From Klebsormidium nitens (lineage: Eukaryota > Plantae > Klebsormidiophyceae): a stretch of DNA of 47,838 nucleotides. Both the position numbers and the translations under genes were made by a program. Below the pieces are notes generated by a model. The model worked only from the letters and a program-made list of their open reading frames with translations, did no database searches and had not been told where the DNA came from. The DNA is taken from assembly GCA_000708835.1 (NCBI GenBank), contig DF237592.1, positions 1 through 47,838 of the forward strand. Reading direction: 5' to 3'. Of this stretch, positions 1 to 47,838 are shown one piece after another; the stretch's first letter is position 1; each line of letters opens with the position of its first letter.

Positions 1-91
1 AAAGGTGTAACCTTTACACCACCTTCTCTTCGAGAAGTATATCACCAGGCGCCTTCGCGCCTCTCCCATGCTCACCAGGAGTAAGAACGTT

Positions 92-754
92 TCAGCCTGG
101 TCGGATCCTCTCCCGACCACCATTCGCTTTCATCTTCTCCATCTTGCCCTTCTCTTTCTCCAGAGATTTAGAAACCTCCTCCAGCTCCTCAATCTTCATC
201 TCCAACTGCTCAGTCAACTCTTCCCTTTCCCGCTTGGCTGCCGCAGCCCATTCCTTCTCCTTCCCCGCCAGGAGATCAACAGTCTGCTGTGTACTGCAGG
301 CCAGCTGGGCTTGCCACTTCTCAACCTCCGCTCGGAATGCTCGCTCCTTTTCCTCTGCGAACTGCAGCATGGCGTCGGCGTGCTTAGCCACCTGATCTTC
401 CGCAGCTTGCAACCGACCTCCTGTCAAGAGTTGTTCGCCTAGGGCTGCGTTGACAGCAGCCGCTGCCTCCTGCCGGACCCGCTCTATCTCCAGCTGCAAG
501 AGGGCCTGTTTGGAGGCCAGCTCCTGTTGGGCAGCTGCTTTTTCTAGTGCTGACGCATTCTGGGCCTGCATTTGCAGGGCCACAATGTAACCCAGCAGCC
601 CGTCCATGCCATCTCCCAGCCATTTGATGTAGCTCACAAGGTTGTGGACTGGAGGCAGGAGGCCAGTCACTGGATGAGGAGGAAAAAGTTGGGGGTTGAG
701 AAATAGATCAATGTGCCTTTTTCCCTTTTTCCGCATTGCCGCTTTTTCGTCCAT
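92..754 (-). CDS. Hypothetical coiled-coil protein (220 aa ORF; gene boundaries uncertain)
   Basis: Intronless ORF with an A/E/Q/K-rich, helix-like C-terminal two thirds (EKAAAQQELASKQALLQLEIERVRQE...EELTEQLEMKIEELEE). No family recognised. Confidence 0.4.
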   Translation of the reverse strand: MDEKAAMRKKGKRHIDLFLNPQLFPPHPVTGLLPPVHNLVSYIKWLGDGMDGLLGYIVALQMQAQNASALEKAAAQQELASKQALLQLEIERVRQEAAAAVNAALGEQLLTGGRLQAAEDQVAKHADAMLQFAEEKERAFRAEVEKWQAQLACSTQQTVDLLAGKEKEWAAAAKREREELTEQLEMKIEELEEVSKSLEKEKGKMEKMKANGGRERIRPG

Positions 755-2919
755 GGAGACTCAGGCTTTGGCCTCTCCTTTCCAGAGGCGCATACTCCAG
801 TGGAACGTTGAGGAAAATAGGATGGGTCCTGTCGTGCTGCTTAACTTTTGTGACACTGATGCGAGCACTAGTTACAAAACCACCACTAGCATTGGGACAC
901 AACCCACCAAGGGGTGTTCTCAAGGTGCCTGCCATCTTAGATTTTGATAGACTACATGGCAGGAGAGGCGTTCCAGAAAGATACTGCGGCTGCCAGTAAT
1001 ATGCAATCTACAGTGAGCAGAAGTTGGAGTTCACAGATTTCTGTAGTGCGCAATCGTTGCTCGTAAGGTGGCAGCTCTCTCGTAAATAAAGTGTGTGGAC
1101 AGTGGTAAGCAGAAACTGGCAGCAGAAATAGTCCGAGGATGATGCCAGCGACTAAAGTAACCAGCTGCATATATGAAATACTTAAATCTGGTTTACCCAT
1201 AGGCGCTTGACCCTTCATCTTCTCAATTCAGAGGTTTGAATTTTGAAATTCGAAAAAGCCACGTGACCGTAACCTCCTACTGACAGCTCAGCTCGCCGAT
1301 TTGCGCAATCGACGGCGAAACAGAACAGCAGACAGCAAGCTCACCTAGCAGAAATGCTTAGTGCGCTCTCCAACTCTTCAGGCCCCACTGCAACATGCAT
1401 GCCGTTCAATCCGTGACTGATGAAAGTCACTGAAGGCCTCTGAAGGCCTCTGATGAATCTTGTAGCCAGCAAAAGCTGTCTCGGACCTGCAGCAAATGGG
1501 ACACCGCAATGGTAGAGTCATCGCTTCCATGGTGTCCAAATAGCTCCTCCGTTGAACTTGGAACTCAGTGAACTTGAACTTGAAGAGGTGAATTCAGCTT
1601 CTTCTTCACTCTCTTGAGTGGTGTTGTAGCCCGTACACAGAATTTGCAGTGCTATGGGCAACATAGGCCTTCGCAATACACGATCTGTAGCAAAACTGCC
1701 CTGGAGCCTGGGTACCTACGCGCGAACAAGGCCCCAGCAGGCCTGCAAAACACCAGGGTAGATTGAACTCACTGTATGACTGATGGGTGAGCAATGTATG
1801 CCAACGTGGCACCAATTATAGCGGCAACACGTGTGAAAGATTTGAAATATCGTTCGCACGCTGCCTCTCGTGTGATACGGTTGCAACGTGGCTGGTGCAG
1901 AAAGGTCCTGGAGTTCCGTACTCTCAAGCCTGCTCTTTACTTCCGGGGTGTGCTGACATCACCGGTTACGCGGTCGCGCCAGCCAATTTGCCTGGGCGCG
2001 CCGCGCGGCCGCCGACGGGTTACCCGGCCTAGGCTAAATCCCGAATTTTCGCTAATGAAAACGCCCAGAAATGCATGTTTTGGCCACGTCATGGCAGGCA
2101 TTTAGAGCTATTGATTTTTGCCGACTAAGGCTTTGCGGCTTCCTTTCGATGTATCCTTTCATGTGCAAAAGACGGATCTCAAAAAGATGGAGCGAAGCAT
2201 GAGATATGCATGAAGACGTCAAAGACGTCTTCATGATCATCGTCCCACGGCATTGGGGTTTTGAAATCGTCGAATTAGGCAAGTTCGACCTTAACTAACA
2301 TGCATGACGTTACTTAATTGCCACCGTCTGCATGACACGGCCGGCCGCTCAGTGCTGTGCAGCTCTGCTGTCCGACTATAGGCACATGCAACCATGTGCC
2401 AAATTGCTGCCTCGACATATATTCCGTTCGTCGAATCGATGGATATTATTGCATGCATGGTCCGTTCATGGTGCAGGTATATAGTGAGCGTTGGAAATCC
2501 AATTGCACGCACATGCATACGTACAAGCCATGGCACTTGCCAGGCATTGCGATCTAATTGCGCATGCCATAATTGCCGCGGCACAATTATCTCATGCATA
2601 TCGGAGCTTGCATCAATTGTACTGGTCTGCAACAGTTTCATGTAAGCGCTAGCTAATTAAACGTGATGCATGTGCCACGACAAAAATTGCAGAACTTGAT
2701 CCGACATACAATGAATCACCATCATTTGCCATTTTGCAAAACTGCTCTTGTAGATTTTGTGACCACTACTTTGAATCAAGGCATCAAACATCTTAAGTGA
2801 TTCAAGAACACAAGATGATGGTTGCACAAAAGTATAAATGGGTCGTTTGAAGAACTTTGGAAAAAAAGGCAAGACCAGTGTCAAAGTGCTTTCACAGGTT
2901 TGAGCATCTGAAAGAGTGA

Positions 2920-3420
2920 CGATCTTATGGAAACTTTTCGAACGAGATGTGGCGGCTCGCACCATGCGTTCCAAAGTTGTCCCCGCCTGGACAGTCCTGT
3001 CTCGCTAAACATTCAGCTCCAAACCACACGTAACGTATGAGCCTCATCTGGACGTCAGCAGACCATTCATTCCCACTCATTTTTCCTTCTGTCAATAGTC
3101 TGTACAAAGGTAACAGCTACTAGATGCTACAAAACTGACCGCCCGTGTCCGCTAATGCGTCTATGTTAGCTTTCCCTTCTTCAGAGAATCAGCGGCGTCA
3201 GTTCGTAGCCTAACGGGTCCCCTCTACTGACCTCTGAGAAGCTTGCGATCCTTTGATTGTGGCCGCTGTCGAAAAGAAAAGCGAGGATTCGTTTACAGAA
3301 TACATCAGCTTTCAAACAACAAGGCGATGCCACAGAAGGTAAATGCTGCTGCAAATGTTAGGGTTCATGACCAGCGTAAGGTTTCAAAGCTGCAATCATG
3401 CTGCCAACCAAGGCATGTGG
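2920..3420. repeat. Paralogous 3' region (last intron, terminal exon, 3' UTR), homologous to ~11780-12310
   Basis: Shared blocks include cctcatctggacgtcagcagacc, gtcccctctactga, gagaagcttgc and atgctgccaacca in the same order in both places. Confidence 0.8.
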
Positions 3421-3477
3421 CATATGAATTAGCACGCACATCTTAGACGAGCCGTTCCATATCGTAAGAGATCAAAG

Positions 3478-4686
3478 TCAGGCAGACTGCACAGAGCTTG
3501 TCGCCGGAACGGCACCTGTCAAGTACCTTTTTTGGCACAGAATAAAGGATCTGGATGCAAAAAGAACGCAGAATTTCTTCGAAGTGATTCTCACCGAGCT
3601 GCGCTCGGTCAGTGGTCGCCCCATTCGCGCCCGCCCCGCTCAAGCCCGGGATGCTCGCTTGCACCGCCCGGTTGTTGGCCTGGCTGCCGTTGGCGCGCTT
3701 AACACCCGCCTGATTGGCCGCTGTAGGAAAGGAAGCCAGAAGAAATTGCTGAGGCCGTTGTCAAAGCATCAAACCCGTTCCTAGCTCTTGCTTTCACCGG
3801 AAACGGTTGGCAATAAAGGTAAACCGTATGGGACCAAGAGGATGGAACCGGGATGGAAACATGCACGAAAAAAAAGGAGAGGGGTGACTGAGAACGGCCG
3901 CCGAAGTGGAGCACAATAATTACTCGCGAAGGAAATTGAAACTTAAAAACGGCAAGGAGCACTCAATTCAGGCAGACTGCACAGAGCTTGTCGCCGGAAT
4001 GGCACCTGTCAAGTACCATTTTTGGCACAGAATTTAAAGGATCTGGATGCAAAAAGAACGCAGAAATTTCTTCGAAGTGGTTCTCACCGAGCTGCGCTCG
4101 GTCAGTGGTCGCCCCATTCGCGCCCTTGGTCGCCCCGCTCGAGCCCGGGATGCTCGCTTGCACCGCCCGGTTGTTGGCCTGGCTGCCGTTGGCGCGCTTA
4201 ACACCCGCCCGATCCGCCGCTGTAGGAAAGCAAGCCAGAAGACTTTGCTGAGGCCGTTGTCAAAGCATCAAACCCGTTCCTAGCTCTTGCTTTCACCGGA
4301 AACGGTTGGCAAAAAAGGTAAACCGTATGGGACCAAGAGGATGGAACCGGGATGGAAAAATGCACGGAAAAAAAGGAGAGGGGTGACTGAGAACGGCCGC
4401 CGAATTGGAGCACAATATTTACTCGCGAAGAAAATTGAAACTTAAGAACGGCAAGGAGCACTCAATTCAGGCAGACTGCACAGAGCTTGTCGCCGGAACG
4501 GCACCTGTCAAGTACCATTTTTGGCACAGAATCTAAAGGATCTGGATGCAAAAAGAAGGCAGAAATTTCTTCGAAGTGGTTCTCACCGAGCTGCGCTCGG
4601 TCAGTGGTCGCCCCATTCGCGCCCTTGGTCGCCCCGCTCGAGCCCGGGGTGCTCGCTTGCACCGCCCGGTTGTTGGCCAGGCTGCC
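3478..4686. repeat. Near-identical tandem repeat of an exon+intron unit (~490-499 bp, about 2.4 copies)
   Basis: Units start with tcaggcagactgcacagagc at 3478, 3968 and 4467. The ORF track shows duplicated ORFs offset by 499 (3699/4198, 3963/4462). Confidence 0.92.
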
Positions 4687-5870
4687 CCGGACGCCCTTGC
4701 TCGCCTGGTTGAGCGCTGCACATACGGAAGCAAGGCCACATCACGGCTGTGTGATCCAGGCCATTAGTTGATCCACTTTCCACCGGACGAAAGCAACGGA
4801 AAAGAGCGATAAGCCAACAGACAATGAGATCTCAAAGAAGAACCGAAAGCCAAAGGCACTACAGCAACCGCAGGTGTACATTTGGGGAAACGTCCTTCGA
4901 CATCTAGCTGTTACTGACAGGGCCTGCATGAAACCGTGCAGGAGGTTTGGGCCCAGTAGACGGATCCGATCCGTTATTTCGGCCACGACTCTCACCTGTT
5001 GCGGCCAGCAGAATGGCGGCGTTCTTGGCTGCCTGGACGGAGGTCGCCTCCACGTGGTTGTTGTTCGGGTTCACGGCTGCTCAGGCACAGCAGGACGCGA
5101 CAAGATAACCATCAGCACATGGCGCCTGGAAACCCGATTCAGTCGGGAGAAAGCACCACGGATCTCGATGAAGTGAAAGAGCTAGGGAGGCTCCCAAGTT
5201 CTCCGATTGTTTTTTTCGCTTGACGGCACAAAGAGGAGTTTCCTCATGTACTGACCGACCAGCATCACGAACCCGCAAAGAAAAGTATGGATCAATGCTT
5301 CAGCATGTCCACCATGTATGCTTAGTTGTTGCGGATTCTTGTCAGCAACTGTTGTCGAACGGGAAGCAATGGACGAAGACAGCCGGTGGAGAATCTCAGT
5401 CTCGACACCTCTCACCCATCTACGCTTGCTTGATGGTCGGCCCCTCTGCGCCCTGGATGCTAGCCTGCTCCTCCTGGTGCTTGGGCTGGCTGCCCCGGAC
5501 GCCCTTGCCCGCCTGGTTGAGCGCTGCACGCACGGAAGCAAGGCCACATCAAGGCTGTGCGATCCAGGCCATACGATAATCCACTTTCCACCGAACGAAA
5601 GCAAATGGAAAAGAGCGATAAGCCAACAAACAATGTGTTCTTAAGGAAGAACCAAAAGCCAAATGCAGTACAGCAAACGCAGGTATACATTTGGGGAAAC
5701 GTCCTTCGGCATCTAGCTGTTGCTGACAGGGCCTGCATGAAACCGTGCAGGAGGTTTGGGCCCAGTAGACGGATCCGATCCGTTATTTCGGCCACGACTC
5801 TCACCTGCCGAGGCCTGCAGAATGGCGGCGTTCTTGGCTGCCTGGATGGAAGCAGACTCTCCCTGGCCAT
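4680..5870. repeat. Direct duplication of a two-exon unit (offset ~808 bp)
   Basis: Sequence from 4680 to ~5060 matches 5488 to ~5870, including the intron (cggaagcaaggccacatc...ggatccgatccgttatttcggccacgactctcac). Confidence 0.85.
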
Positions 5871-6605
5871 TCAACTGGTCTTTTTTTTTGGATCATCGGC
5901 TGCACAACAGGGCGCGATTTCGAGACGTTTGCATCGGCGCGTGCAAATTTGCAAACCTTTTCGAAAACGCACAGGACGAATGCCATAAAGCTACGAGAGT
6001 ACAGTCAGTAACCAAGCTATAAGAGTACAGTCAGTAACCTACAAAGAATCTACAGGTATGCAGCAAGATAATTTCTGCTTGCAGACAACATAGCACGAGA
6101 ACTCCTGAGCAGGATTTTATCAGTGAGAGGCGGGATTTGAAAATGAATCAAGAAACTCTCTTTGTATCAAAACGTTCTTCGCTCCGTGCATGGATCGCTA
6201 TTTCGTTTTGAGACCCGGAGACATTGTAAGGAAACGGACGAAAGACAGCCAGGTGAGCCTCCTATGCTGGTTTATCCTTACCGAGCTTTGCTTGGTCAAT
6301 GTTCGCTTCCTGGATGCCCGCTCGCTCCTGGGGGTTGGTCTGGCTGCCCCGGACGCCGTTGCCGGCCTCGTTGAGCGCTGCACAGACGGAGGGGAGCACA
6401 GATCAGCTGCTTGGCATGTACAGAACTTCATGTCGTCATGATTCAGGTGTGTACATTTGGTCAGTCCGACAGGACCGGAAAGAAGAGGGAGTGCTTTGGC
6501 AAGCAGGCAACGAGATTTCAATGGTGAAAAAAAAGGCTTCAAGCATTCTGCCGAAGCAAAGAGAATTCTCTTGTGACCTCCTAAAAGCAAATTACGACGG
6601 ACGAG

Positions 6606-8078
6606 TTAGGGTTCCAATAAGGTGATTGGGCAAGAAAGTTGAAGGCAACCTTCTGGGGCTGCCTGCAGGTTGGAGCCTTCCAAGACGCCAAAAGACGAGG
6701 GATCCTGGAGCAGAGGCAGCTCCCAAACTCGTGCTGCACAAAAAACACGTTATGTCAGTACACATATAGCACAAAGCATTCACCGCTTCCAGAGTAAATG
6801 CCAACAGAAGATTGAAGTACACAAACTAAAACAATTGCACAACTAGGACCATTTTGGAGAATAGCAGCAGCAATGATGCAGATACAGATAGATACCCAAG
6901 GCTCCTGAAGGCCAAACAAAAAGTAAACACAGAGTTGTTGGGACACGCAGGATGAGCAAAGCAACTCACGCATATTGGGGACAAAGCAGATGTACTTCAC
7001 AGCGCAGCCACCACCCGCCCTGTTGATCATGTCATCTAACTTTTCCTTCGTCCCTTTTCCTTGCAGCAATGCAAAAAAGGCCCTGTCCCCGGTGACGAAT
7101 ACACGGTGCTTCTTCACCAGTTCCGGTACATGTTCGCACGCAGTCAGGAAGGTTTGTAGAGAGGACATAAGCTGCACACGAAGGCCGCACGTTGCATAGA
7201 GGTATTGATGGACTGAATTGGAATCTAGACAGGTCCAACAGTGGCTGAACCGATGTTGCAAGAGCTTGCTCTGCAGCGCTCTTTATAATTGCCAGTCTTA
7301 TATCCCATCTCATTTTGGAAAAGCTTGGAACACTTCCAGGCAGTTTATCCAACTCAGCAGACATTATCCACGAATCCAGGTCTCTGACCTGGGGTCCTGT
7401 GGGGAGGCTATTGATCTCCTTGATCAGCTCCTCATCCCGTGAGACGATTCCGGGAGCTGGCCAGCACTTTAGCCGGGTTTTCACGCTGGAGTAGGCCGCA
7501 TAGGTCTGATGATCTTGGTACAACTGACCGGCTGCACTGTCTGGAGCGGCGCTGGAGAAAGAAACAAGTCCAAGTGAGCTGGAACCTGAAAGCTTGGCAA
7601 AGGATGACGAGAAACACACGAGGTTGAAGCTGTGACAATTGGATGTGCAGAGTCAGCAATATACATTCGTTTGAACCTCTTTTGTGTCTGTATTAAGAAG
7701 CAGTGTGGAGACTTACTTCTGCATGAAGTCTACAGCCGCAGCATCGCACACAAAGTGCACCTTGGGGATTTTGGCACGCCTCTCAGGTGGCAGCTCACTG
7801 CATGCAGAAAAAATCCATCAGATTTCTTTAAAAGCACGCGGTTCAACTGTAATAGCAGATAACCCCACTCCAGTCAGGCAACCTTACTTGCTCAAAGAAC
7901 TCTATGCAGAGAGCAAGGCACCGGCAGAGAATCATAGATGCTCACAAAAGCAACAATAAAGTGAACTCCCTAAGAGACAAAAAGCTTACCCTTCTTCCTG
8001 CTTCCTTTTTAATGCGCGAGTAACGAAGACAACCTGCTCTGCACGCCTCGTTTCGAACCAAGAACTGTGCTCCATCAT
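6606..8078 (-). CDS. Divergent PIN-like domain protein (~266 aa)
   Basis: Frame-consistent model: exons 8078-7990, 7797-7717, 7551-7251, 7171-6970, 6733-6606. PIN-like motifs: VHFVCDAAAV, MRWDIRLAI, RVFVTGDRAFF. The donor at 7250 (GTTCAG) is weak and the family call rests on motif resemblance only. Confidence 0.42.
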
Positions 8079-8261
8079 GTTTGTAGTCTGCAGAGGTCAG
8101 ACCAAATGGGGGTCAGCTTCACCGCAGAGTGCTCTGGCAAAAAAAGAGATGTATGGTGGCAATAAAACTTGCACCTTATGGAATGAAACCTTTGACATTG
8201 TTAAGAGGTAATCAAGCCTTCATTTGAGGACCATGGGGTGGCATTTTGTATGCTGCCTAAC

Positions 8262-9042
8262 TCAGTAGGGCAGATGCAGATCCCAGGGGGTCACAATGTC
8301 CATGGTGTCTAAACCATGCTGTCCAAAGACTTCTTCCATCTGCTCTCGAACTTGGAAGTCGTTCAATGCGAGTCTTTCAAAGCCCCGATCAGCCGTGAAG
8401 AATAGGGGAACCAACTCCAGGATTGGAATTGCTACTTGTGAAGATTGACACCTCAGGTGCAAGCACGCCTCTACATAAATCTTTAGATCCTTCAGATCTG
8501 TCCCCTGCAGTAGGCGGATGAGGAGGGGGAAGGTCAGTCAGGCTGCAAGGTCTATGCTCCTTAGGTTGCTCAAAATGGAGCACCAATGCATAGAAATTTT
8601 TCTCTGAAGTCATGCAGCTGCGAATTTGTGTAAACTGCGCCAAAAGGCAATTAAGAAGTTCAATCCTTACCCAATCCTCAAAATTCTCTTCGACAGCGTC
8701 AACCTTGGCAAAAAGGTCTTCCACAACAGAATCCACCACTTGCTCGTCGTATCCCTCCACAGCAGGGATGAAGTCGTCCGGAATCCCCCAGGGAAATCCT
8801 GGTGTCCTTGAGAACTCCCAGACAACTGTGGGAGGGATAAAGACTTGGAGACGGTCTGCAGCTCTCCAGGCAAATTCTTGCAAGATTTGGCGGTTTCCTC
8901 TTTCTGTCAAGACTTTTGAAACCACGTTTGTGTCCAAGTATAGGCGCTGGTTGTCGGGACCAATCTCCTCAGTGTCTACAAAGCAATCCCCTGCAGCGTC
9001 AAAGCTGACGAAAGGCCTGACAAAACTGCCGGGGTTCGACAT
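8262..9042 (-). CDS. PIN-domain (VapC-like) putative ribonuclease (~204 aa; possible N-terminal extension to ~9333)
   Basis: Exons 9042-8671 and 8504-8262 (GTAAGG...CTGCAG intron, phase 0). All four PIN acidic motifs in order: LYLDTNVV, VFIPPTVVWE, TDLKDLKIYVEA, LFFTADRGF. Confidence 0.72.
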
Positions 9043-9437
9043 TTTGCATCCGCCATTGGCAACAACTTGAACGGTGACCCTAGAAGCGCTATGAGTCTGA
9101 CTTGAGAGGTGCTTGAGAGCTCCCCTTGTTGGGTGGGTTTTTGGGTCAGGTTTCAAGAGTACAAACCTTTGGCACGTCCGCCAGAAACACACGAAAAGAT
9201 TCTTAGAATACCGGTAGTATGAGGCGGCAGGGTTTCTTGGGTCACAGGAGAGGATTCTAGGCCAATAGTCGGAGGTTTGAGCTAACCTTTTGGTAATGTT
9301 GATCAGGCTACAGGGATCAGCTGCAGCCTGCACTTGTGTGTTTTCCGGCCCCGAAGCTCAACGGAGCTGAACTGATGTTTTGCTTCATGAGGGTCGTGCT
9401 TGAGATTCTGGAGCACTAGAATCTTTGGCGTCAAAAT

Positions 9438-10911
9438 ATGGCACTTCCACTACTTCCAAGAGCTACTCTTCTACTCGTCATCCTCTCAAGCACAGCACTT
9501 TGTTTCCATTCTGCTGATCTAGGAGAAAGTTGGACAGATGGAACCAGGGATGAAGATGAAGGTCGTTGGCGAAGTGATGACAGGACAATCCGACCAGCTC
9601 TTAAGGGGCGGAGGCTAGCACAGGATAGTTGGATAGACCCCTTCCAAGAGCGGCTTCCAGGGCAGGGCGATTCAAATAGTCTTTTCAGACGTTGGTTTGG
9701 AAATAAGGCAACATCCAAGGTGAGACCCCCTAGACATGAATGGTTTTTGAAAGATGGCAAATCCCTTCAAAGCTACATGAATTGTCCTGGGTCGTACATT
9801 TCAAATATACCGGTTGCGCCGACTTCAAGCCCTGGGCATGCCTCTGACATTCACCTTTCACTGTCAGAGCAACGTTGTGAGAAGGCACATGTATCTGATC
9901 AGAAGCATCTTCTGAGGATTTCATGTTGATTGCCTGACGCTTTCGAAACTTCTATGAATTTGGGGGTTCTCTTCCAAGGCCTGATTTCAGCTTGTCCAGT
10001 TCTTGACAGTCCAAATGTCCACTGAATCTTTGCTACTGTTTCTATTCCTAACGACAGAGAAAGCAGGCTTTTTAATATTTTGCATTTTGAGAACCAGATG
10101 GAGTCTGTGGGGTTTGAGAGACGCGCTAGTGACCCTGAAAGTCTGGCCGACAGCATCACTGTTTGTATTGGTTCCCATCCCCCGTCCCAAAAAATCTGGT
10201 TCTCAAACATGGATCCTAGTTCCTACGAAAGCAAGAATTACAAAAATCATCGCCACCGCTCCCTCTTCAGAAACATCTCAGAAGAGCATGTTGCAGGTTG
10301 CGCTGGCTGTGGAGGAGGGGCGCAAGCGGTTGGAAGTTGTGAGCGCAGCCATGGCCAAGCGGGCCAAGGCGCTCGGTCAAGACCCTCTGTATTCACCGGA
10401 AGACAAGGTTGTCAGCAAAGCTGCGGCGCAGCTAGCGGCAAAACTCGCGACGGCAGGCGAAGAGGGGGCGTCCCGGGGGGGGAGGTTTGCAGACAGAGAG
10501 TTAGAGGGGAAAGGGAGCGGAGGGAAGAGGCTGAGTCCGCTGGACTTGGCCAAACAGAAAATCAAGAAGGACAAAGAGGACATGTATGTAGAAGGGGTGC
10601 TGGAAGCGGGGAACAATGAGGGCGAGAGGGACTTTATAATCGTTGAGGATCCGGCGTGGGAGGAGGGCATCGTAAACGAATTTGTGCGGCAGTATGTGAA
10701 GGAGCTGCAAGGGGACTACGAGGGTTTGGATGATACGATGCACTTTCAGATTGATCGGGTGGAGTCGCAGATCCGGGAATATGCGCGGGCGCAGGCAGAT
10801 GCGGTGTGGAAGGCGTGGGAGGACGTGGTAGACAATGAAAAACGGAAAGTGGGCCTAAGGGACAGCACCACGTCAGCTGGCCAGCTTCTTGATACGCAAC
10901 GATCCGATTGA
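9438..10911 (+). CDS. Secreted hypothetical protein (~298 aa)
   Basis: Exon 9438-9719 (AAG|GTGAG) joins in phase 0 to exon 10297-10911 (TTGCAG|GTT). N-terminal signal-peptide-like segment MALPLLPRATLLLVILSSTALC, a KGRRLAQ motif, and a charged helical C-terminus. Confidence 0.65.
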
Positions 10912-12097
10912 AGAAACTATCGGAAGCTGAGTACTCCGTGTCAGTGAAAGAGCAGATGCCATCTGTTGGCCGGCCAATCCTGCCACGCGCAAGCCGACCT
11001 TCCCGTGCCATGTCCATCTGATTGCTCCTGACATGGATCGGGCAGCTTCAAACAGTTCGCCATTTATAGCCCGTATACGCTGTCCTGATCACATGGTTTG
11101 AAAGCGACCGTCTTGGTCAAGAACATATCTGCATAACCGCGCTTTGAAGCGGCTAGCTGGATTATACAATCATGGATGGTTCGGCCCGGGCCCCAGTCGT
11201 TGTTCGGGTCTGATCATAATTTGGATACAAGGCCGCCGGCCCTGCATGGCGACGGGCCAGGGATGGACTTATGCACACACATCATTGTATGTCGAAGAGC
11301 CAGCTAGCTCAATTTGCGGATCATTGTTGTGACGGCCACTCGGACACAACCAGGTCAATGAGCATCAGTGCACATGTAAAGAGATGACTCTTGGCTGGGG
11401 CTGGCGCCGGCTAGCTCAATGAACTGCGGCATGACGGTCGCCGTCGGTCTCGAGTTTATTCAATCCGCGAGGACTTTGTCATACATATACGCAGCCGGCG
11501 GCTGCTGTGCTTTGCATACCATGCCATGCTAGATGGTCGCATGCATCTATATCGAACATGTGCTTCCACAAAGGTCGATTGTATATGAAGCACTGTCACT
11601 ACTGCAGCATCGCTCTCAAAAGCTTACATCATTGCTACCATAAAACGAAGAAGCAACACGTCTTCTGGTACTGAAGTACACAAGCAGATAGATGCAGACG
11701 AATGTGAACGGGTCTTTACACGAGTTCTGACACAAAGGTAAGGCACCGAAGTTCTTTCAACGATTTGAGATATGAACGAGACGGTGACGTTTTCATACGA
11801 AACATCTTAATCGAGGTGTGCTGAGACCAGGCGTTCAATAGTTGTCCTGCCTTCACAGGGTTGTCCCGCTAGTCAATCAGCTCCGAATCAGTTGTAACGT
11901 ATCGATCCTCATCTGGACGTCAGCAGACCTTTCAATCCCACTCACTCCTAAGGGTCTGGTCGATAACTTGTGAATCAAGCATCAGCTACTGATTGCTACG
12001 AAAGGGACGGCCCCTATCTACTACTCCGTCTACGTGGTTAGCTCTCAGACCTTCCATTGATCAGCCAAAGCCAGTTCGTATCTTGACGCCGTCCCCT

Positions 12098-15000
12098 CTA
12101 CTGATTTACGAGAAGCTTGCGGGATCCCTTGATGGTCGCAGCTGTCGGGAGAAATGAAAAGGTCAGTTGAGAAAACAGAGATTGAACGGCGCCTTGTAAG
12201 GCAATCGCAAATGCCAGTGAGAATGGAAGGACTTCACAGTATCTAGAGGTCGTGAACATTGCGAGGTCTCAAAGCTGCGCTTATGCTGCCAACCAGGGTA
12301 CGTGGCACACGCTTCATTGATTACATCTCACAAGAGTCGTTTTGTAACGAGGACGCTTTGCTCGACTCTTCTCAGCGCTCTGAACATGCATAAAAAGCAC
12401 GATTCAACATGGAGAGGTGCTGCCAAAAGCGGAAGCCGCAAACCAGAGAACACGCCTTTCCGACGGCGCCCTGAGAACCTCACCCAGATAAGCGTCGGTA
12501 TTGTAGCCTCCGAAGGCCTGCAGCCGCCTTCCACCGTTCGAGTTGGACGCTGCACAGCAATCGCGAAGCATCAGAACAAGACAAGCCACGAAGTGCCGTA
12601 CTGACAAGCGCACTTTTGCTCAAAAAAGACGGTTACATCGAGGACGCCAGGTTTTCTAACCATGGAGGACACCCCGAAGTAACGGACGTCCGCGAACCAT
12701 ATGGTCTTTGCTGCAACAAGGTCAATACAGAGTCGCCCAACACGGTTTTCTGATGATCACACGAGCTGCAGAAGCTCGGGGAATCAAAGATTCATCGGAC
12801 AATTGCAAGGCATTAGGTGACATATCTGGGCTACAGGGTACGCGCTGCTTCATCTGTACTGCTCTCAACGCACAGCTTCGAAAATATAGGAACCGTGAAT
12901 AACAGAAAACGATGACGACCAACGTTTGACAGAGGCAGACAAGTCTTGGAAGATGTCCCTTCCAAGCGACAGACATGAATGATGGGCGGCTTCATAAAAA
13001 GCGGTGCCGATTGAATCTTCCTTGGAAGAGTGCAACGAAAGCTGATTATGCGACCAATCTGCAAACCCAGTCAAGCTCACCGGCCTGAGCTTGGTCGATG
13101 GTCGCCCCCTTCGAGCCCTGGATGCTCGCCTGCTCCTCCTGGTTGTTGGTCTGGCTGCCTTTGGCGTGCTTACCACCCGCCTGATTGGCCGCTGCACGAA
13201 CGCCAGCAAGAGACTTCGCTGAGACCGTTGTGGAAGCTTCGACTCCGTTCTGAGCTTTGCTCCCACCGGAAAGGTTGACGAGAATGAAAGTGGACGTGGC
13301 AAAGAGGACGCATTCGGGAAGAGAACTTGAGAACGACAGGGAATAACAGCGGAGCCGATAAGGGCCCCCAAACTGGGGCGAATTTTGCAAGAGACTCCGT
13401 AGACAAATAGCATTAGGCTGGAGGCAGAGTTCACAAGTTTTCGGCTGGAACGGCTTCGACTCAAGCGAGCACGATGTTACTCAAAAATGATTGGCACAGA
13501 GCCATTCTTTGCACGGAATACAGACTGTCATGCTATAGATGCAGAAAGAAGGTGCAAAGACCTCCAAGAGTTCCAAGCGGCCCTCACCGAGCTGTGCTTG
13601 GCCGATGGCCGCCTGTTTCGCGCCCTGGATGCTCGCCTGCTCCGCCTGGTTGTTGGTCTGGCTGCCCCGGGCGCCTTTGCCGCCCGCCTGGTTGAGCGCT
13701 GCACGGACGGAAGGGAGCACAGTCAGCAGCTTGATATATACAGTATTCTGAATGCCTTTTTCCGGTGAGTCTCAAGAAGACGAAAACAATGAAAGTGATT
13801 TACAGAGCAAGTGGAAGCAAATGTATGGTGAGGAGGAAAAAGGGGCTAAGACGTCTGTTGAAGCGGAAGGTCTGTGCGCGAATGCAAAAACGCAAAAGGA
13901 AACGAAACGGAGAAGGCCAGAATGTTTTACACCATGTCAGCGAGGTTGTTGTAAGTGTGTTATGGGTTGCCTGCAAATGTGAACTGGTAATGTTATGAAC
14001 TCGATGAAATGTTGACCGCACTTCTCACCTGCCTGGGCTTGCATAATGGCCGCGTTGGTTGCTGCCTGGATAGAGGCAGCCTCCCCCTGGTTGTTGACCT
14101 GGTCTTTCTTCGAGTTCACGGCTGCAAAAGCAGGGCGCGCCGGCAACAAGCACGTGATCGTCCGCAAATCGATAAGTACAAGCATAAATCTCGATAGAGC
14201 GAAGTGAGAAAACGGACCTACAAACGATCTCAATGATTACTCAACAGCGTGTTGTTTTCTTGGCAAAATTGACTGCAAGAGTTGACACCTGAGGGTTCTG
14301 GCAAGGAGGATCGGCAATCAGCACAGATACGAAAGTGCGCATGCGGAGCAAATCTCTCATCAATCTCCTTCATCAGCAGCTTCTGACATTGTAGCATTCT
14401 TAATTCGGATAAACCAGAAACAATGGCGAAAGGCAGCCGTTGACTTTCATCGACCCCAGTCTATCTTACCGAGCTGTGCTTGGCCGATTGTCGCCCCCTT
14501 TGCGCCCTGGATGCTCGCCTGCTCCGCCTGGTTGTTGGTCTGGCTGCCCAGAACGCCCTTGCCCGCCTGGTTGGCCGCTGCAAAGGCGCAAGCAAGGCTG
14601 CATCGGGGCTTCAGTTCTGTGCTAGCAATGTACACGTTCAACACTCCATCGTACCAGAGGGCAAGAAAGTACGGGAAGCCAGCGAACGACGCTTCCGGGA
14701 GCGACGATTCCGGGAGTCGACTGAAAGGGCAGGATATATACACAGGAAATGTGCAGCAACCGCAAAGGGACGGATCGAGCGGATTTATCAGACAATTAGC
14801 AGTTGCTGACAGGGCCAGCGTGCAATGCAAAAGTACGTGTGCAACAATATCGAAGGATTCGGTGACTGTAGAACAGTCCTTTCTGCATTATGGGGTCGTT
14901 TCCTACCTGCCTGGGCCTGCAGAATGGCGGCGTTCTTGGCTGCCTGGATGGAGGCAGCCTCTGCTTGGTTGTTCACCTGGTTGTTGAGCTGGTTCTTCTT

Positions 15001-18000
15001 AGAATTCACGGCTGCACAGAGAAGTAGGACTTTGGCTCGTTGGTGCGGCGCGTGCAAGTTGCAACCAGTCCAGGGACAATCACGATGAAGCCACGAAGTT
15101 TTTTTCGGGCTATGAAATGATCTTTAACTACTCTGCTTACGTTTCTTCCGGTCAAAAAATGAACAAGCAAGTATCCCCACAACAAGGACATTACAAGGAG
15201 TATCAAAACCCGGAGGGTTTTAGAGGCGGCATCCTGTGACTCAATGCTTCGTCGTGAAGTCGGATACTTGTCAGCGTTGTCGTCGAAGAGGAAAGGAATG
15301 AAGATTGATAGCGGATGAATTTTAATCTCGACGCGTCTTACCGAGCTGCCCTTGGCCGATGGTCGCCCCCTTCGCGCCCTGGATGCTCGCTTGCTCCGCC
15401 TGGTTATTGGTCTGGCTGCCCGAGACGCCCTTGCCCGCCTGGTTGAGCGCTGCACGCACGGAAGCAAAGCACAGAGTCAGGTATTCGTTGGGCAGATTAT
15501 GCACCGGACCTAGCGTATGGGTAAGAGCGGCAAGCCAGCAGAGCGAGCGATAATGTTGGGAATCTACAGAAAGAGAGGATTGGACGGAAAGCAGTCCAGC
15601 GACCGCAGGTGTACGAACCGAGAACCTTTTTGTCGACGTCTGGCAGTCGCTTCTGGCACTTGCTTCACGACCAGCGAATCCTGCGTGACTTATGCGTGCC
15701 AATGCAGATTCTTGCATGAGAACTGGCCCGGTAAAAAGATGAAGTCTCCAATTTCGGCCACGATTCTCACCTGCCTGAGCCTGCAGAATGGCAGCGTTCT
15801 TGGCTGCCTGGATGGAGGCGGCCTCCGCCTGGTTGTTCACCTGGTCTCTTTTCGAATTCACGGCTGCACACAGGGCGCGACACAGTGGGAAGTCAGCAGT
15901 AAGCACGTGTCAATGTTTTAAAGCACGAAGTCACAAGTGTGTTCAAGGAAATTTTATGAGAGTAGCGCCGAAAAAGACCGCTGCAGTGCGGCCACGTCAG
16001 AGATTGTATGAACGAGCATCAAGATTCGGCGAAAGAATGGAAACCGCTCGTGCCTGCTAACTTATTGCTACTTTCTCAAGCATTGGTAGCATCTGATTCA
16101 TACAGAAGTCTTTGTCAAAGACGCGAAGAAGAAGAAGGGACGGGCGGAAGCCAGACGGTGAAGATCCCGACCCCAGTTAAACTTACCGAGCTGCGCTTGG
16201 TCGATGGTCGCCCCCTTCGCGCCCTGGATGCTCGCCTGCTCCGCCTGGTTGTTGGTCTGGCTGCCCGGGAAGCCATGACCGCCCGCCTGGTTGGCCGCTG
16301 CACGCAAGTAAAGCAAGGCCCGGTTGGTGAGCGCGAACCATTCTTGTCCCGCACTCTGATCGTTCCTCTTCGTGACTTTGTGCGAAACTTTACGACTGGA
16401 CAGTATCGAAGCGGGTGGCGAATCGGAACGGATCGTAGCGAAACGGAACGAAGCTTTATAGACTGGTCACGAGAAAGGGATGCTCATTTTACAAAGAGCG
16501 AAATACTCTCAGTCCACAGGCTTCTGAAGTAAAGCTTACGGACGCTCAAAGCGTGTCACGATTCAACCTCACGGTCCTGCGGATAAAACAAAAGGAAAAC
16601 GATCATCAGAACCGGTATGTCGACGGATGTGAGTGATTCGCACCTTCCTGGGCCTGCAGGATGGCGGCGTTTACTGCGGCCTGGATGGACCCGGACTCTG
16701 CCTGGTTGTTGGTCTGCGCCTTCTTGCCCTTCAGGTTGGCGGCTGCAAGGTTTGAAAAAGGACAGCCGTCATTTCTGCAACGAATCTCCGCAAGTCTATG
16801 CAGAGAATCGGCAAATTGCATCTCTTTGCCAGGTTGCGTCCGCGGATCTATTTCTGATGCAGAAAAAGAAGAAATGATGCGGAGAACCGTTCTCAGTTAC
16901 AGCGCGATGCATCTCTCGAAGCTTGATATGTAGTGCAAGTCTTGAAGCAAACCCTTAAGTTTCTCACCGCTCTGGCCTTGAGCGACCGTCGAACCGGGGG
17001 ATCCCTGGATGACTCCCTGGGCACCCTGGTTGTTTGTCTGGGACCCACCCTTGCCGCCCGCCGCATTGAGAGCTGCAAGAGCATCGCAGAGAAAACTTCT
17101 CATTTGTGGGCTACGGATATGAATAATCAGTAGGTCATGCAGAAGAATGCAGTCCTTTGGACTAAACTTACGAAGCTTGCAGCATTCGAAAGGCCCTAAA
17201 ATTCCCGTTCATTATGCTGGATACGAAGAACCAGTGCGTCGACAAAGTCTTCGTTTTGCTTCCTTCTTCCGCAAAATACCTTTCTTCTTCTGAGACAGCC
17301 CAAGAAAAGTTTCTAGGATCGACCTAGCTCTGTGTCTTACCTGCCTGGGCCTGGAGAACGGCGGAGTCCTTAGACCCCTGGATGATTGCTTGCTCCGCCT
17401 GGTTGTTGGTCTGAGATCCTGCTCCATTCGCTTGGTTCGCGCCTGCAAGAGAAGCGACCCGGTTCTGAATAAGTCAATAGCGCCCCTGATGATCTCAGGA
17501 GTGTCAATGGAAGCGAGACTTACTACGCAACGATAGATGGATCGGAATCCTTTCTAACCTGCGCTGAGGCAGAGCAACACAGGCTCTGACCACTCAAAAC
17601 GCTTTCGTCGGTACCTGACCAATCTCAGGATAATCTCCAGAAAACGAAGTAATCGGAGATTCATGCGCAAGGGTTTTGACGACCACATATGATGGAAACA
17701 AAAGGAAGGACACGTGGCACAAGAAAAGCCGCACCCGTCTGTCCCTGGGCGACCGTCGCGCCCTTGCCTCCCTGGATAATGGCCTGCTCCGCCTGGTTGT
17801 TGGTCTGGCTGCCGGTGTTGCCTTTCAGTTGGTTCAGTGCTGAAAAACAAAAAGAAGAGTATCGGGACAAAGGTTGCATGCAGGTGCGGAGCTTTCGTTC
17901 TCGAGACCAGGCGCTTTGGTGAGTGGCAGCGGGACTCTTCAAAAATGAATTGCCAAGAGCCGCAATCCTGTTCTTGAAGACCAGCATTTTTTGGGAGGTT

Positions 18001-19813
18001 GCCAGAGAAAGGCGAGGTCAGCATGCAGAGAGTTCGGCAAGCGTTGAATTAGATGAACAACCGAGAGCGGACTCTCCGCCGAACCGGAGCAAGTTCCTCA
18101 GCGCATCAAGGTGACGTGGGATGTCTCACCGGCCTGCGCTTGCGCGATCGCCGCATTGCCGTCTTGAACAATGGCCTGCGCCCCCTGGTTGTTCACCTGA
18201 TCCCGCATGTTGGAAGCTGCAGCCAACCGACACGGCTCATCACACCCAAGAAATACTGCCTCAGGACGGGGCCGCTATCCAAATATAAGCATCAACAAGT
18301 TTGCTTAATTGGAGCAGATTTTCTTGTCAGGTCATGAGAAGTGGAGACAAGCCTTCTCACCGACTTGGCCTTGCGCTACGGAAGCGGGTCCCGACGAGTC
18401 CTGGATGATCCCCTGAGCCCCCTGGTTGTTGGTCTGAGAACCGGAGCCTTTGTGGCCGGAACCCTGGGGGCCCATCTGGTTCAAGGCTGCAAAACAGAAA
18501 GATCGCAACCGTTTCAGACCTACAAATATCCCTCACCCGAAAAGCATAGCGCAAATGTTGGTGCTCATATTCATGAGGTTGCGCGGACCAGCGAATGAGT
18601 GGTTCATAAGACAGGGACAAGCCACGAAAGAGAATGAGGACAAAAGAGACGGTGAGTGTTTCTCAGACGTAGTCAAATCTAGTCAACGACTCGGCTCTCC
18701 AGAAAGGGAGCGCTCGTGCTGGTCCCTTCTCACCCGCCTGGGCCTGTTCGATGCTGGCGGTGTTGGACCCTTGAATAAGCGCCTGAAGGGCCTGATTATT
18801 CGTCTGAGAGCCTTTGTTTCCGAAGCCCATCTGGTTGAGAGCTGCACAAAGACAGAAACTTCAGTCGTACGAAAGAAGAAAGGTTTTCCAGGCAGAAAAC
18901 AAGCAAGGGAAGGAAGACAGTTTCCCACTCAAGTGGCCGTCGCCGCCAGACGTAGGTGGAATCTGCTTGAAGTATAAACTGCTGATCAGCATCGGAGGAC
19001 TCAATTCTTAAAACTGCATAACAGATTTAGCCAGGACTCAGTACCCTCAATGGTGTCTCAAGCTCACCTGTCTGTGCCTGGTCAATGTGTCCGTTCTTGA
19101 CCAGTTGGAGGAGCGCCAAAGCATCCTGGTTGTTGACTTGACCCCCGCTGGTGCTGCCATCGGCGAGACACTAGAAAAGAAAGGACAAGTTGTCCTGTCA
19201 TGTCCGGGATCTTCAGACAGAATAATGGTAGGCAGGTGTGCCAGGATTTCGGGCTTCGACAAAGAGAAGCAATTCTGTGTTCATCTGCGAGTTCTTTTAG
19301 AAGCATTGAAGTGGGAGACGGTTGGGCTTTATGGTCGAGCGAGAAAATCAGAAAGAAGTTAGCGACCAAGAAGAACTGAGATAAATGTCGTCACGAGGAG
19401 GCAGTTGCAATTGTGCTCAAATAGGGACATCATTCAGAAGATCCCTCGTTTGAAGATCTTAATTGTAGACACATGAAATCACATGATTCCGGTTGGGAAA
19501 GGCGTGCCTAGCATCGACTCAATCCTTACGAATGCAGTACCTTAGAATCCAGTGACAGGACGCAGAGAGACAACCAGCACCAGCATCTCACAGAAAATGG
19601 TGCAATTTTTCCACTCAATCTGCACGGAGACGGAAGTGCTTTTTGTAGAACGTCCAGATTCAGCAGTAATTCGAAGCTGAAACGAAGGAAACGAAGAGGG
19701 ATCGATTAGAAGTAGGAAAACCGCCTTTTGCAAAATGGAGGGGAACTTACCCGAGTCGTCAGGGTGGAGAGCAGCAGCAGCCCGAACAGAGCGAGGAAGA
19801 CCTTTTCAGCCAT
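12098..19813 (-). CDS. Secreted Gln/Asn/Gly/Ala-rich tandem-repeat protein, one repeat per exon (19 exons, 615 aa); candidate beta-solenoid/functional amyloid
   Basis: Exons: 19813-19751 (MAEKVFLALFGLLLLSTLTTR), 19170-19068, 18841-18734, 18486-18361, 18216-18130, 17839-17735, 17442-17341, 17072-16968, 16742-16644, 16297-16187, 15863-15771, 15449-15342, 15011-14907, 14577-14470, 14121-14029, 13698-13588, 13191-13081, 12549-12484, 12141-12098 (TAG). All have GT..AG boundaries and total 1848 nt with no internal stop. Exons 3-18 are symmetric phase 1. Confidence 0.88.
13081..19170 (-). repeat. Array of 16 homologous 87-126 nt repeat exons (consensus QTNNQAEQASIQG-x-K-G-ATI-x-QAQ-x-A-x-N)
   Basis: The recurring plus-strand core cctggatg...gcctggttgtt is visible in each unit, flanked by ctcac/cttac/cgcac/cctac (reverse-strand donors) and ctgca/ctgaa/ctag (reverse-strand acceptors). 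Confidence 0.93.
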
Positions 19814-20656
19814 GTTGGAGGATAGACTCTAGTCACGAGCAAGTGGGTGGATGATGAGGCGGAAAGCTCAAGCGGCGCAAAGTCTTGAAATGACGGGGAG
19901 CCAATGCAGGGCGACAGGCACAGGAAAGCCACTGCGCAGGTACAAGGGGCTGCTGCTGGAAGCGAAGGGCTTCTACCTTGGAGCTTTTCGTTTCAGGATG
20001 AGAAACGAATTCTTGTGATTCTTGTGGGCGAGAACTTCAAAGCTGTGCTTTCCGGTGGTTGGAAGATCAGAATTGCAACACAAGGTAGATCAGGGCTCCG
20101 TCCCATTCTAGATTTTGTGATTGGCCTAAGATGACGGTCCATTCCCTTAAAGGAAGGTCAAAGCTCTTCAACCTAGGCAAAGAAATGGTTTGACCTCTCG
20201 TTAATGAGGAAAAGCCTGCAAGAGCGTCAAGAGACTTCGATACATCGGTAAGGCACCTGCATCTGGTGACCAGCTTTTGAAGTTAGGGGGAGATTCTGCG
20301 CTGCCTGTTCTTCGGTGCATGGCGTTGACTGGAAAGAAGTCAAGTATCTTCAAACGTGCGCAGAATGACGCACAAGCAGATCAAGCAGCCGACGTAGTCA
20401 TGAACGGTCAAGCACCCAATGCAGAGCCGCTTGTATTCAAGAGAGTGGTCGTCAGCTTAGCTTGGAGGCCCGGAGTTGCTGCACAGACGCAAGAACGTCG
20501 AAGTCAAACACACCCCAGGCTTTCGACGGGTTCCCGCATACCAGACAGATGATTGTCTTCGCGGCTCGTGGTAGCCTTCTAAGTTGTGACTCGAACAGAA
20601 TGCATGAGAAGTTTGTCTTTGAAAGTCAAGAGCTGATCTAGCACTAACGTCATCAA

Positions 20657-21143
20657 CTACGAAGCCCTGCTGCAAATGTGTGGAACAAAATCCGAGGGCC
20701 TTTCTGCATCATTCGACTTGAGACGCTGTAGGTACTTCCCTGGTACTTCGACATTGAGATTGTTGCGGCTTCTGCCGCTATCTGACAAGCGCGCATGAGT
20801 AAGGCCCGCGTGCATGGAAGCTTTGCTCTCGAAGTGCCGCAATGTTGCAGATTCGTACTGAGTGCACGCACACGCGCATGGACCGATCATCTCGGACCGA
20901 TAAGCAGAAGAAGCAAGCTTGCTTGGTGCAATGTCTGCAGATTCGACTTGAAGCTGCGCAGAGTCAAGCTCGGCCGGATCAAGCCATGGCCTGGCACTCC
21001 TCGCAAAGGCGCGCCTAAGACAGCCAAGTATGAGCATTGAGCAGTCGGACACCGTCACCTGGCACGCCGGCAGCTTGACGTCATTACAGCCGCGCGGCCG
21101 GACACCGTACGCCGCGCGCGCTTACCAGGTCCGTGTCTTCCAT
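20657..21143 (-). CDS. Possible small hypothetical protein
   Basis: An 18-nt exon MEDTDL (21143-21126, GTAAGC donor) splices in phase 0 to the ORF starting at 21058, immediately after a CAG. No homology recognised. Confidence 0.25.
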
Positions 21144-21201
21144 GAACGCGCGTGAAAATTGTCAAGGTCATGCTGTGCATGCTGGGTTGCGCCACTCCTC
21201 G

Positions 21202-21389
21202 ATAGGGATAAACTTTAATAGTAATAAGGAACTTAAGGTACACGAGTACGGGTGGGGTTAGTTTGGTGGTTAGGGTGGGTTCGGGTGCGGAGCAGGTCAT
21301 TTGTCCTTAGGGTTTTAGTGTTGGTTAAGCCGAGAGATTGAGTACTTCCAGTACCTAAGATCCTTATTACTATTAAAGTTTATGGTTAT
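21202..21389. mobile_element. MITE with long AT-rich TIRs and a 9-bp TSD (Mutator-like)
   Basis: Inverted repeats 21208-21241 (ataaactttaatagtaataaggaacttaaggtac) and 21351-21383 (gtacctaagatccttattactattaaagtttat). Direct repeat cactcctcg at 21193-21201 and 21390-21398. Confidence 0.75.
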
Positions 21390-22425
21390 CACTCCTCGTC
21401 TGATCTTTGGCGGCGAGTCGCTCAGTGCCTTCAGGACTCATCAGGAAACGTCCCATCCTGTTGACAGGCGCAGCCGCCTTCACATGCGGCTCTAGAGCTG
21501 ATCAACGAGGCGGAGAACATCTCTGAAGGAAGGGGGAGAAAGCCTGGTAAGGAAGCAGCGGCGCATCTCGCAATGGGTGTGGTAATGGTCTGCATTGGTT
21601 TTTGAAGGTCTGCTATTGGGTGAGAACGCTTTCTCGTCGAAAAGTAAAGATAGTATCTTAGTTGTCAACAAGAACACTTGGAGGTGAGCAGTCAATGTGC
21701 ACGTGTTTGAGGCTGTCAGGAGCTTCTGCTGAGGATGCAGCTCGTGTACTTTGGGTTGGGGATCGCACAAGAAACCGCTAATATGTGGTAGGTGTTATCA
21801 AAGCAAATTAAACGAAGCGAGTGTCTGGCGGCTTGCGATTCTGTATCGAATGTAGTGTCTATCATAGGCGAGGAAGAAGCAGAAAGTGCTGGGTGATCGT
21901 TTATAACACCGCTTTTCAAGCAGGTAGTTGTTTGGGTCATGCCTGCATGTCTCCCAGCGTTGCACATTGTTGTTTTGACGAGTTTTCGCCGTTGCTTTTA
22001 ACAACATTGCGCGCGCACCCACAGTCTGCGGAGCTTGCTCTTCTGCTGGCGTGCAAAATGCCTTACGTTGTCCAAAGTGCTTCAAGTTCAAGACGGGCAG
22101 AGAAATGTCTTGCCGAGCTTTCTTGAATGGGCGCCATGTCTCATCAAAACATCTTGTTGATTTATGCATGCTGGTTAAGATTCTCCTGCTTTCCGGATTC
22201 CAAAAGACCCTTTGGTCAGAATGATGGATGTGACGCTGCTACCGAGTTTTGAATCTGCGTATACCTTGCCTTGGAGTGCTCCACTGTTTGCCTTTACTGA
22301 TTTACTTTGTACCGCTGTTTCCTACTCATGGTGAAGCTGGTGGGTAATGTGCACAAGCAGGCGTAAGGAGGAGCTCTTACAAGGAACTGATTAAGACACT
22401 TGAGCTGGACCTATGTGTTTTGCAG

Positions 22426-24989
22426 GCTGCCACCATGCCTCCAGTCCGGACACATGAGGCCGATGGCTCCATCCGCTCTTTCCTGGAGAGTGCCGGTGTG
22501 CCAAAGACTGAGCTAGACAAGGCGCTCACCAAGTGTCCCCGCCTAAATGACGTCAGCGTAGAGGGCCGTCTGCGCCCCAATGTGGAATACCTCAGGAGCA
22601 TCGGCGTAAAGAGAAAGGACCTCGGCAAGATGATTGCTCGCCACCCCATGGTTAGTTGCGCGAGACTTCTGGTGCAGGTTTGGGCTTGTGTGCAGACTTG
22701 TCGCAAATTACAAGCATATAGAAGGCCCTGTGGAGTGTGTAGAACATCCTTGTTTACCTGTTTTTGTGCATTTTAAAGCGCAACTCTTGTGCTCGCAAGA
22801 AGCTGTTTTTTGTGCTTTCAAAAGTAGACGAGGTTTTTGTGTAGCAAGCACTTTCAAGTTAGCTATGGTATGCAAGGGCTGCAAGACTGATTGACTTTCA
22901 AGAAACCCTCCCTTCAGAAACCCTTTGCTGCAGCTTGTTGCACATTGGCTCAGATTCCACCAAATTCCCCACCACACCTTACCCATTCATCTCATTATCA
23001 GCGCTGTGCAAGCCTCCCTTGCAAAGTCCCGCGGCCTTTCTTTCTGTACTTATGTTAGCACGCTGACCCGTATCATACCCTAAGCAACGTCGCGCCTTTC
23101 TCAGGCAGATTCATTTCTGGCTTCGATCAGAAAGAGTTGCCATTCAGGAGGAGGCAGGAAAGAGGACGGTCTTGGTCTGAGAAGCACCGAGGGTGCTGCG
23201 GCAACAATATAGCCCCTTGTCCTTGACCAGACTCTCTTCTTCCCCTGGGCTGGAACCCTCTCCTCAAAACGCCCCTTCTCTTTGGCTATGCTCAAGTCAG
23301 CAGCCTTCTGGCAGCCACACTGAGCATGTGCCTATTTCCGGCAGGTGCTGGCGTACAGCATGGAGGAGAAGTTTGTGCCGATGGTGGAGTGCCTGCAGGG
23401 CCTCGGCGTCAAGAAGGAGCAGGTTGGCCTGCTCATCACGCGCTTCCCCCAGGTGCTGGGCCACTCCGTCGAGGAGAAGCTCGTGCCCACCCTCGCCTTC
23501 CTGCAGGTCAGTGCGTCCGCAATTCTGTGCTGTTCACGTGCAATTCTATGAAGATTATCGGGGCTGTGCTTAGGACAGTGTTCAACGTATTTGTGTGTTG
23601 AGTGCTGGATTGCTCCCCTTTCTTAGATCAGATGACTGCGTTTGTTTGTGTGGCTGACTGTTAAGCAGTGTGCTGAGTTGCCTGCAAGTGCGCACTTCAG
23701 CGAATCATGCTGTAATTTTCATCCTGACGCCCCAAGCGTAGAGCATCTGGTGTGCCTGAAGTTTTCAGAAGTGGTCGGAGTGCCTGGCTCCTTGTTAGAT
23801 CGAAGACCAGGCAGCTGCTCTAATTCAGCTTGGACTTCTCTTCCACAGACTTGCACTTTTCCCTTTCATCTCAATCATGCTGCGGGTGCCAGGAGTGGAT
23901 GTTTCTCGGGCTCCCTTTCTACCTGTCTGCTCCGAAGTCAGCTCCTGAATCGTTTTCGATCTCTTTTCCAGGGCGTCGGTGTCAAAGTCGCCGACATGGG
24001 CAAGCTTTTCGCCGGCTTCCCCCGCCTGCTCAGCTACAGCGTGGACCGCAAGCTGCAGCCCGTCGTGGAGTTCCTGGCCTCTGCCGGAATCAAGTCCGAG
24101 GACATCGGACGCGTCGTGACCAAGTGCCCGCAGCTCTTCTGCTACAGCATCGAGGCGCGCCTGCGCCCCGTCGTCGAGTTCCTCAAGAGCATCGGCGTCC
24201 AGGACACCGCCCTCGCCAAGGTGGTGCTGCGCGCGCCGCACGTGTTGAGCCGCAACGTCGAGACGGTGCTCAAGCCGGCGTATGAGTCCATCCTCGCCAT
24301 GGGCTTCAGCCCTGACAAGGTGCGCGGATTGTCGGGTTTGGTGCTGAGTCAGGTTTGCGGTTCTTTTGAGACAATTGCTGACCTGGTCGTTCATGAGGTC
24401 AAGCTTTCTTCATGAGGAGAAGCTGACTTTAGCTCGTTTATTTGGAAGTGATTGTTACCGGATACTTTGTCCTTGCACCTATTGCTCACCGCTTTTGCCA
24501 AAGCTCCGAACCACCGGGCTCTTGCTTCTGTTTGATTCTGCTCAGGCGACCAAGACAGTAGTGTCAAACGGACGCCCGCTTTCGGCCTCCTTGTGATACT
24601 GTCGGACGCCCTAGCGTCAGTTCGCTTGGGTCTTGCACTCAATCTTCGATCACCCCTAACCCTTTTTTGTAACCCTCTTTTCCATTCAGGTCGCCCAGAT
24701 GGTGGTCAGCTACCCTGACCTGCTGGCCAAGGACGTGACCAACTCCCTGGCCCCCAAGCTGGAGTACCTCACGAACGCGATGGGCCGCACCGTCGACGAT
24801 GCCGTTGCGTACCCCGAGTTCTTCAGCTACAGCCTGAAGCGGAGGATAGAGCCCAGGCACAGGAGGCTAACAGAGCACAACGTGACGTCCTTCACGCTGA
24901 GCAACATGCTCTCTGGCAACGATAGGAAGTTCTACTCGCGCTTTGGGGTCGCCACGCTGCCCGCCAACCTGATTCCGGGCACAGCGTAA
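22426..24989 (+). CDS. mTERF family protein (organellar transcription termination factor family); 5' exon(s) not resolved
   Basis: Phase-0 exons 22426-22650, 23345-23506, 23972-24319, 24690-24989. Typical mTERF repeats (KCPQLFCYSIEARLRPVVEFLKSIGV; RFPQVLGHSVEEKLVP; YPEFFSYSLKRRIEPRH). Confidence 0.9.
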
Positions 24990-25791
24990 CTGGTCGTGGT
25001 CTTGAGTGCCACACACGGATTGTGCGGAAGTGAGCTGGGAAGAGGTTTTGGGTCATGGACCCAAGTAGAAGGTCTTTGAGCAACCCTGAGTTTTATGGCT
25101 CTTCTTAACCCGGCAGGGCCGTTTTAGGCCCTTTCGTATGAGGGCTTAAATGCGTGCATGCATCTTTGCTCCTCAATCATGACCAACAAGCAACCAGGCC
25201 GCCATGTTGTCCAGCAGCCATCCCTTATTGAAGACGCGCTCCAGCAGTAATAGTTGCACACGAGGAATGGCCTTGATTCCGATGCATTATCATGCAAGCT
25301 CTTTGTTCTTTCTGTTATCGTAGGTCATTCCTTTGTGGGCCATTTTAATCTGCGTACTTATCAGATGAAGAAGTTGCATGGTCAACAGATTCTATCAATT
25401 TCAAATACGGTGCTCCATGGCTTTGATGGGGCGTTGATGTTTGCATTAGAATTCATGCATGTGGTCAAATATAGTGTTCAATATCAAGCTAGCAACAGAT
25501 CGCGATCGGCCTGCAGAACATTTGGTTCCTTAGAAATCATGTAATCAAAGGACAGTGTAAATCTAGATTCCAGGCGGCAATGCCAGCCATAATGGCGGAG
25601 GATTGCTATCATTCGGCGACGTCGACATGCCTCGACGATTCATTCAAATGCCAACTACCTACAGTAGCTAGTACGGTAGTTATGGTCGTTGTCTCCATCC
25701 AATATTGTCATAAAACATATGATGGCGGCCGGCGGGCCACGGTGAGTAGTATCGACTCGGACGTACCGTACTCTGATGTCAGTGTACCGTA

Positions 25792-26044
25792 CTGCCATTC
25801 CCATTCGCACTAAAATGATTATTTTAAGGACAGTGCGAAAAAAAATAAACTAAATTGCGACTGAGGTGCGAAAATGCGAAATAAGAAAACAATTAGAAAA
25901 GTCACATTTGTGGCTTTTTGGAGTGGGAAAAAACGAAAAATAGGTCTTTTGCGAAAAATTTGGAAATTATTTGAAGCCGGTGCGAAAACAAAAAACTTTC
26001 GAAAATAAATATTCGCACCAGCATGGTGCGAATGGGAATGGCAG
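25792..26044. mobile_element. MITE with ~19-22 bp TIRs and TA target duplication (Tc1/mariner-like)
   Basis: gtactgccattcccattcgcac (25789-25810) is the perfect reverse complement of 26026-26047. TA flanks both ends, and the AT-rich interior carries several tgcgaaa motifs. Confidence 0.75.
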
Positions 26045-27317
26045 TACCCTGACTGGCATAAACTTCTTGTCCCCTAGAATGTTCAGATAAATATGTGCAT
26101 CGGACGGTTCAGAACCAGAGGAAGTGACATCGACGGTCACTTCCGCTGAATCCCCGGGCACTTTCAGCGGTTGCCCAAGACTGACAAAGTGCTCAGTAAA
26201 ACCAAAGTCCCGGAAGTCAAGGCCTAAACCGGAACATCTACAGCCAGTAATTTGAAGCAGAAGACTGCCGCAATGGCTGCCTTGTGCTCAGGGCTTGAGG
26301 AGGCAGGGACGGGCTGTGGGGGGAGAGTAGAAGGTCTTTCTCCACAAACTTTGCATTTCAGCAAGCTAGGATTGCTTTTTGTAGAGCAGTCTTGCCGTTG
26401 AGATTGCAAAATTTGATGTATAGTTGCCCCGGCGACTTTCAACAAAACCTCCATTGCGCCTCCGAGGCTCCTTTTAGGGTTGAAAGGCACATTTTGGATT
26501 TGGGGGGAGAATGTGCATCAAATTTACCTTTGAAAGCAGCTGGTATTCAATTTATAGGTTGCACATAGCTTCAGGTTGCCGTTGGGTTTGAGAAATTTTG
26601 GTCATGGGTGCTGCTCCCAGCTCATTTCAGCCATGTCGGCAGCCATGGCGGCCAGTCTGAGGTGCTGGGCAAAATAACAATTTTGGACTTCACCACTTTC
26701 GGGCGCTGTCCCTCCTTTCTGCGACCTTTAGGCGGGGGATGGACTCAGCCTTCTGTTCAGCAAAGGCAATCGGCGTACCGTCCGATCTTAGAAAATAGAA
26801 CGATTTCACCGTTGGATGCCCGGACTGCGCCCGGTACGCCAAAAATTACTTAACCAGGCCAGCGGACGGAGGTTCATGCCAGACAGGAGTACGGTACATT
26901 ACTGGCATGATGGTCACATGATCGAGGAAACAAATTTTGGCGCGAAATCTTAGTGAAGCTTGCACGATGCCGACAAGTGTCCGCTTGTGAATGGGTCAGG
27001 ATTAGGCCGATTTACGTCAGCAAGCGATCTGACCAACCAGCGTTCAGTATTCTATGAGACGCAAGCTAGAATATGGGCAGGCCTGTGTACTACCGTACCT
27101 AGTAGGTACACAGCGTAGGCTGCGTAGCCTGTAGGGAGCCTGTAGGTACCAGGACTTGACAAAAGTTTATCAGGGACGAAAGGAAGTAGAAGGTTTTGAA
27201 GGGAGCACTTCGGGGATTGGAAGTCGTCTTTGATAGAAGCAGGCAAGCATTCAGGGACCATTTTTTACGTTCATGTGTAGATAGTTTGTTGGATTGGGCG
27301 ACAGGCTTAAACTTGCG

Positions 27318-28120
27318 ATGGAAGAAAGAGCGGGATTCCATGGTTACTTGAAGCGGACATGGGAAACCGCACAAGCAGCTTTTGGGCGGGCATGGGAGTA
27401 CACCCCAAAAGGGTTTGGATATGCACCACTGGTCGAAGAAGCAGGTAAGTTACCCGGGCTCTACTATATGGTCTGGAAGGTGATCCGAGTGTATTGGCCT
27501 CTCAAAAATCATTGGCCTCTGGAAAGTGTCTCACGTCCATTTGCTGGCGCAAACATGCATTAAAAATCACGCCACATTACCAGTCTTTTATATCGCACTT
27601 TTGCTGTATTGCTTGAATCAGCAGACAATTCTAAGATAGCTGTCCAATCTCGGTACCCTTTCCTGCTGGCCTTTTCTGTTTGCATGCATGCACTACGAGA
27701 AACAGGTCACCATAGTACTTACAGCTTGAAAACTTATCAAGAGCTATTCACTCTGCAGTGCTTGTGCTTGCGCCTTGCTGACTTGGATTTTGGCAGCTTC
27801 CTGATGCTAAATTGAGAGCAATTTACCTGCTGTCAAGATTCAGTTTACCTGCTGTCAAGGTTCTTAAGGAAACTTTTTGAGCAGAGGTAGCTTCAATTTA
27901 CCATCTCAAGGATTCCAAGATTAGTCAGCCCAGCCCAAATTGAAGTCTAAAATCTCACCTGTTACAGTGAAGCAAGAGGTCGAGCAACAAGAGGCAGAGC
28001 AGTCCAAGCCTCCCCCGGCCAAAAAGCGACGCTTGATGGACACGAATGCACCAGATACTCCATCCGCTGATGCTCGGCCAATTGGTTTCAAGGCGCCTGC
28101 CCAGTCAGATGTTACCCCGG
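27318..28120 (+). CDS. Possible hypothetical protein (partial; NLS-like PPAKKRRL)
   Basis: Exon 27318-27444 (G|GTAAGT) and a phase-compatible exon 27929-28120 (G|GTGAGA). Other exons not resolved. Confidence 0.3.
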
Positions 28121-29656
28121 GTGAGACAAGCTGGCACTTACTTGCAGATTTGCAGTCAAACATGCACATATGCATGTCTGATCGCACCTGGTCTTTGAAA
28201 AGCATCTGCTTGCTGTGCGATCAATTGTGTCGTTCAAACAACATTGCAGTTCAGGGATTGAAAGCCTGTGATGTGTTCCCTTGAGAGCACAAGCGGTTGG
28301 AGAAAAACCTGCAACTTGTGTGCAAAGATTGTTGAGCATTGCAATTGTCAAAATGTTGAAGAAGTACTTGCTGAATTTCTGGTCGTGCTTGCAAAGAAAG
28401 GAGGTGTTCCTTAGCTTGTCGGTCAGAAGGTGCATGACGTAGCTTTGAGAAGAATCTGTTGGCCGACCATCATCTGTAATTGCTTCATGTGGAATGTGGG
28501 TAAATGAGCGGAAATCTCCGTACAGCTTTCATACAGGGATACTTTACAGTCTCTGCTATTATTTGCTCGGAGCAGTAAAGGTGGGCCACCAGATAGATAG
28601 TGGAAAGATCACTGGGCCACCTTAGGGCCAGAAGGCTGCACTTGTGCCAAATTCTTTGAGGATCGTCTGTGATGCAACTTCTGTGTCTCTGCCGTTGTTG
28701 ATCTCTGCGTGGACCATTGCAGGTGACACCAATGTGAGCACTTTCACAGAAGATACCAGCGAACTCAGGAGCCCAGAGGTAAATGGAACTTTGGTTTTTG
28801 ACACAGTATCTCTACTGCTTTATGCAAGTGTGCATAGATTCAGTTTGGACCGATAGTACGGTTGTCCATACCTTGGAGTCATTTTTAGAGGAACTTATGA
28901 GTCGCTTTTTAGTAGCAGTGTCTCTGAAGTCATAGGTTCTGCTACTGTGTGTTGGCATGCTGGTCATAGAGTGCGTATCTCTAAAAGAGAATGCCTTCGA
29001 TCACCTGTGCTTTAAAACTGCACTGGTCAGGCGCGTTGAATCTGCTATGCTGAGGTGCAAGCGGTGGTGGTTTGCTTTTTCCAATGTGTCATAGCTTGAC
29101 AATGTTTCGGCTTTCTTTGGCCTTTGGTGTACTCTGATACTCACGAACAAAGATGGTAGTGTTCTCTTCGGCATGCGAATGTTTATGGAGGTCTTTCAGG
29201 AGCCAATGCAAGGACGCAAGCCAGGAAGTAGAATGTGATACAGCACTTGCTTCGAACTTCCTCTCACAGTGAGGACGATATATTTTCTGAAATACTAGCG
29301 ATGTCTCAAAATTCAGGAAAGTGGTTCGCAGGGCCACAGGGTATCAAGGGCTGCATTGCCCTTTGTGGAAGTCTGTCTTAGCCTGTGAAGGCGAGAAATC
29401 ACAAAGACAGTCCAAAACCTCAGAAGAACAATGGAACAGTTTTGGCGCTCGCCATAGCTCAAATCGGATGTTCTGCAAGGTTTCTGTACTGGGGATTAGT
29501 TGGTCATGTTGCCGCGCCCATGCTTGTAGGGTCACATATCACGGTTCTTCCGGCACTGGAAGTCTGGTCCCAATTCATTATCTCAAAAGAATTTCACGAC
29601 AGAGCCAATAAGTTCACTCCTGCTTCTGTTCCTCAATATCGTTCACCGATGTACAG

Positions 29657-32048
29657 TCCCGGCGGCGGACTAAGCCACGGCGTCTGACCAAGCGGCCCGC
29701 AAGCCAGAAGGAGGCCATAACGACCGCACGCGAGCTGGTGCGCAACCTGGGGGGTACGTTTGTGGAGCAGCTCGGGATCGATCTGGCGGAGGGATCCCCC
29801 GAGGCAATCGACAAGTGGTTCTTGTGGGCGCTGCTGTTCAACCACCGCATCTCAGCAAACATTGTGTTCAAGACGCATCAGGTCAGTGCTTGTTTGCAAT
29901 GAGGACTCAGATGAGCGATTGGTGGCGTGGTCGGATGATGTTGCGGGTGCAGCTCATGCTTGTCTGAGCTGCTTGGAGAAGGGGAGCTCTGCATTTGTCT
30001 ACTTCTCAGATAGCACGAAGTTTTCGTCTGTCTCTGCTTGTTTGGTAGAGGGATGTATTGGGAGTGAAGACTCCGTTCCAAGTGCCGTTGATTCAGGAGA
30101 GGCTGCGGGAAAGGGATGTAGCTAGGCTACAGAGTAGTTTGTGATGCAAGCATTTCCATCGGGGCTTGAAACACAAGGAGTGTTGCTAGGACCTTGAGAG
30201 TTAGAACCTGTAAGCGGTTGTCATTCCTCCCATCTTTCAGTCCGTCAGAAGGTCTTTCGCAATACAAAAGCAGGAAGCTTCTGAAAACATAGGGAAGTCG
30301 CAACAAAGTTGAGAGACTCCTGTGCCCACTCAGTTCTGAGAAGCCCGTCGACCCTCGTGTCTTGCCTGTGAAATTACTGGCTTGTTCAGTCAACAGAAGT
30401 TATGAACTCTGCGATTGTCGGTGCAAGGCTGGGGATCACAGTCTTCGGTTTCTCCTGCACAGCCTACTAATATGGGCTGGCAAAACTCGATCTGCGCCGA
30501 ACACGGAACTAGAGCCGTTCAACATCTGCAATCGGATGGCTCTAGTAATCTTGAAAAGGGGCATACAAAGTTGGGGAAGGCGACTGACTGTGACAAGCGG
30601 TGCAATACAATTTCTCCAGTCTTGTTAGAACTCGACTCACAGGACATATCCCCTACAGGAATATCCCAAGTAAGCGCCTTTTTATCCACCCGTCCGCTTT
30701 GGAATAGCCCAAACTCGCGTACATAGACGTGACCAAAGACGTCTTCAGCTTTTGATTCCAAGGTTGCCGCATCCAGGTGCTCGCGGACGCCGGCCTGGTG
30801 CGTCCGCAGGACGCGTCCGACTTCGGACAAGAGCAGCTGGCGGAGCTGCTGCAGCAGGGCGGGTACACGCACTACATGCAGCAGACGGCGGCGCGGCTCA
30901 AGCGCGTGGCGGAGCAACTAGAGGAGGGCCCGCACCAGACGGTGGCGGATCTTAAGGCAATCGCGGACCCGCGCGCGCTGGAGCGCGAGGTGGAGAAGCT
31001 GCACGGAGCGGGGCGCAGCACGGCCATACTCTTCCTCAGGTAAAGCGACTTCGAGTGGGATCCTTGTAAATCTGGCTAGGGAATCCGAGGATCCGTCTTT
31101 GAGAGGTGGACTGTTGGGTGATGTTTTTCATCTGACTTTTGCATCTGGCTCTGGAAGTGCTGGTTCTTGAGTACGGTTTTTGGATTCTGTAGTTCGGCAC
31201 GTGTGACTGGAAGCTGACGTAGAGCAGGTCCAGCCTTGATCGGAGCGACAACACCTGGCAATTCTGTCGACAACTCGGCGCTCATTGCTAACCTTTGTGC
31301 AGGCCTTCTTTTTCTTGGCGGACGAGGCCGCTCGGTGTCCAACAACTTCGTTCGTTTCTGGCCACCGTTGGATCGTCCTTATCTTTGCGGCACTCTGGGG
31401 TCAACAATGGATACGTCCCGTGGAACTTGTCACTCACCATCGCTGGATTCTTCTTGGTGTGAATTTTGTTGCTCGTGACTTTGTCCAACCTTTTCTATTC
31501 AAGAGCCCAATAGATAGGGAGCACACCTGTGTGAAACGCAGTATGTCACTGCCACAATGGCATTAACGACTTCTGTTAAACGGTCTGTGTAACGAGTTTG
31601 TGACCGTTCTCGAGCGCAATCAAAAGCAGCTGCGGACTGATTGGAAATCAATTGCTCTTTTTGCAGGGAGCTGCGGGGCATCTGGCCCGGCGCGCAGCCC
31701 GAGTTCGACGACCGGGTCATTCGCGCGGCCGCCCACTTGGGGCTCCTCGACTTTGTGGACGAGGCAACCAAGAAGAAGACAAACCTTTCCGAGCCCGGGG
31801 GCGAGCAGGCAGCCCAGCTTCTGGGCTCGCCGCACCCCCTGGAAGAGTTGGCGGAGAAGGCTGGAGTGGGCATCCGGGACTTGGAAGCGGCGCTCGTGCG
31901 GGTATCGTTGGTGCACTCGCACCAGTATAAAACCTGCGGGGGTGCTTCGATGTGTGAGGGACTAGAGGGAAAAGAGGGCGGCAACATAGTGGTTGGGAGT
32001 CCGAGTAAGAAGAAGGGGCTGAAGGGAGGGGACAAGAATGTCCGGTAG
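29657..32048 (+). CDS. HhH-GPD superfamily (endonuclease III-related) DNA glycosylase-like protein of prokaryotic type; 5' end uncertain
   Basis: Exons 29657-29881, 30777-31039, 31667-32048, frame-consistent. Sequence LGIDL...KWFLWALLFNHRISANI...GGYTHY...EKLHGAGRSTAILFLRELRGIWPGAQPEFDDRV contains an HhH motif and a downstream Pro/Asp segment. No 4Fe-4S Cys cluster motif seen. Confidence 0.8.
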
Positions 32049-33431
32049 GCCTGGAGAAGACGGACTAGAGAGCACAAGGTGGGCGGGACGAGCTTGTTCG
32101 AGCGGTGACCAGATGATAGCACAATTGAAAGAACAAAGCAGGGCCGGCGGACAAAAAACCTCTCAACTTGACATGCACCGGCAAAGTGTAAGGGTGTTCG
32201 AACCTGAGCATGGCTTTAGGCTGCAACCTGCAGTCATTTATGAAAGTTGGGATTTGCTTCTTGTCATTTGTGAAGATTCAACAGATTCAAACGTGACTCT
32301 GCCCGTTTGAGGCGAGAAAAACTGAATCTCATTCTCCATTCGCAATGCCTGTGAAGCGAGGACCTATACATAAGATGGTAAAAGGTCTGACGTTTTTGCA
32401 ACCAATGCCATAACGAGAACCTCAACCTCAAGGAGTACGTGCTGTGGGGAGTGACAAAACAGCTAGGCTCAATCAAAGAAACGATCCCCATAAGGAAGCA
32501 CGCTACCCCCATACATGCACACCACGATAGGTGCAGGGATCACATGGTCCTAGTGGGGCCGCCATGCTTGTCACATGCGGATGGGTAGTCTCATGTCCAC
32601 TACAGCATCAATGCATTTTGAGCGATATCGACCCAGCTGCATGTCGAAACCTGCACCGCAAGATTACGTGGTGTCATTGCGATTGCATGAGATCGAGCTA
32701 TGTTTTTTGTTGAACGGCAGTCGGACCGCCCGCACATGCGCTCTAGAGCCTGCATAGCCTTTTCGACCGGTCTAACGCTAGCCAAAAACTTTTGCATGAC
32801 GAACAACGAAGCTTATTTTCCGGCTCAATTCATGAGATTCAGGCTCTCCCTTGAATCTCGCATGCCATGGTGATGTACTGGCATGGCTTGCGGGCCTACA
32901 TCGATCAATCAAGCATGCGCATCGATCAGTGTCATGGCGATTGATGTTCTTGTGAGTCGGACTGATTTCGACTTTGCACCTCCAACATTCTGCGCATTTC
33001 ATGATATTAAGAAGCACCCCACCAAAAGGTTTGGCAGTCGCTTGACACTGCAGGGCAAGCCGACTTTGCGCACGACTCGGATGCTACAATCTTGCACAGA
33101 GAGCGCGCATACCTTACTAAGGCAAGCATTTGCCAAGTCCTTCATTCGGCTTGCGAAGCAGCTCTGCTGCCCAAAGCTTTTACGTGAGTCTGGCTATGCA
33201 GCCTGTAAGCCAGCTCTTCGGTAGTATTCCAGCTTTTTAAGCACGATCCACTTTTCAAGAGATAGCGAGCTGACAGGCATGCTGTAGGGGGAACAAGATT
33301 GGAAGCCACTGGTACGAATTGCCTAGAGTGTTTTGAAGAGCGTGAGATTGTAAAGGACATTGATCCTTTTACGTGAATATATATCGGAGTGTCTCTTTTC
33401 TACAGGCTGCAAGCACGACAACCAAGGCGAG

Positions 33432-35002
33432 ATGGAGGACCAAGTCATTGATCGCGCGTCCCAACTTCTTTCCAATGATCCTAGGACCCTGCAACAAGCA
33501 CACGTAGCTCTCGAATCAACCAAGGCGAACAACCCCATTGGCCACACATTCTTCCCAAGATTGGTTCAAGAACTAGCAGTCTACCAGCAAGGGGCTGTTG
33601 TGAAGAAGTTGATGAGTCAGGCGCTTGGCCAGAGCAGCCCAACAAGGGCTGAAACTTCGGAAAGCGTCAACGATGCCTTCAGGCGCTCTACCATTGCAGA
33701 GAGCGGAACAGAACTTGCTCAAGCGTCCTTGTTCGCCCTCGTCAGCCTCTCTTCGAGCAAGGCCTTTGCGCTCTTCTGTCAGGACAATCTGGGGGTTAGC
33801 GAGGAGCTTCTGTGCTTCTTTTTGGAGAACCTCAAGGCTGCAAGGGCTTCTACAGCTGTTGAAGATCTTTTCAACACCGCCGACTACGGAGCGGACCGTG
33901 GCCATCTTGCGGCTGCCTGCCTTGATGGACTAATCTACCACGCGCGCGCTTCGGAGAAATTCCGTCAGCACATCCGTGGGCATGCGAGAGTGCTTCCCGC
34001 CGTCCTGTCTCTCTTCGAGGACGACACCATCAAGCAAATGAGTAATGAGGTCCTCGTAAGTGTCAGGCAAGGAGTGACAAGTCTGGTTCTGGCCCTTGCT
34101 CTTCCAAAGGACAGCCAAGAGTGGATGATTGAGCAAGGGTACCTCCGGCTCTTGGGAAGTATCTGTGGCTCCGGCATCAGAAGACGCTTTGACGATGGAG
34201 ACAAGTGTCCGGGCGGTTGTCTGTTCGTCATCCTTCGTTTGGTGGAAAATTCAGCCCTTGTTAGGAAAATGAGAGAAGCAAGAGTGCTGTCTATCTTCGA
34301 CCCTTACTCAAGATCGGTCGACTCAGCATTGCCTGGGGTTTGGCAAGTCGTCAAAGAACTGCTCGATGACAGATGTAGGATTTCCCGAGCCAAGGTGCCG
34401 AAACCTGCAATTTGGAGCCAGGCTGTCAAGCGAATGCATGATGTAGATGTGCCAACGGTCTGTTCGTGGGAAGGTTGCTCTGAGGGAGAGGACCAAGCTT
34501 CGGAACTGCTCGGCGAAATCGATCTCGAGAAGTACTTGACGGAGACGAGGAGGAAAAAGTTCAGCAGATGTGGGCGCTGCGCGGCTGCGTACTACTGCAG
34601 GTAAGCATGACCTAGTTTTGTCGAATAACTGCAAGATGTTGCAGATCTTTGTACATACACGAAAACATTCTAATACTAGTCGATCAGTACGTTACCTAGT
34701 CGAGCATCCGCTAAGCGTATGCGCGGTGGAGGCATGGCGCTTGGGACAAACAGTGACAATTTCTTGCAAGCCTTATGGAGTTCGAGGAAGTTGAACGTTT
34801 CATTGTTTTTCGGGTCCTTCTTGTGTTCTTCTTTTCAGCTCCGGGTGCGGTCCAGTCAGAGCCAGCTGCAGGAGGTGATCTCGCACGTCGATTGCTTCTG
34901 AAAAATTGATACAGTCTCTACTCTTGATGCGCCTGCAGCAAGGATCATCAGAAGCTACATTGGCCAACGCACAAGAAGCACTGCTTCAGGAATGAGTGTT
35001 AG
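33432..35002 (+). CDS. MYND-type zinc finger protein with a long helical N-terminal region (~410 aa)
   Basis: Exon 33432-34600 (AG|GTAAGC) plus exon 34939-35002 gives CSWEGC...CGRCAAAYYCSKDHQKLHWPTHKKHC, a canonical MYND pattern with an insertion after the first Cys pair. An acceptor at ~33404 suggests an upstream exon. Confidence 0.85.
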
Positions 35003-36696
35003 AAGGAATGTTTAGATACAACAAAGACGTAGATAGGGTCAATCAACGTGGTCTGGGAGATCCCATATTCTCGCAGATATTTCAGAGACCAGTTTTGATT
35101 TGGGCGAAATGGTTCTACTCTGTTTGACTCAATCGACCCTTAGCATTCCACTCTCGCAACCGATGATCATGATTCACTGAAGCATTGAGCTCGCCGGGGC
35201 AGCAGAATTGATCTGCAGCTTTGTAAAGCAATCACGTAGGTTTCTAGGATCCTCACAAGCTACTAGAACCCAGAGATTCCGGCCAACTTGTATAGGCAGA
35301 AGCGACTTTTCTACGGAAAAGATGCCCTCGTCACGGGCTCATTAAGTAGCAGACGCGCAGAACGTGCCGGTTTCGGGTTTCTGATTGCATTGAGTCGACG
35401 TACCGCTGCAATTCATCCAGTATAGGCTTCGTAAGATCTCAGCATGTACGGCAACAGAATTCCATATGTCTTCCTGCTCGAGTGCAATGCAGCTTTGTTG
35501 TTTGAGACAGTGATTCAGTCCATAAGGTCAGCATCGTTGCAACCACTCGCGCATGTACGACTCTGAACAAGAAATGAATCATGTCACCACAGAGCGGGCA
35601 AGAGTGACCAGCATACATAAGAATGCCAGCAGGGGCAGCAAGCTCTAAGGAAAGATATTCAGAGAGCCCTCAGAGAGCCCAACGCAAAACTTAAGTTGGC
35701 GCTCCATTCTTTACGCTTTGCTCGTAAGGTGAGCCGACAAAGGCTGAGCCTGCCGTTGAAGAGCTAGCACCCATTGGGGGGAACTCGAAATAGGTGACGT
35801 ATAGTATGGCTATGCACTGCGAGCTGCTTAGTGCGATTGCGTGCTAGCTAGAAGTGCATGATGGCCCGCGGTCGGCCGGATCGATCCGACCAAGCCTGAC
35901 GCTTTACGTACTACTAGTCAGGTTCCGGCTGCGGCCGACTATCGTAGTGACCATCACGCACTGGCGCCAGATATCCTTGACGGCCGGGCTGCCAGGCATG
36001 GCACTAGATTGCCTATTCGAAAGTCATTGAAGGGCTCTATTCTTCAACGACCTGGACGTATACGCTTTTAAGAATGCAACGCGCAAATTGGAATGCAATG
36101 CATGCATTCGATCAGATGAAAGGTAATTTCACTAGAAAGGATCCAGCTATACTCTAGCATAATTGAAGAAGAGTCCTGTCGCATCGAGCCATGATGTCGG
36201 AACCCTGGGCCGGCGCACCAATTATTCTACTGCAATTGACTCTTCCTGACATGCTGTGATGCAATGATCCAATCAATCCAACCTGGCACGCCGCAATGAC
36301 ACGTACTATAAGAAGTGGATGGTGCCGTACTAAGTTCTGCGGCCGGTTGTGATGCTCATGCACGCACATTCATATTTGTCTATTACTAGAGTCTTTGAGC
36401 ACAGTATATCAAAGCTGTAGTTCAATACTTCAAAGACACTCGCGTCACAACGAGCAGATAAGCTAGGAACTACCAAGAACGAGCAATTGTTACAGAGCGC
36501 GCCTTTTGCGCAATATGTCAAGGCGATTGACACATCATGAGCAGAGCCCTACCGTCCATTCTGTAATATCCGTCAGTTCGATCGCGTCATGAAAGCTTCG
36601 CTTATGAAGAAGTCCAGCCACAGGTGTCTGCTACATCCCTCCGGTTGTGCCCGCTTGCACGACTAATAATCCTAGGGCAGTCAACACAGTCTGCGT

Positions 36697-39600
36697 TTAC
36701 CTCGGCTGAGCTGAGCTCTCGACATTTGTGTAAAGGACGTCCTCCCAAGGATGCCGGTACAGAGGTTGCTTCAAACGCTTCTGATCGAATGTGTGCCTGT
36801 ATGAACGAATGCTTTGGTTGGAAGGAAGTTGAGGAGAACCCTTTGGGCTTGATGCATCTAGGCCGTCGAGGCGACGAGCATCGTATCGTTATTGCACAGG
36901 GCCGAAACGATTGCCGTAAGCTTTTGTCCGAGTTGATTGCGCAAAGCAAGCCGCCAACCTCAGAGACAGATAGAGGAAGGGAGAGATTCTCGAATTGGAA
37001 GAAGAAAGCGATTCATCAGCTGTGAAACCGGAACCCGCTCATAACAGGAAATTGCAAAGAGAATGAAACGGTGAGAAAAAGGAATTACAAGTCTCGTAAA
37101 GTCGGGCTCTTATGTGAAGCGCCATCCTTGGAATCAAAGACGAGATTGAAGATGACATGAGCGCCACCCCTTAAAGTAAGAAATCGAGGATGAAAGCTGG
37201 AATGAAAGACAGTAACAGATGCAGATGTACAACAGTCTTGCCGAGCAGGCTTCGCAAAACAATGGCCTCAACGGCGGTGGAAGCCAATGAACAGTCTGCA
37301 TGCCATCGGCTCACCCAATGAAGCCGATGCTTCTGGCGAGCACAAAGAGGCCGTTCAGGTACCCGATGTCCACAATCTCGTCAATCTCGTGCTGCGTGAA
37401 CATGGCGCAGCTGACCAGCAGGTCCAGGAACAGCGACCCGATGCAGCCGTCCACGTTCAAAACCTGCGCGGGGAGATGCGATCAACGGCGGTGGACCATC
37501 CGGATCGGAACAAAAACAGCACTGGGGTCGATGCGGTCGCGGGTTTTAATGCGCCGCCATCAAGTGTACCGAGGAGAAGCGGGTGGCAAACATTTTGGAT
37601 AAGCCCAGTGCAACTAGGTGTTGAAGCGATTGCTCGCTCAAACTTGGAAGAAAACGGCAGGAAGGCCGAAAAACATTGGAGATGTTTGCGACCCTTTCGA
37701 GAGCACCTAGCATGAGCCTTTCTGGGTTACGTGAATGTTCCTGCGGGTTCACCGCAAACGGCTCCAGTCAACCTGAATGAAAAGCACTATTGCGAGTAAC
37801 TCCGAAGGTGCCGGTCTCTGTTTATGCAATCGTTCTCGAAACACTGATTCGATTCCAACAGAAGATGTCAGTAAGTCGAGGTGGTCGAGGTGAGCTGTAC
37901 CAGGTTGGCGGCCTTGGTGAGCGTGTACGTCTCCACCGTCACGGCGTAGTCCATGTAGCGCGTGGACGGGAAGTTGGCGCGCGCGTACTGCTGTAGCAGC
38001 TCCACGCGCTTGTCCCGGTTGTCGCGGCTCTTGATCCTGGAACAAAAAGGATAAAATGTGTACAAAGCGGCGAATTCAGCAGAACTTCTTATAACATGGA
38101 AATCACGGGGCTGAGCACCAGCAATTTCTCACTCCGCCGGAGGATGCATAAGATCCCTGATTGTTCAACCGACAGAGGCGAACGGCAGGCTGCCTGTTCC
38201 TGGAACAATTGCTGGTAGGTTGTCGAGAGATACTGTATACGCACGCACGGTGTCTTGAAAGAAGAGCCGAGATTGTGGAGCTTTGCGTTCGAGTCACCGT
38301 AGGTTTTCAGGCCCCTATTAGAGTCCTGACAATCGAGCATGCACGATCGTTTTGCATTCAGCCTGCCAGGTCCCCTTGGTGCTTCTCACCTGTGCCCGAT
38401 TCCCGGCACCCGGATGCCCTTCTTCTTCATCCCCTCCACGAACTCGAACGGCTTCAGCCCCTTGTCCGCGGCGTCTTTGAAGTACCGGGCAGCATCGTCG
38501 ATGGCGCCGCCAAACCGGGGGCCGATTGTCAGCAGCCCTGCACGGGTGACGTCAGAAGGCGTCAAATGAATGGGTCTGTAAGGCGAAGGTCATGACTAGC
38601 CGACGAGATACTGGTTGCTTGCTTTCAAGTGGACCCTGGTCACAAAGACAGCATCAGTCCGCCAGATTTACCGCTCGGGACACACGAGTCCTCCGTCTTC
38701 CTTTGGCGGTTGCCCTCAAATTATTGTCGAAGGGGCAGATGACTCCAGGAGATGTCCACTACTGACCCCTGGATACCAAATTTCAAAATTTGCCCCGTCC
38801 GCCTGGCAGTAAAGCTCTCAATCTGGGACAAGGAACGAGTCTTGCTCCGCCGACCGGAAGGCAGAGCCACTCTCGACACCGATCAGTTTCAACAGCGGCC
38901 CTAGGTCAGTGACTGTTCAACTCTCCCGATTCCTGCACGTCTCAGCAGCGTCGGTCGGCTCACCCGCTACGAGGCAGGAGACGAGGTCCTTGCCCGCGCG
39001 CGCGGTGACGATGGTGTTGTGCGCGCCCGACACGCAGGGCCCGTGGTCGGCGCAGAGCATGATGCACATCTCGATGAAGCGCGTGCAGTACTTGGGCAGC
39101 GACCGTTTGAACCACAGCAGGCTCAGCACGTCGCCCATGGAGAAGCCCTCCTCGATGATGGTGCTCATCGGCACGCCCGCGTACGTCGGCTCCTCGCCTG
39201 TGGACGGAGAAGCGGTCAGATCCAACTCAGAAATAGCAAGCTCGCCAACAAAGATGGCATTACGTTGGGGGTTCAGGGTGGGTAAGGGTGTGGAGTATGT
39301 GGTGTCAATGCTTGGGTCATTAACATTGGCTGAGAAGCTTTCTTATGCCTAATGCTTGACGTTCATGCCAGAGAAGCGCGTAGGTACGTTGAAGCGTGAC
39401 TGAGGCAAGATTCAAGAACGTCGTCCATTGTAATCTGGGAAGGACTCTGGAACGGAGCGGCGGAGGTCTTGGCAAGAGAGCTGGCTCTTCAGATGCCAAG
39501 AGAAAGAAAAACCTCGTCAGCGGGTTTGTACCCATCTTAGAAATCCGCGTCTTCAGAAGAACTTGAGAACGGAGCTGCGAAGGCCCTGGCGAGGGGCGCT

Positions 39601-42600
39601 GGCGCTCTAGAGGCTTGCACCAAGCTGAATACTTAACGAGGGCCCCTCTGTTCGTTTCAAGGTGTCCTTTAAAAGCGTTCAAACTAAAACGGGCGCGCTT
39701 GATCAATCTCCGGCCTGATCTTACTGCCCAGCTGCTCCAAACATGGTTTTTAGCAGAGCCGGTCAGATCGTTGAGTAGAAACAGAAGTCACCCCTCAATG
39801 TGAGCAGAACCAACTTTTATTCGTTTCGAAGCGTCTCGGAGCAGGAATCCAAGCACGAATGAGACCACGTTCTGACAGCCCACCTCTGTCATCGCAGATG
39901 GTCGACACGATGTGTGTTGGCGCGCGCACTTTCCCTGCCTTGATTGCGTTCTTCAGATCCTCCGGTACGATCGGCGGCTCCACCTCCTGCGCGGGTGTCA
40001 CGGTCCCCTCCTCCACGAGTGCTTGATACGCTGTCCGGACCGCGTCCTCCAGGCCCTCGAAACTGGTCGGGACAATGGCGCCGGCCGCTTTCAGTGCGGC
40101 GTTCTTTGCCTGCGCGGACTCTTCCTCCCCGCCGCTCTTGGCTCCCTGCAGAGGGATCCCTCTCAAGTTCTTAGACAAGTTGGAGATTTTGGCGGCGGTC
40201 AGCACAGGGCCAAAATCTGGACAAGTCAATCCAGCCCGTAGATTGCCCAAGTTCAGAAGCCTAGGTCACATTCCGGCCTTACTGAGCAGTCGAAGCGCCC
40301 AGATCAGTCTTCTCTATGTCCTCGTAGGAGCATGGATTGAACCCGGCTGAAAATGTACGAGATATAGACCACAAGCAGCTTATGAGCTGGTCTGAAGCGT
40401 GGGTTACCAGAGCGTTCTACCTCTTCAAAAAGTTAGCAACTCGCACAAGGTTGGAACTACATCCGGGAAACTAAGTATAGCCGATGTTCTGACCACAACA
40501 CCGGCAAATCTGATGATCATGTTTGACTATTCCAATAGCAACTAAGAACCTGCGCAAGAGAGCAGGATGAGTGAAGGAAGGAATTACTCACAGCGTGGCC
40601 AAACTGCACTTCCGACTTGAACAGCGTTGCGCACGTCCCGCTGACCCAGGCAACCACCGGCTTCTGAATCTTGCCAGCTTTCAATGCTTCCACCAGGCTG
40701 TACTCGTCTTGCCCTCCGATTTCACCCAAGACAACAATGAGCTTGACCTGCAGTAAGGACCAATGCACACATTCAATTGTGTCAGTTGTGCAAGTTGGCT
40801 TCAACTTTTGAAGGCACCGCACCATCCCCAAGAAATGGTGAAAGATGTTACAGTATCGTCTGTGTAACTTCGAATTCCAGCCTGGAACATCAATGGAGGA
40901 GTTGTGAAGCTGTGGCGAAAAGCTACTGGTTTCAACACTTGCAGCGAATTGGGTGCATACAACCAAAGCCACCTCATTGGATAAATTTGTCGCTTCAATT
41001 CAGAGAAGGGGCTCACCGCAGGTATACTGTTGTATCGTAAGCAGTGGTCAGAAAGTGTTGAGCCTGGGAATGCATCCCCCCCAATCGCGATCCCCTCAAA
41101 GATCCCGTCAGTCACACGCGCACAGACGTTGAACATCTCGTTGGACATGCCCCCGGACTTGGACACAAAGCCGACAGAGCCTGGCCGGTACAGCTTGCAC
41201 GCAATAATATTCTCAAGCGTGCCGGCTGTGTCTCCAATCTTGAAGGCCCCCGCCTGGACACCCCCCACAGTTGCTGGCCCCAGGATGACCTGGATTTGAG
41301 AAGCCACAAATGCGGTCTTCAAAATAGGTGGTGTTGACCGAAAGCAAGAATATAACCATCCCTGCTTCAATACAGGGACGCATGACTGCTTTGAGCCCAT
41401 CTTTAGCCCGGAAATCTCTTACGACCTCTACCCTTGGACTCAATCGATCATATGGAGCTAAAATACAAGCTCAAGGCACGGGACTGCCTGTCACATCACC
41501 TGAGCTAAGGAGTTTCAAAGATTTACTTGGATCTAAGCTTGACTAGCCAGGTGCTTCAATCCCATCTATGACCTGGAGGTCTTTCTATGAGACCTCACCT
41601 TGTTATTGGCCCTGGCATATGCAATGAGTTTCTTCGTGTCCTGCTCAGGCACGCCTTCTGCGATGATTGCTACAACGCGGATGGTTGGCTGCTTCAGGGC
41701 ATCCATTGAAGACGCGAAAGCACTGCATAGAGAGGCAGTGATGTATGTGATGAAAGCTTTGGTGATGTGACCAAGTGTAAAATCTTATCTACTTATCGCA
41801 AGCTACGTCTTCACATGCCTGGGGGGAAAACAGATCATCTCAAATTGCAAGTCGTCCGCATTTCAATGGCTGTTAGAAGCACAGCAAGTTGCGCACTTTC
41901 CTAACTTGCTTGTGCAGTGATACAGAGGCTGGCTGACCTTCTGAAGGATGCAAAGTTGATCAAGACATCCGCCTTTGGGTGTGCTTTGCAGGCACTTGGG
42001 ATACTGCAAGAAAGTAGAATAATGCACTTGGTGACCAGAGCCCCTGAGATACATAACTCTCCAATGGATTCTAGAGTGTCTTGATAAGCCGCTTTTAGAA
42101 TGGGTGACAGTGCAAGCAGCTGGCAGACAGAGCAAAGCACATTGCAGATAGCACATAAGGATTAATAGCTACAATGCAATTGTCCACAGTGCCTGATTGA
42201 TCTTCTATCGCAGCTTTCTCATGACCATGGTAGTCCACGGACCTTCCGTGCACCGGAATGGCGATCTCCTCTTGACCAAAGAAGAGCTTTTGAAAGCCGT
42301 CGGAGCCAGGATTGATGACGCCAGCCACGGATGGAGTGATACGCCCTGTTGAGAAAGAGATCCGTTTCATCTTAACAGCTACATAATGCACAACACTGAC
42401 CCATGGATCTTCACTGCAATCACAGGCGCTGGGGAAGATCAAGTCCAATGTGCAGGAAGAAGCTGCTTTTGAGGAGCTTTCTATCAGGAAGGGTTGGTTC
42501 TCAAGAAGCACACAATGCACGGGCCTCACCGCATAGAAAGTCAAAATCCAGCATCCGTTGCACCGGCAAGGGCTTGTAGTTGTAGAACAGCGCCTGCGTC

Positions 42601-42644
42601 TGCTTGGAAAAGAGCTGTCCTGCAACTATTGGACTGGGCGCCAT
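36697..42644 (-). CDS. ACLB: ATP-citrate lyase subunit B (plant-type beta chain), 12 exons, 621 aa
   Basis: Exons 42644-42530, 42345-42243, 42003-41938, 41722-41599, 41289-41017, 40747-40592, 40145-39884, 39197-38964, 38537-38390, 38036-37901, 37463-37315, 36796-36697. Recognisable sequence from [16 protein letters not shown] through [11 protein letters not shown] and [11 protein letters not shown] to [14 protein letters not shown]. Confidence 0.97.
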
Positions 42645-42907
42645 CTTGGATTTAATTCAGAGATCTCAAGGGAGAAGATCCAGCTGCAAGGCACGTATGC
42701 GCCTGGTTCTGCTGAGGTTGCGGCAATTGCAGATTGATCAGAGCACACTTCGCCTCAGCTCCCTCCTGTGTTTTTGAAGACTTACAGTGTAGCTGCTGAA
42801 ACTCGAAAGCTGGTTGAGCGCCTGCGCTCAAGCATTCAAGCGAGTCAACCAAGTTTAGCTCAATTCTAATGATTATCCTTGCAAGGTGACGACCTCAGGC
42901 TCAGATT

Positions 42908-42926
42908 TAGGGTTTGCTCAGGCCCA
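42908..42926. promoter_or_regulatory. Telo-box (TAGGGTTT) next to a site II motif (GGCCCA) in the ACLB/EamA divergent promoter
   Basis: tagggttt at 42908-42915 and ggccca at 42921-42926, between two start codons 773 bp apart. This motif pair is known from land-plant promoters. Confidence 0.35.
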
Positions 42927-43417
42927 GCCATCTTGGCTGCAAGACCACCACGAAGCCATCCGCTTATTGGTTTTTGCAAATTTGACAATTTACCTGAGGG
43001 TACCTCGCCTCCAGAGTTCTTTTCTTTCTACTAGGTACTAGGCTCTGACTACAGAATCAAGTCGGTTTCTGAGCTAGCATATACCTATATCCTGGCATAT
43101 CCCGGCATATCTACAGCAGTAGATGTCTCGTTATGAAGCTAGCAAACTTCTGGAATTAAGCTGAGCAGATCATCAGGTTCTACTCGAAATGTAAGGGTTG
43201 GAACTTCATGATGAAGGGCAAAACGGTGCTAAGCCTATTGTCATATTCTGTCCTAGGGCGTCTGAAGGCTGAAGGTGGCAGCGCCAGTACCGAGGCACAT
43301 TGCACAGCCAATTGTTTGCAAGATCCGGATTCCAAGCGGAGACATAGCTGATCTCGGCATGGAAAGCGCCAATGCGAGGCGCTGATCGGAGAATTCGGCG
43401 GAGAAACCAAAGCTATC

Positions 43418-46400
43418 ATGTCGTCTATTTGGGAAACTTGCAGACAGGCTTCTGGGCCGGCTCAGGGGCTGCATGTTGACAGGAAGCCATCTCCACATTT
43501 GAACGTCGCATGGTCACCGGAAGCTTTGCACTCATGTCAGATCTATAATACAAGCAGGAGGTTGCAGAAAAGCTGGTCGCTGGTAGAAAGGAGGGCCCGA
43601 TGCAGGACTCTTGAGAAGGGCCTGCATTCAGGTATAGGAAAAAGATCAGGGCATGGAGGTGTGTGCTGTTCAAGCAGAAAGTCCTCTGATCAAGTGGTGG
43701 AGGCGCCGGAAAAAGATCTTACAGGGGGCAACCCAATAAAAGAGGTTGACGAAAAAGCAGGTCAGGTACTTGCTGTCAACCAGAGTGATAGAATCGATGA
43801 AACTGATCAGCGCAGCCTGGGGACATCTGGTGGCCGCGTTAGTGGTACAGACAATGAAAGCGCTCTGTCACCAGCCTCCACTTCAGGGTCAAATGGCTGG
43901 CGGGAAGCTTCAAGCGAAACCGCTCTTTTCTCTAGCCTTCGGGAGATAGGGGAAACCTTGCTGCTCATCTCACCTTTCTTTTTCTGGGGCACGGCGATGG
44001 TCGCTATGAAAGAGGTGCTGCCGAAAGCAGGCCCCCTGTTCGTAGCGGCCACAAGGTTGCTGCCGGCAGGGGGGATGCTGATCGGGTTTACGATGTTGAA
44101 AGGAAAGTCTAATCCGAGCACAGCCATGGCCTGGCTAGCGGTGGCGCTGTTTGCTCTTGTAGACGGTACCATGTTCCAGGTGAGCGGAGTGTGCTGAGCT
44201 GGATTCTGTGTTGAAGCGAGGCCCCAAAATCTGTCGCTGCGAGTATTTCTTGTTCTACGGGGAATCACCCAACACCTTGTCTCACTTATTGGGGGAGATG
44301 AGACAGTCTGCGTTGTGATGGAGGCTGATAAGATAGTACAAACGACGGAGGATCGATCAGCCTTTGTTGGCAACTTCCCCTGGATGAATCATGACATGTC
44401 AGATCGCATGAGGAGCTTCAACTCTTTGCCTGCTTCAGACCCCCAACGTATGCAAGACTTGGACAGTGTTGGGCTGAAGCAATTCACAAATGGTTCAAAA
44501 AAGTAATCTCCCGAGTCATTTCAGCGAGGACGTTGAAAAGCGGGCGCTGCCTCTGTTACTGATCACTGACCACAGTTCGACCCGCAAACAATGCTTTTCA
44601 TTGCAGGGATTCTTGGCACAAGGCCTGAGTCGAACATCCGCTGGTCTTGGCAGTGTCATCATCGATTCCCAGCCCCTTACGGTGGCCCTGCTAGCCGCTC
44701 TTTTGTTTGGGGAGACGATTGGCCCGCTTGGAGCGCTGGGCTTGGCGACCGGGGTTTTGGGGCTCTGCCTTTTAGAGGTGAGTGCAGATGTGGTTGAGTT
44801 CTGTCAGCAGAATGCATTTCGTTGAGGGTCTTACTATTTTACCTGAATTTGTCACATTGCGCTTCTCGGAAAACTCCCTGGGTTTGAAGCTGTCAAGTTT
44901 TTGGAAAATCAGCCGGGAACAGAACATTCCTTGGTTTTATTTGGCCCAAGCCTCTCGAATCCGGTGTTCCCAATTGTCTGGCCTGATTGTCGAAATTTGA
45001 AGTGCTTTTGCACGAGATTCAGGAAACAAGCAGCACAGCACATCGGATGGAGTTTTCTTGTTCCATTTAGTCTTCATAAAACATTCTCACGAAACTCAGG
45101 ACGGCCTCTCACCAGCCTCTTGTCCTTTGCCGCAGGTACCCGAGGACACCCTCTTCTCGTTGCTCCGCTTCGAGTGGCTGTCCGCGCCCTCGGAGGTATC
45201 TCAAAGCCTTTCTTCGTTAAACCCCGGGGGTTTGTGGGAGAGCGGGGAGTGGTGGATGCTCCTGGCCGCGCAGAGCATGGCCGTTGGGACGGTCATGGTG
45301 CGATGGGTCTCTAAGTACGTGGACCCAGTAGTCGCCACAGGCTGGGTGAGTAGTGAAACGAACCCGTTTTGTGTGGCGGATTAGAAGCCCTTCTTGCACG
45401 AGGCTAGGTTGTGCCGTTTGGGGCACTGTGTGAGAGGTGTAAAGTTTCCGATGCCTGAAGCATGTCGGGATACTTTTCTGACTGCCTTGTTCCCCGCTGG
45501 AGTACTTCTACTTTGAGATTAGTCACCTGATCTATGGTACGAAGTTACGAAGTCGTGATCCGAGATGGCCATCTTGTACGCCTCCATGTTTTGTTTGTCT
45601 CCCTTTTTCGTTCACAATCGCTTCGAAACGCCTGAGCCGAGGCGACTTCTTCGCAAGTCGAACCTTGCGTAACTCAGTCACTTCTTCATCCTTCGATTTT
45701 CTCGGTTATGTGTCTTCCTATACGCTTTGAATCAAGCCCAACATTGAAACAGACCTGCCATTTGTCTCTTGTCTTCAGCACATGCTCCTCGGAGGCATCC
45801 CGTTGCTGCTGCTGTCAGTTTCCGCACACGAGCCTGCGGTGTCGGGCCACTTTTCGGATCTGGACTCGCATGACTTCCTCGCGCTGCTGTACACGTCGGT
45901 CTTCGGCTGCGCTGTCAGCTACGGGGTCTTCTTCTACAACGCAAGCAGAGGTACGCTTAAGTTGAGCGGTTTTGGAGAGCCCGGAGCTTGTGTCGAAGAA
46001 GCCCAGCTGGGGTGTCCATGTACGTTTGGTGGTGGGGTTGCCTCGAGTCTGGCAGCTGACCTTCAGGCGGTCTAAAACGTTTGTCAAGGTAGTGGAGGAA
46101 CTCAGACCTTTGAAGCATGCAACATTTGAAGTAGTAGGTTTGCAGCGACGAAGTCGGAGACCTGCTGCAGCTGGCAAAGCTTCGACTCAAGGCTTCGTGA
46201 GAGATCTTTGGGAACCTCTCCGCGGTGTTACGGAGTGTTCCACAGCCTTGGTCTAAAGATATGAGACTCTGTTGTTCCAAAGGGCTCCCCTCTCAGTCCT
46301 CATTCCATGCATCGTGACTCCGGGCTGCTCACGGTTGGGGATATCTGGCGTTTTGCAGGCAATCTGACGAAGCTCAGCTCCTTAACCTTCCTGACGCCGA

Positions 46401-46784
46401 TGTTTGCTGCATTCTTCGGGTGAGCCACCGAATCCTGCCCTGCTTGACTCCTCAACATACGCAATCCTCCATATGCACGGAGATTGAAAGTCCTTGCAAG
46501 TGTCCCGGAAGCTCCATGCCTAGTTTTCTGCATACTTGCAGCAGATGTCAGCTTGTTATGGTAACGTCGCCTGTTGGAAATTCCAGTCAATCCATAGGCT
46601 AGGGCGATGGAATGCGATGGACATGTCCCTAACTCCTACGAACGGTTTGTGCAGGTACCTATATTTGGACGAGACACTTACGCAAATTCAGCTGGGGGGG
46701 GCTGCGGTAACCCTGGTTGGTATATACTTGGTGAACTTCAGAAGCTTAGCAGACTCGTTAGCGTCCACAAAGGACGAACTTTGA
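43418..46784 (+). CDS. EamA/DMT transporter, WAT1-related chloroplast type (At3g02690-like), 6 exons, 501 aa
   Basis: Exons 43418-44179, 44607-44777, 45136-45345, 45779-45950, 46359-46419, 46655-46784. Motifs LLISPFFFWGTAMVAMKEVLPKAGPLFVAATRLLPAG, GLGSVIIDSQPL and LTKLSSLTFLTPMFA; long S-rich transit-peptide-like N-terminus. Confidence 0.93.
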
Positions 46785-47838
46785 TAGATTGATAACCAAC
46801 ACATTGCTGGACGATGCGCTTGCTCAGCTATCTATAGCAGCCTTTTGACACTTGACGGATCCGAGATATTCATTCCAGCCGGCCCCTCCTACATGATTGT
46901 TACCCAACCCTGTCAAGCGCCTGCAGCACGCAGCTTGCTGTAGCGTGCATATGCTCATTTTAGACAGACCGTGGCCGTCGACTTTGGCCGTTCACATGGA
47001 AGATAATATTGCTGAAGACAAGTATGTAAAAGACGAGTTCGCGATTAGCCTAAGCAACCTAAGTACGTGTTGGTCACGTTAGGACGCATCCTCACATGAG
47101 GTAAGCATCCGGCACGATTATGATGTTTCTAAGTTCCGCTGCCCAAACGTGGAGGCCCGCGCAGGCCGCTTCAGCTATCAAATTTGGCCCCCGGCCACAT
47201 CAATGGATCGGAGATTGTGGATATTAAGCATGGCCGTGTGGGCGGCGGCGCCTGAATGTTGAGCGGCCGGGCCCTGATGTTGAGCGGCCGGGCCCTGATT
47301 GCTCCTGCATGAGCGCTGAGTCCTTGGTACATTTGCGGTCATATACATAGACTCAATTAAGCGCAACCGCGCAGCCATGCGCGGCTGGTACGTCGGGCTA
47401 GCTATATAGGGCGCTTTTGATTGCAAACTGCTAGCATATGTGTGTGCACGCCATGTTATACTCGGCTATAAACTTTATAATGCTTGCGGGCAGCTCCATG
47501 ACATGGCATGTGCCGCACGCAATGGCCGGACGGTATACGCGCGATATCTGTATAACATGGTCTCGTCTAGAAAGCCAGGGATGCATGCATCTATAACGAA
47601 TGCGGGCCATGATGGCATGTACGTCATGTTAGTCATGTTGCTTTGTTGTTAGTAACTCCTTGGTAACTAGCTGTAGAAACATTTTTTGATGAAGCCCGAA
47701 CTCCGAAATTGCTTGTTTCTGCGCCATGGGCCCAGGTGCCTTAGCGTGTATAAAAAGAAGTGACCATGGCACCCGGCCGGGCCCGTACCGACGTTGTTAT
47801 AAGAATGTCATGCGGTCTTATGTCGGCGCGATATCATG

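Follow-up and report, generated by a model that had tools for sequence, protein, structure and literature searches.

Closest described systems

The bacterial curli subunits CsgA and CsgB, represented by the repeat family Curlin_rpt (PF07012), are secreted, Cys-free proteins built from imperfect repeats in tandem. Their invariant residues are Gln, Asn, Gly and Ala, hydrophobic positions vary, a turn of the Q-G-x-x-G type joins two conserved segments and the terminal repeats diverge. The 47,838-nucleotide window analyzed here, from Klebsormidium nitens, contains a 19-exon gene whose predicted product shares these features; the initial annotation had correctly guessed a streptophyte alga as the source. 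The likeness to curli has clear limits, however. The Klebsormidium unit is about 35 aa long compared with 19-23 aa, its motif differs, no homology is detectable by either Curlin_rpt or hhalign, the gene is eukaryotic, has an intron per repeat, encodes an ER signal peptide and lacks a Csg-type partner for secretion or nucleation, and a cross-beta structure is only hypothesized for its product.

A second comparison is with the adhesive of Prasiola linearis, in which amyloid-like fibrils have been reported (Mostaert et al. 2006, 2009, as cited in PMC6628237); the review confirms what the initial annotation had stated, and the observations were made by biophysical methods only (Congo red, Raman, AFM). 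Both organisms are terrestrial or subaerial green algae, the material is proteinaceous and extracellular (by prediction in Klebsormidium), and fibrils of this sort could be built by a molecule such as a secreted Gln/Asn-rich repeat protein, but Prasiola is a chlorophyte and Klebsormidium a streptophyte, and the repeat family was found by profile search in Klebsormidium-like contigs only. We know of no protein sequence tied to the Prasiola fibrils, nor of any gene for amyloid-like algal adhesives, and the extracellular matrix proteins of Klebsormidium are, to our knowledge, poorly known. Land plants arose from streptophyte algae, and Klebsormidium is a model for plant adaptation to land.

Spider and insect silks and plant glycine-rich wall proteins resemble the Klebsormidium protein in working principle only: conserved blocks rich in Ala and Gln are separated by variable, Gly-rich spacers (GGKG, or GGF/FFGG in paralogs), repeat number differs among close relatives (16 versus 11), and the proteins are secreted and carry few charges. 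By analogy with silks, isolated blocks may adopt helical or disordered states that become beta on assembly. There is no sequence similarity, however, the blocks have invariant Gln and Asn in place of poly-Ala or GA, and every repeat occupies its own exon. The Q/N-rich prion-like domains of yeast Sup35 and Ure2 are close in composition (Gln plus Asn 29% of the repeat region, few charged or large hydrophobic residues). Prion domains are cytosolic, defined by composition and tolerant of scrambling, whereas the position-specific invariance, fixed segment lengths and signal peptide of the Klebsormidium protein, as read from its sequence, point to a defined repeat fold.

Gene model and secretion signal

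The coding frame was rebuilt from the raw sequence on the minus strand, from a start ATG at 19813 to a stop codon at 12100-12098, and comprises 19 exons with a CDS of 1848 nt encoding 615 aa. Every intron is GT-AG; intron 1 is in phase 0, the remaining 17 in phase 1. One signal-peptide exon is followed by 16 one-repeat exons and two tail exons. The initial annotation had arrived at the same 19 exons and clean 615-aa frame, with which both the ortholog described below and GenBank agree, but its description of the gene as hidden does not hold: the DF237592.1 record carries an identical model at 12098-19813 (-), with a 615-residue product named hypothetical protein. From gene order on the contig, the locus tag should be KFL_006430050.

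Exon 1 (19751-19813, minus strand, as are all exons below) contributes 21 codons to a signal-peptide-like N-terminus, MAEKVFLALFGLLLLSTLTTRCLA|DG. Judged by rule (a charged n-region, then a hydrophobic core no shorter than 10 residues, with small side chains at -3 and -1), it belongs to the secretory class, with the n-region MAEK, the core VFLALFGLLLLSTL and ...C-L-A|D at the cleavage site. Cleavage probably occurs after ...CLA, within exon 2 (19068-19170), which encodes the end of the signal peptide and repeat 1 and is 91% identical in nucleotide sequence to its ortholog. A hydrophobic N-terminal exon is kept in five loci; the L003 site is T-L-A|D, and homologous 21-codon first exons occur in L002, L004 and L005 as well as in L003. 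As the initial annotation had proposed, the product is predicted to enter the secretory pathway via a cleavable signal peptide. We count in favor of secretion the absence of N-x-S/T sequons, of which there are none despite 64 Asn residues (7.3 expected from shuffling, p about 0.0005) and none in the L003 product (5.2 expected). The mature protein is computed to be about 59 kDa, basic (pI about 9.5) and Cys-free.

Repeat architecture and conservation

Exons 2-17 encode one repeat each, of 28-41 aa. Exons 3-10 (repeats 2-9, 16187-18841) are all phase 1-1, with lengths divisible by 3; the splice model places repeats 2-5 at 18841-18734, 18486-18361, 18216-18130 and 17839-17735, and repeats 6-9 at 17442-17341, 17072-16968, 16742-16644 and 16297-16187. 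Exons 11-17 (repeats 10-16, 13081-15863), modeled at 15863-15771, 15449-15342, 15011-14907 and 14577-14470 for repeats 10-13 and at 14121-14029, 13698-13588 and 13191-13081 for repeats 14-16, alternate between a short Ala-rich type, VNSKK...AAKNAAILQAQA, and a longer type, LNQAGGKG...GAKGATIGQAQL. Unit-to-unit nucleotide similarity stops roughly 20-30 nt beyond the exon edges. The non-repeat tail consists of exon 18 (12484-12549, 66 nt), which contains GGRRLQ and most of the few aromatic residues of the protein, and exon 19 (12098-12141, 44 nt), which encodes the C-terminus AATIKGSRKLLVNQ and the stop codon.

This exon-by-exon organization bears out the earlier description of 16 repeats, each with two conserved segments, a short turn and Gly/Lys-rich loops. 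The repeat region is composed of 21% Ala, 19% Gln, 13% Gly, 11% Asn and 4% Leu, and the aromatics and Cys claimed to be scarce or missing are indeed so (no Cys, Trp or Tyr, and two Phe). Seven positions are invariant over the 16 repeats, and six of the seven stay invariant over 54 repeats from five loci, namely the Q-x-N-N-Q residues, the Q seven residues on and the Q in segment 2; in the same set, conservation of N2 and of the final Q is 90% or higher. All 54 repeats have I or V in column 42, and 53 of them have T or V in column 22. The core Q-T/V-N-N-Q-A-x-Q-A-x-x-Q ... I/V-x-Q-A/G-Q-x-A-x-N is near-invariant. Hydrophobic positions vary (I/S/L/V) while Q and N do not. It is unusual for conserved residues to be almost all Gln or Asn, and to judge by this pattern the protein looks built for regular side-chain hydrogen bonding.

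The conserved segments are fixed at 12 and about 11 residues, and length changes are confined to the loop and the turn. Conservation spans the repeat/exon boundary (Q-x-A-x-N-Q), a near-invariant Asn immediately follows the strand-like segment, and T-x-N pairs occur in every unit. By inspection, Q/N positions recur at 11-residue spacing in the Ala-rich repeats. Several repeats have three Gly inside the conserved segments and a Pro in the turn, and paralog turns contain G-S-F-F-P-G-G, which speaks against a single continuous helix. Repeat 1 departs from the others, is more hydrophobic (...QVNNQDALALLQLVKNGHIDQAQT) and perhaps forms an N-terminal cap; the divergent first and last units could both serve as caps.

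Ortholog, family and selection

A collinear ortholog, L003, keeps all splice sites (26 in L003), exon lengths and the stop position. Its exons are 87.5% identical to those of the 19-exon gene with a single in-frame 6-nt indel, whereas the introns are about 54% identical with many indels. Codon positions 1, 2 and 3 hold 27, 37 and 102 differences, respectively, with dN=0.071, dS=0.40 and dN/dS=0.18. Since the splice sites, exon lengths and stop are retained at such a ratio, the gene is real beyond chance; it is a working gene under purifying selection. Exons 3-10 each have a positional ortholog in L003, of equal length except for the 6-nt indel. Exons 13-17 lack a counterpart in L003, which has 11 repeats, and are collinear with L001. 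In the tail, the splice sites, 66-nt length and frame of exon 18 are kept in L003, with GGRRLQ also in the L002 and L005 paralogs, and exon 19 has an equal 44-nt exon and stop position in L003, with AAT.[KR]GSRKLL kept in L002.

At least four other loci carry the repeat family. The signal-peptide exon recurs in paralogs from related genomes, as do the invariant core Q-x-N-N-Q...Q...Q-x-Q...N and the C-terminal motifs, and matches are limited, in profile searches, to Klebsormidium-like contigs. These comparisons indicate a multigene family, so far of Klebsormidium-like genomes only, that appears to evolve through exon duplication and loss together with free change in the Gly-rich loops.

Database searches

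That the protein has no recognizable family, as first suggested, is upheld by the database searches. None of the 16 repeats matches Pfam at E<=10, the two-repeat ORF has no Pfam match at E<=1, none of the 54 repeats matches NCBIfam (curated bacterial and archaeal models) at E<=1, and PDB sequences give no match at E<=10. Scanning 185,579 prokaryotic genomes for the motif yielded no relative that tblastn confirmed. The HMM-type profile search that the initial annotation had suggested did return family matches in Klebsormidium-like contigs, but not a spliced multi-repeat (transcript-derived) protein; the gene is also absent from the table of differentially expressed genes of PMC9121098.

Kinship with curli, with which the repeats had been compared, fails at the sequence level. 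E. coli CsgA, as a control, matches Curlin_rpt at E=1.4e-27 over five stretches while the repeats do not match, and hhalign assigns the repeat profile a probability of 1.1% against the CsgA repeat profile and 0.4% against mature CsgA. The motifs lead to the same rejection, a unit of 28-41 aa with Q-x-N-N-Q-x6-Q ... I-x-Q-x-Q-x-A-x-N standing against one of 19-23 aa with S-x5-Q-x-G-x-G-N-x-A-x3-Q. LEA/hydrophilin membership was rejected (no Pfam match; K+R+D+E about 11% versus a highly charged 11-mer criterion), as were membership of an ice-binding family of DUF3494 or plant IRI type by sequence criterion (no Pfam match, no PDB match at E<=10) and of the leucine-rich repeats, LxxLxLxxN (no Pfam match; Leu 4% of the repeat region).

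Evidence on the fold

For an isolated repeat with a 54-row alignment, AlphaFold2 returns one helix at residues 17-35 (pLDDT about 70-76; mean pLDDT 67), and for a two-repeat read-through ORF a helix over the Ala-rich repeat, at residues 11-35 (pLDDT about 85). In neither case is a strand predicted. The intron-encoded linker of the same ORF receives equally confident helices, so the read-through result does not discriminate. A confident helical prediction had been named beforehand as evidence that would tell against a beta fold; the present helices approach this, for isolated repeats only, and fall short of it because they are of moderate confidence and are given equally to the intron-encoded linker.

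The initial annotation had placed conserved residues at alternate positions. This stands for segment 2, where conservation has period 2 (permutation p=0.007) and no power at 100 degrees, but not for Q25-G33 of segment 1, where the spacing is i, i+3, i+4, i+7 with a period of about 3.6 (p=0.013); both tests were chosen after inspection of the data and cover 9-12 columns each. Hydrophobic-moment spectra of the repeats are ambiguous. The beta-solenoid or amyloid reading is a hypothesis that these data neither support nor refute.

Candidate structures and functions

A protein of the extracellular matrix that associates with itself is our best guess. More specifically, and at somewhat less than an even chance, we favor a functional secreted 16-unit protein whose repeats stack into a fibrous or sheet-like component of the wall or matrix. 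Repeats would stack on each other within a chain and possibly between chains, with equivalent Gln and Asn residues of consecutive units aligned in hydrogen-bonded ladders, small Ala/Gly/Ile residues packed between layers and the Gly/Lys-rich loops (Gly/Phe-rich in paralogs) acting as flexible spacers; the outcome would be a fibrous or sheet-like part of the cell wall or extracellular matrix akin to a beta-arch solenoid or a silk-like block copolymer. The idea is put forward because Q and N are invariant over 54 repeats while hydrophobics vary, because columns 42 and 22 are almost uniformly beta-branched I/V and T/V, because segment 2 has period 2 and segment lengths are fixed with indels confined to loop and turn, and because the divergent end units could cap a stack. 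Against it we count the AlphaFold2 helices on isolated repeats, the helical periodicity of Q25-G33 with the ambiguous moment spectra and the lack of a sequence relation to any known amyloid or beta-solenoid family, as well as the absence of the gene from the PMC9121098 table and of a spliced multi-repeat protein from the profile-search results. A bolder form, which we consider unlikely, would make this the first sequence-defined eukaryotic algal counterpart of curli, with exon-encoded units stacked as a Gln/Asn-ladder beta-arch solenoid or cross-beta fiber in a wall or adhesive matrix, arisen independently of bacterial amyloids, and a candidate gene for subaerial-algal amyloid-like material. 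If the units do stack as cross-beta or solenoid fibers, curli would have a convergent eukaryotic version in this family, which would also open amyloid-like algal adhesives to molecular study and provide a clear non-animal case of repeat-number evolution via symmetric phase-1 exon duplication.

The helices predicted for single repeats, the i, i+3, i+4, i+7 conservation of Q25, Q28, A29 and Q32, the 21% Ala in a hydrophilic sequence (GRAVY -0.61) and the 11-residue recurrence of Q/N in Ala-rich repeats would suit a helical or disordered hydrophilic protectant, a somewhat doubtful but possible alternative. N-capped (T-N-N) amphipathic Ala/Gln-rich helices of about 20-25 residues, linked by flexible Gly loops, would then form a coat on walls or membranes, or act by binding ice or water, under drying or freezing, like LEA-type or Ala-rich type I antifreeze proteins; Klebsormidium is tolerant of both desiccation and freezing. 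In that case the protein would still define a novel secreted stress-protein class. This reading is harder to reconcile with a segment 2 of strict period 2 and zero power at 100 degrees, Gly within the putative helices, Pro or Gly-Gly in mid-unit in many family members, a column 42 restricted to I/V, the low charge (K+R+D+E about 11%), the lack of a Pfam family and the fact that AlphaFold2 is equally confident on intron-encoded junk. The split periodicity, about 3.6 in segment 1b and 2 in segment 2, could instead reflect an alpha/beta solenoid binding scaffold, which we regard as rather improbable. Its unit would consist of a short helix (Q25-Q32) and a strand (A38-N2) followed by an Asn ladder, the order of elements seen in leucine-rich repeats of the ribonuclease-inhibitor type, and a Gln/Asn/Thr surface would bind a periodic ligand such as wall polysaccharide or ice. 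The near-invariant Asn right after the strand-like segment, the T-x-N pairs of each unit and the basic pI of 9.5 are consistent with it, but Leu and large hydrophobics for a core are nearly absent, no Pfam family matches (LRR included), AlphaFold2 gives no strand and the periodicity tests are post hoc on 9-12 columns.

KK or KR in the loops of four repeats, RR and RK in the tail, the one-repeat-per-exon architecture and the signal peptide raise the very slight possibility of a polyprotein precursor, cleaved at basic loop sites into many copies of a ~30-residue signaling or antimicrobial peptide; most loops, however (GGKGxxGS, GHGFPGS, paralog GGF-type), lack a dibasic site, and conservation crosses the repeat/exon boundary and is not confined to one peptide. 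Least probable, indeed barely credible, is an annotation artefact or dead gene, a low-complexity frame open by chance and unexpressed. No transcript-derived multi-repeat protein was returned by the profile search and a decayed copy lies 6 kb off, but the dN/dS of 0.18 with its third-position bias, the preservation of 26 of 26 ortholog splice sites, the restriction of indels to introns (bar the one in-frame exonic indel), the retention of the family in at least four other loci and the sharp contrast between intact and decayed copies all argue against it.

A decayed second copy

The second copy lies on the same contig at 3199-6381 (minus strand). About seven repeat exons, complete with splice signals, can be recognized in it, together with a relic of the terminal exon. 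It has lost invariant Q/N residues, one exon contains a stop, the last exon is frameshifted and a signal-peptide exon is not detectable; it is probably a pseudogene. GenBank places two gene models across it, at 3210-5419 and 5460-9042.

Gene structure and annotation

On the minus strand, an ATG at position 19813 is followed by 16 evenly spaced open stretches that all share a Q-x-N-N-Q core, each bordered by an acceptor, (t)gcag, two bases upstream of the frame and by a donor, Ggt(g/a)ag (exonic base in upper case), one base downstream. Joining exon 1 (19813-19751), which starts at this ATG, to the 16 repeat exons and then to two short downstream exons, exon 18 (12549-12484) and exon 19 (12141-12098), all on the minus strand, gives a coding sequence of 1848 nt, or 615 codons. 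Its introns, of 144 to 580 nt, are GT-AG throughout; intron 1 is in phase 0 and the remaining 17 are in phase 1. This model, rebuilt from the sequence, agrees exactly with the 19-exon, 615-aa structure of the initial annotation, and the source, Klebsormidium nitens, is the streptophyte alga it had supposed. The gene is not hidden, as had been claimed: GenBank record DF237592.1 (assembly GCA_000708835.1) already carries a gene at 12098-19813 (minus strand) with a 615-residue product, although an uncharacterised one. By gene order along the scaffold, it should be KFL_006430050; the 414-aa ORF at 33360-34604 matches 'hypothetical protein KFL_006430080 [Klebsormidium nitens]' with 100% identity.

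Each of exons 3-17 has a length divisible by 3 nt and is flanked by phase-1 introns, so that skipping any one of them keeps the frame and alternative splicing could yield isoforms of differing repeat number. Tandem Repeats Finder detected none of the repeat array, to which it is blind because of its maximum period of 500 and the diverged introns; repeat-to-repeat similarity within the gene ends some 20-30 nt beyond the exons.

Orthology, selection and repeat number

A contig from the Logan assembly of SRR23617307 carries an ortholog (locus L003) and shares its gene order with the K. nitens scaffold, mTERF neighbour included. The ortholog comprises 14 exons encoding 441 aa, with exon lengths (63, 103, 108, 132, 87, 105, 102, 105, 99, 111, 93, 108, 66 and 44 nt) equal to those of K. 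nitens exons 1-12, 18 and 19, save for one in-frame 6-nt indel. Exons are 87.5% identical over the 1320 nt compared, and introns show 69% identity in aligned columns, or 54% with gaps counted, and dozens of indels. Differences at codon positions 1, 2 and 3 number 27, 37 and 102, amino-acid identity is 86%, and the Nei-Gojobori estimates are dN = 0.071, dS = 0.40 and dN/dS = 0.18. Conservation of tail exons 18-19 and of the stop codon confirms the gene model where it was least certain. Five repeat exons of K. nitens, exons 13-17, are absent from the ortholog, and a further locus, from SRR12417992, is collinear with precisely these five; repeat number therefore differs among close relatives. Intron 1 of the ortholog (6263-6830) has an apparent GC donor, CAGgcaagc, where the K. 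nitens equivalent is GT, CGGgtaagt.

Family members and conserved core

A repeat profile built from alignment A1 and searched against 1.84 billion representative proteins returned eight matches, seven of them short single-exon ORF calls on Klebsormidium-like contigs; one of the eight, P0007, was rejected as spurious. The contigs behind the single-exon ORFs were the source of the related loci described here. The annotated 615-aa protein was itself missed by this search, yet it scores E = 1.6e-200 by local hmmsearch. Either the searched library does not contain the protein or the window's own product is not displayed, and the negatives of this search, including 'no full-length relatives', are weaker than they appear.

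Four loci (L002, L004, L005 and L006) from JGI metagenomes 3300060285 and 3300060284 also belong to the family but diverge further; they have 8-14 repeat exons of the same phase-1 design. On two of these contigs there is also an mTERF gene whose product shares 89-91% identity with its K. nitens counterpart, so these contigs come from close relatives. The signal-peptide exon of K. nitens has homologues in the first exons of the metagenome paralogs (MAGKVFVALLGLLLMST..., MAHGKAFVASFGLLLIIS...). Over 54 repeats, columns Q21, N23, N24, Q25, Q32 and Q44 are invariant, and conservation is at least 90% at Q46 and N2; column 42 is Ile or Val in all 54, and column 22 is Thr or Val in 53. Length variation is confined to the short turn and to the loop before Q21 (0-15 residues), which is Gly/Lys-rich in K. 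nitens and Gly/Phe-rich in the metagenome species. The paralogs also have a variant exon type, in which just the first half of the repeat is kept (GGNNQAAQAILQRIAAGQ...) and an unrelated acidic segment follows (...VNPWTGEIIDVAAIGEE), at 6015-6161 and 8589-8741 in L005 and at ~7502, ~8898 and ~11608 in L002.

The initial annotation recognised no known family, and this held in every database tried: Pfam has no match for any single repeat or for a two-repeat ORF, NCBIfam has none among the 54 repeats, and no PDB sequence matches the repeat profile at E<=10. Scanning prokaryotic genomes as well as JGI metagenome contigs by motif and tblastn, which has low power with a 36-aa query, gave no confirmed relative. 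The gene family is uncharacterised and has so far been found only in Klebsormidium-like genomes. Curlin identity was rejected: the 54-repeat profile aligns by hhalign with a probability of 1.1% to CsgA repeats and 0.4% to mature CsgA, and no repeat matches Pfam, while an Escherichia coli CsgA control matches Curlin_rpt at E = 1.4e-27. The likeness to curli is one of principle only, namely invariant Gln, Asn, Gly and Ala with variable hydrophobic positions.

Properties of the predicted protein

With a signal peptide called by the -3/-1 rule alone, the mature protein has 591 aa, ~59 kDa, a computed pI of 9.5 and a GRAVY of -0.61. Its repeat region contains no Cys, Trp or Tyr and is 21% Ala, 19% Gln, 13% Gly and 11% Asn. 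The K. nitens protein has no N-x-S/T sequon among 64 Asn (~11%), where shuffling predicts 7.3 and gives zero in 0.05% of shuffles, an optimistic p-value since the repeats are not independent; it does contain seven N-S/T-x near-misses. The ortholog likewise has none, with 5.2 expected. This absence is consistent with a protein that is secreted and has to keep its Asn residues free of glycosylation.

Two basic tail motifs, GGRRLQ and AAT.[KR]GSRKLL, are kept even in divergent paralogs. They lie at 12484-12549 and 12098-12141 in K. nitens, at ~13196 and ~13697 in L002, and at ~10590 in L005; GGRRLQ is retained in the metagenome-paralog tails and AAT.[KR]GSRKLL in L002. They could be processing or sorting signals.

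Fold and possible function

AlphaFold2, given a single repeat with the 54-row alignment, predicts one helix at residues 17-35 with a mean pLDDT of 67. Intron 11 (15450-15770, minus strand; 321 nt) is stop-free in the exon frame, and exons 11 and 12 lie within one 194-aa ORF (15322-15906); the natural 173-aa read-through ORF of exon 11, intron 11 and exon 12 served as a two-repeat piece. Here the Ala-rich repeat is helical (pLDDT ~85) and the second repeat weak. The intron-encoded linker is also helical, at pLDDT 77-89, and helix calls on repeat pieces are uninformative because this linker receives equally confident ones. Sequence statistics point both ways: conservation in segment 2 has a period of 2 across 12 consecutive positions (p = 0.007), whereas that of Q25-G33 follows an i, i+3, i+4, i+7 pattern (p = 0.013). 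Hydrophobic-moment spectra of the repeats are ambiguous, peaking around 90 degrees as well as around 160 degrees, and autocorrelation gives no clear peak for a half-repeat (~17 aa) periodicity. One continuous helix is disfavoured by three Gly in the conserved segments together with Pro in the intervening turn in several repeats, by G-S-F-F-P-G-G in mid-unit in the paralogs, and by the strictly beta-branched column 42. The fold may be a beta-arch solenoid, a helix-loop array or an alpha/beta unit.

We tentatively favour a self-associating extracellular matrix protein, although at rather less than even odds. Its repeat units would stack on one another, identical Gln and Asn residues would line up as ladders, and the Gly-rich loops would act as spacers. 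A helical or disordered protectant is somewhat unlikely; the i, i+3, i+4, i+7 spacing is of the helical kind, and the Gly, Pro and beta-branched residues speak against a single long helix. An alpha/beta scaffold for binding, which would combine both periodicities, is improbable, and a peptide precursor is very improbable. That the gene is an artefact is hardly credible, given an ortholog with matching exons and a dN/dS of the order found.

The proposal of a 'functional amyloid' is, on indirect and mixed evidence, a hypothesis. Prasiola is a chlorophyte, and we know of no protein identified in the work on its adhesive amyloid. The initial annotation was right that such amyloid has been reported, as a review (PMC6628237, citing Mostaert 2006 and 2009) confirms. 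Literature searches returned no mention of kfl00643_0050 / KFL_006430050 or of the run and metagenome identifiers, no paper linking Klebsormidium with amyloid, and no expression data for the gene. A table of high-light differentially expressed genes (PMC9121098) lists kfl00643_0090 and not the target gene.

A decayed copy and neighbouring loci

The repeat gene also exists as a decayed second copy at 3199-6381 on the minus strand, in which about seven repeat exons still have tgcag...gtgag borders. Invariant Gln/Asn residues are replaced (for instance QANNRAVQASIPG), a TAG lies within an exon at ~5430, the last exon survives as a frameshifted relic at ~3199-3281, and no signal-peptide exon is detectable in the copy. 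GenBank places two gene models, of 175 aa and 397 aa, over this region. Between K. nitens and its relatives in the metagenomes, repeat-family genes have been relocated or lost. An ATP-citrate lyase (minus strand) and EamA transporter (plus strand) pair is syntenic between 13-20 kb in L005/L006 and 36-45 kb in the window; in L005/L006 a repeat-family gene adjoins the ATP-citrate lyase on the opposite strand, and K. nitens has a MYND-finger gene there.
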